The translations under genes and the position numbers were made by a program. Below the pieces are notes generated by a model. That model had not been told where the DNA came from and searched no databases. It was given only the letters and a program-made list of their open reading frames with translations. Of a DNA stretch of 35,185 nt, positions 1-35,185 are shown in pieces; positions within the stretch are counted from its first letter, which is position 1, and each line of letters begins with the position of its first letter. Source of the DNA: Candidatus Fraserbacteria bacterium (GTDB lineage Bacteria; Bipolaricaulota; Bipolaricaulia; RBG-16-55-9). The stretch lies in NCBI GenBank assembly GCA_037443265.1, contig JBBIOR010000013.1:12192-47376 (forward strand). The letters are read 5' to 3'.

Positions 1-726
1 GGCCAGGCTTCTGCCCACCAGCGGCGAATCTTCCAATACGACGACTTCGGTGAGGAAGGGCTTGACTTGATAGCTCTCGGTGATCTCGGCCTCCGTTCGA
101 TGGGTGGGGAGCAGGTGGCGGCCGATCAGAAGAAGATAGAGCACTCCGGTGGCAAAGATCACCAGGCCGATCTTGGAGAACTCGAACATGCCGAAGGCTC
201 CCCATCCGAGCTTTTGCGAGAGCGAGCTGGCCAAGATATTCGTGGACGTGCCGATGAGGGTGACTACCCCTGCCAGTTGAGAGGTGTACGAGAGAGGGAT
301 GAGCAACTTCGAAGAAGCTCTCTTCTTCTCGCGGGCCAGGGCGATCACCAGCGGGATGAGAATGGCTACGGTAGCCGTGTTGTTGATGAAGGCGGAGATC
401 GGCCCGACGGTGAGCATGAGGGTGAGGAGCTGGCGGACCTCGCTGTCGCCGGCCAGGCGAGTGATGCGCCGTGCCAGAAGATGAATCGCTCCCGAGCGAT
501 AGAGGCCCCCGCTTAAGATGAACATGGCCAAGACGGTAATGGTGGCCGGGTTGCTGAAGCCGGAGAGCGCGTCTTGGATCTCTAGGGGAAGAATCTTGGC
601 CGAGGCCAGCGCGAGAAAGAGGGCCATGATGGCAAAGGCCACAAAATCGACGGAGAAGAGCTCCAGCGCAAAGACCACCAGGACCAGCAGGATGATGAGG
701 AGGACCAGGGCGATCTCCAAGGTCAT
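1..726 (-). CDS. SLC13/DASS-type (citrate/sulfate:cation symporter-like) permease with TrkA-C domain, partial (runs off the left edge)
   Basis: Absent from the ORF track. My translation from ATG 726 gives MTLEIALVLLIILLVLVVFALELFSVDFVAF...ALSGFSNPATITVLAMFILSGGL...SAFINNTATVAILIP...KLLIPLSY...VTLIGTSTNIL...EVVVLEDSPLVGRSLA, open to position 1. The GFSNPA, SAFxNNT and LIGTSTN motifs and the start of a TrkA-C domain are typical of the family. Confidence 0.85.
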   Translation of the reverse strand, partial: MTLEIALVLLIILLVLVVFALELFSVDFVAFAIMALFLALASAKILPLEIQDALSGFSNPATITVLAMFILSGGLYRSGAIHLLARRITRLAGDSEVRQLLTLMLTVGPISAFINNTATVAILIPLVIALAREKKRASSKLLIPLSYTSQLAGVVTLIGTSTNILASSLSQKLGWGAFGMFEFSKIGLVIFATGVLYLLLIGRHLLPTHRTEAEITESYQVKPFLTEVVVLEDSPLVGRSLA

Positions 727-734
727 GGCGTTCT

Positions 735-763
735 AGCATAAGGAAGCGCTCGCCGGGGGTCAA
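735..763 (-). promoter_or_regulatory. sigma70-type promoter of the permease (leaderless-type)
   Basis: TTGACC-17 bp-TATGCT, then only 8 nt to the ATG at 726; no SD sequence. Confidence 0.7.
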
Positions 764-767
764 TGCA

Positions 768-809
768 TTAAAAGGGAGGGCGGGACGGCCCCCTCTGAGA
801 CCGTCCCGC
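768..809 (-). terminator. GC-rich hairpin, possible intrinsic terminator downstream of the M3 peptidase
   Basis: Perfect 9-bp stem GCGGGACGG (780-788) / CCGTCCCGC (801-809), followed on the minus strand by CCTCCCTTTTAA. The U-tract is short and offset from the stem. Confidence 0.45.
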
Positions 810-899
810 GGGAAAGGGGGTTCCTTCCAGGGATGAGGCTCCTAGAACATAAGAACACCCTCCCTCAAAATCTGTAAGCCCTCTTACACAAAAGATCCC

Positions 900-2618
900 C
901 TATGAGAGATGGAAGGCTCTTCTTAGGCCCGCTGCAGCACTCCCCACGGCGCTAGATCCGAAGTCGAACGATAGGCTGGCCGCCTGGAAGAGCTCAGGCA
1001 GCGGCCTAGTCCCCCCCAGCGCCAGAGCCTTCCGATAGGCACGCACGGCCTCCGCTCTTTTCTGCTGCGCCCGCAGCCAGATCCCCAGCGCCCCCAGCTG
1101 AGCAATCCCATATTCAATATAATAGAACGGATGCAGGAAGAGATGGAGTTGGCGATGCCAAGCGGCCCGCAGCGCCTCTTCATAGCCCTCCCAGCTCTCA
1201 ATCCCCCCAAAGCGCTCATGGAGCTTGAGCCACTGCTGCTCACGCTCCGCCCGAGAATGCTTAGGATGAGTGTAGATCCAGTGCTGGAAGGCATCGATGG
1301 TCGCAATCCAAGCGAGAATCCTCACAATACCCTCCAGATGCTCTCTCCTGGAGCGCTCTGCTTCTTGCGGGGAATAGAAGACTTCCAGATAGGGTGAACT
1401 TAAAAGCTCCATGCCCATCGAAGCTACCTCGCAGAATTCAATGGGCGCGTGGCGATAGAAGTGAAGCGGCTCCTGGCGGGTGGCGAAGGTGTGGAAGGCG
1501 TGGCCCCCCTCGTGCAGGAGCGTCCGCACGTCGCTATCGCGCCCCACGGCATTCATGAAGATGAACGGTAGACGCCGCTCCGCCAGCGTGGCCTGATATC
1601 CCCCAGGGGCCTTGCCCTTGCGGCTCTCCAGCTCCAGAAGCCCCAGCTCGGCCATCTGCCGAAACTGTTCGCCCAGCTCCGGGTCCACCTGCTCAAAGAT
1701 CTCCCGACAGCCCTCGACGAGTTCATTCGCTGTGGAAAAGGGCCGAAGAGGAGGGCGTCCTTGAGGATCGACGTTCAAGTCCCAGGGGCGAAGCTGCTTG
1801 AGGCCCATCTGTCGTTGCCTCTTGTGCTGAAGCTCCCTCATCAGCGGGACAATGTATTGTTCGACTGCCTCGTGGAAGCGGAAGCAATCTTCCGGCGTAT
1901 AATCGAAGCGCTCGTATTTGCGAAAGACGAAATCGCGATAGTTCGAAAATCCGGCGTTCTGGGCGATCTTATGACGCCGTGCAATCAGTTCATCGTAGAT
2001 CTCATCAAGCTCCCCTCGGTCTTGCAGGCGGCGCTCGGCAATCAGCTCCCAAGCCTCGCGGCGCACATCTTGAGAGAGCTCTTCCAGATAGCGGGCCATC
2101 TGTTGGAGCGTCTGCTCCTTGCCGTCGTAGCTTACAGTCATGGCCCCGCAGATCTTCTGATACCGCTGGCCCAGTTTGTCATCCTCGGTCTCTAAGGGCA
2201 CGTTCTCTTTGCGAAAGAGAGCGACGGCATTTGCAAATTTGCGATCGAGCACCTCATAGCGTCTCTTAGGCAGCTTGGCACGCGCCGGGCTCGATAGATA
2301 TTTCTCCTGCAGACGATGGAAGCGCGGCTTAAGAAGCGGCTCGATCTCCTCGATGAACTGCAAATAGGCCCGTTCATACTCGGGGTTGTCCGTCTGGCAC
2401 GTCATGCGAATGTGCCGAATGGAGCCCTCTTCATAGAGGGCCGAGGCCAGTTCCGACTGATCCAATAGCCAACTCTCCAGGTCTTCTCGGCTGCCCAGCG
2501 GACGCCTCTCCAGATCATCGAAGAGCGGCTCAATCTCTGCCCAGTCGCCTAAATTGAGCCTCTCCGGTACAAAGCGCCGGGGATACTCGCGCGGCAATCT
2601 TGCAAAATCTAAGGCCAT
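900..2618 (-). CDS. M3 family oligoendopeptidase (PepF-like)
   Basis: HEGGH zinc motif, GKAPGGY, FCEVASMGMEL, HLFLHPFYYIEY. The true start is MALDFARL at 2618 with AGGAGG 6 nt upstream. The ORF-track extension to 2894 overlaps pspA. Confidence 0.92.
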   Translation of the reverse strand: MALDFARLPREYPRRFVPERLNLGDWAEIEPLFDDLERRPLGSREDLESWLLDQSELASALYEEGSIRHIRMTCQTDNPEYERAYLQFIEEIEPLLKPRFHRLQEKYLSSPARAKLPKRRYEVLDRKFANAVALFRKENVPLETEDDKLGQRYQKICGAMTVSYDGKEQTLQQMARYLEELSQDVRREAWELIAERRLQDRGELDEIYDELIARRHKIAQNAGFSNYRDFVFRKYERFDYTPEDCFRFHEAVEQYIVPLMRELQHKRQRQMGLKQLRPWDLNVDPQGRPPLRPFSTANELVEGCREIFEQVDPELGEQFRQMAELGLLELESRKGKAPGGYQATLAERRLPFIFMNAVGRDSDVRTLLHEGGHAFHTFATRQEPLHFYRHAPIEFCEVASMGMELLSSPYLEVFYSPQEAERSRREHLEGIVRILAWIATIDAFQHWIYTHPKHSRAEREQQWLKLHERFGGIESWEGYEEALRAAWHRQLHLFLHPFYYIEYGIAQLGALGIWLRAQQKRAEAVRAYRKALALGGTRPLPELFQAASLSFDFGSSAVGSAAAGLRRAFHLS

Positions 2619-2649
2619 TTCAGACCTCCTAACGTCCCATTTGAGATGG

Positions 2650-2678
2650 AATATACCATGGGCGAGGCCAGGGCGCAA
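2650..2678 (-). promoter_or_regulatory. promoter of the M3 peptidase
   Basis: TTGCGC-17 bp-TATATT with an extended TGn; divergent from the pspA promoter. Confidence 0.55.
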
Positions 2679-2690
2679 AATACGCCGAGA

Positions 2691-2719
2691 TTGACACTTC
2701 TGGAAGCAGTCTTTATACT
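2691..2719 (+). promoter_or_regulatory. near-consensus sigma70 promoter of the pspA operon
   Basis: TTGACA-17 bp-TATACT, followed by AGGAGG/GGAGG SD sequences and the ATG at 2743. Confidence 0.75.
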
Positions 2720-2742
2720 CCTCCCATAGGAGGGAGGGCACC

Positions 2743-3450
2743 ATGCTACAGCGACTCTGGACGGTGCTGCGCTCATTCTTCGGGGCGCTTTTGCGCCGGG
2801 CGGAAGATCCAGAACTGCTGCTCCGCCAATATATGGACGATCTGCGGGCGAAGCTGCCCAAGCTGCGAGCCACCGTGGCCGAAGTGATGGCCACCGAGAT
2901 TCAATTACAGCAGCAAGCCGATCATCTCAAGAGACAGATCGAAGATTTTGACAAGCAGATTGTGGCGGCCCTCAAGCTGGGCTATGAAGAAGAGGCCAAG
3001 ACGCTGATCGCCGCCAAGGCGATGGCCGAAGAGAGTCTGCAAGACACCCAAGAGCAACTTTTGACGGCCCAGAAGGCCTCCGAGCAGGCGAAGAAGGCCC
3101 TGGAAGATTATCAGCGCGAGATGGAGCCGAAGATCGCAGAGGCCAAGCGCTTAATTGGCCAAGCGAAGTTGGCACAAATGCAGCAAGAGCTGGCCGGGCT
3201 GATGACGGCCTTTGAGATAGGCCAGCCCACGGACGTCCTAGAACGCATGCGGGAGAAGGTGGCGGAGCGGACGGCTCGGGCCCAAGCGCGCGTGGAACTG
3301 GCCACTACCGGCGTGGACGTGCGTCTTCGGGAGATCCGCCGGGCCACCGCCCAGATCGGAGTTGAAGAACAATTGACCGAATACAAGCGCCGGCTGGGGA
3401 TGCTCCCCGCCCCAGAGGCCCCAACCGGCAGCGGCAAGCCGCCTCAATAG
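2743..3450 (+). CDS. pspA: PspA/IM30 (Vipp1, ESCRT-III-like) family protein
   Basis: N-terminal amphipathic helix followed by AEDPELLLRQYMDDL, long coiled coil, ERMREKV...ARAQA, and VEEQLTEYKRRLG at the C-terminus; 235 aa. Confidence 0.88.
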   Translation: MLQRLWTVLRSFFGALLRRAEDPELLLRQYMDDLRAKLPKLRATVAEVMATEIQLQQQADHLKRQIEDFDKQIVAALKLGYEEEAKTLIAAKAMAEESLQDTQEQLLTAQKASEQAKKALEDYQREMEPKIAEAKRLIGQAKLAQMQQELAGLMTAFEIGQPTDVLERMREKVAERTARAQARVELATTGVDVRLREIRRATAQIGVEEQLTEYKRRLGMLPAPEAPTGSGKPPQ

Positions 3451-3466
3451 ATTCGTTCCGGCTAAG

Positions 3467-4000
3467 ATGAAATGCCCCCGTTGTGGCCTGATTGTGAAGG
3501 ACCGCCTGCCCCAGTGTCGCGGCTGCGGGTTCCGCATCGAGCAGTTGGATCGCAAGCTCAAAGCTGTCCCGAAGAGGATCGGCTTTGTCAACGACTGGGC
3601 CGGGATGCTCTCCCCCCAAGAGAAGAGTCAACTGGAAGACCGTCTCGCTCACTGGCAAAGAGAATTGGGCGGTGAATTGGTGGTGGCGACGGTGAAGTCC
3701 ACCAGACCCGCCAAGCCTGCGGAGTATGCCTTCTGGCTCTTCAATCGCTGGCAGATAGGCGGCGAGACCCATGCGGGTTTATTAATCTTGCTGGCCCAAA
3801 AGGAGCGCCGCATTGAGTGCGAGGTGGGCTACGCTTGGGAGCCGATCCTCTCGGATTTAGAGTCAGGCCGAGTGTTAGATGAGTGCGTGCTTCCCCGCTT
3901 AAAAGAGGGCCAAATCTACGAAGCTCTCAGGCAGGGCCTGGAGCAGTGCGCCCAGATCATTCAGCAGGTTGCCTTACCCAAACCGGGTCCTTCTTCGTGA
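3467..4000 (+). CDS. TPM-domain protein with N-terminal Zn ribbon, apparently soluble
   Basis: CPRC...CRGC followed by a TPM core (VNDWAGML, ELVVATV, LFNRWQIG, GLLILLA..ERRIECEVGY). No signal peptide or TM helix seen. Confidence 0.82.
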   Translation: MKCPRCGLIVKDRLPQCRGCGFRIEQLDRKLKAVPKRIGFVNDWAGMLSPQEKSQLEDRLAHWQRELGGELVVATVKSTRPAKPAEYAFWLFNRWQIGGETHAGLLILLAQKERRIECEVGYAWEPILSDLESGRVLDECVLPRLKEGQIYEALRQGLEQCAQIIQQVALPKPGPSS

Positions 4001-4011
4001 GGGCGAAAGCC

Positions 4012-5148
4012 ATGCGACTATCAGAGTTCTTCTGCCGGCTGTCAGCTCTGATCGCACTGGCGCTTGTTGTCGCCTGGGCTTGGGCGTTTGTTCCAGAAAT
4101 CTGGGCCCAGAGGCCGGAGGATGTGCCCAACCCTAGGGCATGGAACGCCTGGGTGAGCGATATGGCCAATGTGATTGACGACAAGACGGAGCAAGAGCTC
4201 AATGCCCTGCTCGACTCCCTCAAGCGCCAGACCGGCGCAGAGATCGCTGTGGTCACGATTCGACGCGCGCAAGGCCGCGCACCCAAGGACTTTGCGACCG
4301 AACTGTTCAATCGCTGGCAGATCGGAGAACGCGGGCGAGATAATGGGGTACTGGTCTTGCTCTCGGTGGAGGATCGCCGCATTGAGGTGGAGACCGGCTA
4401 TGGCGTGGAGCCCTTCTTGCCCGATGGCAAAATAGGCGAGATTTTAGATGAGCATGTGCTCCCGCGCTTGCGGCAGGGCGATTATAGTGGAGGTCTTTTA
4501 GCGGGAGTGCGGGCCATGATCGCGGTGCTTCAGGGTGCCAGCTGGGATGGGGATAGGGTGCCCAAAGAGGGGCGAGGATTTCCCTTGGGCACACTGGTGC
4601 TCCTGCTGATTGCGGCAGCCGCAGGCTATGGCCTGTGGCGCTCCAAAAGACGCCTCTGTCCCCAGTGTAATAGGCCCATGCGACGGCTGACAGAAGAGCA
4701 AGACGATGCGTATCTAGAATATGCGCAGAGATTTGAAGAGGAGCTTGGCAGTGTGGACTATCGCGTCTGGCGCTGTGACGATTGCCAGATCAACCACATC
4801 GAGCCCGCGACCCGCTGGTTCAGCGGCTATGAAGAATGCCCGCAGTGTGGCCACCGGACTCTCTCGATAAGATCGTACAGGCTGCGCGAACCCACCTACG
4901 AGCACGCGGGAGTAGAAGAGACCGTCCGCTCGTGTAGCTTCCCCAAATGCCGCTATGAGACTGTCAAGCGGCATCGCATCCCACGCTTGGAGCGTCCTCC
5001 TGTGATCATCGTCCCCGGTAGTGGGGGCTCTTGGAGAGGTTCTTTGGGGTCAGGCGGCTGGCGAGGCGGAGGCCTGGGACTGGGAGGAGGAGGAGGGAGC
5101 TTCGGCGGCGGCCGATCCGGAGGGGGCGGGGCCGGACGCAGCTTCTAA
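4012..5148 (+). CDS. TPM-domain membrane protein with C-terminal Zn ribbons and Gly-rich tail
   Basis: Signal peptide from ATG 4012; TPM core (VSDMANVID, EIAVVTI, LFNRWQIG..GRDNGVLVLLS.EDRRIEVETGYGVE..LPD); TM helix; CPQC, CDDC, CPQC and CSFPKC; tail GGGSFGGGRSGGGGAGRSF. Confidence 0.88.
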   Translation: MRLSEFFCRLSALIALALVVAWAWAFVPEIWAQRPEDVPNPRAWNAWVSDMANVIDDKTEQELNALLDSLKRQTGAEIAVVTIRRAQGRAPKDFATELFNRWQIGERGRDNGVLVLLSVEDRRIEVETGYGVEPFLPDGKIGEILDEHVLPRLRQGDYSGGLLAGVRAMIAVLQGASWDGDRVPKEGRGFPLGTLVLLLIAAAAGYGLWRSKRRLCPQCNRPMRRLTEEQDDAYLEYAQRFEEELGSVDYRVWRCDDCQINHIEPATRWFSGYEECPQCGHRTLSIRSYRLREPTYEHAGVEETVRSCSFPKCRYETVKRHRIPRLERPPVIIVPGSGGSWRGSLGSGGWRGGGLGLGGGGGSFGGGRSGGGGAGRSF

Positions 5149-5154
5149 TCTAAA

Positions 5155-5904
5155 ATGAAGAGAGAGATGACTGACTCCAAGGAGCGCCTATCTCAAGAAG
5201 GCTTCACCGAGGAAGAAGTCGATGCCATTTTGCAGCGGGCGGCAGAGCTGCAAAGCCGGGCCGAGCGGGCTGAGTACCTCTCGCTCTCGCCCGAGGCCTT
5301 AAAGCAGGGAGCCGGGGCCGCGGGTATCCCTGAAGAATTGGTCGAGCAGGCCATCCGCGAGCTTAAGGCCGAGCGCGAGCAGAAGGCCGCTCGCCGCGCG
5401 GCCCGCCAGCACACATGGACCATAGCCGGCATCCTGCTGGGAGGCTTCCTGCTCCTCTCGGCCTTCTACAGCTACGGGGCGCTTAGCAGCCGGCTGGCCG
5501 AAGTGGAGCAAAGACGAGCCCAGTTAGAAAATGTGCTGCAGAGGCGCCAAGACCTGCTACAGAACCTCATGCCGCTGGCCAAAGAATCCGCTTCTAGCGA
5601 GCGCCAACTGTTAGCTTCCATCGAAGGGCTGATCGAGCAATTACAGCAAGCCAAGAGGCTCGAGGAGCGTCAGGCTCTGGAACAGAAGTTGAGCGAAGCG
5701 GCGAGCCGGCTGGGCACGGTTCTTTCCGGATTCCGGGACGAGATCGCCGGAGCAGAGAATCGCATTGCCGTAGAGCGCCAGCGCTACAATGAGGCCGTAG
5801 CTTCCTATAATAGAGCGGCCCGCAGCTTCCCCGTCTCTCTCATCCGGCCGCTTTTGGGATTTCCCGCCCGCTTGCCCTCCTTCCAGCAACCGGAGAGTCG
5901 CTGA
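5155..5904 (+). CDS. atypical LemA-family membrane protein with extra N-terminal helical domain
   Basis: After a TM helix: QLENVLQRRQDLLQNL and EIAGAENRIAVERQRYNEAVASYN...FP..LI..LLGF, both LemA hallmarks. About 85 aa precede the TM. An alternative start lies at 5167. Confidence 0.75.
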   Translation: MKREMTDSKERLSQEGFTEEEVDAILQRAAELQSRAERAEYLSLSPEALKQGAGAAGIPEELVEQAIRELKAEREQKAARRAARQHTWTIAGILLGGFLLLSAFYSYGALSSRLAEVEQRRAQLENVLQRRQDLLQNLMPLAKESASSERQLLASIEGLIEQLQQAKRLEERQALEQKLSEAASRLGTVLSGFRDEIAGAENRIAVERQRYNEAVASYNRAARSFPVSLIRPLLGFPARLPSFQQPESR

Positions 5905-5907
5905 GGC

Positions 5908-6417
5908 TCAAGGTGTCTTCTGCTGAAGGCCCTGCCATAAACATCGCACGTACACGATCTGTCCAGCGTGATAAAGATAATGCTCGATCATCATCTGGAA
6001 GAACTCTTCCAGGGTGCGCTCGCCTCTGCCCTCGGGAGTAGGATATGTGTGAGAAAGCTCTTCGTCTGTCAGAGAATCGAGCGCTTGCCGGAGGGCGCCA
6101 TAGCCCTCCTCGGCCAGCTTAAGGGCCGCTGGAAGATCTCCTCCTTCGGCCGAGAAGCGCGCTTGCAGCTCCTCCCAGCTCAGTCTGCGATGGCCCAGCG
6201 CCTGATCCAGCTGATAGAGACTGTCGCCCCCCACGTGGAAGACGATCTCTAGAATAGACCCTCTCATCCAGGGGAAGCCTTGATAGGCCGGAGGAATCCA
6301 GAGGGCTTCTTCGGGCCGAATGCCCTTGAGAGCGGATTTGAAGGAGTGCCAGCGGCTCTCCTCATAAGCCGACTTAAGAGCTCGCTTCAGCTGCTCGATG
6401 ATGATCTGTGAGGCCAT
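5908..6417 (-). CDS. DinB/YfiT-family (bacillithiol/mycothiol transferase-like) metalloprotein
   Basis: SILEIVFHV and MIEHYLYHAGQI His motifs; 169 aa, helical. Confidence 0.8.
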   Translation of the reverse strand: MASQIIIEQLKRALKSAYEESRWHSFKSALKGIRPEEALWIPPAYQGFPWMRGSILEIVFHVGGDSLYQLDQALGHRRLSWEELQARFSAEGGDLPAALKLAEEGYGALRQALDSLTDEELSHTYPTPEGRGERTLEEFFQMMIEHYLYHAGQIVYVRCLWQGLQQKTP

Positions 6418-6428
6418 GGCTTTCGCTC

Positions 6429-6457
6429 ATTCTAGAAAGGGCTGCCCTGGGAGTCAA
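6429..6457 (-). promoter_or_regulatory. promoter of the DinB gene (very short leader)
   Basis: TTGACT-17 bp-TAGAAT, 11 nt to ATG 6417. Confidence 0.65.
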
Positions 6458-6463
6458 ATCCCC

Positions 6464-6493
6464 TTGACGTGTAGGGGAGGGTCTTCATATAAT
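6464..6493 (+). promoter_or_regulatory. promoter of tRNA-Pro
   Basis: TTGACG-18 bp-TATAAT, 11 nt upstream of the tRNA. Confidence 0.75.
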
Positions 6494-6504
6494 GCAAAGA
6501 GCTG

Positions 6505-6578
6505 CGGAGAGTGGCGCAGTCGGCTAGCGCGCACGGTTTGGGACCGTGAGGTCGCCGGTTCGAATCCGGCCTCTCCGA
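6505..6578 (+). tRNA. tRNA-Pro (anticodon TGG)
   Basis: Acceptor stem CGGAGAG/CTCTCCG, anticodon arm CACGG-TTTGGGA-CCGTG, T-arm GCCGG-TTCGAAT-CCGGC; followed by CCT. Confidence 0.96.
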
Positions 6579-6602
6579 CCTGAGGCTTAATCCATCTCCC
6601 GC

Positions 6603-6632
6603 TTGTCAAGTACTCCCACGATGCGCTACGAT
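6603..6632 (+). promoter_or_regulatory. probable dnaX promoter (leaderless-type)
   Basis: TTGTCA-18 bp-TACGAT, 9 nt to ATG 6642; no SD. Confidence 0.55.
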
Positions 6633-6641
6633 CATTGAGCC

Positions 6642-8198
6642 ATGAGCCGGCAGATTCCCGTACATCAAGCGCTCTATCGCAAGTGGCGGCCCCAGAGATT
6701 TTCAGAGGTCGTCGGCCAGCCCTACACCGTCCAGACGCTCAAAAACGCCATCGCTCAGGGCAAGATCACCCATGCGTATCTCTTCGCCGGCCCGCGCGGC
6801 ACAGGCAAGACGAGTGTGGCCCGCATCTTCGCTAAAGCCATCAACTGCCAGAAGCGAAAAGAGGCCGAGCCGTGTAACGAGTGTCCTAGCTGCCAGCGGA
6901 TCACCCGCGGCAGCGCTCTGGATGTCATTGAGATCGACGGCGCTTCCAACCGCGGCATAGATCAAATAAGACAGCTCCGCGAAGAAGTGAATTTTGCGCC
7001 CGCCGAAGGCCGCTACAAAGTCTACATCATCGATGAAGTCCACATGCTCACCAACGAAGCCTTCAATGCGCTGCTTAAAACGCTCGAAGAGCCGCCCGAG
7101 CGGGTCATCTTCATCTTTGCCACCACCGAGCCTCACAAAGTCCCGGCCACGGTGCTCTCCCGCTGCCAGGCCTTCGAATTCAAGAACATCCCGCAAGAGC
7201 AGATCTCTTCCCATCTGGCACAGATCGCCCATCATGAGGGACTTAAGATCGAAGAGGATGCTCTCAGCGCCATCTCCCGCCACGCCCGCGGCGCGCTGCG
7301 CGATGCCCTCGTACTCCTAGAGCAGCTCGTCTCCTTCAAAGGGCTCAAGAGCATTGAAGCTCACGATCTCTATGAGATCCTGGGGCTGCCCCCTCAGGAA
7401 CTGCTCGATGAGTTTCTCAAAGCCCTCCTGGCGGCGGACGGAACGAGAGCCCTCCAACTCATCGCGGATCTGGCTGAGCGCGGACGTGATCTCGAACTCT
7501 TCGTCGAAGAGCTCCTCCATCGCAGTCGCGATCTGCTCATAGAGAAGCTCTCCGCGCAAGCCAGAGAATTTCCTGGCAGCGCTCAAGACCTTGTGCGCCT
7601 GACCGGGCAGCTTTTGGAGATAAAGCAACAGATGCGCTACGCCTTTGAAAAGCGCATGTTTCTAGAGATCAAAGCCCTGGAGCTCGCTCACAGCCAGGGC
7701 AAAGGAGTAAAGTCTCCCCCAGCGCCCACGGCGGAAGCGCCCTCCCCTCCACCAGCACCGCGCGCAACTCCCCTGAAGAAGAGGGCGCCAGCGAGGGCCA
7801 CCCCGGCCGTATCGACTCCCGATCCCCCACCCGAAGAGCCACCCAGAGATTCCACGCCGGAGGGAAGCGATCGTTGGCAGAAGCTTCTCGAACGGGCCAA
7901 GAAGGAGAAGATCGCACTCCACGCCCTTCTGGCCGAGGCCCAGGTCCGCGAGGAAGAAGGCACTCTTAGGATCGAGTACTCACCAGACTTCAGCTTCCAC
8001 AAAGATCGCCTGGAGCAGCCGGAGAACCTTCGATTTTTGCAATCTTTGGCGAAAGAGATCTACGGGAACGTTCAGCTGAAGATCGGCTTCTCAGCAGGGG
8101 AGACTCGCGCAGAAGCGCCTGAAAAATCCAAGGCAGAAGCGCTCCGCGAGAAAGCAGAGTTGGTCCGCCGGACCTTTGACGGCAAGATCGTCGAGTGA
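6642..8198 (+). CDS. dnaX: DNA polymerase III subunit gamma/tau
   Basis: ALYRKWRPQRF, Walker A GPRGTGKTS, Zn module C..PCNECPSC, EIDGASN, IIDEVHML, SRC motif, Pro-rich linker. Confidence 0.97.
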   Translation: MSRQIPVHQALYRKWRPQRFSEVVGQPYTVQTLKNAIAQGKITHAYLFAGPRGTGKTSVARIFAKAINCQKRKEAEPCNECPSCQRITRGSALDVIEIDGASNRGIDQIRQLREEVNFAPAEGRYKVYIIDEVHMLTNEAFNALLKTLEEPPERVIFIFATTEPHKVPATVLSRCQAFEFKNIPQEQISSHLAQIAHHEGLKIEEDALSAISRHARGALRDALVLLEQLVSFKGLKSIEAHDLYEILGLPPQELLDEFLKALLAADGTRALQLIADLAERGRDLELFVEELLHRSRDLLIEKLSAQAREFPGSAQDLVRLTGQLLEIKQQMRYAFEKRMFLEIKALELAHSQGKGVKSPPAPTAEAPSPPPAPRATPLKKRAPARATPAVSTPDPPPEEPPRDSTPEGSDRWQKLLERAKKEKIALHALLAEAQVREEEGTLRIEYSPDFSFHKDRLEQPENLRFLQSLAKEIYGNVQLKIGFSAGETRAEAPEKSKAEALREKAELVRRTFDGKIVE

Positions 8199-8227
8199 TT
8201 GATCGGCTTCCCACAGCCGCTTATAAT
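8199..8227 (+). promoter_or_regulatory. internal promoter for ybaB-recR
   Basis: TTGATC-17 bp-TATAAT directly after the dnaX stop; GGAGGAGG SD before ATG 8257. Confidence 0.65.
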
Positions 8228-8256
8228 GGAGTTCAGCACCCCAGAGGAGGAGGATC

Positions 8257-8586
8257 ATGCAACTTCCCGGCAAGTTGGGCGACGTGATGCGACAGGTCAA
8301 AAGAGCCCAAGAGCTGCTCCAAAAGAAACAAGAAGAGCTGGCCAATCTTCGCCTTGAAGCCACCGCCGGAGGCGGGATGGTCAGAGTCATCGCCAACGGG
8401 CGCGATGAAATTTTAGACATTCAAATTGAGAAGGAAGTCGTCAACCCGGACGATGTTGAGATGCTGGAAGACTTAATTTTGGCCGCGATCAAAGAGGTGC
8501 AAACGAAAGCCAAGGAGGCAGCTCAGAAGGAGATGGGAAGCGTCATGGGCGACTTAGGGCTTCCCAACATCCCAGGGCTCTTTTAA
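8257..8586 (+). CDS. ybaB: YbaB/EbfC nucleoid-associated protein
   Basis: AGGGMVRVIANG and DDVEMLEDLILAA motifs; canonical position between dnaX and recR. Confidence 0.95.
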   Translation: MQLPGKLGDVMRQVKRAQELLQKKQEELANLRLEATAGGGMVRVIANGRDEILDIQIEKEVVNPDDVEMLEDLILAAIKEVQTKAKEAAQKEMGSVMGDLGLPNIPGLF

Positions 8587-8587
8587 T

Positions 8588-9187
8588 ATGGCTCAATACC
8601 CTGAAGCCCTAAGCAAGCTGATCCGTGAGCTCAAGAAGCTGCCTAGCATCGGGCAGAGGACCGCAGAGCGCCTAGCTTTTCATCTGCTCAATGAGCCTGA
8701 AGAGGAAGTCCAGCTCCTAAGCGAAGCCCTGTTAGAGCTTAAAGCCAAGATCCGCCCCTGCCAAGAGTGCTTCAATTTCTCCGAGGGAGAACTCTGCTTG
8801 ATCTGTCAGGACCCTCGACGCGATCGGTCCGTGATCTGCGTGGTGAGCCACCCGCAAGAACTGTGGAAGCTGGAGCGCACCAACGGCTATCATGGCCTCT
8901 ATCACGTGCTGGGAGGGCTCATCTCGCCCGTAGACGATGTCCATCCCGAGGACCTGCGCATTGAAGAACTGATGAGACGGCTTATGGGGGGCCAAGTCAA
9001 AGAAGTGATCTTAGCCCTCGATCCCAAAGTAGAAGGCGAGGCGACGGCCATGTATCTGGCCCGCAAGATCAAGCCGTTAGGGATTGCCACGACCCGCATA
9101 GCCCAGGGCGTGCCCATTGGGCGGGATCTGGAGTTTGCCGATGAGCTCACGCTCAGCCGGGCGCTGGCCGGGCGAGTCGCCATCTGA
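8588..9187 (+). CDS. recR: recombination mediator RecR
   Basis: HhH LPSIGQRTAERLAF, C4 zinc finger CQEC...CLIC, Toprim YHVLGGLISP and EGEATAMY. Confidence 0.97.
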   Translation: MAQYPEALSKLIRELKKLPSIGQRTAERLAFHLLNEPEEEVQLLSEALLELKAKIRPCQECFNFSEGELCLICQDPRRDRSVICVVSHPQELWKLERTNGYHGLYHVLGGLISPVDDVHPEDLRIEELMRRLMGGQVKEVILALDPKVEGEATAMYLARKIKPLGIATTRIAQGVPIGRDLEFADELTLSRALAGRVAI

Positions 9188-9198
9188 GGGATGAGCTC

Positions 9199-10221
9199 AT
9201 GAGAGCCGTTCGCCTTCATCAACACGGCGGACTCGATGTGCTGCGCTACGAGGAAGTCCCTGAGCCTGTGATCGGTCGGGGTGAGGTGCTCATTCGAGTA
9301 AGAGCTTGTGCGTTAAATTATCTGGACATCTGGGTGCGCCGCGGGATTCCCGGCGTGACGTTGCCTCATATTCCGGGCTGTGACGTGGCCGGTGTGATAG
9401 AAGAGCTGGGCGAAGGAGTTGAGGGATTTGCGCGAGGCGATCGGGTGGTGATCAACCCGGGGATCAGCTGCGGAGGGTGCGAATACTGCCAGCAGGGGGA
9501 AGATCCGCTCTGCTGGAAATATCAAATTATCGGCGAGCACATAGACGGAGGCTATGCGGAGTTCGTCAAGGCCCCGGCACGAAATCTCATGCGAATTCCC
9601 GAGGGTTTTTCGTTTGAAGAAGCGGCGGCTGCACCCCTCGTCTTTCAGACGGCGTGGCGGGCCCTCGTCAGCCGCGCCCAACTCCGTCCCGGCGAAGATG
9701 TTTTAATCTTGGGAGCCAGCGGGGGGGTGGGCAGTGCCTCGGTCCAGATTGCGAAGCTGGCCGGCGCGCGGGTCTTTGCCACAGCTAGCACAGACGAAAA
9801 ACTCCGCAAGTTGAAAGAGCTGGGTGCCGATGTAGTTATTAATTATGCCGAGAACGATTTCAGCCAAGAGGTCTGGCAGCTGACGAACAAGCGCGGCGTG
9901 GATGTGGTAATTGATAGTATCGGCGAAGCCACCTGGCAGAAGAGCCTAAGAAGTCTGGCCAGAGGCGGGCGTCTGGTGACGTTCGGGGCCACCACAGGGC
10001 CCACGCCCCCCACGGACATCCGCCTCGTCTTCTGGAGGCAGCTTAAGATCATCGGCACGACCATGGGCAATCGCAAGGAGTTTTCAGATGTAATGCGGCT
10101 CATCTGGCAGAAGAGGCTCAAGCCCATGGTCGATCGGGTCTTCCCGCTCAAAGAGGCAGCCCAGGCCCAGCGCCTGATGGAAGAGCGCGGACATTTTGGG
10201 AAACTCATCCTGGTGCCATAG
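9199..10221 (+). CDS. MDR-superfamily zinc-binding/quinone oxidoreductase-like dehydrogenase
   Basis: ALNYLD, PHIPGCDVAG, structural Zn CGGCEYC...C, nucleotide-binding GASGGVG, FGKLIL. Confidence 0.9.
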   Translation: MRAVRLHQHGGLDVLRYEEVPEPVIGRGEVLIRVRACALNYLDIWVRRGIPGVTLPHIPGCDVAGVIEELGEGVEGFARGDRVVINPGISCGGCEYCQQGEDPLCWKYQIIGEHIDGGYAEFVKAPARNLMRIPEGFSFEEAAAAPLVFQTAWRALVSRAQLRPGEDVLILGASGGVGSASVQIAKLAGARVFATASTDEKLRKLKELGADVVINYAENDFSQEVWQLTNKRGVDVVIDSIGEATWQKSLRSLARGGRLVTFGATTGPTPPTDIRLVFWRQLKIIGTTMGNRKEFSDVMRLIWQKRLKPMVDRVFPLKEAAQAQRLMEERGHFGKLILVP

Positions 10222-10224
10222 CCT

Positions 10225-10890
10225 TCAGACGTTCAGCTTATACCCAAAGCCCCGCACGGTCACGATCAGCTGAGGGTTTTCTGGGTTCTTCTCGATCTTG
10301 TTGCGCAAAAGATAGATGTATTTTTTGACGTCTTCTGCGCCGGCATAGGAACTGTCCGCCCAGATGTGCTTTAAAATCTCCTCTTGGGAGAAGACTCTGC
10401 CCGGCTTGGAGGCTAAGAAGAGCAAGAGCTCGTACTCTTTGGGAGAGAGTTCAATGGGGTGCCCCTCGAGCGTGACTTCCTTCTTCTCATCGTCAATGAC
10501 AAGAGAGCCGAGCTCGATGCGCGGCGTAGGCGATTTGTAGCGGCGCATCACCGCCTCGATCCGGGCCTCCACTTCTCTTAGATCGAAGGGTTTTGTAATA
10601 TAATCATCCACTCCGGACGAGAGGCCACGGACTTTATCCTCCGTGGAATCGCGCACCGTGACCATGATCACCGGGGTATCGCTCGCCTTGCGAATCTCTT
10701 CTAAGACCATCCAGCCGTCGAGTTTGGGCATCATCACGTCGAGTAGAACAAGATCGGGCTTCTCTGCTTTAAATTTTTCGAGAGCCTCTTGACCACTGCC
10801 CGCGGCGATGACCTCGTGATTCTTCGCCTCCAGGAATCTCTTGAGCAAGGCCAGAGATGTGGGATCGTCCTCAGCCATCAGGATTTTCAC
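10225..10890 (-). CDS. OmpR/PhoB-family response regulator
   Basis: Probable GTG start at 10890 (MKILMAEDD); DLVLLDVMMP, DDYITKPF; winged helix LSPKEYELL...IVTVRGFGYK. Confidence 0.93.
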   Translation of the reverse strand: MKILMAEDDPTSLALLKRFLEAKNHEVIAAGSGQEALEKFKAEKPDLVLLDVMMPKLDGWMVLEEIRKASDTPVIMVTVRDSTEDKVRGLSSGVDDYITKPFDLREVEARIEAVMRRYKSPTPRIELGSLVIDDEKKEVTLEGHPIELSPKEYELLLFLASKPGRVFSQEEILKHIWADSSYAGAEDVKKYIYLLRNKIEKNPENPQLIVTVRGFGYKLNV

Positions 10891-12385
10891 GCCGCTCACC
10901 ACCTTGAGGGATTCTCTCGGGGATGGTGAAATAGAAGGTGCTTCCCTGGCCGAGTTGGCTCTCCACCCAGATGCGCCCACCGTGCAGCTCCACGTACTTC
11001 TTGACGATCGAGAGCCCCAGCCCCAGGCCGCCCCACTCTCTTGTGGAAGACGAGTCCAGCTGGGTGAAGGGCTCGAAGATCTTCTCGCATTGATCTTGGG
11101 GAATGCCGATCCCCGTGTCTTTGACAGCAAAGACGATCTCTCCGTTGCGCCTTTCCACCGTCACTTCGACGGAGCCGTGAGGCGTATATTTCAAGGCATT
11201 GCTCAAGAGATTGATCAACACTTGCTTGAGCTTGGTCTCGTCGGCCTCGATCCTGAGCCCATTGGCATGCGTGCGGATCTCGATCCCCTTCTCTCGGGCC
11301 AGGACTTTCACGTTTTGCAGGGCTTCCTCCAAGAGATGCTTCACCTCGACTTCGCTCTTGTGCAGAGTCTCTCCGCCGGCTTCCAGCTTGCTGAATTGCA
11401 GGACGTTGTCGATCAAGGCCCTCAGATGGTCGCTGGATTTGAGAACGTTCTTGAGGTCTTGCCTCTGGGCCAGGGTGAGGGGACCATCGATCTCTTCCAG
11501 GAGCAGTTGGGCATAGCCGCGAATGGCGTGCAAGGGGGTCTTGAGCTCATGGCCCATGACGGCGAGGAACTCGCTCTTGACTTGATTGGCTTTGCGTAGG
11601 GCAAAATTTATGCGCTCCAGCTGCTCGTCCCGTTCCTGGATGGAGTCGGCCATGCGATTGAATTCTTCGGCCAGCGCTTGCAGCTCATCGCCGCTCTTCA
11701 CATGGGCGCGGGCCTGGCGGTCTCTCTTAAAGCGCTTCACGGATTGGGTAAGTATCTCGATGGGGCCTAAGATACCCTGGTAGAGCCAGAATGCGATGAG
11801 GAGGCCCACGGCGATAAACAGAGCCGTCAAGCCGGAAATCACGAAAAATTCCCGACGCACTTGCTCCCTAACGGCAGCCAAGGAGAGTCCCAGCCGGACG
11901 TAATTGGGCAGCAGGCGGCGCTCGCCGGTGTTGATGTCGAGCAATTCCGTCTCGCGCACCGGTTTGACCAGATCGAGATAGGGTATCCGATCAGAAGTTA
12001 CAGCGTGCTGTAGGGATGGGGTCACCGGAGGTGCTAAGGTCTCATCTAAGCCCAGTTTCTTGGTGAATTCTTCCCCTTTCAAGATGGCACCTGAACCGTT
12101 CTTGACCACCTGAACGTAGAGCACGTCCCCACCCGCGGTATCTAGAATAGTCCTCTGATTGATGGCTTGCAGGACTTGTGCAAAGATGTTTTCACTGCCT
12201 GGTCCCCAGAACTTCGTGATCAGATCATTGGCTATGTAATCCGCTCGATTCCTAAGTTGGGACTCCAACTCTGAGTTAAGCCGCAGGATGGCGATGAAGC
12301 CAAAAGAGAGCGATAACAAGACCGTGAAGGCTGCCAGCGTCGCGATGAATTTGTATTTTAAACTCCACTTCGGCAGCTGGATCAT
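10871..12385 (-). CDS. membrane sensor histidine kinase (HAMP-HisKA-HATPase_c)
   Basis: Two TM helices flanking an extracytoplasmic domain; HAMP (DELQALAEEFNRMA); H-box MGHELKTPL; N, G1, F and G2 boxes. Confidence 0.94.
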   Translation of the reverse strand: MIQLPKWSLKYKFIATLAAFTVLLSLSFGFIAILRLNSELESQLRNRADYIANDLITKFWGPGSENIFAQVLQAINQRTILDTAGGDVLYVQVVKNGSGAILKGEEFTKKLGLDETLAPPVTPSLQHAVTSDRIPYLDLVKPVRETELLDINTGERRLLPNYVRLGLSLAAVREQVRREFFVISGLTALFIAVGLLIAFWLYQGILGPIEILTQSVKRFKRDRQARAHVKSGDELQALAEEFNRMADSIQERDEQLERINFALRKANQVKSEFLAVMGHELKTPLHAIRGYAQLLLEEIDGPLTLAQRQDLKNVLKSSDHLRALIDNVLQFSKLEAGGETLHKSEVEVKHLLEEALQNVKVLAREKGIEIRTHANGLRIEADETKLKQVLINLLSNALKYTPHGSVEVTVERRNGEIVFAVKDTGIGIPQDQCEKIFEPFTQLDSSSTREWGGLGLGLSIVKKYVELHGGRIWVESQLGQGSTFYFTIPERIPQGGERRENPDG

Positions 12386-12426
12386 CGGGCTCCTGATCCT
12401 TCCCAGACCCTTCCGACTCCTCCCAA

Positions 12427-12455
12427 AGTGTAGAGCGGGAACCCTGGAAAGTCAA
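12427..12455 (-). promoter_or_regulatory. promoter of the two-component operon
   Basis: TTGACT-17 bp-TACACT. Confidence 0.65.
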
Positions 12456-12490
12456 TCGCCACCCGCCAGGTAACGCAGTGACGCACAATC

Positions 12491-12520
12491 TTGACATGCT
12501 GTCCCGAAAAGTGGTACACT
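12491..12520 (+). promoter_or_regulatory. promoter of the secreted protein gene
   Basis: TTGACA-18 bp-TACACT with extended TGn. Confidence 0.7.
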
Positions 12521-12555
12521 CGCGCCATAGGGCGGGTGAGCTAAGATAAGATAGG

Positions 12556-13638
12556 ATGAAGAGTCAAAAGACGGCGTGGGCGAGGCAAAGGCTTCTCATC
12601 TTAGTGACCGGCTGTGCATTAATAATTGTGACGTTGCTGATGAGCGCTCAGGCCTCCCCTTCCCCAACGACGCTCTCTCTACGCTGTGCCAACCCTCAGA
12701 TCTCTTTGGGTGCCCTTTATGGAGTCCCTTCATTCTCCACCAGCCCCTGGGGCTTGAGGGAGGGCTCATACGAGGCAGAGCCGGCAGCCAGGCTCCAGTG
12801 TCTGGCCCAAGAGCCAACCGAGGGTGAGATCTTCAAGATCTCCCATAAGATCTCTGAGCTCCTCCGCTACACAGAAGCATCTGAGAGCAGAAGCACCGCT
12901 CAAGGCCAGGAGTATGTGCTTAAGCTGAGTGAGGGAGTCGAACTCTTGGCTTCCCAGATCAGTCTGAAGAAAGCACTCGTGAGAACGCTTCTGGACGCTC
13001 AGGGTCAACCCTATCCCCCTGCGCTCCTTGAGGCGCTAAACTCTCACGAACGGCTGGTCTTGCGCATAGGAGATATAGCTTCCTTGGCTGCCAGAGTGGA
13101 TTTCATGACCAATCTCATGCAATATCTCGTCCACAATCTCATGAACTCGGACGTCCCGTTGCCCACGACCCAAGATGACATCACCCTGGTCTTCAATCTG
13201 AACGGCGGACTGGCCGCTGTGGATATTGCCACCGTCTTGCAAGGGGCTCCCATCGCCGGCATGGACCCCCTAACAGCCAGCCAGCTGGACATTCGCCAAA
13301 TCACCGTGAAGATCAGCAACGGCACCATCACCAGTGAGGCAGATCTCAATCCCGCCGATTTCAGCCTCACTCGCGGCCAGTTGGAGGTCCAGTTCCGGCT
13401 TGGGCCCAACTCCATCACCAGCACGGCGATCTTCAGCAAGGGCGAAGATGGTGCCAAAGAGGCTTTGATTATCACCGCGCAAGTGGGAGCGCTCAACCTC
13501 ACAGGAGAGGCCACCTTTAGCTCAGGAGCGCCGCAGTTTAAGCTGGCGGCCTCGCTCTATGGCCTGCTCTCCGTCTCCGCGCTCTTTACGCCCGAAGGCT
13601 TCACCCAGCCTACCTTCCAAGTCGAGCTGAAGTTCTAA
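12556..13638 (+). CDS. hypothetical secreted protein, beta-strand-rich C-terminal half ending in Phe
   Basis: Signal peptide (basic N-region, hydrophobic core, AQA site); own promoter; alternating-pattern strands; ends TFQVELKF. Confidence 0.7.
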   Translation: MKSQKTAWARQRLLILVTGCALIIVTLLMSAQASPSPTTLSLRCANPQISLGALYGVPSFSTSPWGLREGSYEAEPAARLQCLAQEPTEGEIFKISHKISELLRYTEASESRSTAQGQEYVLKLSEGVELLASQISLKKALVRTLLDAQGQPYPPALLEALNSHERLVLRIGDIASLAARVDFMTNLMQYLVHNLMNSDVPLPTTQDDITLVFNLNGGLAAVDIATVLQGAPIAGMDPLTASQLDIRQITVKISNGTITSEADLNPADFSLTRGQLEVQFRLGPNSITSTAIFSKGEDGAKEALIITAQVGALNLTGEATFSSGAPQFKLAASLYGLLSVSALFTPEGFTQPTFQVELKF

Positions 13639-13687
13639 GTTTTGACTTGCCCTTGCAGGTGCTGTAATCTCTTGGCGAGAGTTTGGC

Positions 13688-14899
13688 ATGTCTTTTGCGC
13701 ACAAGACCATCATCGCCGGGATCTGCGGCGGAGTGGCCGCGTACAAAGCCACAGGGGTTGTCAGTCAGCTTCAGCAAGCCGGGGCCCAGGTGCACGTGGT
13801 CATGACCCACGCGGCCTGCCAGTTCGTCACCCCTCTTACGTTTGAGGCCCTCTCACACCATCGTGTTCTGGTTGATCTCTTCCAAGATGAGCCACTGGCC
13901 CACGTGGAGCTGGCCCACCGGGCGGATCTGGTGGTCGTGATGCCGGCCACCTACAATCTCATCGCGAAAGTGGCTCACGGGATCGCGGATGATTATCTGA
14001 CGGCCACCCTGGCGGCCACGCGCGCGCCCGTTCTGTTTGTGCCCGCCATGGAGTCTCACATGTACGAGAACCCGATCTTTCAAGAGAACAAGCGCAGACT
14101 GGAAGCGCTGGGCTATCGCTTCCTCGAGCCCGAAGTGGGGCATCTGGCCAGCGGGAGATGGGGCATCGGCCGCTTCCCCTCGGAAGAGAAGATCCTCCAC
14201 AGGATCGAAGAGATCTTGACGGAGAGCTCGCTGCTCGCCGACTGGAAGGTGCTGGTGACGGCCGGTCCCACCCGCGAGCGGATCGATCCCATGCGCTTAA
14301 TTACCAATCGCTCCTCGGGCAAGATGGGCTATGCGCTCGCAGAAGCCGCGCGCGCGCTGGGTGCGAAGGTTTTATTAATCAGCGGGCCGACACAGATTCC
14401 GCCGCCGGCTCAAGTTGAGCTCATCCGGGTAGAAAGCGCCCAGGAGATGCGCGATGCCGTCTTAAAGCATGTGGCTTCTTATGACATGGTGCTGATGGCC
14501 GCAGCCGTGGCCGACTGGCGCCCCAAACAGCCATCGAAACAGAAAGAGAGTAAGCTCGCTCAAAAAGAGCTCACTCTCGCCCTGGAGAGGACCCCCGATA
14601 TTCTTCAGGAGCTGGGTGTACGCCTGAGGGGCCGGCGCAAGAGGCCCTGGATCGTGGGCTTTGCCGCCGAAACCGAAGATCACATAAAAAGAGCGCGGGC
14701 AAAACTGCGCCAGAAGCAGCTCGACGTGATCGTGGCCAATGATGTCTCTCAAGAGGGAATCGGCCCGGAGAGCGATATAAACCGTGTGGTGCTGATCTTA
14801 AAAGACGGCCGGAGCGAAGAGCTGCCCCCAATGGCCAAACGGCAGCTGGCCCGAGAGATCTTAAAACGCTTGGCCGAGTGGAAGCGTGCCGTCAAGTGA
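13688..14899 (+). CDS. coaBC: bifunctional phosphopantothenoylcysteine decarboxylase/ligase
   Basis: GGVAAYK, HVELA, PAMESHM, VTAGPTRERIDPMRLITNRSSGKMG, AAAVAD, VGFAAET, ANDV. Upstream promoter-like TTGACT-17-TAATCT at 13642-13670. Confidence 0.96.
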   Translation: MSFAHKTIIAGICGGVAAYKATGVVSQLQQAGAQVHVVMTHAACQFVTPLTFEALSHHRVLVDLFQDEPLAHVELAHRADLVVVMPATYNLIAKVAHGIADDYLTATLAATRAPVLFVPAMESHMYENPIFQENKRRLEALGYRFLEPEVGHLASGRWGIGRFPSEEKILHRIEEILTESSLLADWKVLVTAGPTRERIDPMRLITNRSSGKMGYALAEAARALGAKVLLISGPTQIPPPAQVELIRVESAQEMRDAVLKHVASYDMVLMAAAVADWRPKQPSKQKESKLAQKELTLALERTPDILQELGVRLRGRRKRPWIVGFAAETEDHIKRARAKLRQKQLDVIVANDVSQEGIGPESDINRVVLILKDGRSEELPPMAKRQLAREILKRLAEWKRAVK

Positions 14900-15812
14900 G
14901 GAGCGCCTCGACGAACTCGCGAGCCTTAAATTCTCTCAAATCTTCAGCCGTCTCCCCCACCCCGATGAACTTTACGGGAATCTTCAATTCCTTCGCAATG
15001 GGGACGAGAATCCCTCCCTTGGCCGTGCCGTCGAGTTTCGTGATGATCAAGCCCGTAAGGGGCACCGCCTGGTGAAAGAGCCGGGCCTGAGAGAGAGCAT
15101 TCTGCCCGATGGTGGCATCGAGCACCAGTAGCCTCTCGTCGATCTCACGCTCCAAGCGCCTTTCGACGACTCTGCTAATTTTTTTGAGCTCCTCCATCAA
15201 GTTGTGCTTGGTCTGCAAGCGTCCGGCCGTGTCGATGAGCAACACATCTTGGTGATTTTTTATGGCATAATCGGCCGCATCGAAGGCCACGGCTCCCGGA
15301 TCGGCTCCCGCTCGGTGCTTGATCACTCTGGCGCCCACCTGCTGTGCCCAGACTTCCAATTGCTCAATGGCCGCCGCCCGGAAGGTGTCCGCCGCAGCCA
15401 TCACGATCTTCGCCCGCCCTTGCTGGTGCAGACGCTGCGCCAGCTTCGCAATGCTGGTCGTCTTGCCCGAGCCGTTCACTCCCAGCACGAGGATGACCGT
15501 CGGCTGGCCATCCGAGCGCAGATTCAAAGAACCCTCCGAAGAAGCCAGACACTCATAGAGAGCGTCTTTTAAGCCAGCGAAGATCCTCTCTGTATCGGAA
15601 GAAGCGCCGTCTTCGCGCATTCGCCTCTTGAGGCCTTCGAGCATCTCCTGCGCGGCTTCTAGGCCCAAATCGGCCCCGATCAATATGGCTTCCAACTCTT
15701 CAAATAGTTCCTCGTCGATGCGCCTTCTGCTGCTGAGAACGGAAGTGATCTGATCGACCAGCCGGTCATGAGTCTTCTTGAGGCCGCTCTTTAAGCGATC
15801 CAGCCAGCCCAT
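14892..15812 (-). CDS. ftsY: SRP receptor FtsY (NG domain only)
   Basis: GVNGSGKTTSIAKLA, DTFRAAA, DTAGR, TKLDGTAKGG, GVGE; the ATG overlaps the argS stop (TGATG). Confidence 0.97.
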   Translation of the reverse strand: MGWLDRLKSGLKKTHDRLVDQITSVLSSRRRIDEELFEELEAILIGADLGLEAAQEMLEGLKRRMREDGASSDTERIFAGLKDALYECLASSEGSLNLRSDGQPTVILVLGVNGSGKTTSIAKLAQRLHQQGRAKIVMAAADTFRAAAIEQLEVWAQQVGARVIKHRAGADPGAVAFDAADYAIKNHQDVLLIDTAGRLQTKHNLMEELKKISRVVERRLEREIDERLLVLDATIGQNALSQARLFHQAVPLTGLIITKLDGTAKGGILVPIAKELKIPVKFIGVGETAEDLREFKAREFVEALLT

Positions 15813-17515
15813 CACATCCGCTCCGGGGCCTTCATCCCCAGAAGCTCCAATCCCTTCTTGAGCACGGTCTTTGCGCTGTAGACGAGCGCAATGCGGGCTT
15901 CTGCTAAGGCGGGCTCTTCTCCCAGCACTCGGCAGCTGTCATAGAATTGATTCGTCAAGGCCGCCAGATCTCCCAGATATTCCGCGATGACGAAAGGCTC
16001 ATATTCCACCGCGGCCTGCTTGACTTTCGCGGGAAAGAGCTCCAAGCGCTTGGCCAGCGCGATCTCCACGGGATGAGTGAGTCTTGAGTAATCCGGCTCC
16101 TTCGGCAAATCTCTCCCGTACTTGCGCAGCACTCCTGCCAGGCGCGCGTGCGTGTATTGAATATAGGGGCCGCTCCTGCCCTCGAAGTTGAGCACTTCTG
16201 CCCAACGGAAATGGATATCATGCAGGCGCGAGCGACTAAGATCGGCATAAATAATGGCGCTTACGCCCACATCGCGCGCCACTCGTTCTTTCTCTTCTTC
16301 TGTCAGCTCTGAGCCCTTCTTGATCGAATCAATAATCGAGCGAGTCAGCTCCATAGATCGCTTAAGAACTTCTTCTAGGAAGACGACATGGCCCCGGCGC
16401 GTGGACATGCGCTGATCCTCAAAGAGCAACACGCCAAACGGCACATGGACGCAATCCTTGGCCCACGAATAGCCCATCTTCTCCAAGGCCGCAAAGAGCT
16501 GCTTAAAGTGCAGTGATTGTCCGGCATCGACGACATAGAGCTTCTTCGCAAAGCGATACTTCTCATAATGATAGATGGCCGCACACAGATCCCGGGTCGC
16601 ATAGACCGTCGTCCCGTCTCTGGTCTGGATGATCAGCGGCGGGAGCTCCTCATCCAGAGGGATGACGATCGCCCCATGGCTCTCTTGGGCAATCCCGCGC
16701 CGGAGCAGATCTTCAATGAACGGAGCCGTCTGATGGCGATAGGCGCTTTCACCACGGATCTCTTCAAATTTTACGCCTAAAATCTCATAGTAGTGCTGAA
16801 ACGCTCTAAGACTTTCATCGACGAACCACTGCCAGAGCTTAAGCGCCTCAGAATCGCCCTCCTCTAGACGCTTGAGCCAGGCCTTCGCTTCCTCGCGCAG
16901 CGCTGGCTCACCCTCGCTCTGCTCATGGAAGCGCACATACAGCCGAAAGAGCTCATAGATCGAGTCTTTTACGATCTTCTCTTTTGAGCCCCAGCGCTTA
17001 TAAGCAGCCAGGAGCATCCCAAACTGCACGCCCCAGTCGCCCAAATGATTGACGCCTATGACGTGATAACCCAGATGCTCATAGATCTTTTTAAGAGAGT
17101 TTCCAAGCGCCGTGGAGCGCAGATGGGCGATGCTAAAGGGGCGGGCGATGTTGGGCGAGGAATAATCGATCACGATGGTCTTGCCCGAGCCCTCGCCGCT
17201 GCCCCCGTAGGCCTGGCCCTGCCGGAGGATCTCCCCAAGGATATAGCGCATCAGCTGCGTGCGATCGACGGTGATGTTCACATAAGGCCCAACCGGCTTG
17301 GCCTGCAGGATGTAACGACCGCGCAGCATGCGGGCCAGCTCTTGGGCAATCTCCGCCGGAGGGCGCTTCAACTTCTGGGCCAGAACGAAGCAGGGGAGGG
17401 CATAATCGCCGAGCTCCTCGGAGGGAGGAGAGGTAATCAAAGACTGGATCTGCTCTTTGGGCAGGCCGAGCGCCTGGCCCGCCTGCTCGGCGATCTGGCG
17501 GAGGGCGGGATTCAT
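15812..17515 (-). CDS. argS: arginine--tRNA ligase
   Basis: IDYSSPNIARPFSIAHLRST (HIGH-like), NHLGDWGVQFG, MSTRRG, GPYIQYTHAR, MKAPERM C-terminus; the ATG overlaps the spoVS stop (ATGA). Confidence 0.97.
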   Translation of the reverse strand: MNPALRQIAEQAGQALGLPKEQIQSLITSPPSEELGDYALPCFVLAQKLKRPPAEIAQELARMLRGRYILQAKPVGPYVNITVDRTQLMRYILGEILRQGQAYGGSGEGSGKTIVIDYSSPNIARPFSIAHLRSTALGNSLKKIYEHLGYHVIGVNHLGDWGVQFGMLLAAYKRWGSKEKIVKDSIYELFRLYVRFHEQSEGEPALREEAKAWLKRLEEGDSEALKLWQWFVDESLRAFQHYYEILGVKFEEIRGESAYRHQTAPFIEDLLRRGIAQESHGAIVIPLDEELPPLIIQTRDGTTVYATRDLCAAIYHYEKYRFAKKLYVVDAGQSLHFKQLFAALEKMGYSWAKDCVHVPFGVLLFEDQRMSTRRGHVVFLEEVLKRSMELTRSIIDSIKKGSELTEEEKERVARDVGVSAIIYADLSRSRLHDIHFRWAEVLNFEGRSGPYIQYTHARLAGVLRKYGRDLPKEPDYSRLTHPVEIALAKRLELFPAKVKQAAVEYEPFVIAEYLGDLAALTNQFYDSCRVLGEEPALAEARIALVYSAKTVLKKGLELLGMKAPERM

Positions 17516-17775
17516 GGGCGGCACTCGATGAGCAGTCGGACGGCCGTCCGAGGAACGCCGTCTACTTCAATGTCGATGAACCCTGGCGTCATGACCAGAA
17601 CGCGGCCCTGCCGCTCCAGGATGCGCCGCGCAATCGCCACGGCCTTCACGGCTTGATTGACCGCACCGGCCCCGATGGCGTGTGCCTCCACCATCGGAGC
17701 CTTCCTCAGCGCTCCTACGATCGCTTTGGCCACGGCATTGGCGTCGGATTTGGCCCCTACTTTGAGGATCTCCAT
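17512..17775 (-). CDS. spoVS: SpoVS family (Alba-like fold) protein
   Basis: MEILKV..KS...AVAKAI and AIGAGAVNQAVKAVAIAR...PGF signature; 87 aa. Confidence 0.93.
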   Translation of the reverse strand: MEILKVGAKSDANAVAKAIVGALRKAPMVEAHAIGAGAVNQAVKAVAIARRILERQGRVLVMTPGFIDIEVDGVPRTAVRLLIECRP

Positions 17776-17790
17776 ACTCCCCCCTTCGGG

Positions 17791-18759
17791 TCAGTTCGTG
17801 CGTTCGACGACGAAATCAAAGCTGTCGAATAAGAGCTCCTTCAGCTCTGAAGGAGCGATCCAGAAGAGAAGCTCCTTCGCTTCGGCGATCTTCTGGTGCG
17901 CTCGGGCCATAAACTGCGCCCGGATGCCATACTGCTCCATCTGCTCCAAAAGAGAGTCCTTTTCAGAGGCGCTGAGCGGCTGACGCTTAAGCACCTCAAC
18001 GATGTGGGGCACTTCCTGAGCCAAACGGATATAGGGCCACGTGAACCAGCCCCCTTGGGAGTCGGTCCAGGTGGCTTTGCCCAGCCTCTCGTCCCCAAAG
18101 ACGTCTAAAAGATCGTCGATCATCTGGTAGGCTGTCCCCAACAGGAGCCCCGCTCGATGGATCGAGTCCCGCTGCCATGGGGTCAAATGGGGATCTCCCA
18201 GGAGCGCCCCGATCGTACATGCGGCCGCCATTAACACAGCCGTCTTGTGCTCAATGACTCGATCGTACTCTTCGAGACGAGGCAGCTGCCAGCGTAGACT
18301 CTCTTGCAAGAGCTCACCTTCGAGGAGCTGCTCTACGGCGTCGATGACGATGGCCCGCACCTCGAAGGGATGTGCGTTGAGCAGCCGGAAGGCGCGCGAG
18401 AATATAAAATCCCCCTCCAGTATGGCTGAGCGATTGTTCGCGTGCTTCCAGAGCGATGGTCGGCTGCGCCGCGCCGGGGCTTGATCGATCACGTCATCGT
18501 GGGCCAGCGTCGCTAAATGAATCATCTCAACTACCGCAGCCACCTCGATCACAGCTGGGTGGGAACCCTGCGCTCCTAAGAGCTTATAAAAGAGCAGCAC
18601 AAGCGCCGGCCGGAAGCGTTTCCCGCCGCTGGCCAATAGATACTGCCCCAGATCCGCCACTGCCGGGATCTCCGAGTGGAGCAGCTCACGGAGCTTCCCT
18701 TCGACTGCGTCCAGCTCCTTTTGAAGGTGAGAGGCAGAAGCGGTGAGCAGCTGCTTCAT
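17791..18759 (-). CDS. long-chain polyprenyl diphosphate synthase
   Basis: GGKRFRP, EMIHLATLAHDDVID..RR (FARM), HKTA, QMIDDLLD (SARM). Confidence 0.92.
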   Translation of the reverse strand: MKQLLTASASHLQKELDAVEGKLRELLHSEIPAVADLGQYLLASGGKRFRPALVLLFYKLLGAQGSHPAVIEVAAVVEMIHLATLAHDDVIDQAPARRSRPSLWKHANNRSAILEGDFIFSRAFRLLNAHPFEVRAIVIDAVEQLLEGELLQESLRWQLPRLEEYDRVIEHKTAVLMAAACTIGALLGDPHLTPWQRDSIHRAGLLLGTAYQMIDDLLDVFGDERLGKATWTDSQGGWFTWPYIRLAQEVPHIVEVLKRQPLSASEKDSLLEQMEQYGIRAQFMARAHQKIAEAKELLFWIAPSELKELLFDSFDFVVERTN

Positions 18760-19385
18760 GGGCAGTCCGGCACCTTCTCGAGGCCACGATTAATGAAGGC
18801 GTCAATAAATTTTCGGATGCGCAGCTCGTCGTACTCTCGTAGCAGATCGATCCGGCCCCAAGCCGTGAGCGCGATGAGCGCATTGTCCGTCTCGGCCGCC
18901 GTGCGACCCGGAACCGCAAAGGGAAAGGGATACGGTGCCAAGATCAGGCGGCAGTAGCGCGCATCCTCGCCCCTCAAGCGATTCACCAAGCCCCGCAAGT
19001 CCTCGACTAAGGCATCGCCCACTCCCAGAACCCCCGAGGTGCGATATTGGATGATCACGGCCCCATGCTCGAGATTATGAACTTGTAGCTCATGGGGGAT
19101 GGGTTCCTCGTGGATACCGTAGGAGGCTTGACCGGGAGAGTGGCACCCCGACGCAGGCGGCCGGCTGTTGTTGGTATAATTCGGCGAGCATTGAGGGGTG
19201 TGCCCTCGGCCCCGGTCGGGCACGGCCAATCCAGGAGCGCTGCTACTGATCGTTCCAAGCAGCAGAACAAGACCATATCCGATGGCTGCGACGACGGCCA
19301 GGATGGCCAAGCGCCTCAGCCAACGCTTAACCCGTTGGGGGCTGATTCCCCCTCGGCGAATGGCTTTCCCCTTCTTTTTGGCCAT
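18756..19385 (-). CDS. DUF3105-like membrane-anchored protein
   Basis: Basic N-terminus, TM helix, PPASGCH, VHNLEHGAVIIQY, IALTAWG. Promoter-like TTGCAA-18-TAAAAT at 19430-19401. Confidence 0.8.
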   Translation of the reverse strand: MAKKKGKAIRRGGISPQRVKRWLRRLAILAVVAAIGYGLVLLLGTISSSAPGLAVPDRGRGHTPQCSPNYTNNSRPPASGCHSPGQASYGIHEEPIPHELQVHNLEHGAVIIQYRTSGVLGVGDALVEDLRGLVNRLRGEDARYCRLILAPYPFPFAVPGRTAAETDNALIALTAWGRIDLLREYDELRIRKFIDAFINRGLEKVPDCP

Positions 19386-19494
19386 GAATTCCTCGAGGCC
19401 ATTTTACTCAGCCGATTCAAGGTCTTGCAAAAAAGCCAAGCGCAGTTGACGGGCGGCCCGCAAATTTCATATAACTCTCTGGGTGAGCGAAGCC

Positions 19495-20418
19495 ATGCAG
19501 CGCGAGACACCTGCTAATGCACCCATAGAGGCCCGCACGATTCTTTTGGCAGCCCGCCCTTGGTCGTTTACGATGACGTTCATCTCCGTAACTACGGCAA
19601 GCCTGATGGCGTTGCCTGCCTTTGACTGGGCACTCTATCTCACCGTGCTTGTGGGTATGATCTTGGCTCATGCCGCCACGAATTTGATCAATGATTACTT
19701 TGACGTGAAAAGCGGCGTGGATCGTCCGGATGCGCCTACTGCGCGCTATCGTCCCCATCCTTTGGTCACAGGAAGGCTCAAGCCCCAGCAAGTGCTATGG
19801 GGCTCGCTCGGCCTGTACGGGCTTGCCGCTCTGATCGGACTGTATCTTACGTTCTTGAGGGGCTGGCCCATCGCCCTGCTCGCCCTCTTGGGGGGCCTAG
19901 CCAGCTTCTTCTACACCGCCACTCCAGTTCAATACAAGCACCGTGCTCTGGGGGAGCTTTCTGTCTTCCTGATGTGGGGACCCTTGATGATGCTGGGTTC
20001 ATACTACGTCCAGACGGGCGGCTGGCTGGGTGTTCATAAGGTGCTCTTTATCTCTTTGCCCATCGGGCTCTGGGTGGCTCTGGTGCTGCTTGCGAATAAT
20101 CTAAAAGATATAGACTATGATCGCGGCCAGGAAGTGGCCACCTTGGCGACGCTTCTGGGACGGAGCGGGGCCCTTACGCTTTACACGCTGCTTGTGATCC
20201 TCGTCTATGTCCTGAGCGCACTTGGAATCCTCCTGAAGATCATGCCGCTGTGGGGCCTGCTCGTCTTTATCAGCGTGCCCACGGCTTGGAGGCTCATCCG
20301 CTCGTTCCAGACTCGAGCAGAGATCCCTCCAGATGCCGATCCGCGCACGGCACAGCTATCGACCCTCTTTGGCTTGTTGTTGATCTTGTCGCTGCTATTG
20401 GGCCATCTCGTCCAATGA
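19495..20418 (+). CDS. menA: 1,4-dihydroxy-2-naphthoate polyprenyltransferase (UbiA/MenA family)
   Basis: AARPWSF, TNLINDYFDVKSGVD, YKHRALGEL, LLANNLKDIDYD; multiple TM helices. Start is ATG 19495 or GTG 19483. Confidence 0.85.
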   Translation: MQRETPANAPIEARTILLAARPWSFTMTFISVTTASLMALPAFDWALYLTVLVGMILAHAATNLINDYFDVKSGVDRPDAPTARYRPHPLVTGRLKPQQVLWGSLGLYGLAALIGLYLTFLRGWPIALLALLGGLASFFYTATPVQYKHRALGELSVFLMWGPLMMLGSYYVQTGGWLGVHKVLFISLPIGLWVALVLLANNLKDIDYDRGQEVATLATLLGRSGALTLYTLLVILVYVLSALGILLKIMPLWGLLVFISVPTAWRLIRSFQTRAEIPPDADPRTAQLSTLFGLLLILSLLLGHLVQ

Positions 20419-21044
20419 ATAGAGAAAAAACTGATCTGCTGGGTGTGATCTTCACGCTGCCGCTGGCCTTTGCCCTCTGGTACGGCACATTTGCCGTCCA
20501 GGAGGGCAATTTCTGGATCAAGATCTCGCTCTCAGCTTGGGTGCTGGGCGCCATCTCGCTGTGGATCATGGGGCCTGCGGGTGGACAGCTCTTCGCTATT
20601 TCGAAGCGCCACATCGGGTTAGGCCTTGCTTCAGCCGTCTTGTTGTACGCGATCTTTTTCGTAGGCAAGTGGATCTTGAGTGGGCTTTATGCGACTGCGC
20701 CTCAAGAGATCGCATCGATATATGCTCGGCGCGAGGCCATGCCTCCGTGGCTAATCGCTCCACTTCTTCTGCTCATCACTGGACCCGCCGAGGAGATCTA
20801 CTGGCGGGGGCTGTTGCAGCGAGTTCTAGTGCAGCGCATCGGCCCCATCAGCGGACTCTTTCTGGCCACAGCCTGCTATGCGCTCGTGCACATTTGGACC
20901 CTGAATACAGCTCTCGTGTTGGCCGCGTTCACCGCCGGGCTGATCTGGGGCTGGATCTATCTTGTGGAGCGAAGCCTTGTGCCCGTGATCATCTCGCATG
21001 CCCTCTGGAGTGTGACGATCTTCGTCTTGTTGCCGCTGGGATAA
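20415..21044 (+). CDS. CPBP/Abi-family intramembrane glutamic endopeptidase
   Basis: ATG overlapping the menA stop; GPAEEIYWRG, YALVH and IISHALWS motifs. Confidence 0.88.
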   Translation: MNREKTDLLGVIFTLPLAFALWYGTFAVQEGNFWIKISLSAWVLGAISLWIMGPAGGQLFAISKRHIGLGLASAVLLYAIFFVGKWILSGLYATAPQEIASIYARREAMPPWLIAPLLLLITGPAEEIYWRGLLQRVLVQRIGPISGLFLATACYALVHIWTLNTALVLAAFTAGLIWGWIYLVERSLVPVIISHALWSVTIFVLLPLG

Positions 21045-21093
21045 GAAATGCGCTAACATTCAGTGATCTCCGAAGGGGAGGCTGGCATTCAGA

Positions 21094-22239
21094 ATGGAAC
21101 CGCCCTTCTTCACGGAAGAGCATCACATCTTCCGCAAGACCATGCGCCAGTTCGTTGAGGAAGAGCTGAACCCCCATGTGGATGACTGGGAGGCCGCCGG
21201 ACGCTTCCCAAAAGAGATCTATAGGCGATTGGGTGAGCTGGGAGCGCTGGGCATTCGCTATCCCACAGAATACGGCGGCGCGGGGGCCGACATCTGGATG
21301 ACAGTTGTCTTTTGCGAAGAGATGGGGCGCTGCCGCTCTCGGGGGCTCACCATGAGTGTGCTCGTCCAGACCGACATGTCCTCGCCCTATCTGGCCCAAT
21401 ATGGCAGCGAAGAGCTCAAGCGGAGATATCTGCCGGCGATGATCCGAGGCGAAAGAGTCGGAGCGATCGTGCTCACGGAGCCCAGTGGAGGCTCTGATCT
21501 GGCGAACATGCGCACCACAGCCAAGCGCCAAGGGAATAAATTCATTTTGAATGGGAGCAAGACGTTCATTACCAATGCCCTCCATGCGGATTTGTTTTTC
21601 GTGGCTGCCAAGACGGCTCCGGAGCTGGACAAGCGAGGCATCAGCATGTTCATTGTCGAGCGAGATTCGCCTGGACTCATCATCGAGCCGATGAAGAAGA
21701 AGCTGGGCATGCACGTCTCCGACACCGGGGAACTTACTTTTCAGAACACGCCTGTACCTGCGGAGAATCTGATTGGAGAGGAGAATCGCGGCTTCTATTA
21801 TATTATGAGCAGCCTGCAGAACGAGCGTTTTGTCGCCTCTGTGGCCATGACGTCTTCGGCCCAGCAGGCACTGGAAGACGCGATCAGATATGCTCAAGAT
21901 CGGGAGCTCTTTGGCCAGAAGCTCTCAGAGTTTCAGCTCACGCGCTATAAGATCGCCCGGATGCAGACTCTCTTAGAGGCTGCACGCCAGCTCACGTACT
22001 ATGCCGCGATGCTCTACCATCAGGGCCAGGATTGGACGAGGGCCGTGGCCATGTGCAAGGCCTTCTGTGCCGAGGTGGCCAACGCCGTGGCCGACGAGTG
22101 TCTACAGATCCACGGAGGCTACGGCTACATTGAAGAGTACGACATCGCGCGCTTCTATCGGGACATTCGCCTCTGGAAGATCGGCGCAGGCACCACGGAA
22201 GTGATGTGGGAGATCATCGCCAAACAGATGGGCTTATGA
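21094..22239 (+). CDS. acyl-CoA dehydrogenase (LCAD/isovaleryl-CoA dehydrogenase-type catalytic arrangement)
   Basis: LTEPSGGSD, NGSKTFITN, KLGMHVSDT, LQNERF, QIHGGYGY, IGAGTTE. Confidence 0.93.
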   Translation: MEPPFFTEEHHIFRKTMRQFVEEELNPHVDDWEAAGRFPKEIYRRLGELGALGIRYPTEYGGAGADIWMTVVFCEEMGRCRSRGLTMSVLVQTDMSSPYLAQYGSEELKRRYLPAMIRGERVGAIVLTEPSGGSDLANMRTTAKRQGNKFILNGSKTFITNALHADLFFVAAKTAPELDKRGISMFIVERDSPGLIIEPMKKKLGMHVSDTGELTFQNTPVPAENLIGEENRGFYYIMSSLQNERFVASVAMTSSAQQALEDAIRYAQDRELFGQKLSEFQLTRYKIARMQTLLEAARQLTYYAAMLYHQGQDWTRAVAMCKAFCAEVANAVADECLQIHGGYGYIEEYDIARFYRDIRLWKIGAGTTEVMWEIIAKQMGL

Positions 22240-23676
22240 TTAGGCCCGCAGGGGCTCCTTCTTCTTCGGGTTCAGAATATGAATCGCTTGGCCCATCGCG
22301 GCCTCGGCCGCTTCCATTAGGCCCTCGGGCAGCGTCGGGTGTGGATGGATCGTCATGGCCAGATCCTCCAAGCGCGCCCCCATCTCAATGGCCAGCGCTG
22401 CCTCACTGATGAGATTGCTGGCTTCCGGTCCGATGATCTGCACGCCCAGCACAACGTTTGTCTCTTGATCCGCGATGATCTTGATAAAGCCCTCGGTTTC
22501 ATTCATGCTGATCGCACGCCCCAACGCGGCAAACGGGAATCTTCCGATCAGCGGCGTAAAACCCGCCTTCCGGGCTTCTGCCTCGCTCAGGCCAACATAC
22601 GCAATCTCCGGATCTGTAAAGATCACAGCGGGAACGGTCTGCCAGTCCGCCGCACTGGGCAAGCCGCAGATGGCCTCCGCCGCGACAAGCCCCTCGTGTG
22701 AGGCTTTGTGCGCCAGCATGGGCGGCCCAGCCACATCCCCAATCGCATAGACGTGTGGGTTGCTCGTACGCCTCTGTTCGTCCACTTTCAGAAAGCCCTT
22801 CTCATCGGGCCTAAGACCCAACTTGTCCAGCCCCAAGGGGGTATGGGGCTTGCGCCCCACGCTCACGAGCACTTTCTCGACCTCGAGCTTCTTTGCGCCG
22901 TCGGGTGTTGCAATTACAAGCTGCGCGCCGGACTTGCCCCGCTTAAGCTCTTTCGCTTGAGATTTCACATGAACTTCGAGGCCCGATGCCTGGGCCTTGC
23001 GGGCCACAGGACGTACCAGCTCTGCATCCGTGCCTGGCAAGAGCTGATCTAGCATCTCGACGATCGTCACTCTGCTGCCCAGCTTGGCATAGACCATGCC
23101 CAACTCCAACCCGATGTAGCCCCCACCGATCACTGCGAGCGACTCGGGCAGCCTTTTGAGTCCCAACGCGCCGGTGGAGTCGATCACCGTCTCTCCATCA
23201 ATCTCAAAGCCGGGAATCGTCATCGGGACAGAACCCGTGGCGATTATGCAGTCTTTAAACTCAATGGCCTGTGTGCCGTGTTCGCTCTCAACTAGGCACT
23301 TCTTCGCGGATAGAAAGCTCGCCTTGCCCTGGAGGACATTGACGCCGTTGCCCTCTAAGAGCTGCTTTACGCCCGCCGTGAGCTTTCTGACGACGCTCTC
23401 TTTCCATGCCTGCACCCTCTCCAGCTGGACTTTCACTTCTTTGACGGAGATCCCCATCTCGTCCAGATGCTTGATCTTTTCATATACATACGAGGCATAG
23501 ATGAGGGCCTTCGAGGGGATGCAGCCGACGTTTAGACAGACGCCACCCAGCTCGTCTTTCTCGACCAGCGTGACGTCCTTGCCCAGCTGAGCGGCTCGGA
23601 TGGCAGCCACGTAGCCGCCGGGGCCGGCACCGATGATCAAAACGTCCGTCCCCATCGTGATCTCGCCAACGACCAT
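22240..23676 (-). CDS. lpdA: dihydrolipoyl dehydrogenase (E3)
   Basis: GAGPGGY, redox disulfide GGVCLNVGCIPSK, GGGYIGLE, HPHPTLPE; TGATG coupling to the upstream E1-beta. Confidence 0.96.
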   Translation of the reverse strand: MVVGEITMGTDVLIIGAGPGGYVAAIRAAQLGKDVTLVEKDELGGVCLNVGCIPSKALIYASYVYEKIKHLDEMGISVKEVKVQLERVQAWKESVVRKLTAGVKQLLEGNGVNVLQGKASFLSAKKCLVESEHGTQAIEFKDCIIATGSVPMTIPGFEIDGETVIDSTGALGLKRLPESLAVIGGGYIGLELGMVYAKLGSRVTIVEMLDQLLPGTDAELVRPVARKAQASGLEVHVKSQAKELKRGKSGAQLVIATPDGAKKLEVEKVLVSVGRKPHTPLGLDKLGLRPDEKGFLKVDEQRRTSNPHVYAIGDVAGPPMLAHKASHEGLVAAEAICGLPSAADWQTVPAVIFTDPEIAYVGLSEAEARKAGFTPLIGRFPFAALGRAISMNETEGFIKIIADQETNVVLGVQIIGPEASNLISEAALAIEMGARLEDLAMTIHPHPTLPEGLMEAAEAAMGQAIHILNPKKKEPLRA

Positions 23677-24656
23677 CAAAAACTCACCGCCTGGCGAATC
23701 CCTCTCACCACCCGCCCCACGTCGGGCAGATAATACTCCTCCATGCGCAGATAGGGGATGGCTGCATCAAAGCCTGTGACGCGCACGACGGGGGCCTCTA
23801 GCTGCAGCAGGAGCCTCTCGTTGAGCAGCGCTGTGACCTCTGAAGCGAAGCCGCAGGTGCGTGGGGCCTCCTGCACCACGACTGCCCGGCCCGTCTTCTG
23901 CACCGACTCAGAGATCATCTCGAAGTCTAAGGGCACGAGCGTTCGAAGATCGATGACTTCGACGGAGATGCCGTACTGCTCCTGGGCCTCTTCGGCCGCT
24001 TGGAGCACCGTGCGGGTCATCGAGCCCCAGGCTATGATTGTCACATCTTCGCCGTCGCGTGCCACGCGGGCCTTTCCTAATGGGATCGCGTAGTCTTCCT
24101 CTGGCACCTCCTCGCGAAAAGCCCGATAGATCTTCTTGGGCTCTAAGAAGATCACGGGGTCGGGATCGCGGATGGAGGCAATCAGCAGGCCCTTGGCCTC
24201 ATAAGGGCTCGAAGGGATGACGACTTTAAGACCGGGCGTGTGCGCATAGTACGCCTCCGGGCTCTCAGAGTGATGCTCCAGAGCGCGAATTCCTCCGCCG
24301 TAGGGGGCGCGGATGACCAGGGGCACGTGATAGCGCCCGCGCGAGCGCCAGCGGATGCGGGCCGCATGGGAGACGATCTGATCAAACGCCGGGGGCATGA
24401 AGCCATCAAACTGGATCTCGGCCACGGGTCTCAAGCCATAGACGGCCATCCCAATCGCCGTGCCCACAATCCCGGATTCCGCTAGAGGGGTATCGATCAC
24501 TCGATCCGGCCCGAATTCGTCAAGAAGCCCTTCGGTAGCGCGGAAGACTCCGCCGTCCACACCCACGTCCTCGCCCAGGACTAACACCCGCTCGTCCTGG
24601 CGCATCTCCGTCTTAAGGGCATCGTTGATCGCCTGCACCAGCGTCAGCTGCGCCAT
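23676..24656 (-). CDS. pdhB: 2-oxoacid dehydrogenase E1 beta subunit, copy 2
   Basis: LGEDVGVDGGVFRAT, DTPLAESGI, AEIQF, EHHSESPE, EVIDLRTL; own SD (GGAGG). Confidence 0.93.
   Translation of the reverse strand: MAQLTLVQAINDALKTEMRQDERVLVLGEDVGVDGGVFRATEGLLDEFGPDRVIDTPLAESGIVGTAIGMAVYGLRPVAEIQFDGFMPPAFDQIVSHAARIRWRSRGRYHVPLVIRAPYGGGIRALEHHSESPEAYYAHTPGLKVVIPSSPYEAKGLLIASIRDPDPVIFLEPKKIYRAFREEVPEEDYAIPLGKARVARDGEDVTIIAWGSMTRTVLQAAEEAQEQYGISVEVIDLRTLVPLDFEMISESVQKTGRAVVVQEAPRTCGFASEVTALLNERLLLQLEAPVVRVTGFDAAIPYLRMEEYYLPDVGRVVRGIRQAVSF
24121..24656 (-). repeat. 536-bp direct repeat, copy B (5' part of E1-beta copy 2)
   Basis: No mismatch found against 25119-25654 by eye (offset 998). Identity begins exactly at the ATG. 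Confidence 0.92.
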
Positions 24657-24676
24657 AGTCTTAGATCCTCCACATG

Positions 24677-25654
24677 TCAGAATTGCATAGCTTTTCTGAT
24701 TCCTCGGAGCACCCGGAAGGCGTCCGGCACATAATACTCTTCGAGACGATAGAGCGGAATGGTGGTGTCAAAGCCGCTCACCCGCACCAGAGGAGCTTTC
24801 AGATATAGAAGTGCCTTGTCGTTGACAAGAGCCATGAGCTCCGCTCCGAAGCTGCACGTCAGTGGAGATTCCTGGGCGATCACGCACCGTCCCGTCTTTG
24901 CCACAGACTCGATGACGGTCTCGATGTCTAGGGGAGAGAGCGTGCGCAGATCGATCACTTCAGCATGAATGCCCTCCCGCTCAGCTTGTTCCACGGCCTC
25001 CAGGGAGACGCGCGCCATATATCCCCACGAGATCACGCTGACATCTGAGCCCTCTTTGAGAACTTTCGCCTGGCCGAGAGGCACGACGTAATCGTCTTCA
25101 GGAACTTCTTCTCGGAAGGCCCGATAGATCTTCTTGGGCTCTAAGAAGATCACGGGGTCGGGATCGCGGATGGAGGCAATCAGCAGGCCCTTGGCCTCAT
25201 AAGGGCTCGAAGGGATGACGACTTTAAGACCGGGCGTGTGCGCATAGTACGCCTCCGGGCTCTCAGAGTGATGCTCCAGAGCGCGAATTCCTCCGCCGTA
25301 GGGGGCGCGGATGACCAGGGGCACGTGATAGCGCCCGCGCGAGCGCCAGCGGATGCGGGCCGCATGGGAGACGATCTGATCAAACGCCGGGGGCATGAAG
25401 CCATCAAACTGGATCTCGGCCACGGGTCTCAAGCCATAGACGGCCATCCCAATCGCCGTGCCCACAATCCCGGATTCCGCTAGAGGGGTATCGATCACTC
25501 GATCCGGCCCGAATTCGTCAAGAAGCCCTTCGGTAGCGCGGAAGACTCCGCCGTCCACACCCACGTCCTCGCCCAGGACTAACACCCGCTCGTCCTGGCG
25601 CATCTCCGTCTTAAGGGCATCGTTGATCGCCTGCACCAGCGTCAGCTGCGCCAT
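24677..25654 (-). CDS. pdhB: 2-oxoacid dehydrogenase E1 beta subunit, copy 1
   Basis: Same motifs as copy 2; directly downstream of E1-alpha. Confidence 0.93.
   Translation of the reverse strand: MAQLTLVQAINDALKTEMRQDERVLVLGEDVGVDGGVFRATEGLLDEFGPDRVIDTPLAESGIVGTAIGMAVYGLRPVAEIQFDGFMPPAFDQIVSHAARIRWRSRGRYHVPLVIRAPYGGGIRALEHHSESPEAYYAHTPGLKVVIPSSPYEAKGLLIASIRDPDPVIFLEPKKIYRAFREEVPEDDYVVPLGQAKVLKEGSDVSVISWGYMARVSLEAVEQAEREGIHAEVIDLRTLSPLDIETVIESVAKTGRCVIAQESPLTCSFGAELMALVNDKALLYLKAPLVRVSGFDTTIPLYRLEEYYVPDAFRVLRGIRKAMQF
25119..25654 (-). repeat. 536-bp direct repeat, copy A (5' part of E1-beta copy 1)
   Basis: No mismatch found against 24121-24656 by eye. Confidence 0.92.
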
Positions 25655-25657
25655 GCG

Positions 25658-26806
25658 CTACTCCTCTTGAGTCTCTCTTTGACCCCGCTCTTTCAGATAT
25701 GCTCGTAGCTCTTCCAGTTGCTCTTTCAGATTCCAGGGCATCTCCGCGTAGGTGTATTTGAAGATCTCTTCGACGTCGCGCTCTGGCATCTTCTCGTACT
25801 CCTCCACGGCCTGCGCGACTTCCGCCTTGGCCTCTTCCCAGACGCGCTCTTCATCTTTCTCGTTCCAGAAGTCCCGGCTTTCTAGATATTTGCGGAAGCG
25901 CGGGATGGGATCCTTCTGCTTCCACTCTTCGACTTCCTCCTTGGAGCGATAGCGCGTCCAGTCGTCGGCCGTGGTATGGTGGCTCAGGCGATAGGTGATC
26001 GCCTCGATCATCGTCGGCCCGCCGCCCGAGCGGGCTTTTTCGAGCGCTTCTTTTGTGACCTGATAGACGGCTAAAAGATCGTTGCCGTCGACTTGAACGC
26101 CCTCGAAGCCGTAGGCGATCGCTTTCTGGGCAAGGGTTTCAGAAGCTGTCTGGCGCGTGCGCGGCACAGAGATCGCATATTGGTTGTTCTGGCAGAAGAA
26201 GACCACGGGGCACTGGAAGACGCCGGCAAAATTCATCCCCTCATGGAAGTCCCCTTCGGAGGTGGCGCCGTCGCCGAAGTAGACGATAGAAGCGATGCGA
26301 TCGCCCTTGAGCTTGGCCGCCCAGGCCACGCCCACGGCATGGAGCACTTGAGTGGCAATGGGGATAGAGATCGTAAAGTTGTTGACCCCTTCAGGGATGC
26401 GATTGCCCTCTTCGTTGCCGCCCCAATATGTTAAAATATCCACCCAGCGCTGACCGCGAATCGCTTGGACGGCGTGCTCGCGATACGAAGGGAACATCCA
26501 GTCTTCGGGCTTAAGAGCCCAAGCACTCCCCACCTGAGCGGCCTCTTGCCCTGAGAGCGGAGCGTATGTCCCCAAGCGCCCTTGGCGTTGCAACGCGAGA
26601 GCCCGCTCGTCAAAGACCCGCGCTGTCACCATCCAGCGATACATCTTGCGCAAATCTTCTTTGGAGAGCTCCAGCTCGAGGTCTTCATCAAGCAGCCGGC
26701 CTTCATCGTCCAGGACTTGAACGATGTCCGGGATCGTCCAAGTCCGCCCGCCCTTCCGTTCGATCTTAGCCTTCTCTTTGGCTTTGACCTCGGTGCTCTT
26801 AGCCAT
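25658..26806 (-). CDS. pdhA: 2-oxoacid (pyruvate or branched-chain) dehydrogenase E1 alpha subunit
   Basis: LQRQGRLG, GQEAAQVG, TPP motif GDGATSEGDFHEGMN...NNQYAIS, YRLSHHTTADD. Confidence 0.94.
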   Translation of the reverse strand: MAKSTEVKAKEKAKIERKGGRTWTIPDIVQVLDDEGRLLDEDLELELSKEDLRKMYRWMVTARVFDERALALQRQGRLGTYAPLSGQEAAQVGSAWALKPEDWMFPSYREHAVQAIRGQRWVDILTYWGGNEEGNRIPEGVNNFTISIPIATQVLHAVGVAWAAKLKGDRIASIVYFGDGATSEGDFHEGMNFAGVFQCPVVFFCQNNQYAISVPRTRQTASETLAQKAIAYGFEGVQVDGNDLLAVYQVTKEALEKARSGGGPTMIEAITYRLSHHTTADDWTRYRSKEEVEEWKQKDPIPRFRKYLESRDFWNEKDEERVWEEAKAEVAQAVEEYEKMPERDVEEIFKYTYAEMPWNLKEQLEELRAYLKERGQRETQEE

Positions 26807-27713
26807 TCAATCTTCCTCCTTCTCCCCTGCGAAGCAGATGCGTGATGAACAATTCCCCGGCTCGATAGGAGCTTCTCACCAGCGGGCCGGAGGCCACATA
26901 CAGAAAACCCAGCTCCTCGCCCAGCTGCTTATAGTGCGCGAATTGATCGGGATGGACATACTCTTTCACTTCGATATGCCTCTGGGTGGGTCGCAAATAC
27001 TGCCCGATGGTGAGAATATCTACGCCCACAGCGCGAAGATCCCTCATCGTTTGCAGGACTTCTTCTTCCATCTCGCCCAGCCCCACCATGAGGGCGGATT
27101 TGGTGTAGCGTGTGGGGTCGAGTTCTTTGATGCTCTTAAGCACTTGGAGGGATTGATGATATTTCGCGCGCCGATCGCGCACTTTGGGCGTGAGCCTCTC
27201 GATCGTCTCGATGTTGTGGCCAATCACATCGGGCTTGGCCTCCACCACTTTCTTGAGTGATTCGATGCAGCCTTGAAAATCCGGGATGAGCACTTCTACG
27301 AGCATTTGAGGATGCTGCTCTTTGATGGCCCGCACGGTAGAAGCGAAGTGCCCTGCGCCTCCATCGGGCAGATCATCGCGCGCTACGGACGTGAGTACCA
27401 CGTAGTCCAGGCCCCACTCGCCCAGCAAGCGGGCCACTTTCCAGGGCTCAAGCGGATCGAGCCAGCCGCGGGGATGCCCCGATGTGACGGCACAGAAGCG
27501 GCAGCCGCGCGTACAGACATCGCCCATGAGCATGAGGGTGGCCGTGCCGCCGCCCCAGCATTCATGCATATTGGGGCAGCGAGCTTCTTCGCAGACGGTG
27601 TGCAGATTATATTTTCTCAGGCTCTCTTTGATGCGCTGATACTGCTCCCCGGCGGGGGGTCGGATCTTCAGCCATTCAGGCTTTCGTTGAAGCAGAACTC
27701 CCTCTGTGGGCAC
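26799..27713 (-). CDS. lipA: lipoyl synthase
   Basis: CEEARCPNMHEC (CX4CX5C), CTRGCRFC (radical SAM), RSSY. Probable GTG start at 27713 after an AGGGAGGA SD. Confidence 0.96.
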   Translation of the reverse strand: MPTEGVLLQRKPEWLKIRPPAGEQYQRIKESLRKYNLHTVCEEARCPNMHECWGGGTATLMLMGDVCTRGCRFCAVTSGHPRGWLDPLEPWKVARLLGEWGLDYVVLTSVARDDLPDGGAGHFASTVRAIKEQHPQMLVEVLIPDFQGCIESLKKVVEAKPDVIGHNIETIERLTPKVRDRRAKYHQSLQVLKSIKELDPTRYTKSALMVGLGEMEEEVLQTMRDLRAVGVDILTIGQYLRPTQRHIEVKEYVHPDQFAHYKQLGEELGFLYVASGPLVRSSYRAGELFITHLLRRGEGGRLNG

Positions 27714-27748
27714 GTAGATTCCTCCCTTGTTGGGGTTCGAGCGCACGG

Positions 27749-27778
27749 ATTATAGCTTGTGGGACTTGCGGGGTTCAA
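27749..27778 (-). promoter_or_regulatory. promoter of the lipA-E1-E3 operon
   Basis: TTGAAC-18 bp-TATAAT, overlapping the stop codon of the upstream gene. Confidence 0.65.
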
Positions 27779-28860
27779 ACGGGCTTTTGCTCGATGACGA
27801 TGTACTCGCTCGTGATCTCTCGCACTACGCCGTCGATGCTGGCGTGCAGCGCCACGCTCAAATTTTTAAATTCTTCTATGGGGCCATCGATGGGCTTGGC
27901 GATGAGCTGTCCACGCCGGACGCGATCTCCCACCTGCACGACGGGAATAGAGGGCTTGGCTGCCGGACCGTCCTGATTGAGAAAGAGCCTCACTCTTTTG
28001 ATCTCTCCCCGCACATCGACGAACTCCTTAGGCTTCCAGTTGAGATATTTCGAGAGGCCCAGCTTCTCCATGATCCGGGGCAGAGTGTCTTCCCACGTCG
28101 GAGGCGGCTGGCCCGGCAGGGGCTCAAACGAGACTTGATCCCCCACATACCTCGCTTTGTCCGTGACGAGCAGCCCATTGGTCTTCTTCAAGATGGCGTG
28201 TATTTTCACGTCGGCCAGATCGCCCATCATCGGGCCGCCGTCGATCACCATAAGCTGGTTACTTCTAGAGGTGTTGATCCCCACGCGTGCCAATAGATCG
28301 ATGGTCCAGGCGCCCACCGGCGCACAGAAGACCTGGGCCTGCGCGACTTCTCCGTAGACGTTGACGTATTTGTCCGTCACGGGCTTCTCCTCAAAGAGCG
28401 CCAGATACATGTTGTAGATCGTCTCGACGTTGTTGACAGTGACTCCCACGCTGGAGGGCAGCGCTCTTCCTATCACCTCTCGGCCCGTCACCGCTTTCGT
28501 CAACCAGCGCTCCTCGCCCATCCCATAGACAGAAGGAGTGTAGGCGATCTCAAAACCGTGAGATTTTTTCAAGGGATCGAGCATCTCTTTGTCTTTCTCT
28601 TTCGCTCCGATGACGATGCGCTCGAAGCCAAAGACGCGCTTGAGCGCATCGAACACTTCTTTGATCTGATCAGCATATGTGCTGAGCAGGAGCTTATCGG
28701 CCTCATAGCCGGGCTCCCCCTCCTCACAGTTGACAATCAGAATGGGCGTCGGTCTTAAATATTTGAAGTACGTCGGGAAGCCTGCCCCGCCGGCCCCCAC
28801 CAAGCCCATATCGCGCAAGATGCGCACGACTTCCTTGGGATCTGCAGGAGGGTGCGCCAT
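27775..28860 (-). CDS. PduS/RnfC-like flavoprotein (Complex I 51K FMN domain, SLBB, C-terminal barrel-sandwich hybrid) without Fe-S domain
   Basis: GLVGAGGAGFPT, NCEEGEP, YGMGEE, NNVET, GGPMMG, PVVQVGDRVRRGQLIA...LHASIDGVV; only two Cys in the protein. Confidence 0.8.
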   Translation of the reverse strand: MAHPPADPKEVVRILRDMGLVGAGGAGFPTYFKYLRPTPILIVNCEEGEPGYEADKLLLSTYADQIKEVFDALKRVFGFERIVIGAKEKDKEMLDPLKKSHGFEIAYTPSVYGMGEERWLTKAVTGREVIGRALPSSVGVTVNNVETIYNMYLALFEEKPVTDKYVNVYGEVAQAQVFCAPVGAWTIDLLARVGINTSRSNQLMVIDGGPMMGDLADVKIHAILKKTNGLLVTDKARYVGDQVSFEPLPGQPPPTWEDTLPRIMEKLGLSKYLNWKPKEFVDVRGEIKRVRLFLNQDGPAAKPSIPVVQVGDRVRRGQLIAKPIDGPIEEFKNLSVALHASIDGVVREITSEYIVIEQKPV

Positions 28861-29408
28861 CACTGGCCTCCTCCATCGAGGATCGCCTGGGCCACCGCCA
28901 GGGCTGCCTGATGCAGAGCGTCCAGATCAGCCTTCTCGTCCGTCGGGCCGGAGACCAGCACATAGTAGAGCTTTCTGTCCTTCTGCCAGAGGAGTCCCAC
29001 CAGGCCGGATTCTTGGCTGGCAAAGGCCTGAGCCTTGAGGCCCTCGACGGTCAGCTCGCGGCTCTCTCCCAAAAGCAGGAGGGGCTTGATCTCATCGGCC
29101 GCCTGAGGATCTTTGAGCAAGAATACGGTAATTCCCAGGCTCTCTACGCTCTGGGCAAAGGGTGAGTTAGCGGCCGGCACGAGCGCCGCATGTACGGAGA
29201 AGAGTTCGCCTTCAAAGATCGGGTCCGCTCGATCGATGCGCTCGATCTCAAACCCCTCGATCTGCGGAGGTATAAGCGTCTGCGGCTCCGTTGCAAGTGG
29301 TGGAGTTGCTGTGCCCGACGGCGCTCCGCCTTGCAGGGCGATCAGGGCCACTAGCAAGGCTACGGCCGCTCCGATCAAAATCAGCATCACCCCTGATAGA
29401 TTGGGCAT
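28860..29408 (-). CDS. hypothetical protein with N-terminal membrane anchor/signal
   Basis: Hydrophobic N-terminus and Pro-rich linker; own promoter; TGATG coupling to the downstream flavoprotein. Confidence 0.7.
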   Translation of the reverse strand: MPNLSGVMLILIGAAVALLVALIALQGGAPSGTATPPLATEPQTLIPPQIEGFEIERIDRADPIFEGELFSVHAALVPAANSPFAQSVESLGITVFLLKDPQAADEIKPLLLLGESRELTVEGLKAQAFASQESGLVGLLWQKDRKLYYVLVSGPTDEKADLDALHQAALAVAQAILDGGGQ

Positions 29409-29414
29409 GGCCTC

Positions 29415-29443
29415 ACTATAAGCTGAAGTGCTCTTTTTGTCAA
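29415..29443 (-). promoter_or_regulatory. leaderless-type sigma70 promoter
   Basis: TTGACA-17 bp-TATAGT, only 6 nt to ATG 29408. Confidence 0.78.
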
Positions 29444-29518
29444 CTGGGAGTGAGAGGGAACTCTTGCTATAATCTCATCGAATTGATCCGATTTTTTGCG
29501 GCTTTGGAGCGTGGCGCG

Positions 29519-30637
29519 ATGTCCAAGGGTCGAGTGCTGGTCGCGATGAGTGGAGGGGTGGATAGCTCCGTAGCAGCTCTTTTGCTTAAGCAAGAGGGCT
29601 ATGAAGTCATCGGGGCCACCCTCAATTTGTGGTCCTACGAGGGCCGAGAGGAGCCCTACAACGGGTGCTGCTCTTTGGAGGTGCGCGCCGTGGCCCAGCA
29701 GTTGGGCATCGAGCATCATTTCATAGACGAGGGGGAGGCCTTCAAGCGCGAGGTCGTCGATCCGTTCATCGCGGAATACGTGTCGGGGCAGACGCCCAGC
29801 CCTTGCGGAAGATGCAACCGCCAGGTGCGCTTCCCTCGGCTGCTGGCGCTCGCAGATCGGCTGAACTGTGAGTATCTCGCCACAGGGCATCACGCCCGCA
29901 TCCGCTGGGAAGACGGCATCTATTATCTGCTCAAGGGGCGCGATCCCCTGAAAGATCAGTCCTATTTTCTTTATGGGCTCGGCCAGGAGGAATTGCGAAG
30001 AATCCTCTTCCCCATTGGAGAATATCTCAAGGAAGAAGTCTGGGAGATGGCGCGTCGAGCAAAGCTCGTCTCGGCCCGCAAGCCTGAGAGTCAAGATCTC
30101 TGCTTCTTACCCCAGGGAGATCTCGTGCGCTTCTTGAAGGAGCGGGCGAACGGGGCTCTACGGCCGGGCGAGATCATCGACGCCCAAGGGCGGGTCCTCG
30201 GGCAACACCAGGGGCTCGCTCTTTATACCATTGGCCAGCGACGCGGCCTAGGCATCAGCACGGGAGAGAAGCTCTATGTCGTCGCGCTCGACCCAGAGCG
30301 CAATCGCGTCATCATCGGCCCGGAGGAGGAACTCTATGCCGATGGGTTGATTGCGGAGCAAGTCCATTTCGTCTATGGGGGTCCACTTAGGCGCGCCGAG
30401 CGGGTCGAGGTGAAGATCCGCTATCGCAGCCGCCCGGCCTCCGCCCTCCTAGAGCCCCTGAGGGAGGAGAGCCGCGTGCGGGTTCTCTTCGATGAGCCGC
30501 AACGGGCCGTCACCCCCGGCCAGATCGCCGTCTTCTATCAGGGCGAAAGAGTCCTCGGGGGAGGAACGATCCTTCAGGCCGTGGCTGTTCCAAAAGCGGG
30601 ATGCGCGCGTGGCGCGAGGCTCAGCGGGCGAGGATGA
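29519..30637 (+). CDS. mnmA: tRNA 2-thiouridine(34) synthase
   Basis: VAMSGGVDS, TPSPCGRCN, ATGHHAR, KDQSYFL, ESQDLCF, YTIGQRRGLG, AVTPGQ. Start ATG 29519; extended -10 TGCTATAAT at 29465-29473. Confidence 0.96.
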   Translation: MSKGRVLVAMSGGVDSSVAALLLKQEGYEVIGATLNLWSYEGREEPYNGCCSLEVRAVAQQLGIEHHFIDEGEAFKREVVDPFIAEYVSGQTPSPCGRCNRQVRFPRLLALADRLNCEYLATGHHARIRWEDGIYYLLKGRDPLKDQSYFLYGLGQEELRRILFPIGEYLKEEVWEMARRAKLVSARKPESQDLCFLPQGDLVRFLKERANGALRPGEIIDAQGRVLGQHQGLALYTIGQRRGLGISTGEKLYVVALDPERNRVIIGPEEELYADGLIAEQVHFVYGGPLRRAERVEVKIRYRSRPASALLEPLREESRVRVLFDEPQRAVTPGQIAVFYQGERVLGGGTILQAVAVPKAGCARGARLSGRG

Positions 30638-30998
30638 GTCCTTCCATGCCCTTGCTTCGCCAGATGGGATCGTAGACCTCGTAGCGGCGACCCCGGACGA
30701 GGTCGACCCAGATCGTGATAGATCCGCTGGGCCGAAGCACATCGATCTTGGCGATCACCGTGCGCTCCACGGGGTCGTAAATCTCAATCTGGTGGAGGAT
30801 CCTGCCCTGATTGTTGAAGACGACCTTCACCCGGCCCGATTGCAAGTTGACGCGATCGGGGGTGATCTTGTACTCCGTGAGAGTGAACTGGCCCTCCTTG
30901 AGAATGGTGCTGTCGGAGGGGGACTTGGGGCCGAAGAGGGTCCAACCGACGAGGGCCAGTGCGGCCCCGATGACGATGATCGCTATCACACGTTCCAT
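30621..30998 (-). CDS. membrane-anchored cupredoxin-fold protein, copper ligands degenerate
   Basis: TM helix, then EYKITP...VVFNNQGRILHQI...LRPSGS...GRRYEVYDPIWRSKGMEGLI. AGGAGG SD; promoter-like TTGACG-18-TATGAT at 31087-31058. Confidence 0.7.
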   Translation of the reverse strand: MERVIAIIVIGAALALVGWTLFGPKSPSDSTILKEGQFTLTEYKITPDRVNLQSGRVKVVFNNQGRILHQIEIYDPVERTVIAKIDVLRPSGSITIWVDLVRGRRYEVYDPIWRSKGMEGLILAR

Positions 30999-31153
30999 GA
31001 GCGAAGATGTTCCTCCTTGCTGTTGGAATCAAGATCGAATGTCCTCGTGATGGGTTGATCATACTGGAGAGAAGGCCCAGTCGTCAACTCAGCTGTGCCC
31101 TGACGCATGGACATTCGAGACTCCCAGGCCCAGCCGGCTGTTCCGGGTTCACC

Positions 31154-31182
31154 TTGACGGCCCTTCCATCAGCACCTACAAT
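31154..31182 (+). promoter_or_regulatory. promoter of tRNA-Ser(TGA)
   Basis: TTGACG-17 bp-TACAAT. Confidence 0.75.
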
Positions 31183-31198
31183 CTCCGTGGATCTTGCC

Positions 31199-31282
31199 GG
31201 AGGGATGGCCGAGCGGACGAAGGCATCGGTCTTGAAAACCGAAGGGCGAAGAGCCCCGGGGGTTCGAATCCCTCTCCCTCCG
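31199..31282 (+). tRNA. tRNA-Ser (anticodon TGA)
   Basis: Acceptor GGAGGGA/TCCCTCC with G discriminator, anticodon arm TCGGT-CTTGAAA-ACCGA, long variable arm, GGTTCGAATCC. Confidence 0.95.
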
Positions 31283-31291
31283 CCCAATGTT

Positions 31292-31320
31292 TTGACAAAT
31301 CGCAAGCCGCGCTTTAGAAT
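31292..31320 (+). promoter_or_regulatory. promoter of tRNA-Ser(GCT) and SRP RNA
   Basis: TTGACA-17 bp-TAGAAT. Confidence 0.8.
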
Positions 31321-31333
31321 GGCTTGCGCCACT

Positions 31334-31425
<92 letters not shown>

Positions 31426-31426
31426 C

Positions 31427-31698
31427 GGCCTGTGCTAGGTGGGGGGCTAGCGGTCCCCTGCATCCGAAAGCCGCTTAAGCGGAGCCGAAGGATCTCCCGA
31501 GAGGCCTTCCCCTGGGAGCGCACTCGGCGCAAGCGGCGCTGAAGGCTGAGCCCTCTACGGCGCAGACTGGCAAACCCCGCCAGGCCCGGAAGGGAGCAAC
31601 GGTAAGCGAGTCCCTGCGGGTGCTAGAGGATCCCTTGGCCGGAGCCGGCTGCCCGAGAGACGCCCGGAGGAACGCCCCGAAGGGATCCCGCACAGGCC
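31427..31698 (+). ncRNA. ffs: large (Alu-domain-containing) bacterial SRP RNA
   Basis: Terminal pairing GGCCTGTGC/GCACAGGCC; conserved helix-8 motif GCCAGGCCCGGAAGGGAGCAAC; 5' Alu-like region GTGCTAGGTGGGGGGCTAGCGGTCCCCTG; about 272 nt. Confidence 0.9.
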
Positions 31699-31713
31699 AT
31701 CCCTTTCCCCCAT

Positions 31714-31742
31714 TTGTCTGCGGCTGTGCCTCCCCTTATAAT
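31714..31742 (+). promoter_or_regulatory. promoter of pyrD-pyrC (leaderless-type)
   Basis: TTGTCT-17 bp-TATAAT, 8 nt to ATG 31751. Confidence 0.68.
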
Positions 31743-31750
31743 GGAGCAAC

Positions 31751-32698
31751 ATGGGCAAGCTGGCCATCTCTCCACCCATCACCAACGCCTCCGGACCCCT
31801 CTCCGTCACCCAAGAAGAGCTCGAAGCTTTGGGAAGATCCAAGAGTGGGGCCATCGTCACAAAATCCATGACCCACTGCCCGCGCGCAGGAAACCCGGAG
31901 CCCCGATTGGCTCCTCGGCTTAACAGTGGGCTCGGCTCGCTCAACTCCATGGGGCTTAACAACCTAGGTTATCGTGAGTACGCTAAGCTCGTCCCCAAGC
32001 TCAAAGCCTTCAAAAAGCCCGTGATTGCCAGCATCTCCAGCGCCCCCTGTGAGCATAACTTGAGCCTCGAAGAGCAATATTGCGAGATGGCCCAGACCCT
32101 GGCAAAGAGCGGGGCAGACATGCTCGAGATCAATCTCTCCACGCCCAACTTGACGGGCATTCCTATCTCCAACGATCCAGAGGCCATCGAGCGCATCCTC
32201 ACCCCCATCTGCCAGGCCGTCAAGATCCCCATCAGCGTCAAAGTCTCGCCTTATAATAATACGCTCCCGCTCTTCCAGAGGGTCGCACAACTCCTGATGG
32301 AGTTGGCCGTGGAGGTGGTGGTCACGATGAATTCCGAGCCCAACGCGATGGATATTGATTTAAAGACGCGGGCGAAGGTGCTCAAGCCGCGGGAGGGCTA
32401 TGGGGGCCTCGGTGGCCCAGCCATCCTGCCCATCGCCCTCGGCGAAGTCCATCGCTTCTACACCTTCTTCCAGAAGCATCGCAGCCCCATCGAAGTCTGG
32501 GGCTGCGGCGGCATTGTTTGCGCTGAAGACGCGCTCAAGCACTTTCTGGCTGGCGCGTCCGTCGTGCAGGTGGGCACGGCGCTCCTCTGGAGAGGCCCAG
32601 AGATCTTTGAAGAGCTTTGGCAGGGGATCGAACGCTGGCTGGACGAAAACGGCATCTTAAGCCTCGAAGAGATCATAGGAACGGTGCGAGAACTCTGA
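31751..32698 (+). CDS. pyrD: dihydroorotate dehydrogenase, family 1 (1A-like)
   Basis: NASG, TKSMT..PRAGNPEPR, NSMGLNNLG, EINLSTPN, GGLGG, GCGGI, VQVGT; coupled to pyrC. Confidence 0.88.
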   Translation: MGKLAISPPITNASGPLSVTQEELEALGRSKSGAIVTKSMTHCPRAGNPEPRLAPRLNSGLGSLNSMGLNNLGYREYAKLVPKLKAFKKPVIASISSAPCEHNLSLEEQYCEMAQTLAKSGADMLEINLSTPNLTGIPISNDPEAIERILTPICQAVKIPISVKVSPYNNTLPLFQRVAQLLMELAVEVVVTMNSEPNAMDIDLKTRAKVLKPREGYGGLGGPAILPIALGEVHRFYTFFQKHRSPIEVWGCGGIVCAEDALKHFLAGASVVQVGTALLWRGPEIFEELWQGIERWLDENGILSLEEIIGTVREL

Positions 32699-33891
32699 TG
32701 AGAGTCCTACGCGGCGGCCAAGTCTTCCTCGAGGGAAGACTCGCTCAAACGGAGATCGCCTTCGATGAAGAGGGCATCCAGGCCATTGGGAGCGAGCTGG
32801 ACGGCGAGTCCATCGACTGCTCAAAGCTCATCATCCTGCCGGGCATGATCGACGTTCATGTCCACTTCCGCGATTTCCATGAATCTCACAAAGAGACGTG
32901 GCAGACGGGCGGGTGGGCAGCCGTCCAGGGCGGAGTCACCACCGTCATGGCCATGCCCAACACAGACCCGCCTAGCACGACCATTGAAATGATTCGAGAG
33001 CAGAGGAGAAGAGCGGAGGCTTCGCCTGTGAATTTTGGACTCTTCGGTGGAATTGTGCCCGAAAACCTCAAATCGATCCCTCTTCTTGCGCCGCAAGTCG
33101 CGGCGTTTAAGCTCTACATGGGCGAGACGACCGGAGGGCTTCGTATTACGCGCCGCTCGCTCCAGAAAGAAGCCTTCGCGCGTGTAGCCGAGACGGGAAA
33201 GATCTTGGCCGTGCATGCCCAGCGCCTCGACTCCCCCTCGGAAGCGCACGATCTGGAGAGCGCGCTGGAGCTGGCGGTGCAAACGGGCGTTAAGCTCCAT
33301 CTCTGCCACGTGCGCACTCAAGAGGGACTGGAGCTGGCACAGGAGGCCAAGGAGGATGGGCTCGATGTCACGATCGAGACGTGCCCGCATTATCTCTTCT
33401 TCACCCAGCGGGATCTTGAGAAGCAGGGCACGTCTCTCAAAGTGAATCCACCCTTGACCACAGAGGAAGATCGCACATTCCTCTGGTGGGCTCTGGAGAA
33501 GGGCTGGATTGATATTTTAGCCAGCGATCATGCTCCGCACACAGTAGAAGAGAAACAGAGGCCCTTTGAGAGGGCGCCCTTTGGGTTGCCGGGCGTGGAG
33601 ACGACGCTGCCATTGATGCTCGACGCCGTTCAGAGAGAAAAGATCTCGCTGGCCCGTCTGGTGGAGGTGTTCTCCACAAGACCCGCGGAGCGCTTCGGCT
33701 TCTCTACCAAGGGGCGTATTGCTGTTGGCTGCGACTCTGATTTTGTGATCGTGGATCTTGGAAGGCGGGATCAGGTGAGGCGAGAGGCGCTGGCTACGAG
33801 GTGCGGCTGGTCACCCTATGAGGGTTTTTTGATTAAGGGCTGGCCTGTGAGGACCTTCGTACGAGGCCAGCAAATCTTTAGCGCGCTCTAG
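32698..33891 (+). CDS. pyrC: dihydroorotase
   Basis: IDVHVHFRD, AMPNT, FKLYMG, LCHV, ETCPHYL, KVNPPL, ASDHAPH; the ATG overlaps the pyrD stop (TGATG). Confidence 0.9.
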   Translation: MRVLRGGQVFLEGRLAQTEIAFDEEGIQAIGSELDGESIDCSKLIILPGMIDVHVHFRDFHESHKETWQTGGWAAVQGGVTTVMAMPNTDPPSTTIEMIREQRRRAEASPVNFGLFGGIVPENLKSIPLLAPQVAAFKLYMGETTGGLRITRRSLQKEAFARVAETGKILAVHAQRLDSPSEAHDLESALELAVQTGVKLHLCHVRTQEGLELAQEAKEDGLDVTIETCPHYLFFTQRDLEKQGTSLKVNPPLTTEEDRTFLWWALEKGWIDILASDHAPHTVEEKQRPFERAPFGLPGVETTLPLMLDAVQREKISLARLVEVFSTRPAERFGFSTKGRIAVGCDSDFVIVDLGRRDQVRREALATRCGWSPYEGFLIKGWPVRTFVRGQQIFSAL

Positions 33892-33913
33892 CTACTACCA
33901 GCCCAGCTTTGGG

Positions 33914-33987
33914 TACGCCCGGCAGGATTTGAACCTGCGACCTCTGGCTCCGGAGGCCAGCGCTCTCATCCCCTGAGCTACGGGCGC
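33914..33987 (-). tRNA. tRNA-Arg (anticodon CCG)
   Basis: Reverse complement gives acceptor GCGCCCG/CGGGCGT, anticodon arm CTGGC-CTCCGGA-GCCAG, T-arm GCAGG-TTCAAAT-CCTGC. Confidence 0.95.
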
Positions 33988-33999
33988 GCAAGCATGGAG

Positions 34000-34029
34000 A
34001 GTGTAGCTAGGGTCGAGGGCTTTTGTCAA
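34000..34029 (-). promoter_or_regulatory. promoter of tRNA-Arg
   Basis: TTGACA-18 bp-TACACT. Confidence 0.75.
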
Positions 34030-34065
34030 GCCGCAAACTCCATCCCCGCAATCCCACTCAAAATC

Positions 34066-35184
34066 TCAGTCTTGACCGATCTGCTCGTCTTCAACCTCCG
34101 CGCCGATTTGCCGGAGCGTCTCCTTCACCTTGTGTTCTAGGGTCGTCCTCTTGATACCGCTCTGCGAGCGGGCATGGAGGTGCACCTTGATCTCAATATC
34201 AGCGCCCTCCTGCTGTAAGGGCATGAGGACGCCACGCAGGAAATCTGAGAGCTTGTTCGATGGGAGCTTAATACGCATATCCAGCGCACGGATGGCTTCA
34301 CTCGCACGTGGCGTGACGGTCGCAGCACCGGACGGTTCCCCCGTTCCTTCCCCACCGGCTACGGCCACACCTTCTTCGGGACGCCTTTCACCAGCCTCTT
34401 CAGGACGAGGTGCGACCCTCTCCTTACGGATGAGAATGGCATCTTGCAGTGCTGAAGCGGGTGCCGATTCATTGAAATAGATTCGTTCTCCAGTGCGCAG
34501 TGCAAATTCTCCGTCCTGGACACCTTGGGATACAGCCTGCTCTAACACCTGCTTGCCCTCCAACATCGGAAGGTGTGGGTATCGCAGAAACGCCTCATAG
34601 ATCTCAGCGAGAGCTTTCTCTGTTTCGCCTTCACCCACGGCCTTCTGCAACACGTGCCGTGGCGAGATCCGATCCAGCAAGAGTTCCTGACCCTTCAAGT
34701 ATTCGTATGCTCGCTTGGCCAGAGTATTTTTGACGCCAGCCGTGGGTAAACCCAGATCGAATTGTGCAACCCCTCGATCACTGGCTTTTATCAGCCGTCG
34801 ATACGCGGAGAGCAATCCAAACGAGATCTTCCCCTCGGCATCCTTGAGCCGCGCCTCCAGCGTCTCACGGTTCTCTTCGGAGAGCTGACGCACCACGCTC
34901 CTGTCATCCCGTATCGAGCGAAGCGCGAGATAGCGCTTCACTAAGCGATAGAGCTCTGAGAGTTCAGCAGCGTCCGGTGCGAGGATCATTAGAGTATTCT
35001 TGTACACTCGGAACGTAGAGCCGCTCTTCTCAACTAGTTCGCATATGAAGGTTTCATTGGCTTGCTCCCCCTCCAGCACTGCGAGTTTCAATTCCTTCGT
35101 GTCCGGGACATCGCTCGGATCATGAGGGTGGAGATAGACCTTCAGCTCTCGACCAGCGAGCCCCTCCAGCCGGTCGAAGATCTC
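34066..35184 (-). CDS. C-terminal part of a DUF499-like AAA+ ATPase, partial (starts beyond the right edge)
   Basis: The frame stays open to the edge: EIFDRLEGLAGRELKVYLHPHDPSDVPDTKELKLAVL...RVYKNTLMILAPD...AY..L...YPHLPML...AVSQGVQDG.F. This matches my recollection of DUF499 C-terminal motifs. The ATPase domain is not in the window. Confidence 0.65.
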   Translation of the reverse strand, partial: EIFDRLEGLAGRELKVYLHPHDPSDVPDTKELKLAVLEGEQANETFICELVEKSGSTFRVYKNTLMILAPDAAELSELYRLVKRYLALRSIRDDRSVVRQLSEENRETLEARLKDAEGKISFGLLSAYRRLIKASDRGVAQFDLGLPTAGVKNTLAKRAYEYLKGQELLLDRISPRHVLQKAVGEGETEKALAEIYEAFLRYPHLPMLEGKQVLEQAVSQGVQDGEFALRTGERIYFNESAPASALQDAILIRKERVAPRPEEAGERRPEEGVAVAGGEGTGEPSGAATVTPRASEAIRALDMRIKLPSNKLSDFLRGVLMPLQQEGADIEIKVHLHARSQSGIKRTTLEHKVKETLRQIGAEVEDEQIGQD

Positions 35185-35185
35185 T

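What the first reader, a model, noticed from the sequence alone, without database searches (positions are those of the whole stretch)
2691..5904. PspA-TPM-TPM-LemA operon: candidate non-canonical envelope-stress/membrane-repair system
Seen: one near-consensus promoter precedes four tightly packed genes (gaps of 16, 11 and 6 nt): PspA/IM30, a soluble Zn-ribbon-TPM, a secreted TPM-TM-Zn-ribbon protein, and a modified LemA. No pspB/C/F or liaFSR is nearby. Established: PspA/Vipp1 are ESCRT-III-like membrane-remodelling polymers that usually work with membrane partners, and lemA-TPM gene clusters are widespread with unknown function. Inference: the TPM/LemA module replaces PspBC/LiaI as sensor or recruiter, with TPM domains on both sides of the membrane. 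PspA-TPM proximity may have been noted in comparative surveys, but I do not know this four-gene architecture as a characterised system.
Basis: partly seen in the sequence, partly recalled or inferred. Interest (0 to 1): 0.75.

Follow-up and report, generated by a model that had tools for sequence, protein, structure and literature searches.

The report
PspA operon with TPM and LemA
Four tightly packed genes join the membrane-repair protein PspA to two TPM-domain proteins and a LemA-type membrane protein, a conserved and laterally spread variant of the Bacillus PspA partner system that puts three poorly understood envelope protein families into one testable unit.

Summary
Window 2743-5904 (+) encodes PspA/IM30, a leaderless Zn-ribbon-TPM protein (ZT), an exported TPM-TM-double-Zn-ribbon-Gly-tail protein (TTZ) and an N-terminally extended LemA. 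A TTGACA-17-TATACT site lies upstream.

The same four-gene unit recurs in two other genomes of the order, one of them with different flanking genes. A PspA-AAA+-ZT-TTZ-LemA form occurs in another phylum.

Linkage to PspA is the exception. Of 35 TTZ + extended-LemA loci only 3 hold PspA. None of 79 PspA-centred metagenome loci holds ZT or TTZ.

The window's PspA is 69-75% identical to PspAs of another phylum and at most 29% identical to PspAs of its own order. The cassette therefore looks laterally acquired.

The LemA N-terminal helical domain also heads small membrane proteins encoded directly after this PspA subtype.

Closest known system: B. subtilis pspA-ydjGHI/samGHI, where the TPM protein YdjH anchors PspA. 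Here LemA stands where the SPFH protein stands. A 2026 preprint finds PspA in a LemA interactome.

Verdict: real and conserved, a new variant of a known kind. Physical coupling is inferred, not shown.

The parts
2691..2719 (+). Sigma-70-like promoter candidate, TTGACA-17-TATACT
   Evidence: 11 of 12; 5 sites found against 1.0 +/- 0.8 in shuffles. Kept as TTGGCA...TATACT in the closest relative. A consensus match only; no transcript data.
2743..3450 (+). PspA/IM30 (ESCRT-III-like), 235 aa. It belongs to a subtype with a near-invariant C-terminal E-Y-x-R-x-L-G motif.
   Evidence: Pfam PF04012, E 4e-32, residues 2-217. Below the NCBIfam equivalog cut-off for proteobacterial PspA (41.5 against 242.95 bits). 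Alignment A2 of 48 sequences: Y214 and L218 invariant; E213, R216 and G219 at 90% or more.
3467..4000 (+). ZT: leaderless Zn-ribbon (residues 3-20, window 3473-3526) plus TPM domain (residues 41-163, window 3587-3955); predicted cytoplasmic
   Evidence: Pfam PF04536, E 2.6e-29. No hydrophobic segment. All four Cys are invariant in 12 sequences, and M1-K2-C3-P4 is conserved, so there is no room for a signal peptide.
4012..5148 (+). TTZ: N-terminal signal or anchor (residues 2-32, window 4015-4107); extracytoplasmic TPM (residues 48-171, window 4153-4524); TM (residues 189-209, window 4576-4638); cytoplasmic tandem Zn-ribbon domain (residues 211-324, window 4642-4983); Gly-rich tail ending in RSF (window 4999-5145)
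   Evidence: Pfam PF04536, E 1.3e-40. Hydrophobic stretches. Eight Cys at least 95% conserved in 39 sequences, and a conserved FGGG-SGGGGAG tail. Model of residues 211-345: pLDDT 88.5, pTM 0.69; best fold rows are zinc ribbons (ZPR1 Z 6.2, NrdR, TFIIS). The TPM domain matches solved TPM domains 7TBR, 2KW7 and BA41 5ANP.
5155..5904 (+). Extended LemA (likely start 5167): cytoplasmic four-helix N-domain (residues 7-85, window 5173-5409); TM (residues 87-110, window 5413-5484); LemA domain (residues 122-238, window 5518-5868), predicted to lie outside the membrane
   Evidence: Pfam PF04011, E 3.8e-20. The profile of A1 matches the T. maritima LemA structure 2ETD at E 2.6e-43. The basic stretch KAARRAARQH precedes the TM. 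N-domain model: four helices, pLDDT 74.7, pTM 0.38. The N-domain is shared with small membrane proteins encoded next to PspA.

Best explanation
This is a conserved, laterally mobile cassette that couples an ESCRT-III-type PspA polymer to a membrane-spanning TPM/LemA scaffold.

Predicted layout:
- PspA and ZT (Zn-ribbon + TPM) are cytoplasmic.
- TTZ crosses the membrane, with its TPM domain outside and a double Zn-ribbon plus a Gly-rich tail inside.
- The extended LemA crosses the membrane, with a four-helix juxtamembrane domain inside and its LemA helical bundle outside (the topology reported for MamQ).

Proposed working, which is inferred:
- The outside TPM and LemA domains sit at, sense or shape a stressed or curved membrane patch.
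- The inside parts (the TTZ Zn-ribbons and tail, ZT, the LemA N-domain) form the docking platform that recruits or nucleates PspA on the cytoplasmic face.
- This parallels B. subtilis, where YdjG/YdjH/YdjI anchor PspA; here LemA takes the place of the SPFH protein.

Shown here: the gene order, the domains, their conservation, and recurrence of the cassette in different genomic contexts and phyla. Inferred: the topology, co-transcription, every physical contact, and the trigger.
For: (1) Domains and tight spacing.

(2) The unit recurs. A TTZ search of 184 genomes of the phylum gave full-length matches in only two genomes besides the window's own, at 77% and 65% identity. Both have PspA-ZT-TTZ-extended LemA in the same order; one has the same flanks, the other has SUF genes and malate dehydrogenase as flanks plus an extra TPM gene.

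(3) A second form, PspA-AAA+-ZT-TTZ(...)-LemA, occurs in two genomes of another phylum (L241/L051 and L240). It probably also occurs in L042, whose contig starts in a weak AAA-lid match (E 0.024).

(4) In three separate searches, hits for PspA, TTZ and extended LemA report the same longest-contig length for seven further contigs (20116, 19771, 4968, 7845, 8306, 47138 and 4391 nt). I read this as co-location, but it is not verified.

(5) Replacement pattern in the order (35 genomes). 30 have LemA and most have the ordinary ~190-aa form; in the rows compared by eye it lies within about 1 kb of a TPM gene. Only the three cassette genomes carry the divergent extended LemA as their sole LemA, together with this PspA subtype.

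(6) The N-domain of the extended LemA (residues 7-95, phmmer E about 1e-15 to 5e-17 in the four-sequence domain run) also heads small multi-TM proteins. These are encoded 6-40 nt after the same PspA subtype, or after PspA-AAA+, in 11 of 79 metagenome loci and 5 of 27 genome loci.

(7) Precedents read in papers:
- YdjH (SIG+TPM+TM) binds PspA and YdjI, and is required for PspA foci (PMC8581546, passages).
- The TPM domain of SamH is extracellular and the zinc finger of SamG is cytoplasmic (PMC13713150, passages).
- LemA proteins remodel membranes, and the PaLemA1 pull-down holds PspA (bioRxiv 10.64898/2026.10.21.759321; abstract and sections 7, 9, 13).

(8) The TTZ tail ends ...AGRSF. The reverse primers printed in PMC8581546 translate to ...SRGSF for YdjH and ...MGGGF for YdjG. 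This is a weak lead.
Against: PspA is absent from most loci that carry the module.
- Of 35 loci with TTZ next to an extended LemA, 3 hold PspA. 30 of the 35 had at least 1 kb of sequence upstream of the first core gene.
- A Pfam scan of 132 flanking ORFs from 34 of those loci found no PF04012.
- Five such genomes do encode a PspA elsewhere. In the one complete chromosome the nearer of its two PspA genes lies about 13 kb from the LemA. For the other four I did not compare positions.

Conversely, 0 of 79 PspA-centred metagenome loci hold ZT or TTZ. Of 27 genome loci fetched with about 7 kb downstream, only 2 do; the usual neighbour there is an AAA+ ATPase, hit in 17 of the 27, one of them divergently placed.

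The N-domain is not specific to PspA. Its profile finds 1,390 cluster representatives at E <= 0.001. Of 64 that I scanned, 18 are LemA fusions, 13 are 2TM-domain fusions and 5 are Ser/Thr kinase fusions.

No transcript, interaction or phenotype data exist for this cassette. The topology rests on hydrophobicity and charge only. LemA orientation differs between family members in the preprint.
Confidence: 0.55

Rival explanations
1. Autonomous envelope module with a co-regulated PspA. ZT-TTZ-LemA is a self-sufficient TPM/LemA system, for instance for assembly or repair of extracytoplasmic membrane complexes or for LemA-driven vesiculation. In this lineage pspA was simply placed under the same stress promoter. 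The proteins do not touch.
For: - The triad or dyad occurs without an adjacent PspA in 32 of 35 loci.
- Ordinary LemA-TPM pairs are near-universal in the order: LemA is found in 30 of 35 genomes.
- 29 of the 36 loci with a non-extended LemA had a TPM neighbour.
- Weak, below-cut-off similarity of TTZ to the photosystem II repair protein Psb32 (72.3 against 160 bits).
Against: - The same PspA subtype travels with ZT-TTZ-LemA in two architectures and two phyla.
- The cassette genomes have this as their only PspA and only LemA.
- B. subtilis shows direct binding between PspA and a TPM protein.
- PspA appears in a LemA pull-down.
Confidence: 0.3
2. LemA is the effector and PspA is its modulator. 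The outside LemA bundle is what bends the membrane (vesicle or invagination formation). PspA with ZT and TTZ acts as a stoichiometric brake or quality control on that activity, rather than being recruited for repair.
For: Preprint sections 9 and 13:
- LemA overproduction alone restructures membranes.
- PspA overexpression lowers vesicle yield, and the authors suggest a LemA:PspA balance.

In B. subtilis SamI restrains SamH activity (PMC13713150, passages).
Against: The data come from one proteobacterium whose LemAs have a different architecture. The preprint does not mention TPM (0 occurrences in the main text). Nothing in the sequence tells an effector from a recruiter.
Confidence: 0.1
3. Chance juxtaposition, or an assembly artefact of a metagenome-assembled genome.
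For: The genome is an 88%-complete bin in 44 contigs.
Against: - The same order and spacing occur in independent assemblies with different flanks.
- No composition break across the region (GC 0.57-0.61).
Confidence: 0.03

Closest known systems
Bacillus subtilis pspA-ydjGHI (pspA-samGHI) operon
   Same: - pspA comes first, followed by co-directional partner genes.
- One partner has the architecture signal + TPM + TM, with the TPM domain outside. [quoted passage not shown]
- Zn-ribbons sit on the cytoplasmic side.
- Gly-rich C-terminal tails end in F.
- No PspB/C.
   Different: - There is no SPFH/Band-7 gene in the operon. Band_7 genes lie on other contigs. A LemA protein holds the last position instead.
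- The Zn-ribbons are fused to the two TPM proteins, not to a YdjG-type protein or to the SPFH protein.
- A second, cytoplasmic TPM protein is present.
- Sequence relatedness to YdjG/H/I was not tested, because I held no B. subtilis sequences.
LemA/MamQ family membrane remodellers (bioRxiv 10.64898/2026.10.21.759321)
   Same: - A LemA domain above the Pfam cut-off that matches structure 2ETD.
- The predicted N-in, LemA-out topology is as described for MamQ.
- PspA is reported among the PaLemA1 pull-down partners.
   Different: - The link there is a proteomic hit in P. aeruginosa, with the genes in separate operons. Here pspA and lemA share an operon.
- TPM is not mentioned there.
- This LemA carries an extra ~85-residue N-domain.
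- It scores far below the NCBIfam MamQ cut-off (44.2 against 250 bits).
Ordinary LemA-TPM (YgcG-type) gene pairs and triads of unknown function
   Same: LemA lies next to an exported TPM-TM-Gly-tail protein. 29 of 36 loci with a non-extended LemA had a TPM neighbour, and this pairing is the common state in the window's own order.
   Different: - The extended LemA has a cytoplasmic N-domain.
- TTZ has an inserted double Zn-ribbon.
- There is an added cytoplasmic ZT.
- The module is linked to PspA.
PspA with a classical AAA+ ATPase (Ravi et al. [quoted passage not shown]
   Same: The window's PspA belongs to the subtype that mostly sits next to a ~580-aa AAA+ gene in another phylum. Two of those loci go on with ZT-TTZ.
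   Different: The window operon has no AAA+ gene. The held genome has no close relative of it: the best match is 28% identical over the ATPase core.
E. coli PspFABC and Bacillus LiaIH
   Same: A PspA-family effector is presumably brought to the membrane by integral membrane partners encoded beside it.
   Different: No PspB, PspC or PspF here (no sigma-54 type activator in the operon). The partner families are unrelated (TPM, LemA). LiaI/LiaF were not searched.

Membership tests
PspA/IM30 (PF04012) | Match to the family profile above the curated cut-off, over nearly the whole protein | tested here: met
   112 bits against a cut-off of 33.9; residues 2-217 match profile positions 3-217 of 220.
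PspA/IM30 (PF04012) | Equivalog of proteobacterial PspA (TIGR02977) or of LiaH | tested here: not met
   41.5 bits against a cut-off of 242.95; LiaH 15.8 against 380. It is a family member but not an ortholog of the studied proteins.
PspA/IM30 (PF04012) | ESCRT-III fold and polymer formation | not tested
   No model of PspA was made; it needs experiment.
TPM domain (PF04536) | Profile match above the cut-off; relatives with solved TPM folds | tested here: met
   ZT 102.2 bits and TTZ 138.8 bits against a cut-off of 22.1. TTZ matches 7TBR (E 1.6e-26), 2KW7 and BA41 5ANP. The two domains are 36% identical to each other.
LemA (PF04011) | Profile match above the cut-off, plus one TM helix before the helical bundle | tested here: met
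   72.7 bits against 26.2. The A1 profile matches 2ETD at E 2.6e-43. Hydrophobic stretch at residues 87-110. Atypical in that an ~85-residue domain precedes the TM.
MamQ (NF040966 equivalog) | Score above the curated cut-off | tested here: not met
   44.2 bits against 250.
pspA-ydjGHI/samGHI system | pspA followed by a SIG+TPM+TM membrane protein (YdjH/SamH type) | tested here: met
   TTZ has an N-terminal hydrophobic segment, a TPM domain and a TM. The architecture string in Ravi et al.'s supplement is given.
pspA-ydjGHI/samGHI system | Separate ZnR(s)+TM protein (YdjG/SamG type) | tested here: inconclusive
   Zn-ribbons are present but fused to the two TPM proteins. There is no stand-alone ZnR-TM gene in the operon.
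pspA-ydjGHI/samGHI system | SPFH/Band-7 protein with a Zn-ribbon as last gene (YdjI/SamI) | tested here: not met
   No Band_7 match in the four proteins. The genome's four Band_7 matches lie on contigs C10, C1 and C7, not on the window's contig C13.
pspA-ydjGHI/samGHI system | Partners bind PspA and are needed for its membrane foci | not testable with these tools
   Needs two-hybrid, pull-down or microscopy.
Classical Psp system (PspFABC) | PspB and PspC membrane partners | tested here: not met
   No PF06667 or PF04024 match in the held genome, which is 88% complete.
Photosystem II repair protein Psb32 (NF047379) | Score above the curated cut-off | tested here: not met
   TTZ 72.3 bits and ZT 19.9 bits against 160.

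The most novel reading that the evidence does not exclude
The cassette is a self-contained, transferable two-sided membrane-remodelling machine. An outside LemA bundle and TPM domain act on one face of a membrane patch and a PspA (ESCRT-III) polymer acts on the other. The two faces are coupled through the TM helices, the double Zn-ribbon and the juxtamembrane helical domain.

By extension, the very widespread LemA-TPM pairs of unknown function would in general be membrane adaptors for PspA encoded elsewhere in the genome.
Probability: 0.2. Interest if true: 0.8.

Novelty: new variant of a known kind. Interest (0 to 1): 0.55.

Why it matters
LemA and TPM/YgcG-type proteins are among the most widespread envelope proteins without an accepted function. 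How PspA is targeted outside the proteobacterial PspBC and Bacillus models is also an open question.

This cassette puts pspA, two TPM genes and lemA in one small operon that has moved between phyla as a unit. It gives genomic support, independent of proteomics, to two separate experimental hints: PspA-TPM in B. subtilis and PspA-LemA in P. aeruginosa.

It also offers a compact four-protein set that can be expressed in a laboratory host to test who binds whom, on which side of the membrane, and whether LemA can stand in for the SPFH protein.

Tried and rejected
- Complex prediction: PspA (alignment A2) with LemA residues 1-88 (alignment A1) scored 0.00 in both runs. The tool's verdict was 'no answer' and the controls were not run. 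It is no evidence either way.

- Expression: no RNA holder was listed. Only one DNA run holds the stretch, and it may be the source of the window.

- Fold of the LemA N-domain: the model has pTM 0.38, and Foldseek against PDB gave no row with E <= 0.001 (best 1.4). My impression that its two helix pairs resemble SHOCT-like bihelical units is recalled, not tested. Pfam at E <= 10 listed neither SHOCT nor DUF1707.

- Fold of the TTZ cytoplasmic domain: nothing with E <= 0.001 in Foldseek. VIA-align gave only zinc-ribbon rows with Z <= 6.2, so 'tandem zinc ribbon' is all I claim.

- ESM Atlas on TTZ residues 205-345: best score 0.89, unnamed clusters. A lead only.

- PADLOC: no family at a meaningful level (best E 0.0057), so no sign of a known anti-phage system.

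The co-location of PspA, TTZ and LemA on seven further contigs therefore rests only on equal contig lengths.

- The A2 profile search of five genomes missed PspAs that PF04012 then found. I do not use as evidence of absence.

- I considered that the 155-188-aa proteins next to PspA were short LemAs. I rejected this because Pfam finds no LemA in them and the match is to the N-domain only.

- I considered an MIT/MIM-type contact between the conserved PspA C-terminal motif and a partner. This is recalled knowledge only and was not tested.

- Literature. Searches for PspA+TPM+LemA, LemA+'TPM domain', 'LemA family'+TPM+operon+membrane, LemA/TPM_phosphatase/PF04536/PF04011/YgcG and LemA+'phage shock protein' found no description of this four-gene arrangement.
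  - LemA is absent from the main text and the one held supplement of PMC11237479.
  - TPM and LemA are absent from the main text and seven held supplements of PMC9239133.
  - TPM and LemA are absent from the review PMC7619361.
  - The web app of Ravi et al. and the preprint's extended data were not visible to me and may list such neighbourhoods.

Full report
OBSERVATION. Four co-directional ORFs lie at 2743-3450, 3467-4000, 4012-5148 and 5155-5904 on the + strand. All pass Pfam's curated cut-offs: PspA_IM30 (E 4e-32), TPM (2.6e-29), TPM (1.3e-40) and LemA (3.8e-20). The gaps are 16, 11 and 6 nt. Public gene calls of the last protein and its nearest relatives begin four residues later, at 5167, which would make the last gap 18 nt.

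A TTGACA-17-TATACT site (11 of 12) sits at 2691-2719, followed by a GGAGGGAGGG ribosome-binding stretch. The scan found 5 promoter-like sites in 2400-6700 against 1.0 +/- 0.8 in shuffles, and terminator-like sites were not enriched. The upstream gene is a divergent M3 peptidase. The downstream gene is a convergent DinB_2 gene whose stop lies 3 nt from the LemA stop. The held genome (1.69 Mb, 44 contigs, 88% complete) has one PspA match, one LemA match and four TPM matches, two of them here, and no PspB or PspC match.

ANATOMY AND PREDICTED TOPOLOGY.
- ZT starts directly with a CxxC...CxxC ribbon (residues 3-20) and has no hydrophobic segment. The four Cys and the M-K-C-P start are conserved in all 12 aligned relatives, so it has no signal peptide and should be cytoplasmic.
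- TTZ has a hydrophobic N-terminus (residues 2-32), a TPM domain (48-171), a TM helix (189-209) followed by RSKRR, eight Cys that are at least 95% conserved in 39 sequences, and a conserved Gly-rich tail.
- The TTZ cytoplasmic part folds confidently (pLDDT 88.5, pTM 0.69). Its only fold neighbours are zinc ribbons at low Z.
- The two TPM domains are paralogues, 36% identical.
- The LemA protein has an ~85-residue charged helical N-domain, a basic stretch, one hydrophobic helix (87-110) and then the LemA bundle, which matches the solved T. maritima LemA 2ETD. With no signal peptide before an 85-residue charged domain, N-in and LemA-out is the likeliest orientation. This is the topology the 2026 preprint draws for MamQ, while it treats PaLemA1 as the reverse.
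- So one TPM domain and the LemA bundle are predicted to lie outside. PspA, ZT, the double Zn-ribbon and the LemA N-domain are predicted to lie inside. All of this is inference from sequence.

IS THE ARRANGEMENT CONSERVED? A TTZ search of 184 genomes of the phylum gave matches in 34, but full-length matches only in two genomes besides the window's own: G104 (77% identity) and G075 (65%). Both carry PspA-ZT-TTZ-extended LemA in the same order. G104 also shares the flanks. G075 has SUF genes upstream and malate dehydrogenase downstream, plus one more TPM gene before pspA.

Within the order (35 genomes) LemA is found in 30, mostly as an ordinary ~190-aa form scoring about 185-213 bits. In the rows I compared by eye it lies within about 1 kb of a TPM gene. 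Only G000, G104 and G075 have the divergent extended LemA (60-72 bits) as their sole LemA, and only they have this PspA subtype.

LemA-CENTRED SURVEY. A scan of one genome per species with the extended-LemA alignment A1 kept 80 loci.
- 44 hold an extended LemA.
- 35 of these have TTZ directly upstream.
- 11 of the 35 also have ZT.
- 30 of the 35 had at least 1 kb of sequence upstream of the first core gene.
- A Pfam scan of 132 flanking ORFs from 34 of the loci found no PspA.

L051 reads PspA-AAA+-ZT-TTZ-(a cytochrome gene on the other strand)-LemA-LemA. L042 begins inside a weak AAA-lid match and then reads ZT-TTZ-LemA-LemA. Record titles place these loci in Armatimonadota, Calditrichia, Poribacteria and other groups. 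The TPM-TPM-LemA triad is therefore a widespread module of its own, and PspA linkage is the minority state. Five genomes that have the module but no adjacent PspA do encode a PspA elsewhere.

PspA-CENTRED SURVEYS. The window's PspA has many relatives at 70-78% identity, named by their sources as Fervidibacter or Armatimonadota proteins.

A scan of metagenome contigs with their alignment A2 gave 79 loci, and none has ZT or TTZ. Typical contexts are PstB-PhoU-PspA-AAA+ (about 581 aa), sometimes followed by a 188-aa membrane protein and two CNNM/CorC genes, or PspA followed after 6 nt by a 155-aa membrane protein.

In 201 genomes sampled from the phylum of the genome that holds L060 (record title Armatimonadota), 89 have a match at E <= 1e-20. 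I fetched about 7 kb downstream for 27 of the 31 best loci. For the other four I looked only at the 1.5-kb flanks. Among the 27:
- 17 have an AAA+ hit, one of them divergently placed;
- 5 have the small membrane protein;
- 2 (L240, L241) read PspA-AAA+-ZT-TTZ;
- 5 have none of these.

Of the other four, one has the AAA+ gene, one has nothing within 1.5 kb, and two are cut by contig ends.

Separately, hits for PspA, TTZ and extended LemA in three protein searches share the same longest-contig length for seven further contigs.

THE SHARED N-DOMAIN. The small proteins next to PspA are not LemAs: Pfam finds no LemA in them. They match only residues 7-95 of the window's LemA (phmmer E about 1e-15 to 5e-17 in the four-sequence domain run). 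An HMM of this domain finds them in 11 of 79 metagenome loci and 5 of 27 genome loci, always directly after PspA or after PspA-AAA+. The same juxtamembrane domain thus accompanies this PspA subtype on two different membrane anchors, which makes it my first candidate for the PspA-facing part.

The domain is not specific to PspA, however. Its profile finds 1,390 cluster representatives at E <= 0.001 (43 at <= 1e-10). Of 64 that I scanned from the best 150, 18 are LemA fusions, 13 carry the Pfam 2TM domain and 5 are Ser/Thr kinases.

LATERAL TRANSFER. By tblastn the window's PspA is 91% and 80% identical to those of the two sister cassettes and 69-75% identical to three PspAs of the other phylum. 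It is at most 29% identical to PspAs of six other genomes of its own order, and only two of those six match at all at E < 1e-3. The distribution is also patchy: 3 of 35 genomes in the order, and 1 of 14 in genus g9. Together this points to acquisition of the cassette across phyla. There is no composition break in the window. The held genome has no close relative of the partner AAA+ gene (best 28% identity).

WHAT IS KNOWN.
- Ravi et al. [quoted passage not shown] LemA does not occur in the text or in that supplement.
- Scholz et al. 2021 (PMC8581546, passages): YdjH interacts with PspA and YdjI in two-hybrid assays, and YdjG and YdjH are required for PspA and YdjI foci.
- The 2026 SamGHI paper (PMC13713150, passages) places the SamH TPM domain outside and the SamG zinc finger inside, and proposes that SamI restrains SamH.
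- The October 2026 preprint on LemA (abstract; sections 7, 9 and 13; find passages) reports membrane restructuring by 13 LemA proteins and PspA among the PaLemA1 pull-down partners. TPM does not occur in its main text.
- Popp et al. 2022 and the 2025 ESCRT-III review mention neither TPM nor LemA.
- Two earlier notes of this scan describe related mixtures on other DNA: an archaeal SPFH/Zn-ribbon/LemA/TPM cluster without PspA, and a phage TPM-like/LemA-like/PspA-like cluster. I did not test them.

READING. The best-supported account is a PspA system of the Bacillus YdjGHI kind in which the domain vocabulary (signal+TPM+TM, cytoplasmic Zn-ribbons, Gly-rich tails) is kept but re-partitioned, and a LemA protein replaces the SPFH protein. 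The membrane proteins form the platform that brings PspA to a membrane site.

The main rival is that ZT-TTZ-LemA is autonomous and merely shares a promoter with pspA in these lineages. The prevalence of PspA-less loci keeps that rival alive. Which protein is the effector (PspA or LemA) cannot be told from sequence.

The arrangement is a new variant of a known kind. The PspA-TPM and PspA-LemA links each have a published hint, but I found no description of the three families in one operon, of the cytoplasmic ZT partner, of the Zn-ribbon insertion in the TPM membrane protein, or of the N-domain shared with the PspA-adjacent small proteins.

Noticed in passing
L126:4019-11453 and 16 further loci (e.g. 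L237, L250, L254): The PspA subtype of the window usually sits directly before a ~580-aa AAA+ ATPase (one PF00004 domain detected in the C-terminal half). In several metagenome loci the order is PstB-PhoU-PspA-AAA+-small membrane protein-CNNM/CorC x2. Ravi et al. mention PspA with a two-AAA+-domain protein. The link to phosphate and Mg/Co-transport genes was not followed.
   Followed up: partly
proteins P0361, P0370, P0389, P0405, P0479 and P0385, P0392 and others: The ~80-residue helical N-domain of the extended LemA is a widespread juxtamembrane module (1,390 cluster representatives at E <= 0.001). It is also found after Ser/Thr protein kinase domains and before the Pfam 2TM domain. No Pfam family covers it at E <= 0.001.
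   Followed up: partly
L033:4839-5555 (G075 locus): In the third cassette genome an extra TM-TPM gene (238 aa) precedes pspA by about 60 nt, which gives three TPM genes in a row around pspA.
   Followed up: no
L043:6957-7634, L044:2419-3096, L045:5976-6653 and L045:997-1674: In the Calditrichia-type loci a conserved 225-aa protein follows the extended LemA. Three of the four copies give only weak multi-TM Pfam hints (7TM-type, E about 0.002); the copy upstream in L045 gives none.
   Followed up: no
L240:3-1100 (G316 locus): The TTZ gene after PspA-AAA+-ZT appears split into two ORF pieces (906-1100 and 3-782 on the minus strand). This may be a frameshift or an assembly error. The contig ends before any LemA.
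   Followed up: no
window 6505-6580: A tRNA-Pro (TGG) lies between the DinB_2 gene and dnaX. Two further 10-11 of 12 promoter-like sites lie just upstream of it, at 6429-6493, on opposite strands.
   Followed up: no
window 5904-5908: The LemA stop and the stop of the convergent DinB_2 gene (5908-6417, minus strand) are 3 nt apart. There is no room for a terminator hairpin between them.
   Followed up: no
G093:C27:160100-176533: In one genome of the order an unrelated PspA and two ordinary LemA genes lie on one contig within about 16 kb (9 kb and 15 kb apart). They are not adjacent.
   Followed up: no

Follow-up and report, generated by a model that had tools for sequence, protein, structure and literature searches.

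Introduction

E1 enzymes of the alpha2beta2 class are symmetric tetramers which act asymmetrically, with one active site working at a time. The tetramer binds one E2 docking domain, and it is the C-terminal domain of E1-beta that forms the binding site for the peripheral subunit-binding domain of E2. The closest solved systems to the genes described here are E1p of G. stearothermophilus (1w85, 3duf) and E1b of T. thermophilus (1um9), and for the former H128-beta is given as the catalytic residue in PMC2663715.

The tuf genes are the classic case of prokaryotic concerted evolution. In the cases collected by Wang and Chen (2018, PMC6053082), copies within a genome are likewise closer to each other than to their orthologs over tracts, and this recurs independently. 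Among the 26 genes listed in that article are tkt and dxs, which belong to the E1 superfamily; a text search of the main text gave no occurrence of 'dehydrogenase' or 'pdh'. Mammalian TLR1/TLR6, according to PMC2077338, are also tandem paralogs with one homogenised and one distinct region, their divergence being held back by partial gene conversion, but constitute a eukaryotic receptor pair, unlike the bacterial E1-beta genes considered here.

The window, by which we mean the whole stretch of 35,185 nt that was analysed, belongs to a metagenome-assembled genome (MAG) of 44 contigs, G000 in the comparisons below. It holds two E1-beta genes in tandem, an upstream copy U and a downstream copy D, in the following setting:

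27775..28863, minus strand: RnfC-like protein, encoded ahead of lipA, with a Complex1_51K domain followed at the C-terminus by a barrel-sandwich hybrid domain
26799..27746, minus strand: lipoyl synthase (lipA), with which the conserved cluster begins
25658..26806, minus strand: E1-alpha (PF00676, E 4e-94; NCBIfam equivalog TIGR03181, 527 bits, above the cut-off of 411)
24677-25654, minus strand: E1-beta copy U, 325 aa (Transket_pyr residues 4-178, Transketolase_C 194-312)
25119..25654, minus strand: 5' shared block of U, gene nt 1-536
25278..25292, minus strand: loop island of U, gene nt 363-377, codons 121-126, reading G-G-I-R-A-L in the window
24657..24676, minus strand: U-D spacer of 20 nt with GGAGGA, spanned with 0 differences by a contig of the public run X1 (see below)
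23676-24656, minus strand: E1-beta copy D, 326 aa (Transket_pyr and Transketolase_C, as in U)
24121..24656, minus strand: 5' shared block of D, gene nt 1-536
24280..24294, minus strand: loop island of D, I-R-A-L, the motif common to all downstream copies
22240..23679, minus strand: dihydrolipoyl dehydrogenase (E3, lpd; TIGR01350, 577 bits against a cut-off of 409)

The ribosome-binding signal of D is a GGAGGA 9 nt before its ATG, that of U a GAGGAG within the end of the E1-alpha gene, ahead of the U ATG. The stop codon of D overlaps the lpd start.

Results

In profile searches, U and D match PF02779 (E 1.6e-46) and PF02780 (4.5e-35 and 1.1e-40), while NCBIfam NF006667, with a cut-off of 321, is reached by D with 323.6 bits and narrowly missed by U with 317.9. 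The best solved relatives of D are 1um9_B, 3duf_B and 1w85_B (E about 1e-119). Both copies align end to end with the beta chains of these enzymes and have the same two beta domains, the catalytic His and the neighbouring alpha and E3 genes in common with them; E1-alpha and E3 both adjoin the beta pair. In the alignment with 1w85_B, H129 of the query corresponds to H128 and L126 to P125, and every one of the 46 listed U and D copies has the equivalent of the catalytic His. The window locus differs from the described alpha2beta2 systems in that two unlike betas follow one alpha, in that the copies have unlike loops preceding the His and C-terminal domains that are 40% different, and in that the E2 gene lies outside the cluster: the single E2 (414 aa; PF00364, PF02817, PF00198) is found on another contig, beside a third beta. 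Overall, U and D are ordinary E1-beta genes in a conserved two-beta arrangement with domain-limited gene conversion.

Over the first 536 nt from the ATG, U and D show 0 differences (25119-25654 versus 24121-24656), and the sequences 5' of the two ATGs are unrelated. The block ends at the final residue of the Pfam pyrimidine-binding domain. From there the change is abrupt: the third position differs in every one of the codons 179-188, and the 146 codons aligned past the block are 61% identical in nucleotides and 59.6% in amino acids, with one 1-aa indel. A first-pass annotation of this DNA had described a block of this length without mismatch, starting at the ATG, two intact reading frames with their own initiation signals and diverged 3' halves with a 1-aa indel, all of which is true of the window sequence. 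Chance identity is excluded, since the 5' halves of U and D in the three closest genera are only 76-79% identical.

To assess the tandem independently, the window was compared with Logan contigs of X1, the single public run holding the locus (0.97 of sampled words). It should be noted that these are contigs and not raw reads, that contigs drop variants and that the MAG was not necessarily assembled from X1. Three copy-specific X1 pieces show 0 differences from the window. A 522-nt contig (24627-25148) bridges the start of D, the spacer and the 3' half of U, again with 0 differences. The shared block is represented by one 532-nt contig with a depth of 37.7, compared to 16.4 and 14.2 for its flanks (2.3-2.7 times). 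As the contig from the U 3' half enters the block by 30 nt, the branch point lies at 25118/25119, and this boundary and the one at 24120/24121 are both backed by X1 contigs. The tandem arrangement is real and no chimera.

The first-pass annotation had seen an assembly artefact as the main alternative, and this concern is borne out in part, in that a short island is probably collapsed. That the whole block is artefactual, either because the true 5' halves are about 77% alike or because two strains were joined into a chimeric tandem, is extremely improbable, even for a MAG of 44 contigs in which at least one small island looks collapsed. The independent contigs hold the block as a single piece at k=31 with about twice the flank depth, so the copies are not about 20% diverged; sequences 20% apart have almost no common 31-mers and cannot collapse. 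The 522-nt contig bridges the two copies, and a chimera of strains would have to contend with the recurrence of the tandem in 24 of 40 relatives.

The 532-nt piece deviates from the window in six letters, clustered at 24280-24294 (gene nt 363-377), and at the U junction at 25651 (gene nt 4) an alternative letter has a depth of 11.5, compared to 4 for the letter of the window. The coverage check that had been proposed returned about twice the flanking depth for the shared block, with deviations at the six letters and nt 4, as far as contigs report them. The X1 contigs do not assign either version of the island to one copy, and the six letters fit either U or D. Two further sources were rejected as evidence on the locus: X2 and X3, other runs of the same study, yielded merely short fragments, 90-95% alike, from other organisms, and a 169-nt X1 contig at 25282-25315, considered as the missing island version, has loose ends encoding a GLYHSQ-type loop, which on our reading assigns it to a third-paralog-like gene of another organism.

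The six letters change the loop motif from IRAL to IHAP, which is the upstream-type motif. Residue 126, three residues ahead of the catalytic His, is the sole alignment column separating upstream (Pro) from downstream copies (Leu) over 23 pairs. Pro126 is found in 22 of the 23 upstream copies, the only exception being the U of the window, and in a survey of tandem loci the first copy has Pro and the second Leu in 19/19. This universally diagnostic residue sits in the catalytic half, which speaks against a functional difference confined to the docking half. Since the six letters restore the U-type motif and the window's U is the sole exception at this position, the perfect 5' identity, which holds for the letters of the window, is probably not a property of the real genome. 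It would be the artefact of a popped bubble, the real identity being near 529/536, and the real U copy probably reads I-H-A-P, unlike the I-R-A-L of the window.

Exact tracts in relatives end at the same island (nt 371 in G025, 373 in G032 and 362 in G029). G008, whose partial upstream copy was examined separately and outside the trees, has differences between U and D within the island, at nt 371, 372, 375 and 377, and just five further differing sites over nt 244-536. These observations bear on the alternative that the real genome does have 536 identical nucleotides in both copies and the six-letter and nt-4 variants come from a co-occurring strain. Contigs cannot phase variants, and the two forms of the U junction (depths 11.5 and 4) do indicate some heterogeneity of the population. 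Such a strain would, however, have to differ solely inside the repeat, since none of the three copy-specific contigs deviates from the window at any letter, and its variant would have to rebuild exactly the motif marking the upstream copies in 22/22 other pairs, at an island which G008 also keeps. We thus regard a second strain as quite unlikely and continue with a collapsed island as the preferred reading. Metagenome assemblers can erase the few bases distinguishing near-identical paralogs, and the bases probably lost here encode the one residue that defines both paralog types.

Of 40 relatives, 24 have the tandem beta pair; they belong to four families of the order, and the gene order in pair-bearing relatives is always lipA-E1alpha-beta-beta'-lpd. 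Among 78 loci surveyed, 19 have two betas and 59 have one; the titles of all 19 name Bipolaricaulota, Acetothermia, Fraserbacteria or 'uncultured Thermotogae'. An RnfC-like gene lies upstream in 8 of these 19 tandem loci. The trees were built without G008 and G024, in both of which the upstream copy is partial; that of G024 had been read out of frame, and the half-gene identities obtained for this genome were discounted. In these trees, the C-terminal halves group across genomes as upstream-type and downstream-type. In agreement with this, the C-terminal half of U has a nucleotide identity of 0.72 to the upstream copy of G001 versus 0.605 to the downstream copy, and that of D is 0.72-0.74 identical to relatives' downstream copies versus 0.60-0.62 to upstream ones. 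When the 59 single-beta outgroups are included, 35 of 38 tandem copies and one single-beta Bipolaricaulota locus form a clade of 36 rows, supported by an SH-aLRT of 93 (not starred); the three others, which come from L068 and L069 (family f4), lie just outside without resolved position.

This clustering of tandem copies in the presence of outgroups is the reason to prefer a duplication within Bipolaricaulota as the origin of the pair, and to regard the acquisition of D by horizontal transfer from an L-type beta of another phylum as the less likely origin. The old duplication suggested in the first-pass annotation is thereby corroborated by the distribution of the pair, the orthologous C-terminal halves and the joint clade. 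Its suggestion of 3' halves under diversification fared less well: ortholog dN/dS is 0.01-0.15 in both copies and both halves, indicating purifying selection, and within this range the 3' halves have 0.06-0.15 for both copies. A product of recombination between the repeats had also been predicted, in the form of one remaining beta gene whose 3' half is of D type. One relative (L044/G002) has this form, for which collapse in assembly is an equally possible cause.

The shared block of G000 is only 0.75-0.81 identical to U and D of G001, G005 and G006, compared to 0/536 differences between its own two copies. Longest-run permutation tests on the 5' half gave p <= 2e-4 in G012, G025, G029 and G032 and p 0.003-0.004 in G027 and G020. 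Over nt 223-304, G012, G025, G029 and G032 show 0 differences within each genome, compared to 12-19/82 between genomes, and by this pattern the exact tracts of the four species arose independently. Since every relative compared is itself a MAG, slight over-smoothing may affect the exact tracts there too. The 5' halves of G001, G005, G006, G022 and G023, on the other hand, have dS of at least 1.2 or saturated and no long exact tract; as read from these rates, their higher 5' similarity is one of protein level, from purifying selection. Across the genomes compared, the pattern is that of episodic and not continuous conversion, absent or old in most species, and the 5' block of G000 is best explained by recent gene conversion. 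The proposed homogenisation of the catalytic half thus applies as a recent event in G000 and not as an ongoing process, and within-genome 5' identity, where it had been suggested to look for it, is seen as exact tracts in four species and is down to 76-79% in the sister genera.

Separate trees of the 5' and 3' halves, likewise proposed at that stage, do differ in topology. AU tests on the half-gene proteins gave p = 0.269, 0.178 and 0.614 and reject no alternative topology; we therefore claim recent tracts only and not concerted evolution at family level. The donor copy is not nameable, because the block is a mosaic: over 35 sites diagnostic in G001 and G006, 17 are U-type, 14 D-type and 4 neither, and with G005 added just 8 such sites are left. 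A shared block that is the consensus of two slightly different copies is conceivable next to the recent conversion that we favour.

Discussion

We propose a model which, taken as a whole, we consider likely to be the best explanation, combining an old pair, a recent 5' conversion, a collapsed island and co-assembling products. Old tandem paralogs U and D would have been kept in the cluster lipA-E1alpha-betaU-betaD-lpd, with D occupying the place where other lineages have E2. The gene part for the pyrimidine-binding (catalytic) domain would recently have been homogenised by non-reciprocal recombination between direct repeats 998 bp apart, in a tract that presumably starts where homology starts, at about the ATG, and halts at the domain boundary, where 61% nucleotide identity could not support further heteroduplex. 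A 15-nt island inside the tract would still differ between the real copies (His124/Pro126 in U, Arg124/Leu126 in D), bubble popping having left both MAG copies with the version of D. The products of U and D would share one E1-alpha and most likely co-assemble into an alpha2-betaU-betaD E1 with two unlike active-site loops and an E2-docking surface whose halves would differ as well.

The gene content bears on this last step. No second E2 gene was found in any of the 6 genomes searched, each having one E2, which lends no support to the earlier suggestion of docking to different E2 partners. The three g10 genomes (G012, G022, G023) have one true E1-alpha and one E2 in 3/3, and at another place one additional protein (336-338 aa) with a Transket_pyr domain. 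In some genera the only such genes found are the two betas with one alpha and one E2. A heteromeric alpha2-beta-beta' E1, as had been suggested, is a plausible candidate.

Alternatively, U and D could remain unmixed, forming separate alpha2-U2 and alpha2-D2 enzymes with a common E1-alpha and differing in substrate or docking. Among 59 single-beta loci of other phyla, residue 126 is P in 31, L in 19, A in 5, G in 3 and F in 1; each of the Pro126 and Leu126 loops thus occurs alone in single-beta operons and can presumably work as a homodimer, and the C-terminal halves of the pair are 40% different in amino acids. The cluster, however, has one alpha gene per two beta genes, the g10 genomes have a single true E1-alpha and a single E2, and near-identical catalytic domains would pose no obvious barrier to mixed assembly. 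We consider unmixed enzymes a possibility of some weight, albeit a doubtful one.

Returning to the mixed enzyme, its furthest-reaching form, in which an order of Bipolaricaulota builds an asymmetric alpha2-betaU-betaD E1 and selection has kept this asymmetry throughout the order's history, is tentative and, in our estimation, rather unlikely. If true, one active site would have a Pro126 loop and the other a Leu126 loop, two different C-terminal domains would make up the docking surface for E2 on the two-fold axis, and selection would repeatedly have stopped conversion at the 15-nt island and at the domain boundary. Half-of-the-sites behaviour, which in symmetric E1 is only dynamic, would then be hard-wired. 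Two distinct betas per single alpha offer a natural system for testing the use of built-in asymmetry.

In comparison with the cases of PMC6053082, conversion here is limited to one domain, skips an active-site island and is absent or old in most species. The locus would be a clear case, from a bacterium, of gene conversion that is limited to one domain and has within its tract an island protected by selection. Literature searches on Bipolaricaulota/Acetothermia pyruvate or 2-oxoacid dehydrogenase found no description of a two-beta cluster, so the arrangement appears unreported in the literature searched. As a further candidate component, the RnfC-like protein encoded ahead of lipA may be a member of the E1 system.

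Tandem E1-beta genes share a near-identical catalytic half

In the window, an upstream (U) and a downstream (D) E1-beta gene are arranged head to tail:

24677-25654, minus strand: U, E1-beta, 325 aa, intact
23676-24656, minus strand: D, E1-beta, 326 aa, intact

All testable defining features of the E1-beta family are present in U and D, which are ordinary members of it, and each is preceded by a separate Shine-Dalgarno-like signal. In the window sequence, no difference was observed over the first 536 nt counted from the ATG (the block), and the DNA 5' of the two ATGs is unrelated. Past the block the step is abrupt: the third position is mismatched in every codon from 179 to 188, and identity is 61% at the nucleotide and 59.6% at the amino acid level over 146 aligned codons, with one 1-aa indel. 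Since the catalytic Transket_pyr domain (N half) comprises residues 4-178 in both proteins, the block stops where the first domain stops; Transketolase_C (C half) follows from residue 194.

Support from reads was taken from Logan contigs (k=31) rather than raw reads of a single public subsurface metagenome run, X1, which contains 0.97 of the sampled words of the window and may be the source of the metagenome-assembled genome (MAG) itself; depths are per-contig means. A 17.6-kb contig (depth 16.4) leads from lpd into the D 3' half and ends 30 nt within the block, while a 522-nt contig (depth 14.2) connects the first 30 nt of D via the spacer to the U 3' half and ends 30 nt within the other block, both with 0 differences to the window. 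The block itself is represented by one 532-nt contig of depth 37.7, about twice that of its flanks. Since two sequences differing by 20% would stay separate at k=31, a merging of 5' halves diverged by about 20% is ruled out; the halves are truly near-identical and the tandem is no chimera of two strains, the outcome that would have undone the first-pass annotation. However, the 532-nt contig differs from the window in six letters at 24280-24294 (gene nt 363-377). The perfect 536-bp identity including synonymous sites holds for the window sequence, but is probably in part an assembly product. By arithmetic, the 3% of sampled words absent from X1 is about what these letters, counted in two copies, would explain.

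At window position 25651 (gene nt 4 of U), the alpha/U junction occurs in two X1 versions, with depth 11.5 for the other letter (Pro2) and 4 for the window's letter (Ala2); the D junction shows the window's letter alone. Where the shared block ends may vary within the population.

An active-site island probably distinguishes the copies

The six letters lie in the active-site loop (codons 121-126, the island) and change codon 124 from Arg to His and codon 126 from Leu to Pro, converting I-R-A-L to I-H-A-P. Across 23 aligned U/D pairs, the sole column dividing upstream from downstream copies is residue 126, with Leu in 23/23 D copies and Pro in 22/23 U copies, the only exception being the window's own U. 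Tandem loci fetched by name carry Pro in the first and Leu in the second copy in 19/19 cases, mostly from the same species as the search of 40 relatives, so that they do not count as independent. Most simply, the HAP-type island would belong to the real U and the RAL-type island to the real D; each assembler would have popped the bubble and retained one version, D's in both copies of the MAG and U's in Logan. That the island separates copies rather than strains is, judged from these sequences, very probable. G008, a relative in the same family but another genus, displays the proposed state directly, the island being kept between otherwise near-identical halves: over nt 244-536, differences between its U and D are confined to nt 371, 372, 375 and 377 (H-A-P vs R-A-L) and five further sites. 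Its contig ends within U, where a near-exact repeat would be expected to break it.

Residue 126 aligns to Pro125 in the beta chain of G. stearothermophilus, which lies three residues ahead of H128-beta. PMC2663715 describes H128-beta as electrostatic catalyst and proton donor, and also describes half-of-the-sites reactivity, asymmetry of the loops and a proton wire proposed to link the two sites. Among 59 single-beta loci elsewhere, 31 have Pro at residue 126, 19 have Leu and 9 have another residue. As a single-beta operon may have either loop type, each is presumably competent alone.

An old, conserved pair

Searched with D (E <= 1e-60), 30 of 41 genomes including the window's own gave a match. 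Two adjacent copies are present in 24/40 relatives across four families of the order, all compared genomes being MAGs and the relatives being kin rather than independent; named ones are titled Candidatus Bipolaricaulota, Acetothermia or Fraserbacteria. Among 78 loci examined, 19 have two betas, in the order lipA, alpha, beta, beta, lpd as far as the contig reaches and the gene was recovered. The other 59 have one beta (56 from other phyla), followed in most by E2, so that D takes the place of E2. One tandem locus (L042) leaves room for E1-alpha at 4892-6020, where no alpha match with at least 50% query coverage was found and a frameshifted or diverged gene may lie. The beta genes are usually about 15-30 nt apart, compared to about 390-630 nt in three relatives:

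L045, 2820-3212: wide beta-beta spacer
L055, 5082-5715: wide beta-beta spacer
G024 contig C23, 1770-2403: wide beta-beta spacer

Both in the tree and in nucleotide identities, C halves cluster across genomes as upstream-type and downstream-type. A tree that adds the 59 single-beta sequences as outgroups places 18 D copies, 17 U copies and the lone beta of L044 together in a clade (SH-aLRT 93, not starred), and the three copies of L068 and L069 in this tree branch just outside, without resolution. This 36-member clade speaks for a single duplication within the lineage rather than uptake of a foreign beta. Both halves of U and D are under purifying selection (ortholog dN/dS 0.01-0.06 for the N half, 0.06-0.15 for the C half). 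The old duplication proposed in the first-pass annotation is supported by adjacent pairs in relatives and orthologous C halves. Separate trees of the two halves do not support a stronger claim of deep, family-level conversion: C halves split into U and D, but AU tests on either half rejected no alternative grouping (p = 0.269, 0.178, 0.614).

Probable gene conversion in episodes

Leaving out the window's own pair, nucleotide identity between U and D over 22 complete pairs is 69-91% in the N half and 60-69% in the C half. For the closest genera (G001, G005, G006), N-half identity is 76-79%, the longest exact runs measure 17-33 nt and dS is about 1.2-1.4. Nothing recent occurred there, and their higher N-half similarity is mostly protein-level. 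In other species, the longest exact tracts reach 355 nt (G025), 169 nt (G032), 140 nt (G029) and 101 nt (G012). A permutation test on exact runs, using polymorphic N-half sites alone, yielded p <= 2e-4 for these four, 0.003 for G027, 0.004 for G020 and 0.016-0.05 for G001, G005, G021 and G033; the twelve remaining pairs were not significant. Over nt 223-304, the four species show 0 differences within but 12-19/82 between genomes, pointing to separate, recent conversion events. Conversion at the E1-beta pair is episodic: the suggested homogenisation of the catalytic half is borne out by tracts in some species, but is not ongoing in the closest genera. Tracts end at the island (nt 371 in G025, 373 in G032, 362 in G029), and in G032 a second exact stretch lies beyond it (nt 436-539). 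The window's block combines U-type with D-type states in a mosaic, which leaves the donor copy unnamed.

From the sequence pattern and its recurrence we infer the following process. RecA-type recombination between the direct repeats, 998 bp apart, would be followed by non-reciprocal repair, with tracts bounded on one side by the ATG, where homology begins, and on the other by the fall to 61% identity at the domain boundary. The island, with 6 mismatches in 15 nt, could be kept either by selection against conversions replacing it or by the mismatch-dense patch being repaired back. Unequal crossing-over between blocks would leave a single chimeric beta with a D-type 3' half, deleting the C-terminal half of the first copy as previously predicted. 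The locus of G002 from the same family (L044 / L015; lipA, alpha, a lone beta with Leu126 and a C half of D type, lpd) matches that form, although an assembly that left out the loop would give the same picture.

Gene conversion between paralogs is a well-known mechanism. In the literature, we found no description of a conserved two-beta, E2-less Bipolaricaulota cluster, or of conversion in it that is confined to one domain and spares an active-site island; in the available main text of a prokaryote-wide survey (PMC6053082), the word 'dehydrogenase' is absent.

Genomic context and possible assembly of the enzyme

The minus-strand gene order is RnfC-like gene, lipA, E1-alpha, U, D, lpd, with no E2 gene within the window's lipA to lpd cluster. 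The genome (a MAG of 1.69 Mb in 44 contigs, 88% complete) has one E2 with lipoyl, subunit-binding and catalytic domains on another contig (C10, L003), beside a third beta 63% identical to U. No alpha adjoins this pair, upstream of which an HD-domain gene is located instead, and a second E1-alpha is isolated on contig C29 (L010) between an NYN-domain gene and thiE; the subunits of a second E1 are thus scattered. The third beta carries a BCKDH-like loop, K-G-G-L-Y-H-S-Q.

In the 1w85 work, the site where the E2 subunit-binding domain docks is reportedly formed by the C-terminal domains of the two betas. Binding of the subunit-binding domain to the alpha2beta2 tetramer is stated in PMC2663715. 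Docking of U and D to different E2 partners, also considered initially, is unsupported, since each of six genomes searched has one E2 and a second was found in none. Three genomes of the genus g10 (90-96% complete) contain one true alpha, U, D and one E2; the same search added one Transket_pyr protein of 336-338 aa without a beta match at E <= 1e-60. In these three genomes, the U/D pair serves the sole complex of its kind. Judged from gene content, mixed alpha2-U-D tetramers would be the likeliest state, at somewhat short of an even chance; separate U2 and D2 enzymes rank next and would be somewhat less likely.

Two further genes precede lipA:

27775-28863, minus strand: RnfC-like protein, 362 aa, directly upstream of lipA
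28860-29408, minus strand: ORF, 182 aa, upstream of the RnfC-like gene with a 4-nt overlap

The RnfC-like protein begins with a Complex1_51K domain and carries an RnfC 'barrel sandwich hybrid' domain (lipoyl-like fold) at the C-terminus, its match to the rnfC model being limited to positions 119-356 of 435; its gene is found upstream of lipA in 8/19 tandem loci. The 182-aa ORF, for which no Pfam or NCBIfam family was matched, has a hydrophobic N-terminus.
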